Of a DNA stretch of 64,000 nt, positions 1 through 64,000 are shown piece after piece. This DNA is from Peribolospora baueri. Lineage: Eukaryota. Every line of letters starts with the position of its first letter. Position 1 is the stretch's first letter. The notes under the pieces are model-generated. The model was not told where the DNA came from and ran no database searches. It saw only the letters and a program-made list of their open reading frames with translations. The stretch lies in NCBI GenBank assembly GCA_029717555.1, contig JAMDHS010000027.1, positions 1 through 64,000 on the forward strand. Direction: 5' to 3'. Both the position numbers and the translations under genes were made by a program.

Positions 1-1966
1 GAAAAGTTTTTGGAGGTCGTGAGAGACGAGATGAGCAGGTACGGAGCGGTGTTGGTTCATTGTGGTGCCGGAAAAGGTGAGTGAGGAGAAAAATAGAAAA
101 TCGAGGCTGGTCGTCGTTCGAAAAAAAGCCCGACGCTATTGATCGACTGACGCTTCTCCTGCCGCGGGTTCCACTCTGGAAGGCCGAGCAGGGACCTTCT
201 TGGCGTGCTACATCGCCCTATTCGGCTTCGAGCTGCCATCTTCCAACCTCCCATCCTCCTTTCCTCGCGCTCTTCCCCCACCTCAAATGGACGCCCACTT
301 CGCCATCGCCGCCCTACGCGAGATCCGCCCGGGAAGTGTGGAGACTCGAGCGCAGGAAGAGTTTGTGGAGACGTTCGTGAAGCGCACTTGGAAGAAGCAC
401 AGTCAAGCGACGTCATCGGAAATAGACGAGGAAGATGTAGGAGAACCGGAAGGCAAAGGATTTCAGATGGTCGGAAGACTGGATCGAGACCCTCAATTGA
501 TCATGCTCGTCGGCCTGCCCGGCTCCGGCAAGACGTGGTTCGGCGAGAGGCTTGTGGAGCGCGACTCTGGAGGATGGGTAAGGATCAGCCAGGATGAGAC
601 GGGCTCGAGGTCTGCTTGCGAAGCTGCACTCGGGAGCGCCGTCGCTTCTGCATCTGGTACCAAGAAAACTGGCGGAGGTGGGGGAAGGAGAGGAAAGGGA
701 CGACAGACCGTCATCCTCGACAGGGTCAACCCTACCAAGGCCGATCGGCGAGCCTGGCTGGCACTAGCGTTCAACCCCGAGCGTGCCATCTGCGTCCACC
801 TCGACTATTCCGCTCGTCTCTGTGAACGCCGCGTCCACACCCGTAAAGATCACCCCACCTTACCACCCGCCCGAGCTCGGACGGCGATCACTTCCTTCTC
901 CAAGGCTTTCGAATTGCCCTCTTTGGACGAAGGCTTCAGCGCAGTGGTGACTGTGCGCTCGTTCGACGACGCGTGCGAGGTGGTGAGGCTGCTGAGCCGA
1001 CAGACGGGCTCGTGCGAGGTGGAATTCTTCAAGTTCCCCAGGACGCCGCATTTTATCAATCTCGGGTCTGCGACGAGGGACGATCTAATCCTGGACGAAA
1101 AGGAGGGGAAGAACTGGACTGGAATGGGGGAGAGGGTGGTGATTGAAGAGAAAGTGGACGGGGCCAATATCGGCTTCTCGCTCCTGTCGTCTGCCACCTC
1201 TTCCTCTTCTGCTTCTCCCTCGTTGATCGCTCTGCTCAATGAGATGGGAGCGCCTTTTGGAATTCGTGTCCAAAACAGGAGTCACGTCATCAATTCGTCC
1301 AGCCATGAACAATTCCGGCACCTCGACACGTGGATCATCTCGCATTTTTCTTCCCTCCTCCACCTTCTCACGAATGGTCAAGCGGTCCGAAGCTGTACTT
1401 TTCCAGAGAGGTATATACTCTTTGGCGAGTGGCTCTCGGCGACCCATTCGATCTCGTACGAACACCTGCCGGATCGATTCTTGGCTTTTGATCTATACGA
1501 TCGCAAGGAAGACAAGTTTGTGAGCAGGGCGAGATTGGAGGAGTTAATTGGATCGGCGCCTGCTGCGAGAACGAGGGCGAGGGCAAGAGCGGCTCCGTCG
1601 CGCGTGAGCGGAGAGGAGGGAGAAGAGGAGGAGGTTGAGCAGCGAGACTACTCGTCGTTCTGCGGCACTTCCCTCGAAGCATTGACCAGCACCCCTAACC
1701 TTCCCATCCACCAAGTGCCCTTACTCCACTGCGGCCCGCTCCCGGCCCGATCGGAGCTCCTCTCCTTGGTGCATGAGCGCTCTCTTTTCGGCCCCGGTCA
1801 AAGAGAAGGCGTCTACATCCGTTTCGAAACCGCAGGGACGGGGGGGGGTGGGGGAGGATGGGTTAAGGGAAGGGCCAAGATTGTTCGTGGAGACTTCATT
1901 CCCGGTCAGGAGGGGCACTGGACGAGGAAGGCAGTCAGATGGAATGGGATCCGGCGGGAGAGTTAA
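1..1966 (+). CDS. 5'-truncated multidomain RNA end-healing/sealing protein: Cys-based (PTP/DSP) phosphatase + P-loop kinase (AAA_33/PNK-like) + ATP-dependent RNA ligase
   Basis: Exon 1-76 spliced via intron 77-182 (GT..AG, branch ACTGAC) rebuilds VHCGAGKGRAGT (CX5R), followed by IRPGSVET. Walker A GLPGSGKT and ILDRVN follow. The ligase part has FPRTPH, EEKVDGAN (motif I KxDG), FGEW, FLAFD, REGVYIR and RAKIV. Confidence 0.88.
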
Positions 1967-2010
1967 GGATTATACGAGCGCTGAGCGAAAAGCGGACGAG
2001 AAGTGACGTC

Positions 2011-2029
2011 GAGGGTTAGGGTTAGGGTT
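2011..2029 (+). repeat. short interstitial telomere-like repeat (GGGTTA)n
   Basis: gagggttagggttagggtt, about 3 units. Confidence 0.55.
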
Positions 2030-2297
2030 GATTGTAGGCAACGGGGGCGGAGGCCATTTGAGCGTGCCTCTAAGAAAAACCTCTAGAGAGAAGAAGCTAG
2101 CTGCGACAGAAAGGTATCCTGTTTCGCCATAGAGGCTCATCAGGCAGCACGCTCGCTTTCTTCGTGGTCAGCAGGATTAGCTGGGGAAGGAGTGTCGTTA
2201 GTATCGAACTGAACGAGGTCGACCAACTGCGCACTTCGGGACCTCCCTCCATGCACCCCTCCTCTGCTTTCGGTCCGGACCTGAGAAGCACGACTTA

Positions 2298-2403
2298 CAC
2301 GTCGGCAGTGCACGATTCCACGTCGGCAGTGGTAGCTTTTCAAAAGGAACGTCAGCTGGCGGCACCCACGTCGGCAGTGCCCACGAGTATCCGTTCAAAA
2401 GGA
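2298..2403. repeat. clustered direct repeats (CACGTCGGCAGTG x3; TTCAAAAGGA x2)
   Basis: 13-mer at 2298, 2319 and 2367; 10-mer at 2339 and 2394. Confidence 0.75.
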
Positions 2404-3094
2404 CCGCTATTCGACAGCGGCGTCCAGCGGGCCGTCGTTCCCGAGCTGCCGACACGCGCACGACTGGCGGCGCCGGCAAAGAGCGTCTGCCGGTCAACGG
2501 TGGATCAAACTGGACGTTAAATTAATGGGTCATCGTCGTCCATCTCGAGCAAATCCTATCCGATGCGCGCCGTCATGATGGAGAGTCAGTTGCGAGCGAG
2601 CGGGCGGGCGAAGACCTCGAAGGTAGCGAGCGCAAAGTCGCGACGTGGTGAAGTGACACGCGGTGGAGCCATCGATGGATCTATGGACCTACATTGTTCT
2701 CGCCGAGACCGGCTGGCTGAAGGGAAACGACGGTTGTCCCGCTTCTGATGGAACTCAACGATGGTGTCATGGGAGAGGCGGCTGCCCTAGTCGCGCGGAT
2801 GCCGGAGCGGAAGTTCGCCTAGCTGTCGTACTCAACTCGTTCAGAGAGCCACAAAAGGAGAAGAACATGGGGAAGGAGGAGGGACGTAAGGAAATAGACG
2901 CAGCTCGTCGTCTTTTTCCGCCTGCATCCTAACGGGAAGTGGAGCGTAGGAGCACTGGAACCAGACGAGTTCTGGAAGAGAGTGAAGGAAAAAACCGAGT
3001 TTGAGCGGTAAAGTACGCCGGAGCGGCGTTCGTTGTATTTCGCTCCGTGCGGATGTGCCATGTTTGTCCTTCGCCATTCTCCCATTCTCCCGTT

Positions 3095-3327
3095 AGCATT
3101 CTCGAGCGCTGATTGGCCCGATGATGCCCACAGGCGCAGTTGACGGTCGTATCTCTGTGTCTTTGCGTCTGGCCGCACCCTTCAGAGAGAGGATAATATA
3201 ATGGTGTCGGAAAGGACGGACGACGAGGTACGATTCTCGTGAACGGCACCTCGCAGATGGCCAGGATGCGCGCGCTCAGCACTCACCTCGTCTCGCGCTT
3301 CAGCTCGCCCACTTGCTCTTGGTCCAT
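3095..3327 (-). pseudogene. ULA1: truncated 5' fragment of NEDD8-activating enzyme E1 regulatory subunit
   Basis: ATG 3327, exon 3327-3287, intron 3286-3180, exon 2 gives MDQEQVGELKRETRVRPDAKTQRYDRQLRLWASSGQSALENA (YDRQLRLW motif). Similarity ends at about 3095 with no splice donor and no downstream KNLVLPG motif. Confidence 0.8.
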
Positions 3328-3581
3328 CGTAAGCTTCCAAATTTTATGAGAGAGCCTATTTACCTACCGTTGCCACCGTTGCCTGCCTGGATAAAGCAGG
3401 AACTGAGCGGTCCGGATTTATACGGCCTGGCGTGGCGGCGTGTGGACGTCGGCAAGCTCGACTTGATCGGCCTCCGTTGCGTTGCCTCGGCCGTGCCGCA
3501 GCATTTCGTCTCCCAACTTCGTTCGCGACAAGCACCTACTCATTTCTCCGGTACTTCCTTCCTGTTGGTCAGCTAGTAGGC

Positions 3582-5116
3582 ATGGCGCCAGAAGCCGGGG
3601 ATGCGGCGGTACTGGGAAGAAAAGAAAGAGGACGGGAGAGGATCAAATTGCAGGGGTGTCTAAGCAGGCGCCAACGACCTCTGCCACCCCCGCCTTCGTC
3701 AACGGCCAGCAGGTTAAGAATGCATTGTCGAGCCAGAACGCTGACGCACTTAAGGAAGGTGAGTGTTCCAGCGCTTATATCTGACCTCGGGCTTTGTCTC
3801 ATTTACCGGATAGCCTATACTGCTTGAACTGTTTCACTGATCCCCTCCATCATTCTTTTTTATTCTTCGTCGTCCTTTCCGCCTCGGGCTCCAGCTTTCA
3901 CTCGACTTCGCAATCAGCTCACTTTACGGCATGGGGAGAGCATTACGCCGAACGATTCTCGTCTGTTACTTGTTATTGATTACGTTAGGTTGTCGACGAC
4001 TGCCGATGAGATATTTCGTGCTTGGCAAGTCGCGATGACTGTGAACCCCGAGATCCGTCTTTATTCGGTCGTCCAACGAGATAGAAAACTGAAAATCGTC
4101 CGGTGGTGTTTTGCCGTTCGACAGAGCAATATCTCTGCACTTGCCCCTTTCCCTCTTACTACGCTCTCCATTGTTCTCGACCATCTTTCTGCGCACTTCT
4201 TCACCCAGGCCGATGGCATGGCGATCATCAACCGCATCCTAGACCCGGTCGAAGGTCTCTTCCAGCAGCTGCAGAACCACCTCACTGGCACCCACACCGA
4301 CATGATCATTGCGTCTCTGAGACTGCTCAAGTCCATAACCACTTTTGGAACTGGTGTAGCTGCCCGCAAGGTGTTTGATGGCTTCCAATGGAGCGCAAAG
4401 GTAGGTGCGCGGATGTGCCGTCACAAGACGGGCACGCACGCCCTCCCTGACATCGTCGTCGTATGATCCTTTCTTTTCTCTTAGGGCTTGCCCAAGCTAC
4501 TTACCTTGTGACGAAAAGGCAACAGCGCCGAGGGTCAATGCACTTGCGAAACCAGGTATGCGTCTTTATGCTCTGTTCCCTTTCGGATGCCCCTCTTCAT
4601 CTAAGCTAAGCTGATTGTTTGGCTCTTCTTTCGCAGACATTCGCACGCTTTCCATTCTCTTTCTTCTTTCCTTACTCACCCAAAGGTCGTCTTCGTCGCT
4701 GAAGATTGCCATCATCGGAATCAAAGATTTGTTCTCATCCATTTTTCGCGGACTAGTTGCCGACCCATACGAGGTCGTTCAGCACGTTTTGAAGGTATTC
4801 TTCGCCAATCTTTTTGGCGACGACAAGGTACCCAGGAATATCAAAGTCAGCTTGTTCAACGAATGGGTACTGGAACATGTGAGTCGTCAGTCACGTCATA
4901 TCTATATTCACTCTCGCCTTGGGAGTCGGAAGCCATTCTTACTCGTTTTTCGTCACGTAAGATCGTCAAATTGTACACTCGCGATGACCCCTCTACTACT
5001 TCGGATGGAAGCGAGGGTCCCTCTCCAGCCGACCTCGCGCACCACTTTCTCCTCGCTATCACGACTCACCGAGGCTTTGGAATCTGCTACGCTGACCGCG
5101 GTTGGTATCCTCGGCA
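3582..5116 (+). pseudogene. URB1: truncated, disabled N-terminal part of nucleolar pre-ribosomal protein Urb1/Npa1
   Basis: Spliced exons give TRLRNQLT, DEIFRAWQ, FDGFQWSAK, LAKPDIRT, FRGLVADPYEVV, ADLAHHFLLAITT..GICYADRGWYPR. Defects: exon 1 is out of phase with ATG 3582; in-frame TGA at 4509-4511; exon 4485-4555 is off by 1 nt; similarity stops near 5116, far short of a full Urb1. Confidence 0.8.
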
Positions 5117-5593
5117 AGCCCCGGACCAGTCAGTCTTCACCGCAAACCCTAACCCTAACCCCCAGAAGCCAGGCCAACGACGTCTCAACCGCGCTCGCGG
5201 AGCTCACGCTTAGCCCCGGGGGTACTGTCACAAACCTCCGCTCAGAACCTCGTGCTCATAGGCTCGGACAAAGGAGCTGTGGCGTTGCGAGGTCAGAACA
5301 TAGGAGCTACGGTGCTGCACCGGTTCATGAACGTGTATATAAAGAGAGCCCGACAGGGCGTCCGCATCTTTCCTCCCCAAGCTAAGAATACTTTTGTCAC
5401 CGCTCAGGTTTCCTCCAGAGTTCCCCGTCCAGCATCAGCACCTCTGTCCCAGCCTCCGCCCCATCCTCGTTCCTGTCCTCGTCTCTGTCCCCGACTTGCC
5501 TGCTCCTTGCTTTGCGTCGACTTCCGGTGGACCTCCATTCTGTCCTCCATCCCTCGCTCGTGCCCGACCTGAGTAGGGAAGTCCTCCCTGACA
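5117..5593 (+). mobile_element. putative LTR-retrotransposon remnant (3' end, G-rich tract, LTR 5226 to about 5593 or 5629)
   Basis: GGGGGTAC directly before TGTCAC (5226); internal TATATAAAG (5336); inverted terminus TGACA at 5589-5593 (alternative 5625-5629). No TSD and no second LTR seen. Confidence 0.45.
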
Positions 5594-6199
5594 CGCTCCC
5601 TGGGACTGGGCCGCTGTTCGTCCATGACAAAGACTTTGTTGAGTGTGAATGAGACAACGCCCCATGCTGAGTATGAATGAAACGATGTCCCACATTGGAG
5701 TGAAGATTGCAAAGACGAGATAACGTCTCAGAGTTAGTGAGCGTGAGCGATGTCTGAGGGTTCTCGATCCAGGGTGAACATTGCAAGCAGACAAGGTCTC
5801 TCTGTGTTTGGAAGGAGCGACGGAAAGGGAAGTGTGTGCGCATTTCGGTCACGCCGAACCAGTACTAACCCCATCCGGATGAGGTATACGGTGAGGCTTT
5901 TTGCTTCACTTCTACTTGGGAGGAAGGTTGCTAGGCGCCAAAGTGGACAAAACGTCCAGTTGCTACTCCGCCGAAAGCTGAATACAAATCCGTTGCGGAA
6001 CACACTCGTGTATGTTGATGGCCGGATCGAAAAAGAGGGAACAGGAATAAACGAGGCATGCGAGCTCGTGAGACAAGCAAAGTGTGGGTGCTCAGTTGTT
6101 GCCGATGAACTGCGAGGACGGAAAGAGGCAGGGTAAGATACGTTAGGGTGACGCCATGGCTAAAACACCACTCGAATGCACGTGCCGAGCGCAATTAGG

Positions 6200-8770
6200 C
6201 CATGCACGGATAGGTCGATTCACCTGGAATACGAGCCTTTGAATGAGCCCGGAAAGATGCGAAGGGTCCTGGTGATACGTGCCCTGTCGGAGGACGGGAT
6301 TTCGAGAGGAAAGGACGTTAGGTCACCAAATGGAGGAGCAGACTGGCGGCTCTGATCAGTCACCATGACCATAGACATGCCCGCTGCGGTGAGCAGCACC
6401 TCTCCGCCGGGCACGAAAGGGATCCAAGCGCGTCGGCGAGCAATGGACCACATGCTCTGAGTGGGACAATGGGCGGGAAGAGGGTCAAACGTCCGTGAGC
6501 AAGTCGAGAGGCAACACGGAGGGCAAGCAGGAAGATTGGATAACGGCACTCACCTCCATACCCTGCGCGCGACATGTCGAAGGCGGAGAGGTCCGTGTCA
6601 GCTGATCCGTTAACGGACGGCGCGCAGTCGCCACGGAACGTGACCCTGACTTACCTTCGGCATGACGTACATCGCCAACTCGGCCCTCCTCTTCTTCTCC
6701 TCTACGAATAAACTGAACATAGTCATCATTCCCAAGACCCAGTGGAATCCCCTGCTAGTGAGGAAGTCCTTGACGAACTGCGGCGTCCTTGCCGCGAGGG
6801 CAGGATCTCGCATGAGGAGGCCGTGCGCGTTGGCACGGAGGCAGAAGAGAGTCTGGAAGATAACGACGAAGACGCCGAGGAAGGATGATGAGCGGACAGA
6901 CCCGACGAGGGCCTTGAGGAGCATGGAGCGAGGGTTCTTGAGGAACGCCTTGCGGCGGAGAACGAGCATCGGGATAAAGTGCAGGCCTGTGTAAACGGGG
7001 AGAATCCAGCGGACAACCTCGAAAAACCTTATAAACTCCTCCTTCACGCAGCTGTCTTCCCAGGGATGTACCGTCGAGCACGGCGCGAACGGCTGTACGC
7101 GCTCCAGCTCGCCCTTGGTCAAGCGGTCGTACAGTCGCGCGAGGCGAGACGAGTTGTACGGCGTGATACCGTGTCGGTTGATCCGGTTCTTCTCAAATGC
7201 CCTGGGAGACGAGATGAACGAAGACACCTCGTCCGGGGAGACGGAGTCCGGGAACAGAGGGAGGAGCAGAGCAGGGTCTGCCTGGTTCGTTCGCACAAGC
7301 GTCTCGTGAACGTTGAGGGCCGTTGGGGTGGTCTTGGAGGCGTTGAGAATCCAATCCCAGTACGATCGGGGGATCGAGTCGTGCGCCATCTGTGGAAGCG
7401 AGAGGGACGTCCGTGAGCGAGATCGTTGAGTGCACACACGTCCCCTTCGGCGCACTTACCAAGAACGCGTACTAAGAGGCAAGGCGACGAAGAGCACGGA
7501 AGTTAGACGCCGGATGGTAGATTAGCCTCGACGCCTAAAGGACGGTCCCTCGCAGCGTAAAGGCTTGGCTCACCATGATCTGACCGCACATGATACCAAA
7601 GACCAAAACGTCGCCGTGCGGAACGTGGAGCACCTTTCGCGAGTGTAAGCCGTTATACGCGCCCTGGAGACCGCGAACGAAGAGCTGCTGGGCGAGCGTG
7701 ATCCGCCTCTCCTTCTTCTCGGCGAGAATGCCCAGAGCGCTGACCGCTCCGGCGACGTAAGCGTGCCAAGAGCGCGACCTGGGATCCCGATACCTCCTTC
7801 TTTTCGATCCAACCTTGCCTTTGTGCTTTCGGGTGCCCTCGTCTAACGTCGGTGCAACTGTCGGCAGAGCCGGTTCACTTTCCGATGGTGGGACGCCCCG
7901 GTGTACGCCACCGTCTCCGGGGCAGGTATCGAAAGAAGAGGTGTTGGAGAGAGAGACAGAGGAAGACCAAGAGGGGTAAGGAGTAAGAAGACGGAGGGAG
8001 TTAAGGACTGCCTTGTAGAGGATGGCGAAGACGGCGAACATGGTACCGAAGCGGAGATTATCCGTGTTGAGCCAGGCTCGAATCAGCAGGAGCGGGGCCG
8101 TCTTGAGGCGTCTGGGAGTGAGAAGGAAGGAAGAGAGGCGACGCCGCGAGCGACGTTGGTAAGATTGCATAAAGGACGGGAGCGAGGTGACGCCGCCCAT
8201 CGACGACGCACTTGGTCCGAAGCAACCTGAAGAGTGCTAGGATGACGTTCAAGCCGCCGCGCAAGCCGTATGCCAGCAAGAAGGCCCCTGAAGAGACGAG
8301 GAGAAGGATCAACCGAGGCACCCTTCCGGTCCGTCAAACGATCTCTACGGGCGGGCCACCTCGTCCGACGTGCGAGGACGCTCACTCAATCCTCCCTTGA
8401 ACACATGCACGGCGAGCCTCTCCCAATCGTTGGGCAGCCCCCACGCTTCATCCTCGCTCCTCCAAATCCTCCTGCTGACCTGTTGAACGACCTCGTCCGT
8501 CTTCATGTTCCTCAGGGTCTCCAGGTGCTGCACGCTCAGGCTGCGTCGGATCGACGCGGCGGCTTCGGCAAAGGTGGGCGTCGTGGGATCGGAGGAGACG
8601 GTGGGATGGGAGGGCCAGCCGGTGGGGTGGGCGCTGGAGGAGATGCTTGTCATGGGCGGCAAGGAAGGGGCGCCTGCGCGGCGGGAGGTGAGGGACGGAG
8701 GCGTGGAGAGCGGACGGGGCGGGCCGGTCGAGCCGTCGCCGTCGTAACCGTCGCCCGCATGACCGGCCAT
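6200..8770 (-). CDS. TMEM135-family membrane protein (multi-exon; 3' end approximate)
   Basis: RFGTMFAVF..YK, AGAVSALGIL, LFVRGLQ, HGDVLVF..CGQIM-YAFL, PCSTVHPW, RSSSFL, FVEEKKRRAELAMYVMPK; includes micro-exons 7460-7471 and 6554-6562. Confidence 0.85.
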
Positions 8771-9580
8771 GGCGTTGACGGGGGCTGGACGACCGTCAGA
8801 CGACAGAGTCTGAGCGTGAATGAGCCGCCTTGGGCAAGTGCCAGCGGGCCGGGCGGTCGGTGCTGCTATACGGGGTCGGGACGAGGAGAAGAGGTGGAGC
8901 GCAAGGAAAGAGGGAAATGGAGCGGAAGAGGTGATGGGCGGGAGAAGGAGGAAGGCGATGGTAACGGTGAGAAGGATGGTGATGGTAGTGGCCGGACAAG
9001 CGGGCTAGCTCTCCTTCTCGTTCTCGTTCTCGTTCTCGCCCCGCGTTTTGCGGTCGCCCATCTAATTATGTGTTGTTATCCATCTCCATCTCGGCGCTCA
9101 TTTGTTTTCTCTCCCACGTCGGCCCTGGAAGCATGCATGTGACAGAGAGAGACAGCCAACAACAGGGCTCAACAGAACAGCGGCGCCCCCCACGGCGACC
9201 AGCAAACGCACGTTCGTCGTCATCGTCGTCCAGCCCGCTCCGCCTCCCCAACATTCTTTCCACCCCCCGCCGCCTATCTCCGCGCCCGTCCGGTGCCTGT
9301 CGTCGTCCCGCCGGCGCACAGACCACCAGACCCAACAGGCATCGCGTTAGGCTAGGTCCGTTTTTATTATGTATTTATTATGTTCTATGCCAGAAAATAT
9401 CAGGAAATCAAGATCGAGCCGGATCCGGTCCTGACCGCGCGCCGCGACGCACAAGCCAGCCCACGCTGTCCACCCTTTCCCCGCTCTACGTACACAACAC
9501 CATGTGGTCGGACAAAGCGAACAAGGCGATCGATCGATCTGGCGGCCCGATACCGTCATCACACGTCACTTCGCACCCCA

Positions 9581-12023
9581 TCACGTCTTCGGCTGCCCCA
9601 CACCTTGCGCCCCTTTCTCGACTGACATTCGCTCCTGACGCGTCCGGCTTCGATGGAGCGCAAGCTCGTCCTGGTCCGAGATGCCGATCTGGCCTTCGAT
9701 ATCCTCGTCTTCCCTCTCCAACTGACCACCCTCTTCACCCCCCGCCGCCGGGTCATGCCGCTCCATGAGCGCTTTAAACATCGCCTCGGCCTCCGAGGCG
9801 TACTGGCACTTCTGCCGAATCGCCTGCCCGTACTTGTAGAAGAGCACGGGGAACGGCAGGCAGGCGAGTGCGAGGAAGCCGGGGATCGCCGACGCCCAGT
9901 GGACGCCGAGGTTGCGGTACATGTACGATGTGAACAGCGGGAAGACAGCGCCCTGTGGGAAGAAAAGAGTAGAAGTGACGGCGACGTCAGGAGACGCGCC
10001 CGCTCCAAACGAGCGCCAAGGGAAGTTTCACAACCAGCGAGACGGCAGACTCACAAAGATGGAACGAATGACGCTGTTGGCCGCGAGCACGCTGGCGGCG
10101 TACACGCTGTAGGCGTCGATGAGGTAGTTCATCGTCGAGAGGAAGACGAGCACCATGCCGCCGCCAAAAGGTGCGCCGGCCATAATGCTCACGAGCCAGA
10201 AGCTGTGATCGTGGCGGCCGAGCAAGTCAAGAGCGAAACTCAAAAAGTCAGCGAATCTGGTCATCAAGCCCGGAGAGAGCGTGTGCATGTCTTTTTCCGC
10301 CGCTTCGTTCATGACCGGCGTCAACGTAGACTCACACGTTGGGCGCACACGTAGCACTGAACCAAGCTAGACCAATGACGACCAGAGGCCCTCCGAGCAT
10401 AGCCGAGTGAAGACGCGCCTCGGGAGGAGCGATGCCCCCGTGCTTGCGCATGACGTTCCGGTAGCGTCGATCGTCGACGAAGATGACGTAGAGGACGCAA
10501 ATGAGCATGCCGCTGGTAGTCGCAGTGAGGTGGGAACAGGATTTTGAAATTTGGAAAAATTGGAAAGACAAGACAAAACGAAATTAAGTATGACTGGGCA
10601 GTCGCAGGTGATGGATGGATAACGCTTACTCACACTAGAACGCCAAGGAAGGCAAGACCACCCACGCCGGGGTTCCACCCTCTTCCAACCTGAAATACGA
10701 TAGGGAATGCCGCGAACAAAAGGTAGAGGGTGCCTATGGGTGCGTCGTCACGACGGATGGGGAAGAGATTGATTGATAATGATTAGATCTGGATTCTGAA
10801 GATCTCCCGGTTGGTGCGGAGGGGCCAAAGAGTACTTACCGTAAATGACGGCCATGTACAAGGAAAGGAGCAACACGATGGGTTCCTTGAAGAGCAAGGC
10901 CCAAGGACGGGAAAGGGAGACTTTGAACAGGTGCTGGAGGGAGATGTTCTTGCCCTCGTCCAGCTTCGCAATATACACCTGGCCCGTGACCTCACTGAGC
11001 TTTCTAGCTCGGGCCCGAAGCAGGACGGGCGCGTAAGTCTCTGGAAGGGCGACCCAGCCAAATATGGTGATGACGCCACTGAAAATGGCGAGGAAACCTT
11101 GCACCCATCGCCAACCGCCGGCCATGCCGATGAAACCTCCGATTAACGGTCCTGTCGGGTGAACGAGCGGAGAGAGTTGCGGAAAGAGGATCATCAGAGA
11201 AGCTGGCCGAATTGAGGGCAGGCCCTGGCTCTATCCATCTTACTCACCGATAGAAGGACCGAGGAAGGGACAGACAGCGAAGACGGCCATAGCGACGCCG
11301 CGAGACGCGGGGGGGAAAACTGTGGAAGAAGGGATGGATCAGAGGCGCCCGGGCTCGTGACGAACGTCGGGATATGGAAAAAAAAAATGAAGAAAGCAAG
11401 GCGTCCGCCGTATCGCCGCATATCTACTCACTGTCAGCGATCGTGCCGCCAGAGTTGGTCAATGGGCTGCTGCCGAAGGCGCCGGCTAAGAAGCGGAAGA
11501 CGATGAGGGCGCCGATGTTGTTACTGGCGCAGGTGACGGCGTTCCAGAGGGTGAGCATGGCGTAGGTGAAAATGAAGAGGGTCCTCCTTCCGAGCACCTC
11601 GGAGAGGGGCGCCCAAAGTAGCGGTCCGAAGGCGAAGCCGAGGACAAACATGCTAAGCCCGAGGGTGATCACCTCGTCCGAGGCGTGGAAGCGCCTCATC
11701 AGGCTCTCGACTTCCCCCGTGAAGGCGGACGAGGCGAGGGCGACGGCAACGGTAGCTACGGAGACGCAGAACGTACAGAACCACCTGTACACCGCTCCGA
11801 ACCTCTGAGGGTTCTCGACGTCGTTGGGAAGCCACTCGACGAGGAAGGGCGCCTCCTTAGTGCCTTTGCCCATGTAGGCATACGAGACGATGTCCTCGAA
11901 AGGAGTCACGGCCCTGCGCCACGGTCGCCGCGTGAGCGTGTGTCGAGCGAGCTCGGCGGTATCGGGGTTGGCACGGCCATTGGGCGGGGAGCTGGGCGTC
12001 GACATTGCTTCTTTCTCCGTCAT
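9581..12023 (-). CDS. MFS drug:H+ antiporter (DHA1, polyamine/Tpo-like)
   Basis: [75 protein letters not shown]. Confidence 0.92.
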
Positions 12024-12726
12024 GTCGGGCGACGGAAGGGGAGACAGGACAGAGAGGAGAGACCTGGAAGAGGAAGAAGACGCGACGGAAAGGGAGCCTA
12101 TCCTTCGGCCCTGCTCGCACTCTTAAGCAAATTTGCGGCCCACCCGGCAGCACGCTGTCTGCCTGCCCGTCTGTCATCCTCGTTTATATTTGATCCTGTC
12201 CAGAAGCGGCGAGAAAGAGACGGAGAGGCGAGCCGGGCAGATGGTTCCGGGCGAGACGGGCGAGACGCTCCGTCGGACGTGCTCACGGAGATAGCAACCG
12301 GCCGTCATGCGCGGTGGCGGACACCCTGATCGGCCGGATATCGCCGCAGCCGGCGTTCTCCCATCATATGCTCTTACCTCACCGGCGCGTAGCCACGGCA
12401 CGTGCTAATCGTGCTGCGGCCTCCACAGCAAGAAGCACGGCAAACGCTATACTGCAAGCGACCGGGCCAGGCTCGCCCCGGTATGTCTTCTCATCTCTCA
12501 CCACTGCATCCACTGTTGCGCCAGCAGGCCACCGGTATCATGTCGTTGCGCCGGCTTCCACTGTGCCTCCCTTCATTCTGCGCTCACCGCTATCGGGATT
12601 GGTCCACTTCGGCCAACTCGGAGAACCCGGCACGTTGAAACTTTGGATACTTATACTAGAACGACTACCGCTACCTGTCATCTATACATATGGACCGTGC
12701 ACCGGTTCGTCCATTCAAGTCACAGG

Positions 12727-15700
12727 TCATGAAGCGTCGGCGAGTTCCAACAGAGCGTTTTCTTGCAGGTGATCCATCCATTTCGCGAGAAAGTCGGAAC
12801 CCTTTGATACCGTGTCGCTGTCCCCGATGATGGCCTGAGCAGGAAGAAAAGTGAGCATGCAAGCAGCAGATATATCACGAATCGATGGGGCTGATCTCGG
12901 ATATGGCTTCGGGGCGACGTGGGAGAATGTAAGAAGAAGACGTGGGCAGGTTCTTCCTCACCAGGTGCTGAGGAGAGAAAATATGGTTCAGGCGGTCAGC
13001 GAGACAGGCACAGGAAAAACGCTAAGAGTAGAGGATGTGTGTGCCTCCACAAAGTCGAGCACATCTACAAAATGTTTTCTCACCTTTTTCGGTCGCGTCA
13101 TCGCAACTGAAAGAACAGAATCGAGGCGAACATTGTATTCAGCGAGGGGTCTGGCAGCGCATATTCCGCCAGACCCGGCCAACTCACCGTTCAATCTCCT
13201 CTTCTCTGCCAAGAACCCGACCTCGCGTTTATCGTTGGACCGAACCAAAGACAGAATCACCGCCTCGGCCTCGCGACCTTGAAATCCGTCCACGGTGCCC
13301 ACCTCGACCTCAGGGTAATCTGGTCGGAGAAGCGAGGCAATTAACGACACTTGCGCCGCGTACGGTGCGATTACGGCGATCTCTGATGGATTCAGTCCGG
13401 CCGTTACCTGTTGTTCCGCCGGGACAGACAGAGGGCGCGAGCGCAGGAAATTGGAGAAAACCCCGCCCAAGGTTCCTTCCGCAGGGTCAACACCATAAAT
13501 GCATGCCATGGCTGCTCTCGCGTCGCCCACTCGAGGTGAGTAGTGGTCTTTGAATGACTTACCAGTTTAACGACGTGCTCGACCACCATGTGAGCCTCGT
13601 GCTCATTGCTCTTACTCTCCGAAAGCATGCTCCTCAACTTTACGTCCTCATCCGCTCTCTCAAACATGTCCGCAGCGGCAGCTGAGAAAGGAGGCAAGTT
13701 AGTGACGGTGAGAATACAAAACAAAGTCATCCTAGGCCGTCAGTCATCCAGTACGAGCTCGACCATCCTCTTCTCGGTTGTCGGAGAACAACCGACCAAC
13801 TCCATTGAGAGCACTCACTATCGATGAACACGATAGGCGCACCATCCGCCTCCTCCTCATCCACCTCAACCCCTTCAATCTGACCCAACCGTCCCTTCTC
13901 GCAGCTCTCATCTGCGTGCAAGCGGCCCCCGTACATGACACGGGAAGGAAAGGAGCATATCTCGGCGTTCATCCGGTATTGGGTCGTAAGGAGACAAGAG
14001 ATCTCATCTCCCCACATGTGCAAGAGACGGTCGAAGAGCGTTGTTTCTAGTGTTGGCGACGGACGGAGACGGGAACCGTTTGGTTTCGCTGAAGGCTCTC
14101 CGTCTTTTCCGTTTGTTTTCGTTTCATTTAAGCCATCGCACGTTGGTTTTGCTGCCTTGTCGTCGGAAAGCGAAGCCTTGGTCTTCGAGCCCGATTTCTT
14201 GCTACTCGCTGCTTCTTTCGGCAGCTTTTGATGAGAAGATCGATGAGAGGGGGCAACTGATTTGATGGTTGGTGGGAGCTGAAGATGATCACCGGCCAAA
14301 ATGAGCTTTGCTCGTGATGCGCCTTTGAGGATAGGGATCCAGCATGCCTGACCATACGTGTAACGGGCGCAAAAAGCATGATCAGACGTATACGACCACG
14401 AAATTGAAGGCTGCGACCCGACCAGACGCTCACAGCTTCGAGCGCTTGCGCTGCCTCGTCAATTACGATCACATCAAACTCTTCGCCATGCAACTGTCGG
14501 CTTCCAGCACCGTGGCAAGTGGCCAGGACGACCCGTGCTCTACCGATCACGTCCTTGGTGACCGTAGCCTCTCGTCGTCGATAGCTATCCGATAACAGAC
14601 GAGAAAGAAAGAGCGTCAGTCGTGAGCTGAATCAGGGGCGCAGAATGCAGAAAAAAGAGGTCGATAGAGGGACGGACAACACACTCTTTCCTCAGCTCCT
14701 TCACTTCCTCCCATTTCTTCTTCCTTTCCAATCCCCTCACTCTCGCCTTTCCACCTAGTGCCAACTCGGCCATGAGTGCCTCGATCTCGCGTTTGATTTC
14801 CCTCACAACTTCTCCAGCGTTCGAATACGTCGTCTGGTGATCGAGCGTACTTTGGTGCAGACTCGCCAAGACGCGCGCCGGGTGTCCCAAGCGAGTCAAG
14901 GGTAGTTGCGCTCGCTGATCAGGCTCGGCGAGCAAGCGCTCTAAAATGTTATCCACCGCGAGGTTGGACGCTGCGCACACGAGAAGCCGCTTTCCTGCTG
15001 CGACCTCTTGCCGGATTATCTCCACCACTGTACTCGTCTTGCCCGTTCCCGGCGGGCCGTGTACAAGGGCAAGCTGTTCAGCCGACAGCGCTAGTCGAAC
15101 GGCTTTTTGTTGTGACTCGTTCAGACGAGAGGAAAGAGGCAGAGATGTGTCCTTGGCCTTGGAGAATGTCGGAGAGGAGAAGCCAAGGAGGGCGGAGAAG
15201 AGTGGATTGGCAGGCGAAGGTGCACTCAGGTTGGATGTGGATTGGGCTTTCAACGAGGTGCTGAGAGTGGAAGGAGTAGTCGGCACCTCGACCACCAACT
15301 CTTTTGCGAGATGGTGCAAAGTCTTCTCCATGCGGTCAAAGGTGGCATCGTTCGCCAACTTGACGACCCTACACCGCTCCGGAAGGTCCAGGTCGTCCGA
15401 GCTGCCGCCGCCCGCCTTGTCTCCACCTACGGCGATGACGATCCTCGTCTCGGAGACTTTGAAGACCACACCTTCAACCCCTTGTCCTTTACTCTCCTTG
15501 CGCTCTCCATCGTCCTTGCCCTTGTTCGAGCTGGCCTTCTTTGAGAATTTGTCCTTAGCTTTGGACGTGGGATCGACGTTGTGGTCGACGATAGATGCCA
15601 AGTCTCCCGGTCGAAATGAGTGCGAAGGGAATTCGGGAGAGGTGTGATAGGCGTTCGGACGGTCGAGCTCGACAAGTCTGACGGAGTGTAATGTAGCAGC

Positions 15701-15991
15701 AATGCATTGAGCTTGAGCTTGTCACATCCTGTCTATTCCAGCTTCGCCAGTTCTAGCGCGACAAGATCGGACCCACGTCATTCCACCCAATCCGATCCTC
15801 ACGCCCGCCACCCCTAAACCAAGGAGGGCAACTCCCTGCTGCTCGAGAAGTTTAGGTGAACATTTGCTGAAGAGCAAGGCGGTCTCCTCCACCTCTGCCT
15901 TGCGTTCCTCGAACAGTAGCGCTAACTGTGCGGTAATGAAGGATGCGACATCTTGAGAAGAAGGCGGACGGGAGAGAGCTGAAGGGGCCAT
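12727..15991 (-). CDS. HCS1: SF1 Upf1-like DNA/RNA helicase (Hcs1/IGHMBP2)
   Basis: LNESQ, HGPPGTGKT, ASNLAVDN, VIDEAAQ, AGDHLQLPP, QYRMN, APYAAQV, TVDGFQGRE, SLVRSN, AMTRPKK-HL-AIIGD; characteristic N-terminus. Confidence 0.92.
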
Positions 15992-16747
15992 GGTGATTAA
16001 GAGAGTGCAGGGCAAGGTCCGCTCTAGCCTACTGTTTCATCGAGCGAGCATTAAAGGTAAGAGCGTTGGTAAGAGCGTTGGTAGTAGCGACATGAAAATG
16101 AGAATGTTCACTGACGGATGAGTGGAACAGGTGGATGAACAACGTTGGAGCACAGACATTCGGAAGGCACGTGACGAACAAGCGAGCCGAGCAGTTCCAG
16201 GCACACTCAGTCCTGTTTCCCAGGGAGCACGGTCAATTTTCGTCTTTCTTGAGAGGCGTTGGATCACTCAACATTAGTTCCAGGATTCTCGGTCAGCTCT
16301 GTTGGACCAGACGCGAGCGTTGGCTCGACGAAGAGAACGAGATGGACTGGGCAGTATGGGGAGGCGCCGGGCCATTCTCGATTAGTGAAGGGCAGGGGGG
16401 AGACGGCGAAGGCTCCACCGAATCACACGTGCTCGTCCGAGCCCCTAACCAGTCCCATAATGTTCATCACGTGCTCTCCTCCGCTCTTTAGCTCTCTAGC
16501 TTGGCTGGGATCCCCTATTGACCCTTTCTTTCACGTCTCCGCCTCTCAACGACATCGAGGACGTCCTGGCTCGATACACAAAGGGAGCCGACGGTGAGTT
16601 CTTTTGCGCCATTTATCCTGCTCCTGCAGCTCGCGCTGACGTTCCAACTTGCTTCGTCCCACCCTCAATGGTCGAGCGAAGAAAGAAGGCACGACACAAA
16701 CGAATCTCATGACATGCTGAATGACCTTGTGGACGACTGATACGACA

Positions 16748-18081
16748 ATGACGAACAGACTTGCGGATCTTCGCCGCCTCTCCGTTCTTGCGGCGCTCCT
16801 CTTTTTTCTCATTTTTGTCTCGGAAACGCTCGCCTCGCCAGTTCCCACTCCTGGGCCGGCTGCTGCCCTCCCCGCTCGACGCGCCACCGTAGCTGCTGCG
16901 CCACGAGCGCTCGCCACGCCCGCACCTCTCAATATCCGCGTGCCCGCAGGCTTCTCCGATGCTGTTCGCAAAGCTTGGCTTGCCGACCGGGGCAAGAACG
17001 ACCTCGCTCCTGTTGTCCTCCCCCACCCCCGCGCCGGGGGGCCTACGCCGGCGATGGCACGACAACAACAGCCCTACCCAAGCTTCCCGGCGGACATAGA
17101 CAGCTGCCCCAAGTGTCAAGCTGACTATTCCGGCTTGAGCAGCTGTATGGCCGCTGCTCCTGCTTTTGCCAACGTTTCTGCGGTGAGTGGGCCTGTCAGC
17201 AGGTGGGCAGGGAACGGGCCTAAGCCGGTCACCGAGCACCGAGCGGCGAGAAGCGAGGCTGAATTGCCGCCGTCTTCTGCGCTGGCGAGATGTCACTCAG
17301 ATCTTCCAGAACCCGGCGACGTTTATCTCGGTCATCGTGAGTTGAAGTTGAGCGATGCGACTGTCGCGCTTTCCGTCTTCGCAACGGTACGATGCATTTT
17401 CTGACCATGTTGTCTTGACCCGTCCTCGCTTGGCTCTTGTTTCTTGCTCTCGGTAGAAATGCGCGTGTACGGACACCTTCCAATCCGTCTTCCCTCAATG
17501 TGTCGATTGCTTCCAGGCGAGCGTCCTTGAGAAGGCCTTCTCGCTCCTTCACCGTCTTTGCTCTGCTACCTTCGTCTGACACTCCTGCTCGCCCGACATC
17601 CCATCCACACCTTTCGCTCGCTCACAGAGGACGGACCAGTGCACGTATCTGGGCACGGACCCGCAAGGGACGGGTGCGGGCAGCTTCGTGACCAACGTCC
17701 GGCAGGTGTGCGGCTTTGCTTCTGCGCTCCTCGGTCACGCCGCGAGCGCGAATGGACACCAGAGCGGGTGGTGTGAGTTTTGGCTCATATCTGTTTTGTC
17801 CGATTTGGCAGGGCAGCGCTGCTTCCATCGTCTGATCGATCGCCATTGCCTCCCCTTCTCTCGACCCGTTCACGCTCATAGACACCCCGTCTAGCGCACC
17901 GACCTACACCGACGTCTCCCCCTCTAACTACGGACCAGGCTACAACGATCAAGCCACTGGCGCCATGTTCGGGTCCAGCGCCTCCCCACCGCCCAGGCTG
18001 TCCGTCTTGGAGCCATCCATGGCGCTGCGCCTCCTTGCCGGGGCTGCCTTGGCCGTCGGCGGAGGGCTATGGATTCTTTGA
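16748..18081 (+). CDS. secreted Cys-rich, probably GPI-anchored protein (5 exons, one GC-AG intron)
   Basis: Signal peptide; spliced core SCPKC..SSCM..KCACTDTFQSVFPQCVDCFQRTDQC..RQVC; hydrophobic C-terminus ending GGGLWIL*; intron 17517-17627 has a GC donor. Confidence 0.7.
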
Positions 18082-18146
18082 AGTCTGCAAGCCGAGGGAG
18101 GGTCTCGTCCAAGATCATCCGGAACTGTGATGCCGGCGCTCTCGTT

Positions 18147-18148
<2 letters not shown>

Positions 18149-18192
<44 letters not shown>
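18149..18192. repeat. T44 homopolymer
   Basis: uninterrupted T run about 70 nt after the stop codon at 18081. Confidence 0.95.
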
Positions 18193-20146
18193 CGTTTTCA
18201 TTATCAAAGACACTCTTCCCCTCCCCGACACGGTGCGCTTTGCCGCGTTTCGTTCCCGAATACCGCCTATCTACTTTCAGCGCCGCTACGTGCGCCTCAC
18301 TCGAAATCAAACTTTTGCGTGTGAAGTATTTGAAACGGACCGGGCCGATGTATATTCGCGTGGATGTGTGTCTGCGTAATTAATTATGTAGTTATGTACC
18401 TGCCTTGCGATGACTTGACGGACGCCAGGTGCTGCACACCGTGGCTAACTAGCTGATCGGGACCGGGACGTCCGTGCATTGTCTATCGGTGATCGTCTTT
18501 GTCATCCCGCTCGACGACCTCTTCCGACCGGACTGATATGCTATTAGGGGAGGAACCGGACGCGGAGATGAAAACGGTCTTTCTTGTCACCGCACCGCCG
18601 GCACAGCTACAGCTATATCGACAGTTTTCTCTGGACCTCATACGTTGTACGCTCCATCTCCTCCGTCGTCGTCGTCCAGCATGCCAGATGTGAGCGCCAG
18701 CGTCCCGCCCTAAGAGACACGCTGGACTCTCGCCTGACGAACCTCTCTCCTCCGTCGCCGCTTCCGGGTGTAGAGAACGGTGATGGGAAAGGACGGAAAG
18801 CCGATCAAGGTTGGGGATAGGGTGTGGACTCCGCACCGCGGCGGAAAGCAGGAGGGCCCGGTGAGCTGGGCCGGAAGAGGTCGGTGGGGCGCCGGCCCCC
18901 CCGCGCTGAGCCTGACTGACGGTTGATGGGCTTGGCTCCCCCTGGTTCCGCGTCCCCGTCCCAGGTGGAGGCAGTGGTGGTGGATGAAAAGGACGTGGAG
19001 GCGGTGAGCGCCATGGGCATACCGATCAAGCGTCCTCCCAAGGTAAGGGAGAGAGGGAGCGTCGTGCTTCTTCTTTTTCTCACTCGTCGTTCCTTACATT
19101 CCTGTTTACGACGATCCTTTACTGCGCGCATGATCATCATCATATCGTCGTCATCAGGTCATTTACACCGATCAGGTGAGCCGCTTCGCTCGTCTCCACT
19201 TGGCCGGTCTCTGTAGGTTCGCCGCATATCGCATTGTCCCGCCTCGCGTGCGACGTGATGCGCTTGGCCATCATGCGCATGCCGCATTGTTTTTCTCTTT
19301 TCCTGTCCTCTTCCCCTTCCGGGTATCACGCTCGTCCGTCTCTTTCCGGCGACGCAGCACGGCCACAAGGTGGCTCATAACCCTTGGGCGCTCTCCCATG
19401 TGGAGTGACGCGATGGCGGGAGGTCGTTTCATTTCGTCTCGTTTGTGTCTCGGTTCATCGCGATCGACAGCGGGGGGTACATAAGAAAAGGGATGGATGG
19501 GTGGGGTGGCGAAGACAAGCACCGGCTGGGGTGGAATCGAATCGAGGAGGGAGGTTGTTGATGAAGGGCGAGGCAACGGAGGTGAGACTGTACAGACAGA
19601 CCTCGACACCGTCCCGGCACGCTCGTGCGAGCTAGCTCGCTCGTGTACATGGAGGAGGCGCACGTGAGGTCGGTGAAGGAGAAGAAGAAGGAAAAAGACA
19701 AAGAAGGGCGTTAGAGAAGAGCGGGAATTGGGGACGGCACGAATGAGTTGGACTACTGCGGGAGGAAAAAGAGGGAAACCGTAGCAAGAGTCGGTGGTCG
19801 GTCGTCGGTGAGGCCGGTGCGTGCTCGCCGCAAGGGACGGGCTGCGGAGGTTAGGGACAGAGGTGTGGGAGGGATGGAAAAGAAGAAAAGAGTCATAAGA
19901 AAAGGAAGTGAAAGGGAAAAGGAAAGAAAGACAAGCGAAAAGTGAAAGTGAAAGAAAAAAAAAAAAAGAAAAATTGACGCGTGTCTTTTCCACTTCGGCA
20001 ACCTCGTGCCGTGTCGACGACAACCGTTCGGCTCGCACTTCTTTCTCTTTCTCCCTCGTCGCCGTCTGCCTTCCCACCCTCGCTTGTCACGTTGTCCAAC
20101 GTCGCCAGGCAGGCCGTTGCTCTCGCCCGTCCTACGCACTGCAGTG

Positions 20147-20193
20147 TCTATATCTACGTCTACATCTACGTCTACATACATCTACGTCTACGT
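20147..20193. repeat. imperfect hexamer microsatellite (TCTACR)n
   Basis: tctatatctacgtctacatctacgtctacatacatctacgtctacgt. Confidence 0.8.
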
Positions 20194-21581
20194 CGCAACC
20201 AGTTCGGCGGACCAACGTAGACACAGGACGATTGGACGACCGACTTTTGATCCCGCCTGCCGTCCGACCGTTCGTCTGTCCGTCGGTCGAGCCGTCGAGC
20301 CGCCGAGGCGTGTGCGTGGTCGAGTCGAGCGTCCCACCATCCAACACTCGTCCGCTCACCATCCTTCTTCCTCCCTACCAACCAACACCGTCGTTCTCGT
20401 TCTTGTCTTCGCCCTCACCCTCGCCCTCGCCCTCTTCCCATCGCCACCGCCATCCCTAACCCTCCTCCTTGTCACCCGTCGGCACACGAGGTCCAGCCCA
20501 GCCCACTCCTAGACTGACGGCAACCGTCACCGTGCGTGCGGCGACCGTCGCTTTGCACCCGTCCAGGCCAAACCATCCTCCTTCCTCGATCTCCTTCCCT
20601 CGCCTCGCCTCTTCCATCTTCCACTTCCACTAACCCTTCCTTCGGCCTCAGCCGCTTTTCTCAGTCTCGCCGTCACCGTCGACGCCGACACCGCACGCTC
20701 CCTCCCTCCTCTACTCTCGTCCAGTCAAGCCCTCCTCCTCCTCGTCAGCCCGGCAACAAGTGTTCCTTTTTGCTTGGCACCGTCGCGAACCTAGCTAGGG
20801 CGCTCATCGTCTTCCTCGTCTTACCTCCTCTTCGACGTCCCTCTCGACAACCTCTTCGCCTTCCCTCCTTCACCCCTCCCTTCACGCCCTCTTGCCCGTG
20901 CCTCTGCGACCGCCTGCGGTGACGCCGGCGTGCCCTTCATTCTCCATCACCTCGAGCCCCGCAATTTAAACACCCTTCCCCGACCCACACGGCAACGGCA
21001 ACGGCGACCGACGGACGACGGACGGACGGACGGACAGAAGGAAACGGCGGCGGCGGACGGCGTTCCTGGACCACCACCACTATCATCACCCACTTCCATT
21101 CTCTCGCCTTGCCGCACCCAACTCAGACCTCTTCTCTCGCCTTCCTCCGCCCTTCGAACCCACCAGCGCTCTAGCACGTCCACTCTACCTATTCGCCCCG
21201 ACTTCCACCGCTCACCTTCTACCGTACCCGCTCGGCTCGCCCCGGCCGACGGTCCATCTGCGCGCCGGCTTCGCCGCTTCGCCCACGGTGGCGTTGGACG
21301 AGCGCTTGGCCGCCGTCCGACGCAGCATCCACCACGTCCGACGCCTCGACGTACCTTCGCCCGCCTTTTTCCCTTCTTCCCTCGCCTCTCCATCCTCATT
21401 CCCCTCGTCTCGCCGCCTGCGTGTCGGCCCCCTCCGGCTGCCCTATTGCCGTCACCCTGCCCGCCGCTCCCCTCGGTCCTCTTTGCTTTCCCACCGCCGT
21501 CGTCGTCAACCCACGACGTCTACCACCACGACCACCGCTCCTTCTCCTGCCCTCGCTTTGAGTCCCGCGCATAGCGAGGCC

Positions 21582-24500
21582 ATGGCTCCGTTCGTGCTCA
21601 AGTTCAAAGGCGTGAGTGTCGTCTTCTTGCCTCGTCGACGAGGGGCGCTCGCCCCTCCGATCCAAGTCTTGTCCCGGACCCGTTCTCGGATCCTTTTTTT
21701 TCTCGCTCGGCCGTCCCTGTTGAAGACGGTCGACGTCGATCCATGACTGTACATATCTCTCCGCCCTCCCGTGGCCCCTGTCTCCGTCTATGCGTTTCTC
21801 TCACCACTATCTTCTCTCCGTCCCTCCCATCGCTCGCAGAACAAGTCCTTCTCCCCCTTCTCCAACCTCTCCGACGAGGATTCCCTCAGCCGCACCTGGC
21901 GCGTCTGCACCAAGGTCGCCGCCCACCTCGAGCAGGGGCAGCGCCTCGAGAACCTCAGTTGGCGTCTGTGGTACCTGCACAGCTTGATGGTGAGTCGCCG
22001 TGGCAGCTGCTCCCCGTCGTCCCATCGTCGCTAAGTCCGGCGTCCGCTTTTTTGGCCCTCTCAGGTTGAATCGGACAACACCCGATCCGCCCGCGCGTTC
22101 AAGAAACTCTCCCGATCCACCGGCGAAAAGTTGGATAAGGACAAGGGGAGGACGATCGATCAGCTCACCGCGCCCCACTTCAAGCGTACAGAGTCCGGCG
22201 ACGTGCTCGTCAAGCGTGCCAAGGAGCGCGAGGAGCGCCTCCGCGAGGTGGAACGCTGGCACGCCGCCCAGGCCGAAGCGATGGAAAGGGGCATCCCCAT
22301 CGGTCCTGGCCTCCAGAAACCGAGGAGGTATTCTGGCAATGGCAGCATGGAGGAGCGCGAGAAGGCGCGCGGGAGGCAAAACATGAAGGAGATGCAGTAC
22401 ACCTTCGCCCTCGACCCCACCGTCGGCGCTTCTGGCAAGCTGGCTCGCATGCCCGCCCGTCTCACCCCTGTCGCCGGCGGTTCCAGTCCCACCAAGCCTG
22501 ACGTCGCCGTCTCTTCCTCTCCGTCTTCGTCCACCGTGAGCGCCGCGGCGGACCAGGTCGACGTCATCATGTCCTGCTCCTCCCCCATGGACGCCGCCCA
22601 GGCTGGGCCGTCGCGCTCCTCGTCCAACAGCTCGACCGCCGGCGGTCCGTCCCACATGGGTCCGGCCAACTCCTTTGGCGCATTTGCCCACCAGCTCCAC
22701 CATCAGATCCAGAATCAGACTCAGAATCATGGTCAAGCTGCCGAACCTGGTGCAGGTTTCGCTCAAGCACAGTTGGGAGGACATCAGCCGGCGAACCAGT
22801 TGTACAGCAATGTCATGGGTGTCGGCGCCGATGGCCCGTCGTCCGTTGCACTCTCCGCCAATCCGTCCTCGTCGAGCACCACCCCGGAACTGTCATCCCT
22901 CTTCTCGTCCGACAATATCGGCGGCCTCTCCGTTTCCGCCTCGCTCGGCATCCCCGACATGCCCAGCTTCGACTCGACTCCCATCTCTGAGCTTCTCCGT
23001 GGCTTGTCCGGAAGCACGCATGACAGCATCGGTCTCGCCTTTGACGGCGCCGAGCTCGGTGGCTTCGATTTCAGCGGCTTCGGTAGCCTTGAAAGCGGGA
23101 GCAATGTCGGGACGGGACAGGCTACACCGAGTGGGGGGGATTCCTCTGCCCTCGCCATCACCCCAATGGCCGTTGACGGCGGTGGCGGTGGCGGGGTGGT
23201 AGCCAGCGGGCCGTCTAATTACGCGCCGCCGGCGGACGGACAGAGTTCGCTTCTGTCCAACGCCTCCTTGTTGGCCGGCGGGACAGCGCAGAACGGGGCG
23301 CAACTTGCTCGCCAAGAGGCGTTTGCTCGACAAGCGCGCATCACCGCCGAGCAGGTCAACGCGCAGACCATGCTCCTCCGCAGGGCCAGGTTCGAGCTGA
23401 TGAAGGAGCAGCAGGCCATGAGGGGCTTGACGGAGGGCATGGACGGGCCCGCGGGTGGGCGGGCGCAAGGCGCACAGCAGCAAGGGCACGTCGGCCCGCG
23501 GCCGCCGCCGGACCAAGCGTTCGGCCAACCTGGTCGACCACCTTTTATGCAAATCCCCTCTTCTGGGCCTAATTCGTTCGTTCAAAACCCCAGCCCCGCG
23601 TCAATGACGCCTCAGGGACAGCACGCGCCTCCGGGACAAGCTGGAATGCCGATGGGTGGAGGAGGTACGATGCAGGGCCAGCCGCAGCCACCGGCACCGC
23701 ACACGCACACGCACTTTGATCCCACCACACACCGAGGCGCCTTTTCCCAGAATCAATTCCCCAATCCTTCCTTTCCTGGCTCGTCCCAGGCCGGCTTTCC
23801 CCACGCGCCCGGCGACGGCGTCGACGGTGGGTCTGGACAGCGCATGCAGCAGGTCTTTCAGGCTCAATTATCCCGCTTGGTTGACGACAAGGCGGCCGCG
23901 GCGCCGGGCTCGCAACGCAAGGCGTTCGACCAGGGCCCGTTCACGACTCATGCCGGTCCTTCATCCGCTCCTTTTGACTCGTCCATGCACATCGACGGCC
24001 AAGTCGGTCTTGCGCAACCGTTCGGCCCGCCTAGAGGACCGCCGCTGCCGCAACAGCAACAACAGCAACAACAGCAGCAGAACTTGGGCAACATGGGCGA
24101 CGTCGACCTATCTCAGATGCTCGTCGCTTCTCACCTCAGCCCTGCGGGGGCCGCCCCGGCTTATGCCGGCGGCGCCATCGATCCAAACACCAACGCGGTC
24201 CCCGGAGCGTCCGGGACTATGTCGGTGCCGAACAGCCCGAGGTCCGCTCCCAGCAGCAGCTCTGCGCCGAGCCCGAACAGCCTCAGCGCGCCGACGAGCC
24301 CGGCGGTGCGAAACAACGGTTTGGGTTTCACTCCTCTCAACGCCGGCGGCGGCGCGAGCAACAAGTCTGGCGGGAGCAGCAACAGCAGTCCGTCCAACAG
24401 TCGGCCGAGCAGCAGTAAAGGCGGCGGTGGCAGTAGCAGCGGAAAGCCCAAGGCCGTGCGCAAGAACAAGGCGCCGTCCGTCTCGGCCGCCGGCTACACG

Positions 24501-25935
24501 CCCGCTCAGACCCAACTGTCCTCCACCGATGGCGCGGCGCCCAAGCCCGAGCCGCAGCGGCCAGAGTGCACGAACTGCGGTGCGCTGTCGACGCCGCTCT
24601 GGCGACGGGACGCTGAGGACCGGCTGCTGTGCAACGCGTGCGGGCTCTACCTCAAGTTACACGGCACGTCGCGCCCGCGCACGCTCAAGCACCACGGCGG
24701 CAGCCACGGGCACTCTAACCACCCCTCGGCTACGCCCGGTGGGGCCAGCGCGTCCAACTCGGCTAACCCGAGTCCGACGGGGACGCCGCCGCCGGGTGGC
24801 TTTGTTGACGACGAGGGAAGCCACTGCCACAACTGTGGCACGAGCACCACACCACTGTGGAGGAAGGATGACGAGGGTCACACGGTTTGTAACGCCTGCG
24901 GGCTCTACTTGCGTCTACATCGCGAGCCGAGGAACCCCAAGTGAGTGGCCGCTCGCTTGCCCGTCCCTTTCGTACTCTCGTCTCGGCCTTCTCACTCGCT
25001 CTTCGTTACGTCCTCCTTCTCGACCTTGTAGCATGCGCGCCGACGTGATCAAGAAGCGAACGCGATATGACGAGCGACGCTCCAAGGCCAACTCTGCCGC
25101 CAGCTCCCGGCGCACTTCTCCGGCGCCCCAGCCCGCTCCGTCCGGTCAAGGCGCTCCTCCGCTGCCGCCGACGTCCGGACCTCCGACGCAGTTCCCCCCT
25201 TCGGGTCATTTCCTCAGCACTCCCCCTTTCTCTCACCAGCACGGCTTGGATGCGCTCGACCAGACCGGCTTTGCTTTCCAGCCGTCTCACTTCTCCTTCG
25301 CATCACCGCAAGGCATGGCGCAGTTCTCGACGGCCCCACCGGGACCGCACGGCTTCTTCGCGCAGCAGAGCCCCGTTTCCATGGGTTTCGACCTTGCTGG
25401 GTTATCGCCATTCGGCGTCAGCACCCCCGGAGCGTCGACGGGAGGGATGGTTTCCATGTCCGATCCTTCAGCCGTCGGTCTCACTTCGACCCCGATGGCG
25501 CCCGGATCCGGCCCTGCGATCATACCCGGGTCGGGTCAGGTGACTCAGAGTATGAACATACCCGTTGGCCTCGGCATGCCATCGTCAGCCTTTCCTCTGT
25601 TCCAGCAACAAAGCTTCCAAGGCCAGCCGCCACAAACATCGCCTCGGCAACCTCACTTCGACGGCTCGCCCGTCTTGTTGCAGCAGGGCCAGAGTTCGGC
25701 CTCGGCCTCGGCCTCAGCGCCGACTTCGCCGCCCAATCCGGCCCAGCAGCCGCTGAGCCCGACTGGCAAGCGGCGGAGACTGAGCCAGGACGAGAGGATG
25801 AAGCCGTCGGTTTGGTCGCTCACACCGGCAAATCCAGACGTCGGCGGCGCCAGCGCAAATCCAAATCCCAATCCCAATTCTGGTGCACCGATGGCGCAGG
25901 CTTTGCCTGCCCAGCAGCAAAATGCGCCTTCGTAA
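21582..25935 (+). CDS. GATA transcription factor with N-terminal AreA-like RLENLSWR domain and two CX2CX17CX2C fingers
   Basis: Exon 21582-21611, exon from 21840 ([12 protein letters not shown]), main exon with [21 protein letters not shown] and [21 protein letters not shown]; intron from 24941, then MRADVIKKR. Confidence 0.9.
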
Positions 25936-26689
25936 TTTGATCGACGACGGTGCATTACGTGGCTTTGTTTGTCCTTCCTGCTTTCTTGAGATGTGTCGTC
26001 TCGTATCTGTGTATGACTCGTTCGGTCGCCTGTCGGCCCGTCATCGTTCGTCATAGACTCGCTCGGTTGCCCTTTTTTCGATTCTCTCTCGTGTCGTGTT
26101 TTATTATCACCCAGCTGCCCCGTTTGACTGTCACCGCGGCAATTCTTCTTCTTGTCTCGTTCCCCATTCCCGTTCCCGGCCCGTAACGTTGCGTTCTGCC
26201 TATGTGCTCTGCCCCCATCGCCCTTTCTCTTCCCATCTTGCACGCCTCGTCCGACGACCGCTTCGCATATCCAGTCTAATCCACTCGCTCCACCCACCCT
26301 TCTTCCACCACTCGCGGTCCGTCGGTCCGCCCCTCTTGTCCATCCATGCGTCCGTCACCGACGACATGTGACGTGTGGATCTCGTCGAGCCCTGTCGTAC
26401 CATGTCAGATGCCAGTGTCGTCCGGGAAACCGAGTGTCGCCGAAGGTGATCGCGGACACCGGATGGACATGGGTCGAGGTCGGAACCGTCCCTCCGCGTT
26501 CGTCGTGGGATTTTTTATAGTCTGGCAGGGAAGAACCCTCGGAAGCGCTTGCATAGATGGATGGATGGGGATGATGTGTAGCGTACAGCCAGCCGAAGTT
26601 TGGATGAATTCGATTTCGACGAGAAGGGCGACGGGAGGGTGGCGAACGAGCGAGAATGAGGGGGATGGCCCGCTTGTATCTGATAGATA

Positions 26690-26730
26690 GATGGATGGAT
26701 GGATGGATGAATGGATGGATGAATGGATGG
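26690..26730. repeat. (ATGG)n microsatellite
   Basis: atggatggat... about 10 imperfect units. Confidence 0.85.
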
Positions 26731-26773
26731 GGCTGGGCTTGGCTGGCCGAACTGACCGACACACACTCGGCGG

Positions 26774-27428
26774 TCAGGTGTCGTCCATCATGATGGCTCG
26801 AAACTCTGCTTCGTTGATCTCCCCGTCCTGGTCGAGGTCGAACTCGTCGATCATCGCTTGCAGCTCCTCGTCGTCCAAGTTCTCGCCCAGCTCCTTGGCG
26901 ACGCGCTTGAGGTTGCGCAGGCTGATCTTGCCCGTGCCGTCGTCATCGAAGAGCTGGAACGCTCGTCGCACCTCCTCGTTAGGGTCGCGGGACAGTATTC
27001 GTTCCGCCACTGTAGGCCAGACGGACGGGGGGCACGAAATGGGCAAAGTAAAGTCGGTTTCGGAAGGGCGGACGAGGAGGAAGAGACAAAGAGAAAAGCG
27101 GATGCCCACTGTAGTTGTTGAAATCCTCCCACTCCATCAGCCCCTTGCCCGTCCGATCATAGTCCCGGATCGTCTTGAGCACCTCCGCCTTCTTCGCCTC
27201 AAAGCCGAGGGCACGCATGGCGACCTTGAACTCATGGTAGTCGATTGCGCCGTCCTTGTCGGTGTCGAAGAGCTCGAACGCTTCCTTGATCTCTTGTCGC
27301 TGGTCCTCCGTCAGCGTTGATGCCGCGCCCGCGCTCGCCGCCGCCGCTGCCGCTGCCGCCGACCCACCGCCGCCGTGCAGAGAATGCGTCTGGCGTCGTT
27401 TGGATTTGGCCGCAGAGTAGAGTGACAT
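26774..27428 (-). CDS. CDC31: centrin (EF-hand spindle pole body protein)
   Basis: [76 protein letters not shown]; one intron. Confidence 0.95.
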
Positions 27429-27564
27429 GGCGAAGGAGGTGGATGTGTCGTGAGTCGATGATGATACCGCCCTGCGCCGACGCCGTGCCCGTCGCCATTT
27501 CCGGCTGCCGCCCATTTGCGCGTCGCGTCGCGCACCACTGCTCGGAACGGACCGCAGCCATCGT

Positions 27565-27576
27565 TGTCACGTGACA
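27565..27576. promoter_or_regulatory. palindromic E-box TGTCACGTGACA in the divergent CDC31/PPR promoter
   Basis: 12-bp perfect palindrome containing RTCACGTG (Cbf1/bHLH-type site), central in an intergenic region of about 275 bp. Confidence 0.45.
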
Positions 27577-27705
27577 TAAAAGTTTAGAGGGACGTCTTCC
27601 CACCGAACCGAACCTTGCCTACTACTGACATGTCTTCACGCTGCTGCCACCTCGTCCACTGACTGATCAACCCCCAGGATATAGCCAGGCCGGGAAACGG
27701 CGGTG

Positions 27706-30700
27706 ATGCTTAGACGCACGCCCCGCTCCTCGGCATCACTGGCACTCCCCTCAGATTTCTCCCGCCTGGTAGCCGTCTTCTCTTCGGCGCTGCTCTCCGG
27801 GCAGTCGTCCCTTTGCCGTCCGTCCGCACTGCCCGAGTATGCGCCGGCGGTCCACGATCGGACCTGCTCGAGAGCGAGGACCTACTCTGGCAGCTCGGCG
27901 GCTGCTATGACATGGGATGGCAACGGCAGTCGGAACGGTCCTTCCTACTTCCACCACTCTCGGCCTGACTTCCTCCCCCAATCGTCTCATCATCTCCCCG
28001 CACCCCGTCCCCTGTCGCCCGAAGCCGACGACCTCGAGCCTCTTTCCGTCCATGCTTCCCAGCTACCCGAGCTTGTGGCTGCTCTTGAAGCCGGAGATCG
28101 AGATGCCGCGTGGGAGGCGTTTTCCGATGGCAAGCTTCAGGGCACTTGCCACGGAGGGGAGGGTGGGCGAGCGGTGGATGTCCTCCCTCAGAGGGTTTTC
28201 GACCACCTCTTCGCAATTCAAGCGAACGCTTGCCCTCCTCTCGAGAGGAATAGCACGGAAAAGGATGTGGAACTGGCGACGACATCCTGGGAAAGGCTTC
28301 TGGAGCTGACCGGCATCGTCGAAGCAATCAAAGCGCGCAGGCAGGCAAACCTTTCGGAGTCGGCGGACGAGGCTTGCGAATCGCTCGCCACCCCAGAACA
28401 GGTCCGACCCTGGCGGCGGCTCAGTCAATATCAGCTACAGCGTTTGTTCCAAGTCGGTCTAGAGCAAGTGATGCGACTACAACCTCGCTTCGGCGGCCGC
28501 ATACCCTCCGCAGTCCTAGGTCGCTTCGATCCTGTCAACCCCGCCGCCCTGCTCGCTCGTCTTCGCTTCATCTACGAGCTTCTTCTCCGACCTCCGTCTC
28601 AGTCGACTTCACGCTCGACACTGTCCCTCCCGCCGATCGGACTGTGCGAACGCTACCTCCTCTTTATGAGTACGATAAGCCCTTTGAAGGCATTCCATCA
28701 GTTCCTTCGGCTCGACGACGCCCTCCGAATAGACTCTCGCGCTGCGTCATTTCACCGCCATACGGGAGAGCGCCTGCTACTTTCGCTGGCGTCAGGAGCG
28801 TTCACCCGCTCATCAGCTTACAGGGTCAAGACTCATGAAGCCATCGAAGTGCTCCTGCTTCGGCTACTCGCGCCTCAACCTGGCGCCATCCTCAAACCTC
28901 CACGCAAGCGTGTCGTGCACATCGCGCTTACCAGCTTGCCCAGCGAACGTCTCGACGCGCTGTTGGAGCGTCTTCGGGTGCAGGTGTCGCAGGGCGAGGT
29001 CAGCGAGGCTGTCTATTCGGCGATTTACGAGCGCATTGCCCTGGTACAAGCCACCGAACGTCGCCCGGAGGAGGCATTGACAAAGATCGTCCAACTTCGA
29101 ACGGGAAAGACAGTCGCTCGCCCCGATACATCGACAGAGCAGGATGTCCCGACCGCTGGAGTAGGGCGAGCCCCCGATGGGGACGTTTATGCTGCGACGC
29201 TGTCAGGCTTGATCAGGCGCATGTCCGTCCCGTCCTCGCTTACCGCCGCGTCGAATCCTAAGGTCCGGCGTCGCGGCCAAGCCGAACGTACGCAAGGCAC
29301 CATTTTGACCGATGCAGAATGCCTGCGCCTCGCCTTGCGCACTTACTTTGACATGGTCCGCGCGGACGTCGAACCCGATAGTTACGTGCACGGCTGGCTG
29401 GTCCAAGGTTTGGAGCAAGCAGAGGAATGGCGGCGGATCGAAGAGCCTAAGCGCTCTGTGGAGGGACAGAGGTGTAATGAGAGCACGGTGGAGTCGAGCT
29501 CGTCTTTCTGGCCGTCGACTGCCGTGCACGTACCCCTTTCGGCGCTTCGGCTGGTGACGAACACGATGCTCGCCCTCGACCCTTCCCTCGAGCGGACGAC
29601 ATTGGCGACACATCGCGCCCTTCTTCGACTCCACCTCAAGAGGCGTGACTTCCACTTTTCGAAGCGGCTTTACGTCTTGCTCCGGTCGCGAATCTGGCGC
29701 GCAATCAGGACCTCGACCTCGAACCGGCAGTTGAGGCACGTTCGGTGGCCATCGAATCCCCGACATACGGACATGCAACTATTTCGTTGGTTTCTATATG
29801 CCGCCGTCAAAGAAGCCAACCAGCCCTTCTTCGCTTTGCGCCTGTACACCGACCTCATAGCCGATGGCGGCCTGCTCCGACCCAAGAATGTCTACAATTT
29901 TCTTCTTACGGGTGTAGCAGAGCGGGGATCGGCTAATCAGATCAAGCAGATCATGGCTGATTGGCGCTCCGAAGGGTTGCGTTTGTCTCCTGCACTTGCC
30001 ACGACCGTCGTGCGAAGCTTCGCCATCGCAAAGCGGCCAACGGACGTGCTCAAGGTTACGTGGGAGTTGATTCGACAGTACGGTCAGCAGGGCGAGCCAC
30101 CGCCTATCGCGATCTTCGACGTCGCCATGGACTCTGTCAGCAGGGCTACCAAGGACCAAGGTGGCGGCAAGGACTTGCGTGATCACTTGCTGCGCATGTT
30201 CGAGCACCAGCGTATCACCAGCTCCTCCGTTGAGCCTGCGTCCAAAGAAGCGGCTTTGTTGGAGAAGGAACTCGTCGAGGCAATTCGCCAAGTGTCTCGG
30301 ACAGCAGCCTTGGGACGTCGGCTGGATTTCGAGGACGCGAGCTCGTTAAGCCCCGACGAGAAATTGTCCGCGGTTGACAGCCGCCTCGGCCAGGGCGATT
30401 CGCTCTCGCACATCTCACGCGCCTACGTTTCTCCTCCACCTTCCACGATAGCCTTCAATGCCGTCCTCCGCGCCCTTTCCCGCGGCTCTCGTGGTAATGA
30501 GGTCAGCCGAGCGGATGTCAGCCTGGCACAGCGACTTGTCGCATACATGCGCCATCGTCAGGTGCCGTTGGACAAGAATACGCACGCTCTACGTATCCGC
30601 ATCTGGCTCGGCTTAGAGCGCAGCAGCAACGATGCTGAGAAGAACAGTGGGCAGAAGAGCAAGGCTCTCGACAAAGCTTTGAGTGTCTTCTATGAAGCAT

Positions 30701-31161
30701 CTAATCCGCCTCACAGCCCTCCTCATCGCCTGCGTTCCAACGTTGTCGGTGCTTTGATCGTCCGCTTGGCAGACACGGGACGGTTCGACGATGTGGACTC
30801 AGTGCATTCGACGTGGCGGATGGCGTGGCGGAGCGTAGTGCAGCAAAGAACGGTGGATGGAGACAGCGTTCGGGGCCGGGAAGCTGAGCATCGGCCGATT
30901 TTGGACGATCGTGAGATTATGTGGGACCGGGCGGTGGTCGGCGCCATGGGGTATGCCGACGCATTAAGAGGTGCCGATCCAAGCGCCGTCATCGCATATC
31001 TCAGCAAGCGCATGCACGTTAGCAACGAGTGGAAGGAGCGTATTCGCAATGCAGGCCGCAATGACGCAACTCAACAGCTTCGGGATTTGGCTGAGGAAGA
31101 CGAGGGCGGGTCTGTAGCAGCCGAAGCCGACTGGGACAAGATGACGGTAATGGCGGAATGA
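27706..31161 (+). CDS. PPR-like (pentatricopeptide repeat) protein, probably mitochondrial
   Basis: Intronless ORF of about 1150 aa; Arg/Ser-rich N-terminus; degenerate PPR segments ALRTYFDMVRADVEPDSYVH, PSTIAFNAVLRAL, AQRLVAYMRHRQVPLD. Confidence 0.6.
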   Translation: MLRRTPRSSASLALPSDFSRLVAVFSSALLSGQSSLCRPSALPEYAPAVHDRTCSRARTYSGSSAAAMTWDGNGSRNGPSYFHHSRPDFLPQSSHHLPAPRPLSPEADDLEPLSVHASQLPELVAALEAGDRDAAWEAFSDGKLQGTCHGGEGGRAVDVLPQRVFDHLFAIQANACPPLERNSTEKDVELATTSWERLLELTGIVEAIKARRQANLSESADEACESLATPEQVRPWRRLSQYQLQRLFQVGLEQVMRLQPRFGGRIPSAVLGRFDPVNPAALLARLRFIYELLLRPPSQSTSRSTLSLPPIGLCERYLLFMSTISPLKAFHQFLRLDDALRIDSRAASFHRHTGERLLLSLASGAFTRSSAYRVKTHEAIEVLLLRLLAPQPGAILKPPRKRVVHIALTSLPSERLDALLERLRVQVSQGEVSEAVYSAIYERIALVQATERRPEEALTKIVQLRTGKTVARPDTSTEQDVPTAGVGRAPDGDVYAATLSGLIRRMSVPSSLTAASNPKVRRRGQAERTQGTILTDAECLRLALRTYFDMVRADVEPDSYVHGWLVQGLEQAEEWRRIEEPKRSVEGQRCNESTVESSSSFWPSTAVHVPLSALRLVTNTMLALDPSLERTTLATHRALLRLHLKRRDFHFSKRLYVLLRSRIWRAIRTSTSNRQLRHVRWPSNPRHTDMQLFRWFLYAAVKEANQPFFALRLYTDLIADGGLLRPKNVYNFLLTGVAERGSANQIKQIMADWRSEGLRLSPALATTVVRSFAIAKRPTDVLKVTWELIRQYGQQGEPPPIAIFDVAMDSVSRATKDQGGGKDLRDHLLRMFEHQRITSSSVEPASKEAALLEKELVEAIRQVSRTAALGRRLDFEDASSLSPDEKLSAVDSRLGQGDSLSHISRAYVSPPPSTIAFNAVLRALSRGSRGNEVSRADVSLAQRLVAYMRHRQVPLDKNTHALRIRIWLGLERSSNDAEKNSGQKSKALDKALSVFYEASNPPHSPPHRLRSNVVGALIVRLADTGRFDDVDSVHSTWRMAWRSVVQQRTVDGDSVRGREAEHRPILDDREIMWDRAVVGAMGYADALRGADPSAVIAYLSKRMHVSNEWKERIRNAGRNDATQQLRDLAEEDEGGSVAAEADWDKMTVMAE

Positions 31162-31468
31162 AGACATTTTCGCTGTAGCTGGGCTTGGGTGTGCTAGAAG
31201 TGTTCTTTGCGTTCAACGGGCATGCTTTTAACGTGCAATCATCTAATCATTTACAAGTTTTCATCGACTCTGACTGGGTCTGCACAAGCTCGCGCAACAT
31301 ATTGTTGACCACGCCCGGCTTGAATTGTGCAGATATAAGCTACGATGGACAAAAGCTTGGGAGGAAAGAAAGGATTTCATCTTCTAACCGCTTTCTCCCT
31401 TGTAGGTCACACCAGTAGATCCAAGGACTGAACGACCGTCACATGTTGGCCCATGTGCCGTTTTCTCG

Positions 31469-32601
31469 TCAAGCTCTCACAACGTCCCATCGCTGAGTGC
31501 GATCAAGATAGCAAATTAGAGTGGGACGCCACTCACGAGTGATGGTCCATAGACTCGCCAGCTTACCTGACGGTCCTCGTCCCCTTGGCAGGTAGAAACT
31601 CCAATTTCACCCTTGTACCCTGTTGATAAAGTCATCGAACTCAGCTCCGCATGTGACAAACGGCCCCCGCCTTGATACTCAACAGCAGACTCACCATCAT
31701 CTTCGACACAGTATGGGATCCCCACTGGGCTCCGCATCACCACCTCGAACTTGCACTGGTCATGGATAGCTATATTTTTTAAGCTTGTCCATATGGAATA
31801 AGGATGTGACTGACTATTGCCTATTAACTCACACTGTTGAACCGGTTATTGCCTTGCGTTGCACAGTCTTGAAGCTTGAACTGGTTCATATTGGATTCAT
31901 CACATGGAATGATTATGCTCGAATAAGCCCAGAACGAACACTGTCTCGCATCTTTCAAGATTGGACTCACCCTCCAAGCCAAACCTTCTCCATCCTTTGT
32001 GTCACAGAGGTCCTGGAACAGCTTGCCATCATCACCGCTGAGCTTTAGACAGCTGTCAAAGGCGCTAACAGGTCTGCTTGCAATATGAGAGGAAGAGGCC
32101 AACCTCGGGCCTCGCATGAGCATCAAGCACCTCAAATTTCATCTCACGGCGGGAAGCATTGGTGACGAATTCGCTAACCTGATGGAAAATGTCTCATCAC
32201 TCTCTTGATGCAGACAGAACTGATTCAAGTCAAGTGACCAGGAATGAGATGCACCGGAAAGGGCTCCTCTTCGCTTTGACCTTATTGCTCACCCTGCTCT
32301 CATCTGTGTTCTCAGTCCTTTGCAGAGCGACTCTTTTCTATTCATTTTGTTGGAAGACTCCATGAGTCAATCTATGCGTGACGGCTTATGATATATCTGG
32401 CTGGTTTGAGGTGCGTACCTGAGCACATGTCCACACAAACTCCGGGTCATAGTGTTGGCGGATAAGGTATGGTCCAGGCTCCTCTGGCGCGGCCTGCAAC
32501 GCCTGGAAGACGATCTGGACAGGAGGGTACGTAGCTCCCGAGACGGTCAGGATGAAGGCCACGCAAACTGCCGCCAGTCGAACGACGAGAGACGACGCCA
32601 T
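31469..32601 (-). CDS. small secreted Cys-rich protein, ricin-B-lectin-like (7 short exons)
   Basis: Signal peptide MASSLVVRLAAVCVAFILTVSG; exons join in phase via GT-AG introns; SAFDSCLKL, PYCVED and a terminal C..DRQ|RW (QxW) motif. Confidence 0.65.
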
Positions 32602-32893
32602 TCGGATGAAATTGAAAGGGAGTGGCGGTTGGAAGTGGATGAAGTGGACGATCGCGAGCAACGAGGGCTTTCTATCTGGGTGATGAGTAAGCTGGTTGGA
32701 TACTTGGCAACTGCAACAAGCAACAGCGAAGTCGACAAATGCAGGCCCCATTGCAGCAATAATTTCCCCACGGGAAGCAATAAGATTTGCTCGCATTGTG
32801 GAAAGATGAAGACAAAGTATCCAGCATCACGTCGGGCATCAAGGCATTCCACTGGCCTGGCTGGGCGTTGGAGCATATCCAAATCTGAAGATG

Positions 32894-35800
32894 TCAAATG
32901 AAGCGCATTCGTGCCGAAAGGAAGATCCAAGCGAGGAGCTTGTAGGCGACTGATATTGCGACGCTGTACAGGCGATGCGGACGAACAGATTAGCTCGGTT
33001 TAACTTGAACCGACTCCTCAACTAAACTTACCCAATGCCAAGGAATTTGGCAGTATTTCGGTCGTGGAAACCAAACAACTCCAGCACCTGCTCGCCCGTC
33101 GCAGCGACACAGGCCCCGTTCGCGATCGTCTCCGGCGGACAGTTGAAAGTGAGTCCCGTGAACTCATTGATGCTCTACGAGGACAAGAGAGCAAAATGAT
33201 GGAACTTTACTCAAGAACCCTTAGAAAGATGAGCAAAGTTGACTTACCTGAACGCGAACTGCTGCTTTAACAGGTAAGGCCCAGGCGATGTCCGCCAGCC
33301 ATGTGGGCAGAGACAAAGAGACTGTGATGCCGTAGAGACATGCGAGTTTCGCGAATCAGACTATCCATCCATCACTCCCACGGTCGGGAACGCAACTACT
33401 CACTGATGCCGGACATCTGTGTTCCGACAGTGAGCGCGGTGGAAATGAGAGATACGCTCGGGCCCATCGTCAACACCACAGAAGCGAACATGATTCCTAT
33501 ACTTTCTCCCATCTCCACGAGGGTAAGGATGGTGACCGCAAACTCGAAAAAGATGCTATGAGGGGATTGACAAGTGAGCGATGGGACCAGGCTTCCAGCT
33601 TTGATCTGCGCTAAGCTCACCGGACAGAGACTTGTTGGCCAACGGCGACCTGAGAAGAGGAAAAGAACAACGTTAATGTTCGATCGAGTTGTCCGAAACA
33701 AGACAGCCACGACTCACAAGCATGATACATGTATAGAGCAAGGAGGCAAAAATTTCGAAGGGCAGTGCAAAAGCAGTAAAGCTGATCAAGAAAGTCGCTG
33801 GCGAGTAGGCTCCGGCGGCCGACTGCCAATCGTGGAAGAAAATATTGCGCTCCATCGGATAGATCGCAAGGAGGCTGAGGCTGCCGTGAGGAACAAAGAA
33901 ATGGTCGACCTTTGCGTGTTGAACATGTCAAGCCTATTGCCAACCCCGGTCGGTCTTCACTCACAAGCCAGCAAAGGGCAAGGCACTCGTGTTCTCCTGG
34001 ATAAGTCCGATGCGATCTTGTGCGCCTGTGAGAGCGAGGAGGACCGGCATTAGCAGTGTCGACAAAGCATGTGTGGCCTCATATAATCCTTACCCGCTGG
34101 TCCACGATTTAGGCGGAGATAGAAAATGAAGAAGCAGATGCCAACAAATGGGATTTGAATAATCCTCGTCCACCACAAGTCTTGCTGTCTCCAGATGTTA
34201 CGAACAGACCTGAGGATACAAACAGGGTGAGCACAATCGATGGAAGGGAGGGCGGGTAACTCTCCATCACTCACCTCTCGAAGATGACAGGAAGAGCGAC
34301 GCGCATCGGTGTGATGCGATCGATATTGTCAATGCCGAGTCTCTGTTCATCTGCCTGCCCTTTCTCGTCGCTAGCATCCTCTGATGCATTGGTCAATCGC
34401 TTTTGAATGAGCCTCCGTTTCGCTTCCGCACGCTTCCAAGATTCGACCAGGCGCTCGACCCTGGCGTTGGTGGCATCTTGACGTCCCGCAGTCCTCATAT
34501 CCACGGACACCAAGTCCATGACAAAGTCAGCCGGCTGCATGAACAAAAGGGGTCGCAACTCAGGTCTCCGAATCATATAAAGGTAAAAGTCGCGGCTGCG
34601 TGAGGTTTCCAATCGAACCTCACATTGAAGAGCGGTGGGGAAACATGCCCAGCAAACTCTAAATACGGCAGAAGCTCATCGCGCATGCCGTTGAATACCA
34701 CATTGCCCGACTGGAATTTCAAGAACCAAGTCAACTAGATCGTTCGACGACGCACGCCGCCACGACAGAACTCACCTTTGCGAGAATAAGGTAGTTGTCA
34801 CCGAGATGGAAGATGTCGGATCGTGGCTGGTGTAAGGAGACGATCACCGTGCGCCTGTGAAGTGATGGAAACGCTCGGGGGCTTAAGAAAGGATGATTAT
34901 CGGGCGTGGATTGAAAATAAAACACGTACCCGCTTCTAGCGATGTCATTCAGACACTTCATGATGTTGTGGGCCATGTGGGCGTCCAGACCAGAAGTGGG
35001 TTCTTGAAATCGAAGAGAGCGATGGCATCATCAGAATCAGGGAGTTTTCAAGCGAGGGTTGAGAAGAGGCTCACCGTCGACGATTAGAACGGCCGGATCA
35101 TGGACCATCTGGCAAGCGAGCGACAGACGCCTTTTTTCTCCCCCCGAGATACCCTGGTGACGACGGACGCACGCGGAGGTGAGCAAGCTGAGTTCCCCAC
35201 CGCGCAAGGGAAGGGAGAAAATCACCTTGAGAAGCTCGCCGCCGACGAGGTTGTCAGCGCAGTCCTTGAGACCGAGCATCCTCAAGACCTCCTCGGCACG
35301 AGCGTGCTTGCGCTTACGACTAACGTTGGAGGGAAGACTAAGCGTGGCAGCAAAGCGGAGAGTCTCGCGCACCGTCAGCGCCGGCAAGTGGTAGTCGTCC
35401 TCTTGTTCGACGAAAGCGCACAGCTGCCGGGTCTTGTGCGACGCGGGGACGCCGTTGAACGTGATGCTTCCGGTCATCCGAAATGAGCCAAACGCTCCCC
35501 CGCGCAGAGGTCGTGAGGAGCAGAGCCGGAGAAAGGAAGACTTGCCAGAGCCAGACGGCCCCATGATGACGGATACTTGGCCCGAAGGGAAACGGGCGTT
35601 AATATCCTTGAAGATCACGTTGCACGAACGGCCGGGAACGCCGGAAAGACGCGGGACCCACTCAAGTCGGGCGTTGATCGCCTGGATATCGGGAAGATTG
35701 GGTGAGTAGACGGGCGAGCGACGACGATCAGCACGGGGCGGGACTGAGGGCGCGACGCTTACCTCTACATCCACCTTGTTGCGCTTGATATCGATCTCAC

Positions 35801-38800
35801 TCTCTGTCGATTCTTTGCCTTTGGAAGTCGAAGCGCTTTGGGCCGCATGGCGGACTCCGCCTGGCTTCCAGAATGAAAGCAAAAGGATGGCGGCAAAGTG
35901 GGTGACGACGAAGAAGCCAAACAAGCCCATAACTGATCGCAGAAGGGCATGGAGCGCAGATTGGGAAGACTGTGAGCGCATGCTGACGAGACGTCGACAT
36001 GGTGACAAACTCACACGATGGGTACAGCGCTTCCGTGGGGTCCATCCTGAGTCCGCGCAAAACGTTGTCGCCGTTGCACTGAGACAGGGCAGGACCGGTG
36101 ACACCTTCACAGGAAAACGTGCGACCGTGGAACTGGGTGTGCGCAACGCTACGAAAGAGACGGATTGAGCCGTCAGCCAGAGGGCAGAGGATAGATCGGG
36201 ATCGGAGAAGGGAAATCGCGGCTCACATCCTGTACGAGTAGAAGTAAGGCGACAGCCAGCGAAACCACCTGTGGGAGATGCGAGGGAGCCAAGACGAAGT
36301 ATTAAGGGGAGCGCGCGGATACCGGTAGAGCGAAGCTTTCGGTCTGCTGGCGAGTGACCGTCGCCGACACTTACGAAATCCATACAGGGATGGACTCCAG
36401 AAGGTATCCCGCCGTGAGCAAGAAGAACTACAAGGCGAAGGAGAAAAAACAAAACAAAACAAAAGTTGAACAAGCCGAGCGTGAGGAAATATGGCAACCG
36501 CGAACAGCAGGAAGAAGAGGAAGAGAGACTGGACCGTCTGTACTGACGATGGCGATGGCGTTGCAAAGCAAGCTGGCCCTGGCAAAACTCCTCTCGATGC
36601 TCGCTATCATGAGCGCAAAGCCGACCACGTCGAGTTGGAAGAGGATGCACTCTCCGATCATGAGAAAGAGCTTTGCCGCCACGTCTTCGGTCCAGAGCCC
36701 GCAGATGAAGTAGATGAGCACGGCATAGAGGCTGGGAGCGAGGACGTTGGCGGGAAGGTTGGCAATAAACTCGGAGAGGACCCAGGCGGGGGCGCTGTAG
36801 AGGTGGTCCTCGCGTTCACGGTCGAAGATCACGAGGGTGGTGCACCATTTATAGATCCAGACTACTTGGGAGAGGTAGAAGAAGCAGGGAGCGTGCTGTT
36901 GTGAGGCGTGGAGGGACGAAAGAGCAGGGGGGAAGAGTGTGTTCAACGCGCACGTCCAACAGAGAAGCTCAACTCCAGGACTTGAGCCGCGGACCTCCAA
37001 GCTACTCACTTGATACGCGATGGTCTGGCCGTGGGTGACATCGCCAAGCAAGCAAGAAAGAAAGAAAGAAAGAAAAGGTCAACAATAGACGACACTCACA
37101 AATCGTCGGCAACACGGTGGAGCAGCGACACTCACTTTCAAACTCTGAATGTCCGCCGGCGTTTCTCCAAGCCTGAAAAAAGTGATACCGACTAGGACGC
37201 CGAGGCTGTGCGTACACGTAGAGGGGGACGCGACGGCGCACGACGGTGTCTCGGTCAGCTGAGGGACGCGGATGAGATGGACGGACTAGGGCGGTGCCAA
37301 GCCGACTCACACGATGGCTTGAAAGGCATGACCGACGAGCTCGAGCGCGTTCCTGTACACGTTCTTCCAAGCCCGCGGCAGGAGGATGGCCGTCTGTACA
37401 ACGACGTTTGGCCTTTTCTCGGGCGCGCCGACAGTCTTTTGTGGACGCTTGAAGGAGGGGAGAAGAGTTTGGGAGCGGGTGCGCTTGGCAGAGACGCCGA
37501 CGCCGACGGGGAAAGGGGAATCGGAGAGGGTGGCAAGTGCGGTGGGAGGAAGGGCGCTCACATCTAGCCGGGAGGCCGAGTGCGCCGTCACATTAGCCGC
37601 CTGGGGCGGCGGACTGTCCCGATCGTCCCTGGCGAGGGGTCCGGGTCCTGGCACCGCCTCTGCGCGTCGCATGGACTCGTGCTCCGCCCATCTGCTCACC
37701 AGATTGCTCACACGCCGCCTGTCCTCCTGCTCGCACTCCTCGTCGCGCGTGTCGACGGAACTGACGTCGATGAGAAAGTCGAGCGGGTTCGTGCGCTCCG
37801 GTGGGAAATGGCCGAGTGAGGCAAAGTAAGGAAGGCAGTCGCGAACGGGGCCGGAGTAGACGACGTCGCCTCGGGAGAGAAGGAGGAGACGGGAGAAGAG
37901 GTGAAAGGCGTCTGTGCGATTGGAAGGAGGGGAGGCGAATTAGCCAAGCGAGACGGGAGCGGGACGAGGTGCATGTTTGACAGTCACATGCGCACCTGAA
38001 CGAGGCTGATGAAGGGACAAGATGATCGTCCTTCCGCGCTTGGCGAGGTCGCTCAGCGTCTCCAGGAGTTGATATGCGGTGAAGGAATCGAGACCTGTGC
38101 CAGAGAGGAGAGAGGAGAGAGGAGCGAGTAGCACGGGCCGCACGCACCCAGTCGGCGATGATAGTGTCAGCTCCTCGGGACCCGAGCATGCGCCGGGGGC
38201 GTGTCAGGTCGTGGGAGCATCACGCTCACCGGTTGTGGGCTCATCGAGGACGACAAGGCTGGGCAACGTGACGAGACAGCAGCCGATGCTGACCCTCCTC
38301 CTCTCCCCGCCGCTGATGCCTTTGCGTCCCATCCCGCCGGCGACGCCCCCGTCGCCTCCCACCATTCTGTCCCTTGCCGCGGCGAGGCCAAGTTCACTGA
38401 TGGTCTGCTCCACGATCTTCTCCCTCACGTCCGGTGGCACGCTGGCGGGGAGACGCAAAGCCGCGGCCGCGGAGAGGGTCTCGTAGACGGTAAGGTGAGG
38501 GAGGAGGTAGTCGGACTGGCGAACGAAAGAGAGAAGGGAGGAAAGGCCTCGAGGCTTTTGATGGGCATGCGTGGAAGGGGAGGTGATGATGAGCTCGCCA
38601 GCGTTGGGCGCCAGCGGAGAGGAGGGATCGGCGGGTGGGCTCGCGGCGGAGGCGGGCACGATGCCAATGCTCCCTCCTGTCACGGGCAAGTCGTTCAACC
38701 GAGCAGCGACGGCGTGCAGCAACGTCGTCTTTCCTGACCCCGAGCCGCCGATGCTGGACGGATAGGAATAGGAAGGCGTGAGCGGAGACACAGGTCGAGC

Positions 38801-39684
38801 GGCGTGCATGTGAGATGTGGGAGCCGTCTTTCCTCGCCATCTACGTCTACCCACATCGCAAGCATCTCTCCCGCCATCACATCGGCGTTAACGTGACGAA
38901 TGATAGTATTGCCTTGGGCACGAGGAGTCGACCGCTGGGGCGGAGAGAGCTGGTCTGGGCCGCTCGCATGAACGGCCTTCTCGCTCTCCTCAACCATCCC
39001 AGCGGGGCGTGCCTGACGCGTCTCGCCGTGCTTCCTCCAACGGCCGGTGGCAATGTTCCATACCGGGTCGGGGATGGGGATGGGGATGGGCGTGGGGATG
39101 TAGTGTTTCTGAGGAGGCACGCCGATGGACAGGTCGCGGACGTGGAGAGAGTAGGACGGCGGTGGGGGCAGGGTGAGAATGGCGGCGGTGGGGGCACGGA
39201 CGTCGGGGTCGGGGTGGAGAGAGTGGATCGCGGCGAGAGGCGAGTAAGACGGCTTGCGGCTGTGATCTCTCTTCTCGTCGTCTCCGTCTTTGTCTTCGTC
39301 GTCGCCATCGTCGTCGCTGTCGTCGTCATCCTCCTCCTCCTCGTCGCCATCGCCGTGGTGCTGATCGTTGGACGAGTGAACGGCGACGGACGTTTGGTCG
39401 CCTGTGCCTGGGCCTGTGCCAGTGCGCGGAGGTGCTGTGCCTGATCCTGCCATCGATCCCGACGATCTGGCCATGTCTGGACGATCGTCGGTGTCCCCTC
39501 CACCGCCGTCGTTCATCGAACCCTTGTCCGCGGGCTCCGTTCGATCCCCAGCGGAGGAATGGGCGCTGACGAAGCTGTGCGAGGAGGCGGGGGAGGAGAT
39601 GGAAGGCCTGAAGGCGCCTAGGACCGCCTCGCCGTGCTCTTCTGAAGGGCGGGTGCGAGGGTGGCGGACGTCGAGGTCCGACAT
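32894..39684 (-). CDS. full-size ABCG transporter, (NBD-TMD)2, YOL075C-like
   Basis: Walker [10 protein letters not shown] and GPSGSGKSS; signatures [10 protein letters not shown] and [29 protein letters not shown] twice; two TMD exon blocks; stop at 32894. Confidence 0.92.
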
Positions 39685-39908
39685 GGAGAGACGAGTCTGG
39701 AGCTGGAGCTGGAGCTGACCGACGGAGGAGGAGGGGAAGGAGGTGGACGCCGACGACGAAGATGGAGGGGACTGGCTGGGCGCTGTGGTAGTTGCCGGGT
39801 CGTCCCTTGCTGGTTGCTGGTGAGGGGGAAAGCTTTCTTCTCCCTCTCTCGACGTACACGCAGTGTATATAAATTGTCTGCACCTCCTTTCGCCTCGTCC
39901 TCGGTGCC

Positions 39909-40054
39909 ATAGGAGCAGGTGACGAGGAAGCGTCGATCGAGGATGGCCCGTCGGCCCGCTCCACTGTTCGTTCGTACGGGGTCCACTACGAACGAACAGT
40001 GGAGCGGGCCGACGGGCCATCCTCGATCGACGCTTCCTCGTCACCTGCTCCTAT
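39909..40054. repeat. perfect inverted repeat: 68-bp arms, 10-nt loop
   Basis: 39909-39976 is the exact reverse complement of 39987-40054; loop cggggtccac. Confidence 0.97.
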
Positions 40055-40425
40055 CTATCCACATCTGCTTCTCCTTCTCTGCCTGTCCACGTGGATTGAT
40101 TGGGAGCCAAACAGGCGTTGGCGCCGGCGTCGGCTTGGGCGGCGGCGGCCGAGTCTAACCAGCCGCACCCATACTTCATCCGACACCGCCGCCTTTCTCT
40201 CGAGCCCCTTACCGTTTCCAGACAGCGCTTGGCCGCACGACCAAAACGTTACGGATGATGAACCGGGAGGCAGATAAAAAAGAAAACCACGACACAAAAT
40301 AAGATAAAATCTCGGCTTAGATTCGCACACCGATCTTTATACAGCAATTTCCCAAAGCTACAGCTAGCTACGCGGTAGAGAATGAACGAAAACGGACGTA
40401 ACGAGCTCCGTGGGCGATTGATTGC

Positions 40426-41578
40426 TCAGTGACTGCTGGTCTTCAGGACGTTGTTGACGACCGTCCTGCCGAGAGCGTCGTTGCCGTTGCTGTCGTTGTT
40501 GTTCGTCGTCGTCGTCGTCACCGTCGTTTCCACATTCTCGTTCCCATCGTGCGAAGAGTGGTGGTGCTCCTGCTCCCAGTTGGTCTCCTGGCGCGGGAGG
40601 ATGGGGTGGAAGCGCTGCTCCTCCATGGACGACTCGTAGCGGGGAAGAATGGGGTGGAAGCGCTGCTCCTCCATGGACGACTCGTAGCGGGGAAGAATAG
40701 GGTGGAAGCGCTGCGATTCACTGTTGATGCCGGGCGGGGTCGACGGGTCATGCTCAATCGGCTCATTGCGTTTGGATGGGGGGTTAGTGCCGAGGTTGGA
40801 CGACGGCAGCGGCTCTTGGCGCCCCTTGAAGTTGTTGTAGGTGGTGAAGTCGACCGGCCGCTCAGGACCAATGCCATGACCAGCGCCCGTAAGCGCACTG
40901 AAGTCGCGTCGCATATGGGAATCATAGTCGAATTGGGCCGGGTTAAAACCCTGGTTCTCCATCATGGGCGTACCGATATGAAGCCTGTTACCGTCGTTGG
41001 GCACAACTTGTCGCGCTTCGACATATCGGCCCGGGTTAAGATCCTGGTTCTTCATCATGGGCGTACCGATATGAAGCCTGTTACCGTCGTTGGGCACAAC
41101 TTGTCGCGCTTCGACATATTGGTCCGGGTTATGACCCTGGTTCTCCATCATGGGCGTACCGATATGAAGCCTGTTACCGTCGTTGGGCACAACTTGTCGC
41201 GCTCCGACATATTGGCCCGGGTTAAGATTCTGGTTCTCCATCATGGGTGTACCGATATGAAGCCTGTTACCGTCGTTGGGCACAACTTGTCGCGCTTCGA
41301 CATCACGATTCTCGGTGTTCATCCTATGCGCCTCCATGGGCGTATCCACGACCAACCCGACATGAGGTCTGGGGTCGCCAAAGGACTGGCCCGACGGGTC
41401 TGAGTCAATTGGACAAAAAGCGGTGCAAGTTTCAGTGAGACGGGTCGACAGGGATAGACTAGACGACGCTACGAACGACCCGTTGAGACTCACTGGCATC
41501 GGTAGAGGGGATGGGAGCGGCCGACGCGGCAGAAGCGAGGACGAGGGAGAGACAGGCGAAGAATGCGACGGACTTCAT
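40426..41578 (-). CDS. secreted tandem-repeat peptide precursor (KEP-like)
   Basis: Exon 41578-41494 (signal peptide MKSVAFFACLSLVLASAASA), intron 41493-41400, exon 41399-40426. Contains 4x 31-aa repeats (V[E/G]AR|QVVPNDGNRLHIGTPMM..) and 3x QRFHPILPR. Confidence 0.88.
40592..40713 (-). repeat. coding tandem repeat, 48 nt x about 2.5
   Basis: YESSMEEQRFHPILPR units. Confidence 0.9.
40930..41301 (-). repeat. coding tandem repeat, 93 nt x 4
   Basis: cgcgct(t/c)cgac recurs at 41012, 41105, 41198 and 41291. Confidence 0.95.
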
Positions 41579-42440
41579 GATAGCGACGGGTGTGTTGTTG
41601 AGATGGAAAGGCGTGTGTGCGAATCGTATACCGAGAAGAAAAAGCGTAGATCGTCCACGTGGTCGCACCGGGCGCTGTGGAGAAGACGAAGGCAAGGAGG
41701 TTTAGAGAAGATAAAAGAAACTAGGCGCCAGGCCTGGAAGAAGAAAGAAACGTGGTGGTGGTGGTGATAGTCGGGAGAGAGGTGAGGACGAACCGAGGAC
41801 AGGTCATATATACCAACACCGACGGATGGAACACGGTCGGTCGGGCGGAAACGTCCGCCGGGGCGGGCGACACCGTGTTGGTTGCTCATCGACGGCGCAC
41901 ACTGTCGGTGGGCGCCCGTTCCACATTCGACCGCAGAGGCGCCACCGCGTATGGGTGAGCGCAAGAATAGACCTCAGCGGCGGAAAGATCCGAGCAGCCA
42001 AACGTCGGTGAAGATCATGGTGGAGATGTGAGGCGCAAGTAAGCGCATGGCGTCTGACGGAATCCACTTGAGTCTGTTGCAGGCTCGCCGAACTCTCCGT
42101 TGCGTTCCAGCGCGCTAGACGGTTAGATCAGACGCCGACGACGGTCCGTAGGCGCGGAAAGGAATGGGCAGGGTGCGCTGATGGTCAGCCGAAGAAACGC
42201 ACCGCCACAAGGAGAGTGAGCTGACCGGACCTTCTTTCGCTCTGCTCTGTCCGGAGTTGCACAGTTGAATTGCGTCAGCTCAATCGACATGAAGGGTTTA
42301 TACAGCCTGCTTAAAGAAAAGGGCCGGCTGGAACGAGTCGAGTCCGATTCGGCGTCGCGCCGGCGGTGCAAGTGCGGAAGCAACTCGACCCCGCCCAATC
42401 ATCCGTTCATCGCCGGCGTCGGCCGCACTGCGGGCGGGGC

Positions 42441-42491
42441 GAAGGGGGAAAGGGGAAGGGGAAGGGGAAGGGGAAGGGGAAGGGGAAGGGG
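42441..42491. repeat. (GGGGAA)n purine tract, G-quadruplex-capable
   Basis: about 8 G4 runs separated by AA. Confidence 0.85.
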
Positions 42492-43014
42492 ATGCACACT
42501 GGGCGAGCGCCGACCTAGTCCTCTGCCTCGTTCAGCATTTCCTCAGCCTTATCCAGCCTTACGCTTGTAAGATTGGTAACACGGTCGAGTCCGGCTCGCA
42601 CCTCGCCCGACTCGTTCGGAAACCTTACTGACGGACGACGCGCCGTTGACCTCCGTCGAGATATGACCGCGCGCCCATTCGACGGAGGCCAGGGACAGCG
42701 TTGGGGGATCTGAGCGCACGCTCGCACACGGTGGCCATGGGCGCAGGACGGAAAAAGGTCCACGTCTGTACGGCACGGCGGAAAACGACCGGCTGAATAT
42801 TCATGTCGACGGTCTACAGCAAATTGTGTACAACGGAGCAGAAAGCGAAAGGGAAAGGAATACCAGAGAAGGACAGGGAACGGTACGAGCGACACGATAG
42901 ATTATAGGTACATCTCTCCTGCACTGTAGTAGAATAATCCAGCCGCTCGATCGGGCCAGATGAAGGACGGTATGAGAAGGAACGCCACGCGACGTTATCG
43001 AGGTCTGCCGCCGC

Positions 43015-45463
43015 TTAGTCCTCCCCCTCGCCGGTATCGCTAGCACTCCTGACGGCCCACTCCTCCGCTCCTCGTCCCCTTTCCGTGACGGCCCACTCCT
43101 CCGCTCCTCGTCCCCTTTCCGTGACGTCCTCCCCGCGGTCAGGCCACCTCGCGCCCGCCCTCCTCAGCGTGCCCACGAGTGCTTTCTGTTCTTCTGTACC
43201 GTTCCGCTCCAGACCTCCCAAGTACGCTCCCAACGCCGTGAACGAGGCGAGGCGGGTGCGCAAGAGGTGCCGGACCAGGCGGCGCGAGGACGGGCCTCTG
43301 GTCGTGGCGGGTGGCGTGGCATTGGCGGCCGTAAAGGCGTCGGAGACCGACACGTCTTCCGTCACGGCGCGCGAAGAGGTCGGCCGGCAAGCGAGCGAGT
43401 CGCTCGCAGACGGCGTTGCCGTGCTCGTGGCCGTCGGCGATTTTCTTCCTGCTCCGACCGAGTCCGACATGGCGCTGCCTTTGCGGCCAGGCTTCTCGGC
43501 CTTGCGGATGGTGTGCTTGATCGCGGCGCCCTCCTTGAGAGCGTCGACCGCATAGCTCGCCGCAGCCAGGTCGAGGTCCCATCGCTTGGGAAGCCACACA
43601 CCCAGGAGAACCCTCCAAGCCGCCACGAGCGTCTTCCAAGCGTCGTAGTTGCGGTCGACCATGCTCACGTGGTATACTGCGAAGCCCCACACGACCGCTA
43701 GGGCAAAGAGGAAGCCGACAGGCGTGAGAAGGAGGAAGGCCCAAAGGCAGAAAAAGAGGATGGGGTAGATGAGCAGGGTGAAAATGAGACCGAGGAAAAT
43801 CTTGCTCTGTGCCATGCTTTCCTCTTCATCTTGGACGGCCCGCTCGGCCCTCTTGGCAATGAGGTAAGTTGGGATATGGATGATGAGGGGCAGGAAGAAG
43901 AATGGGAGTTGGACAAGACAGACCAGCGTGTCGCTGAGCAAGGCCGCAAGTGTGGACAGACGCGAGGGCAGAGGAACAGGCGCAGAGGGATCGAGCGTTT
44001 TCGGAAGGGGCAAAGAGGAGATAGCAGAGTTGGTCAGGTTGGTCGTCAGGAGCAGCGCTTGGTAGGTCAATAGGAGGTGCTTGAGGTCTGAAGCCTCCGC
44101 GTCTGCTGGCGCGGCCATCGAAAAGACGTCGATGAGACTGTGAAAAAGGGACAAAGTGCAAAAAGAATTCAAAAAGAGTAAACGGACTGAAGAACTGCGC
44201 AGTAAGAAGAAAGAACCACTCACGCCTGCGAGACCTCGACGAAGTGCTCCAGCGGCACAGCTTGCTCGCGTTCCCAAAGCAACTCCCTCGCCATTTTCGC
44301 GGCATGAAGCGTGGGCCAGTCTTCAGCATTAACGGTGAGCTTCACCAGTGCGTCCTGAATGTCGGCCGTGAGCCTTCTGACCGCCCTCTTCGCCGGCTCC
44401 TCCTCTTGTCCAGATGCAGAGAGGAATTCGTCAAGGTAGGGCTTGACGGATATCGGCGTCCCAAATCTGTCAACGATAGTAATGACAGTGTGCGGAGAAG
44501 AAAAAAAGCAATTAACAAGCAGGCACGAGAACCTGGGAGCTGGACGCGTGCGAGACCGGACGGCCCAGCTCACTGCATTACGGTCCGACTCCTGTACTTG
44601 CTCTTGTTCTCGTAGACGATCCCCGTTGGTAGCACCACTGCTTCCCTTTCTCCAGCGGGGATCGCCGCGCGTTCTTCAGGAGAGAGGTTGTGAACGTGCT
44701 TGGCGTACTCGAGAACGGCCCACGCAAGGCCAGTCTTGATCGTCGTTATGCGCGGTTCAGTGTAGGACGTGCCTGCGGAAAGCCGGTGGGGGAGCGTATA
44801 CGTCGAGCAACACTGAGCAGGAATTCTCACGTCCAGTTTTTCCCAAGGGGTGTACTCACCCTCAGGAAAGATGGCCACGGCCTCTCCCTTCTCCATGACC
44901 TCGAAGGTTGTCTTGAAGAGCTCGGCATTGTTCTTCGTCTTCCTGTCCACGGGGATATTGCCGGCATCCAGAAGGATGGACCGAGCTATACTATTTGAAA
45001 AAAGTTCTTGTTTGGCCCAGTAGTGCAGCGGGCGGCCGTGGGGAAAGAAGCAGGCTGCGAGGACGATAGGAGAAGAGTGGATGAGGGCGTGAATCCAGCC
45101 AGCATGTCTCGAACGTCTTGCTTTTCGACTCACATAGGACAGCCGGGTCAACCACCTGGTTATGATGGGAGCAAGCACTGAAAGTGGAGAATCGAAAGAT
45201 GAAGACGAAAGGAACGGGTCCCAAATTAGTGGGCTCAACTCTGGAAGCGGGTCTGGCTCTAAAAGCCACCGACTCTCCATCAGGAAGTAATGCGCCCGTG
45301 CGATGAATTAGAAAGCTACAGACTGCTAACGCAGCGCTCACACAACCACCACGCCATTCTCGGGCACGTTCTCCTCGCCGAGCACCTCGATCTCCCTGAA
45401 CCAGCCGTACAACGTCCACTTGGCGAGCTTGCGCAAGAAAAAATGAATCTGTCCGAACGGCAT
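43015..45463 (-). CDS. glycerol-3-phosphate/DHAP acyltransferase (Gpt2/Sct1-like)
   Basis: FREIEVLGEENVP, LHYWAK..LF, GNIPVDR, IFPEGTSY, IKTGLAW, PTGIVY..KSKYRS, NAEDWPTL; two C-terminal TM segments. Confidence 0.88.
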
Positions 45464-45951
45464 GGCGGAGGCGCGGAGCCGGGGGTGATCGGGAGACGTT
45501 CAATAAGCGTGTAGAACGCTGCCACAGTTTCCTATTTGGCCGACGTGCCTGTGCCTGCCGGCGGTGCAGGAGACGGGTGGGGGGAAGATGGAAGAGGGGT
45601 AGATGCGTGCGAATCCATGTCGGACAAAGGATGATGGCTACGAGGAAGCAGCTCTTGCCGCAGCAGCGATTGCGGGGTACGGACGGCTGCGGCTCATTTG
45701 ATTGTGTCGACCGACAACCGCACTTGCTCGTGACAAGACGACCGACGATTGACGACGCTCCTTCTTGACCGACCTCAAGCCCAGTTGGCGACTGTACGCG
45801 TCCGAAGAGCTTCAGCCTCCTTTTTTGCCGACACCACTTGCCCGTTGCTTGACGAGGCGATACTCTGGGCCGGCGCAGGGGCGCGCCGAGAAGAACCTCA
45901 TTCCTTCCGTTCTCCGAGCGACCCCAAGCCCCGCCCGTCCACCTCGCTGAG

Positions 45952-48033
45952 ATGGGCGACGAGGGGATGAAGGGATGGAAAGCCAAGTTTGAGAATGCCG
46001 TGCAGGCCTTTCAAGACGGCCACCATCGCCGCGCCCTCAAGCTTATTGACGAAGTGCGTTGCCTTATTTCGCTGTCACCAGGCGGTACGGCTTCTCAGCG
46101 CTTACCGTGCAATTTCACTTACCGGTTTCGTCCGGCCACATAAACCCTCTCCCACCCGTAGGTGCTTTCGTTGGGTGGGTCTAATAGCCCTACTGTGCAC
46201 GACTCAAGGGCCGCGGTGCTGGAGAAGCTTGGAGAGTACCGACACGCGCTGGTCAGCGCCAAGAGGGTCATCAAGCTCTCTCCTCAGTCGGCAAGGGTGC
46301 GTGTCTCTTCTTTCAGCTAGTATGCTTTGTTCCCGAGTTTCAAGCTTATGGATGTGCGTTTGTTTCCCTTGCGAATCACTCCGAAAATGAAGGGATATCT
46401 CCGTTCAGCCAAGATCTTTGCCGCATTATCCCAGTACGACAAAGCCCTTGATTGCTACAAAATCGCAATGGAGCGTTGTAAAGACGACGCCGAGGTAAGA
46501 GAGAGCATCTCTGAGAGGAGAAAGGCGCTTGAAGCGGAACGAGATGAGTATGAGCAAGGGCAAAGGCGCGCTGGCACGTCTTTCATCGGCTTGCTCCCTG
46601 TCGACGTCTTCCTCGAGATAGTCGTCCGCCTCGACTCACGCTCTCTCCTCGCGGTGATGGCTGTCTCTCGGCGCTGGCATGACACTGTCGTGCACGCTCC
46701 TCGGGTGTGGCAGCGTCTTGAATTGGCGCATGTTATCCCCGTCCGACACCTGAAGCGCGCTGTCAGGCTAATCGCCGAGTGGGCGAGCCGGTCCAACGAT
46801 CAGCTCCACACACTCAGCCTCGACTTCGAAGCATTCCACTCCACTCAGTCCGTCGAGTCGCAGTTCTTAGAGATCGACAAGGTCATTCGCAGGTGCTCTG
46901 CCACTTTGCGTACTATCGAGCTCTCGGCTCCAGACGTCGTTGCCAGTCGTCTCTTCTCCACAGCCCTGTCACGGTGCTCCAACTTGCGACAGCTCAACTT
47001 GCGTTCCTTCGGCCTCCCCTCTTCCGCGTCTGGAATCGAGAACTCGGATAACTGCCGATCCTGGTCCTCCATCGTCCCTCTCGAAGCACTCACCCTTATC
47101 GGCGGCAACTTCTTCTCCTTCGTCCATGCCGACCGTCTTCCCCGCGGCCTGAGGCACTTCGAGCTCAGGGACGTCGAAGGTCCTCATGCTTTGCGCATTT
47201 TCACTGTACTGCGACGGAGCGCGGCAACCCTGCACACACTCATCCTGAACAACGTTCGGTGCGGCCACGGCACTTACACGTCTCCGGATCCTGACGATGA
47301 TGACAAGGAGGATAGGCACCTGTCGGCGCTCAAAAAGTTGGACATTCGCGAGAGCGATCAATCGACTCACCAGATCCTAGGGCGCTTCTTTATCCAAGGC
47401 CTACACGAGCTGTTCCTCTCCACGGCGACCAACTCTACGCTGCGAACGTTTGCGCGGACAGGGCATGGAAAGATGAGGAGGCTAGAAGTGGACGAGACGT
47501 GGTTCGTCGACGAGGAGGTGCTCGTCAACGAGTGCTTTCCTCAATGGCCGCGCTTGGAGAAGCTTGCCCTCCGTGCGGGAAGCGTCTCAAATGTGCTGGT
47601 CGAGAAGCTCCAGCAACCATATCATCGCGACGAGGTTTCCCTTTCCAAGGACTCTTCCGCTCCCGACATGGCGCTTGTCGACGAACCACCGGAGCGGACA
47701 TCCCAGCACGGTTCGACTGATCCCCTCCTACCCCGTTTGCGCTGCCTGGACTTGTCAGACAACGTGAAGATCACTGGCGGTCCGTTGCTCCGCCTCGTGG
47801 ATTTCCGAAGGCGTCTTGCCGCCGAAACTTCGGTGGAATCTTCGTCGGACGACGGCGGTCGTCGGGTCAGGCCGCAGCAGTACGTCGGCATCGAAGAGCT
47901 CGTCCTCGACGGGTGCGAACAAGTAGACGCCGAGGCCATACGCTGGCTTCGCGGCGCAGTTCCCAAGGTGCGGTGGGTGCCTTCAGATCGGAACCGAAGG
48001 GGGAGAGGTGGTAGGCTTCTCAGAGTGGACTAG
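45952..48033 (+). CDS. TPR + F-box + LRR protein (Pof3/Dia2-like SCF substrate adaptor)
   Basis: N-terminal TPR exons (GYLRSAKIF..YDKALDCY), F-box LLPVDVFLEIV..VSRRW, LRR-like LRCLDLS and IEELVLDGC. Confidence 0.8.
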
Positions 48034-48570
48034 GTTGAGTGAGCTTGGACTGGGGTCTGTTGCCGTTTGTTTTTGAGGATCTGGTGGAATACGTTAATTG
48101 TACCCCCAGCGGCTCCAAGGCCGCAGCTGGCGCCGGTCGTCATTTGCTGTCCTTTTCTTTTGCTACCTTCCTCATTGCAACTCCTAAGCGTTGCTCTGTA
48201 ATCGTGTATATCCGTAGCCGCGTTCGTGTATCATCCCACCGACCATCATATATTCAATAGATCGCTTAGGATCACGCTGAATTGACAGCTGTGGGATCGC
48301 TCAGCGCAATAGGGGTTAGGGGCTGTCCAGACCGTGATTGTGTCATCTTGTTAAAAACGCATGTGGTGTCGATTGAGAAGGGGGGGAGAGGGTGATCCAC
48401 CTCCTACGTGAAGTGGTTTAGACGACCACAATTCATGTGCCTGCTTCTCGTTCTGGTTTAAGTCCGTGCAATGCAAGAGAGATAGTGATACAGGAACGGG
48501 TGGAGTAGGGGGCACAAAGACGAAAATACAAATTACAACCAAGCCTATCAATAGCTGGATAGTTACCCCA

Positions 48571-51500
48571 TCACCACTCCAACGATTCCGACCCGGAACT
48601 CGGCTCGGCATCCCATTCCTTCAAAGCAGCCGCTTCCCTGCACGGCATCAATGCCATCACGGTCGTTTCCTGTGCTCTCGCTCTCTCCATCTCCCTATCC
48701 GCCTTCACACGTTCGTACAGAATTGGGCAATCGAGCGACTCGCAAGGCACATCCGGAGCCTGGGCAGGGCCGCCGGCCGGAGAGGCACACGAAGCGCACA
48801 CACGCTGCACAACGCTCCTACGGCGTGTGGAGAGGTTCACGCGAGATTGGACAGCGTGTGTCGTTTGTGTCGGATGGGCGAGGCAATCGATGCAGACGGC
48901 TGAGGGGAAAAAAATAGGTAAGGGTTGCGAGGAGAAAACCACGAAGTCAGAGGCTACACAGCTCGCGAAAGAATATTAAAGGCGCTTACCCTTGTCAGCT
49001 GGTCGTCCACATACGGTGCAGTGATTGCTCTTGAAGTGTTGGTCAAGAGTGAGTTTCACGGCCTTTCCTTTCGTACTTGCTTTACGGTTGCCATTTCCTT
49101 CTGCATTCTGCAGCATCCCGTCAACGTGGCTCTCAACATGTTTGGGTCGTGGCATGACCTCATACCACGATAGAACATCAACGCCCATGAGGTTGAAGAC
49201 GCGCGCCAATGGTGGAATGAGGACACGCTCGATGTAGTATTTCGCGTTGATGCGCATAGTCCTGGCACCGGCATGCAGGGATAGGTGAGGAGAAGGTGGG
49301 GATGATATCTATAGAGAGGAAAGAACACACTCACGGGTCGTTCAAGAATGCCTCTGGAGGCACGGCTTGGTCGTTGAGCAGAGCACCGGGTTCGCCTTGC
49401 GAGATGATGTACGGCACTCGCTCGGCATATTGCGGCTCAGCACGCGGGTCCCTCGCCATCTTGAGGGCACTAATGAGTGCACCGGGAGGCGGTGGAATTT
49501 TGTCGCTGAAGAAACGAAGACCGTTCCACATGGTCAATCACAAGAAGGTTCAACCCTGATCGCTTGCAGAGTGCTCACCTGTACGTGCCCAGTCGCACCT
49601 CCTTCGCGAAGATGAAGTCCTGAGGCGATACCTGTCCCTTCAAGATTTTGGTCCACTGCCTCTGGCAATAGTCTTTGACTTGAGATAGATCCGACGTACG
49701 AAAGAGGATTCTATGCGACAAGGGTAAAGACAGTCAGCGCCCTCCTACGAAGCTACGAGATCTGATATCACATGAAACTCACTTGCAACACGTCTCGACC
49801 ATCTTCGATTGCGCAGGCACGCCATCTCGACGGACAGTCTCAATGCCCTTCGCATCGAAAACTGGCTCCTTCTCGCTCGAACTCTCAAATTTGAAGCCCA
49901 CGTAGCGTTTCTTAGCTACCAGTACGCTTGGCAGGTAGACTTTTTCAAATTTGAGTTTGACTGGCTGAGGATTATTGGCGGTGATAGTGTCGGCGATCTC
50001 GTTTCCAATGACGAAGGCGTCATCCTTGGTGCGACCAGGAAGGTAGATGAACAGACTGTCGGTGTCACCGTAGACGACCTCGGCCTGCCATCGGCGAGTG
50101 GCGTGAATGACCTCGATCGCCCTCTCCAGTGTCTCCCGACCGTACTGAACAATGGAGTCAGCGATTTCGACGGCTGGCATGCGCCCCGATAATGTGGCGC
50201 TGGTATAGCCGTAGATGACGTTGGCGAGCAGCTTCAGAGACAACTGTCGAGCGTTCAAAAGCCTTTTCAGGGTCTGCCCAACGACATCGCCTGTTAGCCA
50301 ACACCTGTAACGGAGGCACGCACTAGCTCGAGAAACGACGCCCACTACAGGAGCGACGCTGAGACTCACCTTGTCGCTCTTTACATCTTTCATCGCGTTT
50401 TTGACCATGACCCGCGTATCCAAGATCTCTCGGAGCATCTTACTCAAAAGACTCTTGCGCAAGTGGGGCTTGACGTACATGATTCCGTTCGGAGAGACTG
50501 TGCAAAATGCAAGGATCACGAAGACTCATTGAACCTGATCATGATGGTCCTGGCGCGTGGCCGATTCATGCGGGCTTAACTCACTATTCAAGTGATCCTT
50601 TAAAAGAGTGAGGAGCCCGTCGGGCAAATGCAGCTCCGAGACGCCAAATTTCCAAGTTCCTTTAAACATGTCGACACGACCGAGACATGTGGAGTAGCTG
50701 CAAAGCGAGAACGTAAGCGTGTGAGCGAGATGGCGAGGCACTGCCCAAGAAAAAGTAAACACTTCGGCTTACCAAATGTTATAGGCAATCATGATGGATG
50801 GATAGAGGCTCTGAAAATCTAGCACCAAGAGTGGCCCCTTATAGTAAGCAGATTGTGGTTCCATCACGAGCGCCAGACACTCGGCGGCGTTCTGGCTGCC
50901 AACCTGTTTCCGGTTGGGACTGATCAAGACGAAGCTTTCAGGTTTTGAGATCCGGAGCATGACAGACTCGACCTTGAACTGTGAGCCGCGACTTATGACT
51001 GAGAAGAAATCGACACCATAGACGCGAGCAAACTCGGCCGTCCTGAGGACCACCTCGGACTCGTCGAGCATCTCGGCGTCCATTTCAGCACGGTCGAGGT
51101 AGTAAGTAATAACGCGGGCGACCTGTCCGGGTATCTTGCTTGTGTACCATGATGTGAGGGTGCGCGCGGAAAAGCGTGGGACTCTAAAAGAGATCGAGGA
51201 ATGGGATCACATCAGCAAGAGCCGAGCGCTCCGTGGAAGCAGGCTTACTGACCGTTGATGCAAAAGATGGAATACCAAGTTCTCGAAGGTGTACTGGGTA
51301 AGGTTGATGTCGTTCTTCATCAATCGCCAGATGTTGAGCATGTGTCGACCCGTCACCTTGATAGCAGACGTCTGGGTATAGCCCCAGTTATCCGCCTTGC
51401 CGCGCGCTCCGCCCGTAGACTGGACGATTACCCGCCCGAGCTCGGCGGTGAGGTCAAACTCTATCATTTTATGAGATTGGCAAATTGTCAGGACATCCTC

Positions 51501-54500
51501 AATGGAAACAGCTGTCAGTCGAAAAAAAAACGACCCTTTAATACTGACCGAAGTGTCTCATCGCTCTTTCGATAACATATCCCCAAGAAGAGCTTTGGAC
51601 ATCGAATCCAGCTAGGATCTCCGGATCCCACTCGCGCACCTTGTCCACGAGCAAATTGAGCAAATCAAGCTCCGAGTCCGCTACGTCGATGGGGTAGCGC
51701 GAAAGGCCGAGCCGAATGTGATCGCCTAAGCCCTCAGAGGAGAGGAGGACACCGGTGAAATACCCTTCTCTGCGTCCAGTATCTGGCAGCCAATCTTCTT
51801 CGTTCTGGAAGCAGTAGGTGATGAAGCTGATGGGATCGTGCTCCGGATCGGGCAGGAGATCATCGCGCGAGTTGGCTACCGAGCCAATCAATGAACAGAG
51901 TATGAATGGACTAGCAATAAGACTCGCCAAGTATCGCCGTATGTACGCTTGACGGACTTACCGTACACTTCGATGCAAAGGACAGACATGTGCTGCTTCT
52001 CCCGCACCATCGACTTTGAGGACTCGTATGGGCTGTACTTGAACCCGTACTTGTTCGCCTGCGTAGGCCCCTCAATCTGAGAGGCCAGCTTTCTCTTCCG
52101 CTCATCCTCTCCGTCCTTTAACGCCGAGACTGGAGCCAAAAGTGAGCAGACGAGGGGTAGAGCCAACATTCAGTACTTCGAACGCTCCCGACAACGTCGG
52201 CCAACTCATAACTCACATTTGCTGCTATCCTGCACCTGAACTTTCTCATTCCTCTGTTCCCTCAGCCAACGACTGATTTGCCTCCTGCTAGGCGCCTGGC
52301 CGGCGTATTCCCAGACGCTAAACTTGTTCCCATAAACCGGTGCTTCATTCCGTCTGTTAAACGGATTCCCTTTGTTCGCATCCCCTCTCCCAGGACCTGT
52401 CCCGCCGCGCGTCACCACGTCCATACCCACGCCCGCACCTCCTCTTTCCCACACTCGCTCTTCTCCGACGGCATGTCTAAACTCCCTCAGTGACCCAAGC
52501 TTGTCGCTCGCAAACGTGAACACCCTCCCCGCGTATTCTCTCGGTCGCCCCGGCACGTCTTTGGGGTTCGAGTAGAAAGGGTTGGGGTAAACTTTGGGCG
52601 GCAGGCCAAAGGTAGGAAAGGTTCGGACAACGTCGGCCACAGTGGGAGGCGCACGTGCATAAACGTAGGCGTCCGTAGCGAGGAGAGAGGTCGACAGGGG
52701 CGGCCCTGATATAGAAGTATGGGTGGTTCCATTGGCGTGTGACATATTGTCGGAGCTTCGCCCAGAAGACAGAGATTGTGTGAGAGATTGCGAAGAGCCA
52801 GATAATTCGGTCGTATCCGCCGCAGGATGAACCTCATTCGGCTCTTGGATGCGAGTCCTCTTCATCAGCTTCCCTGTCTCTGCTTTTCCTGCTTCCGCAT
52901 CGTCGGCGCCATCGTCCTTCGCGTCCTTCGTGCGCTTTCGCATCGCGCTGTGTACGTCCTTCTCGTCGTCCAGCTTTAGCTCTCGCTGCACGGCATGGTC
53001 GGTCGGCTTCGGGGACAGTGACGGAGATCGGGGAGGAAAAGGCACGATCTCCGTAGGGGACGGCGTGCGAATTTGGCCCGCTTCGTCCTCATCGCCATCC
53101 TGTCCTAGAGAGACCTGGCGGAGACCCGATCTTCCACCGCTCACGGGATCCGGGAGACGAGACCGATGCATGGCTTTTGCAGCAGGGCGTGGGGGTCGTG
53201 CGGCTACGTCCACCTCTTCCTCTTTCGTAATTGTCGGCACAGGCTCTTGGGGATGCGACAACGACGACGACGACGACGAAGAGGAAGAGGAGGAGGAGAG
53301 AGCATCAGGTTGAACTGAGGAAGGGATCTTGGGCGCGCCCGGCTGAGACCGCGGAGTTTGAGGAATGGTGGTAAGGGTCATAGCCGATCTCAATCTGCTT
53401 GGCTTGCTGGGCGTTCTTAGCAGGACCTCGCGCTCGCGCTCCCACCTCTCCCAGAAATGTTTCTCATCATGGCCGCCCTGGCCGCTCGGGGGTCCCGTCC
53501 TACGGCGCTTGAAAAGACGCTGAGAGTGCGGAGATGACTCATCTGTTTCGGGAAAGGTGGGTGTGAGAGGAAGACGACGACTTGGCTGGCCGGGGGAAGG
53601 AAGGTAGTCTTCAAACTGAAGAGGAGTCGAGGGTCGCGAAAGCACATCGGAGCCATCGAAAGGAGGAGACGGAGACTTGCGCGAAGGAGAAGAGGCAGCC
53701 GAGGCCAAGGCGTCTTGGAGAACGTGTGTCTGGCTTGCGTGCGCAGGCGTACGACGAACGTCCTTCAGCTCTCCTCGTTCGACCGCTTCCTCACCGATAT
53801 CCGCTGCCTCGGCCTCCTCTTCGGTACCTGTGCCTTCGCTGCCGCCGTCATACGTCTCTTCCATCCCGGCAGCCCTCACACTTGTTCCCACATCTCTCTC
53901 CGCCGCCATCTCCGCAGGCCTAGCGGCGGTGGGCTGCGTCCCGATGCCGGCCTGTCCAAACCGCCGGGCAGCGCCAAAGTCCTGGCTGGAAATGACGTCC
54001 AGGTCGACCTCCTGGGCGACGATGCTTCTTTGCGTCGCCTTGAACGCCTCTTGAGCGCTCGACGGAGAGCTGGCCGAGCCACCTGGTCTCGATCCATCGT
54101 CGCGGTCGTCATCATGTCCGACCTCGTCTTTTGCGTTGGCCCCGCCCGAGCCCTTGTATTTATCCGCAAAAAGGGGAACCCAGGGCCGCTCTCCGTGGGC
54201 GAAATACGCCTGGGAGGATATGTTGTTGATGTCAAATGGATCAGCGCACAAAGAGAGAGAGGAAGAGGACTTGCGTCCATGCGGTTCTCCCTCAGGGGTC
54301 ATTTCGCCCGTCTCGCCCGCCTCGCCCATCATCGTCCTTCCAAGGCCGCCGGTGCCCCCTCGCTCGTCCGCCATCGCCTCGCCAAAGTTGTCCACCTTCT
54401 CCGCGAAAGCGCCCTGCTTCCTTGGATCAAGGGCGTCCACGCTCTCGAACGTCGTCCTTATGAACGGCTCAAAAACGTCGCCGCCCCTGACCCGATCCGG

Positions 54501-55930
54501 CTTGACGAAATCGTCAAACCGCGGCAGCGCCGAGCCCTTGTTGTTGTTGTTGAAAAACCGCCTTTCCTCCTTCAAGCGCTCTTCCAAGATGGCTCGAAAC
54601 CTCTCCTCGGCCGCCCATACCGGGCTCTCTCCCTTGGCGTACTTCCTTTTATCTCCCATCGTATCCGCGAAGGGAATGGACGGGGGTAGACCGGCCAAAG
54701 TCCTCCTCCTCTTTTCTTCCTCCCACAATCCCCTGACGCTATGCACGAGCTTTTCGTCATCCGGGATGGGGTGGCGAAGCTCGACAAAATCATGATGAAG
54801 ATTTCGAGGGCGGAGGCGACGGCGGTTGAGGATCTGGAAAACGGTGCAATCGGCCTCGAGGGAACAGTACGAGATGCGGGCAACGGAAGTGGAGGTGGAG
54901 GTCGGTTGTAGGACCTTGGAAGGAGGCACGGTGGTAACGTCGTATCTGGTGTTTGCCTCATCTTCCGGCGAGGAGGAGGGCTCACACTCTACGGGGGCCG
55001 TGGCCGGCGAGACAAAAAGAAGACAAGGCAGACGAGGATGGATGGTGAGGGACGTGTTGGAGGGCCCGGACGGCACATGAGTGCCACTCACCTGGCAGCG
55101 GAGCTCTGAACCACACGTCCTCCAAATCGATATAAGTACACCCGTAGAGGTTCCAATCGAGAAGGAAGAGCAAGTGAAATGGTATGTGACTTTCCAAGGG
55201 CTGGAACACGGTGCGCATCACGGCGCCGCTCTCGAGGAGGGTGACGAGGCGGTGCATATGCATGGGATCTACAAGGCAGATCTTGAGGTAGAACTTCCAG
55301 CCGACGTGGAAGCCGTAAAATGGCACGCCTTTACAGAGGAAGATGGCGGCGATGAACTGGCATTTTGTGGGGTCGTTCGGATTGCGCCGGAGGGAGACGG
55401 CCATGGCGTGGTTGAGGGCGAGGCCAAGTTTGTAAATGTAGCGGTGGACTAAAGGAGGGAGGATGAGGAAAGGAGAGACAGGACAGGACAGGCGGACGAA
55501 GGAGCTGAATGCTAAGCCAGACTCGGTGGGCGGCGCTCGCACCCGGTCAGAGACGAGACACACTTAACTCACCGACGTCAGGCTCCAAACTACCGGTATA
55601 TTCCACATAGCAGTAAGGAAAAGCCTGGTGAACGTGGAGACAAACCCTCTGACCGACGGGGGTGGAGCCAAAGATACGTATCTCCGGCACTTTGACGAGG
55701 TCCACGCCTGGAGGGTTGAAGGCGCAGAAGGAGCGGTCGAGGGGGCCAGGGGACGACTGGACGTGGTCGATGTTGCTTATGGAAATGCGGAGATAGGGAC
55801 GGGGGCCTTCGGGTGACGAGCAGGTCGAGGAGAAGGAGTTCGTGGTGGCCCGTCTCCCGTCCCCTCCATCGCCGTCGCCACCGCCCGGGGACCGTGGCGG
55901 GTGATCGCCTGCTCTTGGTGGTTGGACCAT
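48571..55930 (-). CDS. REV3: DNA polymerase zeta catalytic subunit
   Basis: CLHVHQAFPY, ESHIPF..LYGC, SRGSQFKVES, LDFQSLYPSIMIAYN, KLLANV.YGYT, YGDTDSLF, KGIETVRRD, C-terminal Cys motifs (CESLDCP). Confidence 0.96.
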
Positions 55931-58504
55931 CGTTGTGCATCACCGTGGGCGTGGTGCTTGCGATGCCTGCGGGTCGGCGGTGGCGGAGACGAGGATGAAA
56001 ATGGGAGCGCCTATAAACCCACCGGTCCTCTCTCCTACCCTGTTTGCCGAACACTCACCCTCGATCAGCCTTCCATCCGCCGTCTGTCTGCCTGGTGAGC
56101 GTAGCAGTGTCCGTCGATATGTCGTCGTCGACGGCTCCAGTCGCGCTCCCTGCGGGTATTTTACGCGCGTCGCGCGAGGTCGCCTGTTCCGCTTAGTCAT
56201 CGTTCAGGCGCATCATCCACGTCGGTCGGTTTGGTTTTTTTACGTGTCGATGGAGTATATACTGTACATACGGCACGCTTTGCAGGGCGTTCGACCGGCG
56301 CCGTCGATCCGCTTCGCGATGTATTTTGCCATCCTCACATTCTAAGTGTATTAATACATTGGCGGTGGAAGGACGCAGGAGGGAGCGGGCGTGTCCCTCT
56401 AGCGCTATCAGTCCCAAACGAGCCTAGCCTGCCTTGTCAGGGGAGATGGAAGGGCCAAATACGCGAAAGACGACAGGGTAAGGTTCGATCGAAAAGCGCT
56501 GGCTGACAGGCAGGTCTAAGGAGATATCCCGATGCGCGAAAGGCGGGCGAGGAGACAAAGTAGAGGTGTCAGGCGTAAGCGTAGGCATAGGCGTCAGCGT
56601 TGGCGTTGATCGCCATTTCGTTGACGCTCATCATGAGGCTCCAGTCCTCGAGCGTTCCGTCCCGGTCAGGCTCGTGCCCGTCTCAAAATTGTTCGCAGGC
56701 TTCGCAGAACGCACGAAGCTTGCTCGACTCGATGGAGTCGTCAAGGCGGCACGTCGGCGAGAGGCGATGGGGGTAGAGTGAACGAGGCAGAAGAGGGGCT
56801 TGAAAAGACCGGACAAGCTGCTTAGGCGCTCGCGTGTGCGCCGCTCACTGCAGGGCCTGGACCAAAGGGTGGCTAAGCTGGCAAGGCTGGAAGATATACG
56901 TGGCGTAATGCAGGGAGGATGAGTTGCGAATTGAAAGGGAACGCAGCCTTTTCGAGCTTTGCTCCGGCGCTGACAAGCGCTGATGAGGTTGGGAAAAAAA
57001 ATGCCACACCGCTGGATGGGTTTTCAAGCCGAATCGAATGAATCGGTCGCAAGGAGCGGCAGGTTGCGAAATCATGCGTTTCCCGCTGCTGCTAGTTTTG
57101 ATCGCCAGAGATAAGTGGGCACATCAGTCGAACCGCATCTGTCACGAAACTGTTGCGAATGGAACAAGGCATGGAAAGAGCATAAAACGAAAGGGTCATC
57201 TGGATAGCGGTCGTGGTGGTGGAACACAGGAAAGCGTCAGGCGGGTGCGCGGCTGCGACTCGATGTCCTCCGCGCGCAGTCTTGTTTTCCAATGTGGACT
57301 TTCAATGTCTTGGTGCGAATACTAGTCACGGAGGGGTGGCCAATGAATGTAAAACCCTTCCCTTGGGCCGAGTTGCCGACGAACTGACGACGGCAAGCGA
57401 GGCGACGGCGGCGAGTGGTCGTCGAAATGGACGGCGACTTGTGTCGGATGGATGCATGGCGAATGCGGGCGAGGCGCTAGCGTGGCAAGGCGCTTCGGTG
57501 GTTGGTTGGTGGACGGGAGCGTCGCCCGTGGGTTGGGCCAGAAGGGAGCTGCGGAAGGTGGAAGCGGTGGGATGTCAGTTCGAAACGGCGTCCGTGGAAG
57601 GTGTGCTTGTGTTTGCCTTGTTGCTCGTTTCGTCTCATGGATAGGTAAGAGAAAATGGGTAAGCGAAAACGACGCGGCTTGGCGCCCATTTTGATGGCCG
57701 CAAAAGACGGTGGATGGGATTTGAGAATTTGAATTCGCGGCGGCGGCGGATCAGGAAGTTAGGGCCGTGGAGCATGATACCTTTAGCTCGTCTTGTCGTC
57801 GCTCGCGCCGTCAGCCTCCGGCGGCAAAGAACGGCGTCGCCGAACGAGCGGCGGGCGCAAGAACTAAAAGAGGTGGGCACGGATAATGGAGTGAGAACGC
57901 GATGGGGGCAGACGGCCATCGCAGCGACGAGAGAAAAAAAATCGAAAAAATAAAAATCGCTTAGTGCACTGGTGCGGAGGACAGTCGTGCCCCTGAAGGC
58001 GTTCCGCTGCCACGGTCCGAGACGGCTTCTGAGCGGCTCGCTGGTCTGGTCAGGTCCGGGCAGGTCAGTGCCAGCCTTGGCAGGGCACGTCCGTCCCCGC
58101 GGGCTGCCCTGGCACGGGCCTGGGGAACGGGGATGATGCCAAGTGTCCGTCCTGTGCACGAGATCGCGGTCGGCCCTGTCTGTCATGTCATATCATCGAT
58201 CAGGGCGACGAGAAGCGACGACGTCGGCCGGCCTCGCCTCGCCTTATCGCATCGCATCGCATCGCCCGGTCCGTTCCTGAGCCGCGTCTTCGGCAGCGCC
58301 CCGGCCGGTGCCGAGGCCCAATAAGGCTTGGATGGGGGCCTGGCGTGGCCGGGCCAAACTTGCCTGGGAGACAGACAGGTTGTTGGTCGGGTCGAATTTC
58401 GATCGATCGCGATGGGCGGGCGACCCGAGAAGCGATTCCGGACTATGCGACCGTCGCCGACTGCGGCCATCGGGGATTTTGGATTTGCTAAGGGTGCTGC
58501 GGCG

Positions 58505-59325
58505 CACGTGCGTACCTAGGACAGGCTCGTTGGCACGTTCGCTGCGATCGGGCCAATCAGCAGCCGCGATTTAGAACTCGTCGCTGGTTCTTTGTGCTGC
58601 CGCGTCTTACCGACGCCGTTGTGCTGCTTCTCTCGCCGTCATGGTGGCGCCACCATCCGCGTCGACCCTGCCTGGCTTTGCTGGCCTACGGACGGAAAAA
58701 GTGGTGGCGGCGGCGGCGGTGGCTTGGCCGGGTCTGACCCTGTTAGTCCGGCCGTCAGGCCCGGCCGTCCATGCCCATGTCCGGGTCCGTGTCCGTGGTC
58801 GTGATCGTGAGCGTGGGCGTGGACGTGGTCGGCATGGAGGGCGGTGGGCGGGCAGGCAGGCAGGGCAGGGCGGGAGTGCCAAGCCGAGGGCGGAGGATTC
58901 ATTCGCTCGTGCTCGTCAACGTTCCTGACTGAGATGGGTTTGAATGCGGGAGGCGGCAGCGGCAGCGGGAGCAGGAAGAGCGGTCGTGTCGACGCAGGCA
59001 AGCGACGAGACAGAAGAGGGGCAAGAGAGACACATAGCGACAGACGAAGAGACGACGGACGGAGAAGAGGCGAAGAGACGAACGACAGGTGGAGGATAGA
59101 CAGACAGACAGACAGACGAACGGAGGAGGATAGACATTCACAGACACGTACAGGTCCAGAGCGAGCTAGCTAAGCAAAAAGTTAGAGCCAAGCCAAACCA
59201 AGATGGCGGCGGCGACCGGTGACGCTCCCGTCGCGCCGCCTCCGCCCATCTGTCTGTCACTCCACTGACACACTCGACTCGCTCTCCTTTTCCCCCGGCC
59301 CACCATCTCGTCGTATAAAAACGTG
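58505..59325 (+). promoter_or_regulatory. PHO84 promoter with candidate Pho4-type sites and TATA box
   Basis: CACGTG 58505, CACGTT 58534, TATAAAA 59314 adjoining AACGTG 59320. Confidence 0.45.
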
Positions 59326-59481
59326 GGCCGGGCGCGGCTCCTCTTCGCCCCTATCCCTTCCCTTCCCCACCTCCCTCGCCATCGACGAATCCTCGCCCGG
59401 GTAGACCCCCGGCTGTCTTGCATCTCCCCTACCCCATTCCTCGCCGCTTTCGCTCCTCCCGCTTCGCCAACCTCTACGAAA

Positions 59482-61352
59482 ATGGCTCCCTTCGGTGCTG
59501 ACATGGACGCCTGGGCGGGCGACTTCAACCACGAGAGCCTCGCTCTCGTCGAGCGCACCCACCGTCGCGGCGTTGGTCTCCTCAGCTGGGCTGAGGTTAA
59601 GCTTCTCTCTATCGCCGGTGTCGGTTTCTTCATGGACGCAGTGAGTAGTCGTGGCCCTTCATCAGCCAGACGCATAACAGAAAAAGAAAAGAGGGAGAAG
59701 AGGGGAACCGAGGGATTCTTTTCCGACTGCCGACCACTCCGCTGACACGGACCCGTCTTGATATACCCCCCCGATCCCACAGTACGACCTTTTCATCATC
59801 AACATGGTTTACTCGATCATCCTCGACGCCTACTACCCCAAGGGCACCAGCGCCATCGGCTGGGGTCTCTCCGGCGGTGTGCTCAAGGCGTCCGCCAACA
59901 TCGGCAACGTCATCGGCCAAATCCTCTTCGGTCTCCTCGGCGACGCGCTCGGTCGTCAGGCCGTGTACGGCAAGGAGCTCATCATCGTCATCGTCGCCAC
60001 CATAATGATCATCTCTGCCCCCGACTACCTTGGCGGTGAAGGTATCACCATCTGGATGTTCTGCTTCCGCGTCATCATGGGCATCGGCATCGGTGGCGAC
60101 TACCCCATGTCCGCCGCCGTCGTCTCTGACCGTGCCCACCTCAACCGCCGTGGCTCCCTGCTCGCCACCATCTTCTCTGCCCAGGGTTGGGGCAACCTCG
60201 TCGGTGCCCTGTTGGCCGTCATCGTCGTTGCCGGCTATAAGGACTACGTCAATGCTGGCATGGTCCACAAGCTCAGCGGTGCCTGGCGTATCCTCCAGGG
60301 TCTCGCCCTCATCCCCGCTTTCCTCACTCTCTACTTCCGTCTCACCATGGCCGAGTCGACGCGCTTCAAGCAGGCCCGTGCGATTCAGGACGACCCCGAC
60401 CTCCTCAAGAACAAGGCGAGCGAGGCGCTTCAGGTCGACCAGGCGCCCAAGGAGGGCTCCGACATCGAGGACAAGGCGGCGGCTGAGCAGCCCGCCGGTG
60501 TCATCGGCAACGAGGTCGACCGCGGTGTCGCTTTGGGCCTCAAGCCTGAGGGCAAGAGCGCTCACTTCGGCGAGTTTATCCGCTACATGTCCAAGCCGCG
60601 CCATGCCTTGACCCTCCTCGGCACCGCGCTCAGCTGGTTCTTCCTCGACATGGCCTTCTACGGAATCAACCTCAACCAGTCCCTCATCCTTTCCGGCATC
60701 GGCTTCACCACCGGCGACACCTGGAGCAAGCTTATGAAGACGGCCACCGGTAACCTCATCATCACTGCCGCTGGTTTCCTCCCCGGATACTACGTCACTG
60801 TTCTCACCGTCGAGTGGCTTGGTCGTAAGCCGATCCAGTGGATCGGATTCACCATGACCGCCCTTTTCCTCGGTATCGCTGCCGGCCACTTCAACTACCT
60901 CAAGAACCACGCCGCTCCCTTCTTCGTCGTCTTTGCTTTGCTCCAGTTCTTCTTCGTGAGTGCTCCACCGATTTGGAATTCATCCTCGCCTCGTCGCTCA
61001 CCCTCGTTCGTCTATCTCCCTTGCCGGTTCCGCCGCACCTTAGAACTTCGGAGCCAACTCGACCACTTTCATCATCCCCGCCGAGGTCTTCCCCACCCGC
61101 GTCCGCGCTACCGCTCACGGTATCTCGGCCGCGTCCGGCAAGGTCGGCGCCATCATCACATCGCTCGCCTTCTCCCAGCTCGCGACGCCCAAGAGCATCG
61201 GCACGGCTAACGTGCTCTGGATTCTCTTCGCCACCTCCGTCGCCGGTATCTTTACCACCTTCCTCATCCCTGAGACGAAGGGCCGAGACGCCGACGTTGT
61301 CGATCGTGAGGAGCTCCTCGCCGACGCACAGGCCAAGGGCCTCCAGGTTTGA
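59482..61352 (+). CDS. PHO84: high-affinity phosphate:H+ symporter (MFS, PHS family)
   Basis: AGVGFFMDA|YDLFII, GDALGR, GIGIGGDYPMSA, QGWG, DMAFYG, NFGANSTTFIIPAEVFPTRVR, PETKG; two introns. Confidence 0.95.
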
Positions 61353-61961
61353 ACGCGGCGCATCATTCATCGCCGCGGCGGGGATCGGTTGGTTGTGGGC
61401 CTCGTAAAAGATGGCTCTCTTCTGTTTTTTCCTACCCGTCAATCCTTTCCTTGTCTTTCTTCTTCTCTTGCCTTTAAAAAAATTCCTTTATACGCTTCCC
61501 CCTTCCCCTAACGATGATGGGTTGCGATGATCACCGCTTGCTAGTTATTCTCGCTATTGCTTGTTCCCCCCCCACATCCGCTTTATCTCTATTCCCCGTC
61601 TCACCCTCACCCATCCTCTTGCCGGCTGCAATGCCACTTGTTCGCCAGCCTTTTCCGTGCCCGCCCGCGTCTTGCTTGCGCTTCTTGCTGTGCCCGCTCC
61701 GGTCAACTCTATATATAGATGGGAATTGCATATCCATTCATCGAACGAAGATGAAGGAGAACGTTACAAGACAGGTCCGACCAAGATTCTGCCGTCGGAC
61801 AGACGGGACGGACACGCGCGGTCAATGTCGCGTCATTCGTGTCACATCATTCACGACAGCTCGAGCATGTCTTGTCCCGTCCTGTCCTGTCCAATTCGCC
61901 CGGGCTCGGCTTGGCTGTACCCTGCCCGTGCCCCGTGCCCGTGTCCGGCCCGGGCCCATGT

Positions 61962-62691
61962 TCAAGATCGGCTCGTGTCTTTTTCGACTTTGTCCGCCGT
62001 CGCGGTGGCGGCGGCGGCAGTGACGGCGACGGGGATGCGGACGAGCGTTTCTGGCATCGAGCCTTCGGGGTTTTCGACGGCTGGAGGAGAGAGAGGGATA
62101 CGATAGACAGGACGGGACGCGCGGGGTTAGGAAGCAATAGTCAGCCCGTCGCGTCGCGCTGGGTTGGAAGAAGCGGCGACGACGACGGTCTCGGCCGCTC
62201 AAGCCGGATTACGGGAACTTACTCTGCGCTATTCGCATGGCGCGAAAGATGCCCTGCCAGCTCGCGAGGACGGAGGCGACGGCTGATAAGGAGGAGAGAG
62301 GGAAACGGAGGGTTAGTCAGTCAGTCAGTCACTCAGTCGATCATTGGTCGGCCGAGTCGAGGTGGAAGATTTCGATTCAAGAGACCAGCTACGAGTAGTA
62401 CGAGGTCGGGCGGGCCTCGCCAAACGCCTCTGCCACTTTGCTTAAAGCCAGCGAAGGACCGATCGACCGACCGGACAACTCACCTTGGCCGCCGTCGGCC
62501 AAAACGTCCATTTCGTCGCCCAACCGCTCGACCTTGCTTACGAGCTGAGCGCTGGCCTCCTTGAGCGCCAAAAGCCCCTCCAGCTCCCGTTGCTTCTCTT
62601 GAATCCGACTGGACGCCGAGGTGTGCGAGGCGCCCGCGCCTGCGAAACCGCCTACCGAGCTGTACGTCGATGGGCGAGGAAACTGGGACAT
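61962..62691 (-). CDS. DAD2: DASH/Dam1 complex subunit Dad2
   Basis: Three exons: RIQEKQRELEGL..LADGGQ|AVASVLASWQGIFRAM|..PETLVRIP. Confidence 0.85.
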
Positions 62692-63077
62692 GGTCTCGAT
62701 GGTGAGGCGACGACCGGGCGACGACGACTGATGATGGCCGACGCGTCGTCCACCTCATCCGCGCGACGCGAGGCTGCCGCAGCAAGGACGAGAGCTCGCT
62801 CCTGCCCAGCGCCGATCACGATGCTCATTCCCAAGATGACGACGGCGCCTTCGAATTGCAATCGGTCCCCGTCGGCGACGGTCGCACACTACATGAGTAC
62901 AAACAGACAACAGACAGACTGGCAGCTAGAGTACATCGTGGCTTAACAACGGCCGAGGCAAGAAAAGACGAGCGACGGCGCGGAAAGAGAAAGTATAAGA
63001 TATAAAAAAAACACATGTGCCGGGCTGCACTGCTAATGGGCACCTCCATCCGGCCACATTGCCAACCTATCATATCA

Positions 63078-64000
63078 TTACCGTCGCCCCCACCCTCCTC
63101 TCCCTCTCATCCACTCTCCCCTGCCACTCCGGCCCATCCAACCGCCGCCTCGTCCTGGAGGTGGAGGCGCGCTAAGACGGTCGCTTCCTCCGCTCCCGAC
63201 GTCCCTGGGATCCCGACCCATGTTGGCAGGCCCTTTCGGGACGCCTGCGAAATCGCTGATAGAAGGTCCGCCCGTGCCTGCGCTGCCGCCGCTAATGGCC
63301 CCACCGCTCGCTCCGGCATCACCGCTTGCCCTCCTGAGCCCGCCGGGAGGACCTCCTGACGCTCCCACAGACCCTCCTCGGCCGCCTCCCAAAGGAGGCC
63401 TACCTCGAAAACCACCGCCCAATCCTCCGCGCGGACTGAATCCAGGACGAAAGCCGGTGTTGGCAGGATTCTGAAGAGCCCGAGGCGCCCGCGGAGGGTT
63501 GAAGGATCCAAAGCCCCCAGCCCCGGGCGCCGGGCCCGCCGTCGTTGACCCCAGACCACTCGAGCCTCCGCCACCAGCGCCGGCACTGGCGGGACTGGGA
63601 GAACCCCCTGTGTCCGACCCACCACTCCCGATCCCACGTCCGCCGCTGCTGCCGAGAGGCGCAAACCCAGAAGGTCCAGACCGGCCCACGGTTGCGAATC
63701 CACCTCGGCCGAAGCCGCTGCCTCCGTGCCCCCTGCCGTGCGAAGGTTGTGAAGGTGGACCCGGCAGCGGGGCGAGGTGAGGCGGGAGATCTTTTTCCAA
63801 AGGATCGCCCACTGGCTTGCCGACAGGTGGCCTAACGGCCGACTGAGGCGGGAGCGGAGCACGCGCGGGAATCGACGGTGGGCTGCGGCGCGGTGAAGGC
63901 GATAGAGAAGATTGGGTCGATGTTGACATGGACGTAGAGGTGTAAACCGAAGATAGCCCGGCAGGCCCACGTGGTGGGTTGATGGCGGCGGCCTCGACTT
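63078..64000 (-). CDS. 3' part of a gene with a Gly/Pro/RGG-rich low-complexity C-terminus (runs off the window)
   Basis: Frame is open to 64000; PPRGP/PPRAP/PKGP motifs and RGG boxes; family not identifiable. Confidence 0.6.
   Translation of the reverse strand, partial: VEAAAINPPRGPAGLSSVYTSTSMSTSTQSSLSPSPRRSPPSIPARAPLPPQSAVRPPVGKPVGDPLEKDLPPHLAPLPGPPSQPSHGRGHGGSGFGRGGFATVGRSGPSGFAPLGSSGGRGIGSGGSDTGGSPSPASAGAGGGGSSGLGSTTAGPAPGAGGFGSFNPPRAPRALQNPANTGFRPGFSPRGGLGGGFRGRPPLGGGRGGSVGASGGPPGGLRRASGDAGASGGAISGGSAGTGGPSISDFAGVPKGPANMGRDPRDVGSGGSDRLSAPPPPGRGGGWMGRSGRGEWMRGRGGWGRR

What the first reader, a model, noticed from the sequence alone, without database searches (positions are those of the whole stretch)
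40426..41578. Secreted multi-peptide precursor (KEP/RiPP-like) with two repeat families, co-oriented with an ABCG exporter
Seen: splicing one intron joins a signal peptide to four 31-aa repeats bounded by V[E/G]AR|Q, unique segments ending RR, GR and KR, and three units ending QRFHPILPR. Each 31-aa unit, and two other segments, would begin with Gln after cleavage. The core QVVPNDGNRLHIGTPMM is invariant while the tail varies. Established: fungal Kex2-processed repeat proteins release peptide sets (pheromones, repellents, candidalysin, dikaritin RiPP precursors), and N-terminal Gln cyclises to pyroglutamate. Inference: an uncharacterised peptide-cocktail system using mostly monobasic AR/PR sites. 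No DUF3328/UstYa oxidase is visible in the window, so linear peptides are more likely than a dikaritin. A functional link to the ABCG gene 740 bp downstream is speculative.
Basis: partly seen in the sequence, partly recalled or inferred. Interest (0 to 1): 0.75.

Follow-up and report, generated by a model that had tools for sequence, protein, structure and literature searches.

The report
Secreted tandem-repeat peptide-precursor-like fungal gene
A basidiomycete fungus carries a lineage-specific gene for a secreted repeat protein that looks like a precursor cut into many small peptides, a known fungal theme, but its repeats are bounded by single arginines rather than the usual arginine/lysine pairs, and nothing here shows that it is cut.

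Summary
On the minus strand an 85-nt exon (signal-peptide-like), a 94-nt GTGAGT...CAG intron and a 974-nt exon give a 352-aa hydrophilic protein. It has four 31-aa units (93-bp period), a degenerate fifth unit, and 2.4 copies of a 16-aa unit ending QRFHPILPR. Codon usage supports this strand and frame. Within the 31-aa units the 17-aa core has 1 variable base in 51 (synonymous); the tail has 9 in 30, all in amino-acid-changing codons (Fisher p=4e-4).

No relative was found by Pfam, word-indexed search, phmmer against 1.84 billion representatives, the ESM Atlas or PDB. The host is a basidiomycete whose own proteins are apparently absent from those libraries, so "orphan" is a weak claim.

My best reading (0.4) is a KEP-like multi-peptide precursor. 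It fails the published KEP definition: 0 of 7 repeat junctions are dibasic. Published Coprinopsis work does show pyro-Gln KEP peptides and cleavage after single Arg.

The main rival (0.35) is an intact secreted repeat protein. Dikaritin RiPP, CLE mimicry and coupling to the neighbouring YOL075C-like ABCG gene are unsupported. No expression or cleavage evidence exists. Interest is moderate to low: a new variant of a known kind.

The parts
41494..41578 (-). Exon 1: start codon, signal-peptide-like N-terminus (MKSVAFFACLSLVLASAASA|AP...) plus the first base of codon 29
   Evidence: Kyte-Doolittle 15-aa maximum is 2.35 at residues 4-18, against at most 0.21 anywhere after residue 25. Small residues at -3/-1 (ASA|AP after residue 20). 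Codon score +0.30 bits/codon in frame. This is rule-based, not SignalP.
41400..41493 (-). Predicted 94-nt intron (GTGAGT...TTGACTCAG)
   Evidence: It is needed to join the signal-peptide frame (stop at 41459-61) to the long ORF. It has the same donor/acceptor look and size range as candidate introns in 6 of 10 homology gaps of the neighbouring ABC gene. GC is 0.52 against 0.58 for the CDS. No RNA evidence.
40426..41399 (-). Exon 2 with TGA stop (40426-40428): pro-region, both repeat arrays, unique segments, Thr/Asn-rich C-terminus
   Evidence: Codon-usage score is 0.237 bits/codon. Confident genes in the window score 0.09-0.31, the antisense frame 0.051, and the other four frames negative. GC3 is 0.72.
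41290..41373 (-). Degenerate leading unit PRPHVGLVVDTPMEAHRMNTENRDVEAR, ending in the first VEAR|Q junction
   Evidence: Local alignment RPHVG..TP-ME to RLHIGTPMME. The repeat finder D1 gives a 66% copy.
40918..41289 (-). Four 31-aa units (residues 66-189): invariant 17-aa core QVVPNDGNRLHIGTPMM plus a variable tail. Units 1-3 end [EG]AR; unit 4 diverges and runs on to RR192-193.
   Evidence: Core has 1/51 variable nt (synonymous). Tail codons 18-27 have 9/30 variable nt, all in amino-acid-changing codons. Fisher p=4e-4.
40906..40911 (-). RR192-193, one of only two dibasic (canonical Kex2) sites
40768..40773 (-). KR238-239, the second dibasic site
40591..40734 (-). Second repeat family (residues 251-298): PGINSESQRFHPILPR, then YESSMEEQRFHPILPR x2, with junctions LPR|Y, LPR|Y, LPR|Q
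40429..40590 (-). C-terminal 54 residues (QETNWEQEHHH...TTVTTTTTNNNDSNGND...KTSSH): hydrophilic, His/Thr/Asn-rich, no hydrophobic GPI-type tail, no CAAX
32900..39686 (-). Context only: co-oriented downstream full-size ABCG (NBD-TMD-NBD-TMD, YOL075C-like) gene with many introns. The 5' limit is uncertain.
   Evidence: Pfam ABC_tran x2 and ABC2_membrane. Basidiomycete homologues at 45-56% identity. tblastn HSPs run from 39171 to 32909.
39909..40054 (.). Context only: perfect 68-nt inverted repeat (10-nt loop) in the gap between the two genes

Best explanation
This is a real, one-intron gene of a basidiomycete. It encodes a 352-aa secreted, hydrophilic, nearly Cys-free tandem-repeat pro-protein with no detectable relatives.

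Most likely mechanism (inferred, not shown):
1. The signal peptide is removed near ASA|AP.
2. In the late secretory pathway a kexin paralogue, or a monobasic-specific protease such as a yapsin, cuts after Arg. The sites would be the repeat junctions V-[EG]-A-R|Q and I-L-P-R|[YQ], plus RR, KR and GR in the unique segments.
3. A Kex1-type carboxypeptidase trims the C-terminal Arg.
4. Each new N-terminal Gln cyclises to pyroglutamate.

Predicted products:
- three 30/31-mers and one 33-35-mer sharing the invariant N-terminal 17 residues;
- two identical 15/16-mers, YESSMEEQRFHPILP(R);
- several unique linear peptides.

This is a KEP-like 'many peptides from one transcript' device that uses monobasic rather than dibasic boundaries. 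The peptides would be linear, not dikaritin-type. Their biological role is unknown. Extracellular signalling or interaction with other organisms is the usual guess for such peptides.
For: Gene reality:
- Codon usage of the proposed frame is 0.237 bits/codon, within the 0.09-0.31 range of eight confident genes.
- All six sub-segments score positive in frame.
- The antisense frame scores 0.051.
- Both repeat periods (93 and 48 bp) are multiples of 3.

Secretion:
- The only hydrophobic stretch is the N-terminal one, with small residues at -3/-1.
- It is joined by a consensus intron like those of the neighbouring gene.

Constraint:
- The core has 1/51 variable bases (synonymous) against 9/30 in the tail, all in amino-acid-changing codons (Fisher p=4e-4; p=0.02 on the three full units only).
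- Selection therefore acts on the peptide sequence of the core.

Architecture:
- Repeats make up 172 of 352 residues.
- All 7 repeat junctions have Arg at P1.
- Gln follows Arg at 6 junctions.

Precedent:
- Agaricomycete KEP peptides are pyro-Gln-capped, and products cut after single Arg were detected (PMC9769878, passages).
- Kex2 processing with non-basic P2 residues is documented, and a monobasic-specific yapsin is cited (PMC2515848, passages).
- 79 of 1193 KEPs carry two or three motif types (PMC6339444 section 24).
- 2560 of 7878 KEPs are 'stand-alone' without homologues (PMC7329392 abstract).

Recalled, not tested: Kex2 tolerates poor P2 when P4 is aliphatic. Here P4 is Val or Ile at the junctions but Asp or Glu at the internal Arg. 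Kex2 also cuts Pro-Arg in K1 killer toxin.
Against: - There is no transcript, protein or peptide evidence of any kind.
- 0 of 7 repeat junctions are dibasic, so the protein fails both published KEP screens.
- Each 31-aa unit has an internal Arg (GNR|LH) and each 16-aa unit an internal QR|F. A purely monobasic protease would have to spare these.
- No homologues exist to show that the junction Arg or Gln is conserved.
- The signal peptide was judged by rules, not SignalP, and depends on an unverified splice.
- The single-sequence AF2 model puts the AR|Q junction inside a beta-strand of a solenoid-like repeat (pLDDT about 62). That would fit an uncut structural protein. The antisense control also gave strands at pLDDT about 50, and Foldseek found nothing significant (best E 1.1).
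Confidence: 0.4

Rival explanations
1. It is a secreted repeat protein that acts uncut. It would be an extracellular-matrix, cell-wall or surface protein, or a repeat-containing effector. The 31-aa units would form a beta-rich (solenoid- or amyloid-like) array, and the Arg residues would have no processing role.
For: - AF2 (single sequence) gives three short strands per 31-aa unit at pLDDT 57-65, while the rest of the protein is below 50.
- The top Foldseek PDB rows are beta-solenoids and functional amyloids: FapC, CsgA, ice-binding proteins, bactofilin.
- Variable positions fall in predicted turns.
- The protein is Asn/Gln/Gly/Pro-rich (36 Asn, 34 Pro of 352).
- No dibasic sites flank the repeats.
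- A conserved core with variable loops fits a fold as well as it fits a peptide.
Against: - Foldseek matches are not significant (best E 1.1, probability at most 0.05).
- The antisense translation of the same DNA, a non-biological control, also yields strand-rich repeats at pLDDT 45-58. AF2 tends to draw solenoids for any tandem repeat (recalled).
- Overall pLDDT is 47.5 and pTM 0.35.
- The second repeat family and the unique segments are predicted disordered.
- The regular Arg|Gln junctions have no role in this reading.
Confidence: 0.35
2. It is not a functional gene. A minisatellite in intergenic DNA happens to keep a frame open, or it is a decaying pseudogene.
For: - No homologue exists anywhere.
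- The antisense frame is also open for 333 codons, showing that repeats inflate ORF length.
- There is no expression evidence.
- All tail differences between units are non-synonymous.
Against: - The codon-usage score is as high as that of confident genes in all six sub-segments, unique ones included, and clearly above antisense and off-frames.
- GC3 is 0.72.
- A signal-peptide-like exon followed at once by a consensus GTGAGT donor, with an acceptor that restores the frame, is unlikely by chance.
- Core invariance against tail variability (p=4e-4) implies selection.
- Both periods are multiples of three.
Confidence: 0.1
3. It is a dikaritin-type (ustiloxin-like) RiPP precursor whose cores are cyclised by tailoring enzymes.
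For: Only the general signal-peptide-plus-repeats layout.
Against: - No DUF3328/UstYa, tyrosinase, methyltransferase or P450 was found. This covers 65 ORF translations window-wide and 57 more in 31.5-52.2 kb.
- No KR/RR flanks the cores.
- The invariant core has no Tyr, Trp or Phe for ether cross-links.
- DUF3328-linked KEPs are rare in Basidiomycota: 103 of 1680 (PMC7329392 passages).
Confidence: 0.02
4. The peptides are exported by, or functionally coupled to, the co-oriented ABCG transporter downstream.
For: Adjacency and the same strand.
Against: - The protein has an ER signal peptide, so it does not need an ABC exporter.
- ABC-exported basidiomycete pheromones are cytoplasmic and prenylated (PMC9769878 passage). 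This protein ends ...KTSSH with no CAAX.
- The ABC is a conserved YOL075C-like gene with homologues across Basidiomycota and Ascomycota, whereas the repeat gene is unique.
- The other neighbour is a housekeeping-type acyltransferase.
Confidence: 0.03
5. The core mimics a plant CLE peptide. QVVPNDGNRLHI would align in register with RLVPSGPNPLHN, as in multi-domain nematode CLEs or the CLEs of mycorrhizal fungi.
For: 5 of 12 identities (V, P, N, L, H) in register with the Rhizophagus CLE domain printed in PMC8618561. The layout is tandem and multi-domain, with Arg just upstream.
Against: - 1285 of 5000 composition-preserving shuffles reach 5/12, so this is chance level.
- The central G-P-[ND]-P shared by most CLE domains listed in that table is absent (PNDGNR here).
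- The final residue is Ile, not Asn or His.
Confidence: 0.02

Closest known systems
KEX2-processed repeat proteins (KEPs) of Agaricomycetes, e.g. Coprinopsis cinerea KEP 497993 and 490115 (PMC9769878)
   Same: - Signal peptide followed by tandem peptide units.
- Linear products.
- Units begin with Gln, which becomes pyroglutamate.
- Some products arise from cuts after single Arg.
- Often lineage-specific, with unknown function.
   Different: - Those repeats are flanked by KR/RR (some followed by STE13 XA/XP dipeptides). Here 0 of 7 junctions are dibasic and there is no XA/XP signature.
- The units here are long (31 aa), with an invariant N-terminal half and a variable C-terminal half.
- There is no sequence similarity.
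Ustilago maydis Rep1 repellent precursor
   Same: - A basidiomycete secreted precursor of many tandem peptides of about 35 aa (37-aa peptides per PMC6339444 passage).
- Its products form amyloid-like fibrils (PMC9769878 passage), which echoes the weak beta-rich prediction here.
   Different: - Rep1 is a proven Kex2 substrate (PMC2515848 passage). That its repeats are separated by KR sites is recalled.
- No sequence similarity was detected; Rep1 was not compared directly.
- No evidence of fibrils here.
Saccharomyces alpha-factor precursor (MFalpha1)
   Same: One secreted pro-protein yields several copies of a peptide through Golgi endoprotease plus carboxypeptidase trimming.
   Different: - Alpha-factor uses KR sites and Ste13 spacers, with 13-aa peptides.
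- It is an ascomycete mating function. Basidiomycete pheromones are a-type lipopeptides.
Dikaritin RiPP precursors (ustiloxin UstA, phomopsin, asperipin)
   Same: Signal peptide plus repeated cores.
   Different: - They need KR flanks, DUF3328/UstYa oxidases in a gene cluster, and aromatic residues in short cores.
- None of these is present here.

Membership tests
KEP (Le Marquer 2019, PMC6339444; Umemura 2020, PMC7329392) | N-terminal ER signal peptide | tested here: met
   Hydrophobic core at residues 4-18 (KD 2.35) and ASA|AP at -3/-1. This is rule-based only: SignalP, as used in those papers, was not available, and the result depends on the predicted splice.
KEP (Le Marquer 2019; Umemura 2020) | At least 3 tandem repeats (at least 8 aa and at most 100 aa each) clustered and covering at least 15% of the protein | tested here: met
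   4 x 31 aa plus 3 x 16 aa gives 172 of 352 residues.
KEP (Le Marquer 2019; Umemura 2020) | Repeats separated by dibasic Kex2 sites (KR, RR, KK; also RK in Umemura). In-silico KR/RR cleavage must give at least 4 fragments. | tested here: not met
   0 of 7 repeat junctions are dibasic (EAR, GAR, EAR, EAR, LPR x3). There are only two dibasic sites (RR192, KR238), giving 3 fragments.
KEP | Actual cleavage by kexin and release of the peptides | not testable with these tools
   Needs peptidomics or kex mutants.
Dikaritin RiPP precursor | DUF3328/UstYa (and often tyrosinase) gene near the precursor gene | tested here: not met
   None in 65 + 57 ORF translations scanned against Pfam. In 30-52 kb, 26 of 104 ORFs were not scanned; they are antisense to or inside known genes. 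Small exons could be missed. The window covers about 40 kb on one side and 22 kb on the other.
Dikaritin RiPP precursor | Short core with aromatic residue(s) between KR sites | tested here: not met
   The invariant core has no Y, W or F, and there are no KR flanks.
Plant-type CLE peptide domain | 12-aa domain R-x-[VS]-P-x-G-P-[ND]-P-x-H-[NH], as in most sequences listed in PMC8618561 | tested here: not met
   5/12 identities, reached by 1285 of 5000 shuffles. G6, P7, P9 and the terminal N/H are absent.
Beta-solenoid / functional-amyloid repeat protein (CsgA, FapC type) | Confident stacked strand-turn-strand repeat fold, or significant structural match | tested here: inconclusive
   Repeat pLDDT is 57-65 against 45-58 in the antisense control. 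Foldseek best E is 1.1.
a-factor-type lipopeptide pheromone exported by an ABC transporter | No signal peptide; C-terminal CAAX box | tested here: not met
   It has a signal-peptide-like N-terminus and ends ...KTSSH.

The most novel reading that the evidence does not exclude
This gene would be the first recognised example of a class of basidiomycete multi-peptide precursors. Their repeats would be released at monobasic aliphatic-x-(Ala/Pro)-Arg sites rather than KR/RR/KK, so they would be invisible to every published KEP-mining pipeline. The products would be a graded set of pyroglutamate-capped ~30-mers: an invariant 17-residue 'address' with a diversifying C-terminal half, plus a second peptide family from the same transcript. 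These would act as extracellular signals or interaction peptides.
Probability: 0.25. Interest if true: 0.55.

Novelty: new variant of a known kind. Interest (0 to 1): 0.35.

Why it matters
Fungal KEP-type precursors are numerous: 7878 were predicted in 1461 genomes. Their functions are almost all unknown, and all genome mining for them requires dibasic sites. If this protein really is cut at single Arg junctions, those screens systematically miss part of the fungal secreted peptidome. The invariant-core/variable-tail design would then give a tractable case for asking what such peptides bind. If it is not cut, it is one more lineage-specific secreted repeat protein of unknown function.

Tried and rejected
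1. Homology. All of the following found nothing usable:
- Pfam: no family.
- Word-indexed search at near length: 7998 candidates, none at E<=0.01.
- phmmer against 1.84 billion representatives: 2 hits.
- ESM Atlas, whole protein and repeat region: no usable hit.
- PDB sequences: none.
The two phmmer hits are P0003 (912 aa, many ...IHPILPE... repeats) and P0004 (775 aa, with PSFETPVEQQPMEP-type repeats). They match only the HPILPR repeat stretch, in 11 and 9 stretches. I judged them repeat-amplified matches to a short motif, not homologues. I did not test this further.

The taxon therefore rests on the ABC gene alone.

3. CLE-mimic lead: at chance level.

4. Beta-solenoid lead: not significant and not clearly above the antisense control.

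5. Peptide strings (VVPNDG, FHPILP, RLHIGTP, GTPMM and similar) were searched for:
- in the held supplements of PMC7329392 (3 files) and PMC6339444 (4 files): 0 occurrences. The held text may be cut.
- in the full-text library: 0 papers.

6. tRNA and Rfam scans of the window: nothing.

7. tblastn of the spliced protein against the window found only the gene itself; the other rows had E of 4 or more.

8. Not done:
- Complex prediction, because no binding claim is made.
- Genome contigs, which holds only bacteria and archaea and so is not informative for a fungal gene.
- Metagenome contigs and viral contigs, which were closed.
- No eukaryotic genome collection was available, so synteny and unannotated orthologues stayed unchecked.
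Full report
WHAT IS THERE

The feature lies on the minus strand.
- An 85-nt first exon (41578..41494) encodes MKSVAFFACLSLVLASAASAAPIPSTDA plus one base.
- Its own frame stops at 41459-61.
- Directly after codon 28 comes GTGAGT. 94 nt later...TTGACTCAG restores the frame of a long ORF that runs to a TGA at 40426-28.
- By my reading, the other in-frame AG would give a 25-nt intron, which is too short.
- In the neighbouring ABC gene, 6 of 10 homology gaps contain candidate introns with GTGAGT/GTAAGT donors, YAG acceptors and lengths of 41-112 nt. The predicted intron looks native. There is no RNA evidence.

The spliced product is 352 aa with 1 Cys. It is rich in Asn (36), Pro (34), Gly, Ser, Arg and Glu.

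IS IT MORE THAN CHANCE, AND IS IT CODING?

- TRF finds a 93-bp period x4.0 (40932-41303, 93% matches) and a 48-bp period x2.4 (40601-40714, 98%).
- These are the only two direct-repeat families of at least 40 nt in the 64-kb window.
- An open frame over repeats is weak evidence by itself: the antisense frame is also open for 333 codons.
- I therefore scored codon usage against eight confident ORFs of the window.
  - The proposed frame scores 0.237 bits/codon. The training genes score 0.09-0.31, the antisense frame 0.051, and the other four frames -0.33 to -0.48.
  - Each of six sub-segments is positive in frame (0.15-0.32). These are exon 1, the pre-repeat, one 31-aa unit, the unique middle, one 16-aa unit and the C-terminus.
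  - GC3 is 0.72 against 0.58 overall.
- The only hydrophobic stretch is residues 4-18 (Kyte-Doolittle 2.35; at most 0.21 anywhere after residue 25). It is followed by ASA|AP. This is a rule-based signal-peptide call, not SignalP.

ANATOMY

- After the signal peptide comes a pro-region. Its end (PRPHVGLVVDTPMEAHRMNTENRDVEAR) is a degenerate copy of the repeat.
- Four 31-aa units start at Q66, Q97, Q128 and Q159. The first 17 residues (QVVPNDGNRLHIGTPMM) are identical in all four.
- Units 1-3 end YV[GE]AR. Unit 4 diverges after residue 26 and runs on to RR192-193.
- Then come unique segments ending KGR222 and KR238-239.
- Then come three copies of QRFHPILPR. Two of them sit in identical 16-mers, YESSMEEQRFHPILPR.
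- Last is a 54-residue His/Thr/Asn-rich tail ending KTSSH, with no GPI-like or CAAX end.
- Six Arg|Gln junctions exist.
- At the DNA level, the core has 1 variable site in 51 (synonymous ACA/ACG). Tail codons 18-27 have 9 in 30, all in amino-acid-changing codons. Fisher p=4e-4 on four units, and p=0.02 on the three complete units.
- Whole 93-bp units were duplicated together. This asymmetry therefore indicates selection on the core peptide sequence, and perhaps diversification of the tail.

RELATIVES

- Pfam: none.
- Word-indexed search at near length: none among 7998 candidates.
- phmmer against 1.84 billion cluster representatives: two hits. Both are long repeat proteins that match only the HPILPR stretch in 9-11 pieces. 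I regard them as repeat-amplified motif matches.
- ESM Atlas: no usable hit for the whole protein or the repeat region.
- PDB sequences: none.
- Peptide strings were absent from the held supplements of the two KEP surveys and from the paper library.
- Caveat: the host's own proteome is apparently not in these libraries. The best match to the neighbouring ABC ORF is only 53-56% identical. 'Orphan' therefore means 'no relative among annotated proteins', not 'absent from related genomes'. No eukaryotic genome collection was available to check this.

ORGANISM AND NEIGHBOURHOOD

- The ten best hits to the ABC ORF are all basidiomycetes: Phanerochaete, Cytidiella, Hermanssonia, Punctularia, Ceratobasidium, Mycena, Exidia, Tulasnella and Auriculariales.
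- The first ascomycete hit appears at about rank 48, with less coverage.
- The ABC gene is intron-rich. The window is therefore from a basidiomycete, probably an agaricomycete.
- Downstream and co-oriented lies a full-size ABCG gene (NBD-TMD-NBD-TMD, 'YOL075C'-like by the names of its homologues). It spans about 39.2-32.9 kb or more.
- Upstream and co-oriented lies a PlsC-type acyltransferase.
- The rest of the window is housekeeping: tRNA ligase, Npa1, a helicase, a GATA factor, an EF-hand protein, an F-box protein, a family-B DNA polymerase and MFS transporters.
- No DUF3328, tyrosinase, methyltransferase, P450, peptidase or glutaminyl cyclase was seen.
  - One search scanned 65 of the 110 ORFs of at least 150 aa.
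  - Within 30-52 kb, 78 of 104 ORFs of at least 90 aa were scanned. The 26 left out lie antisense to or inside the ABC, F-box and PPR-like genes.

HOW IT MOST LIKELY WORKS

The architecture is that of fungal 'many peptides from one transcript' precursors. Three points of published precedent in Agaricomycetes are close (PMC9769878, passages read):
- KEP-derived peptides in Coprinopsis carry N-terminal pyroglutamate (pyro-QIPAELPTKSINGNIEPYKV, pyro-QVPVDEPA, pyro-QYKAPSW).
- The fungus has a putative glutaminyl cyclase.
- Several products arose from cuts after single arginines.

PMC2515848 (passages) notes evidence for Kex2 cleavage with other residues at P2 and cites a monobasic-specific yapsin. 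Two-motif KEPs are known: 79 of 1193 carry two or three motif types. A third of predicted KEPs have no homologues: 2560 of 7878.

From memory only: Kex2 accepts poor P2 residues when P4 is aliphatic, and it cuts Pro-Arg in K1 killer toxin. Here the junction Arg has Val or Ile at P4 (V-x-A-R, I-L-P-R), while the internal Arg has Asp or Glu at P4. That would explain why only the junctions are cut.

On this reading the products are:
- three 30/31-mers and one 33-35-mer with the same 17-residue N-terminus;
- two identical 15/16-mers;
- several unique peptides.

Six of these fragments (the four repeat-unit peptides and the segments starting at Q223 and Q299) would be pGlu-capped.

WHY I HOLD THIS AT ONLY 0.4

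- The defining KEP feature is repeats between KR/RR/KK(/RK) sites. It is not met: 0 of 7 junctions are dibasic.
- Cleavage is wholly inferred.
- No orthologues test conservation of the junctions.

The main rival is an uncut secreted repeat protein.
- A single-sequence AF2 model gives three short strands per unit at pLDDT 57-65, with the AR|Q junction inside a strand.
- Its top Foldseek rows are FapC, CsgA, ice-binding proteins and bactofilin.
- None of those rows is significant (best E 1.1).
- My control, the antisense translation of the same DNA, also gave strand-rich repeats at pLDDT 45-58. The structural lead is therefore weak.
- The two readings are not exclusive. Ustilago Rep1 is both Kex2-cut and amyloid-forming.

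REJECTED IDEAS

- Dikaritin RiPP: no tailoring genes, no KR flanks, and no aromatic residue in the core.
- ABC coupling: a signal-peptide protein does not need an ABC exporter, the ABC is a conserved gene, and there is no CAAX.
- CLE mimicry: 5/12 identities, reached by 1285 of 5000 shuffles, and the central GP[ND]P shared by most CLE domains in the table of PMC8618561 is missing.

VERDICT

This is a plausible KEP-like precursor, but of a non-canonical, monobasic kind that fails the family's operational definition.
- There is no evidence of expression, cleavage or conservation.
- It is a new variant of a known kind, of moderate-to-low interest until a transcript and peptides are shown.

Noticed in passing
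window 39909-40054: A perfect 68-nt inverted repeat (100% complementary, 10-nt loop), unique in the window. It lies between the stop of the repeat-protein gene (40426) and a TATA-like TATATAAA (about 39866-39873) upstream of the ABCG gene. It could be a hairpin terminator or insulator between two co-oriented genes, a foldback/MITE relic, or an assembly artefact. It also creates two mirror-image spurious ORFs beginning MARRPAPLFVR... on both strands.
   Followed up: partly
window 40402-41403 (+): The antisense strand of the repeat gene is open for 333 codons. Its codon score is low (0.051 bits/codon) and it has no Pfam match. This shows how tandem repeats inflate ORFs on both strands.
   Followed up: yes
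window ~38700-39700 (-): The ABCG gene seems to have a long N-terminal extension that is poorly conserved and rich in Ser/Pro and acidic runs (...[23 protein letters not shown]...). Homology to other basidiomycete ABCG proteins begins only around 39171, so its true start codon is uncertain.
   Followed up: partly
window 18145-18192: A 48-nt almost pure T tract (TTTCT followed by more than 40 T), paired loosely with an A-rich stretch at 19924-19971.
   Followed up: no
window 48574-55563 (-): A family-B DNA polymerase gene (POL3_N, exonuclease, DNA_pol_B and C4 zinc-finger domains). Its 1003-aa central exon has no Pfam match and found no hit at E<=1e-30 in the word-indexed search. This would fit the poorly conserved middle of a Rev3/pol-zeta-type subunit (recalled, not tested).
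   Followed up: no
window 42400-42520 (+/-): A short GA/GC-rich microsatellite-like stretch. It translates as GRGRGRGRGRG / GEGEGEGEGEG in two frames, in the gap between the repeat gene and the acyltransferase gene.
   Followed up: no
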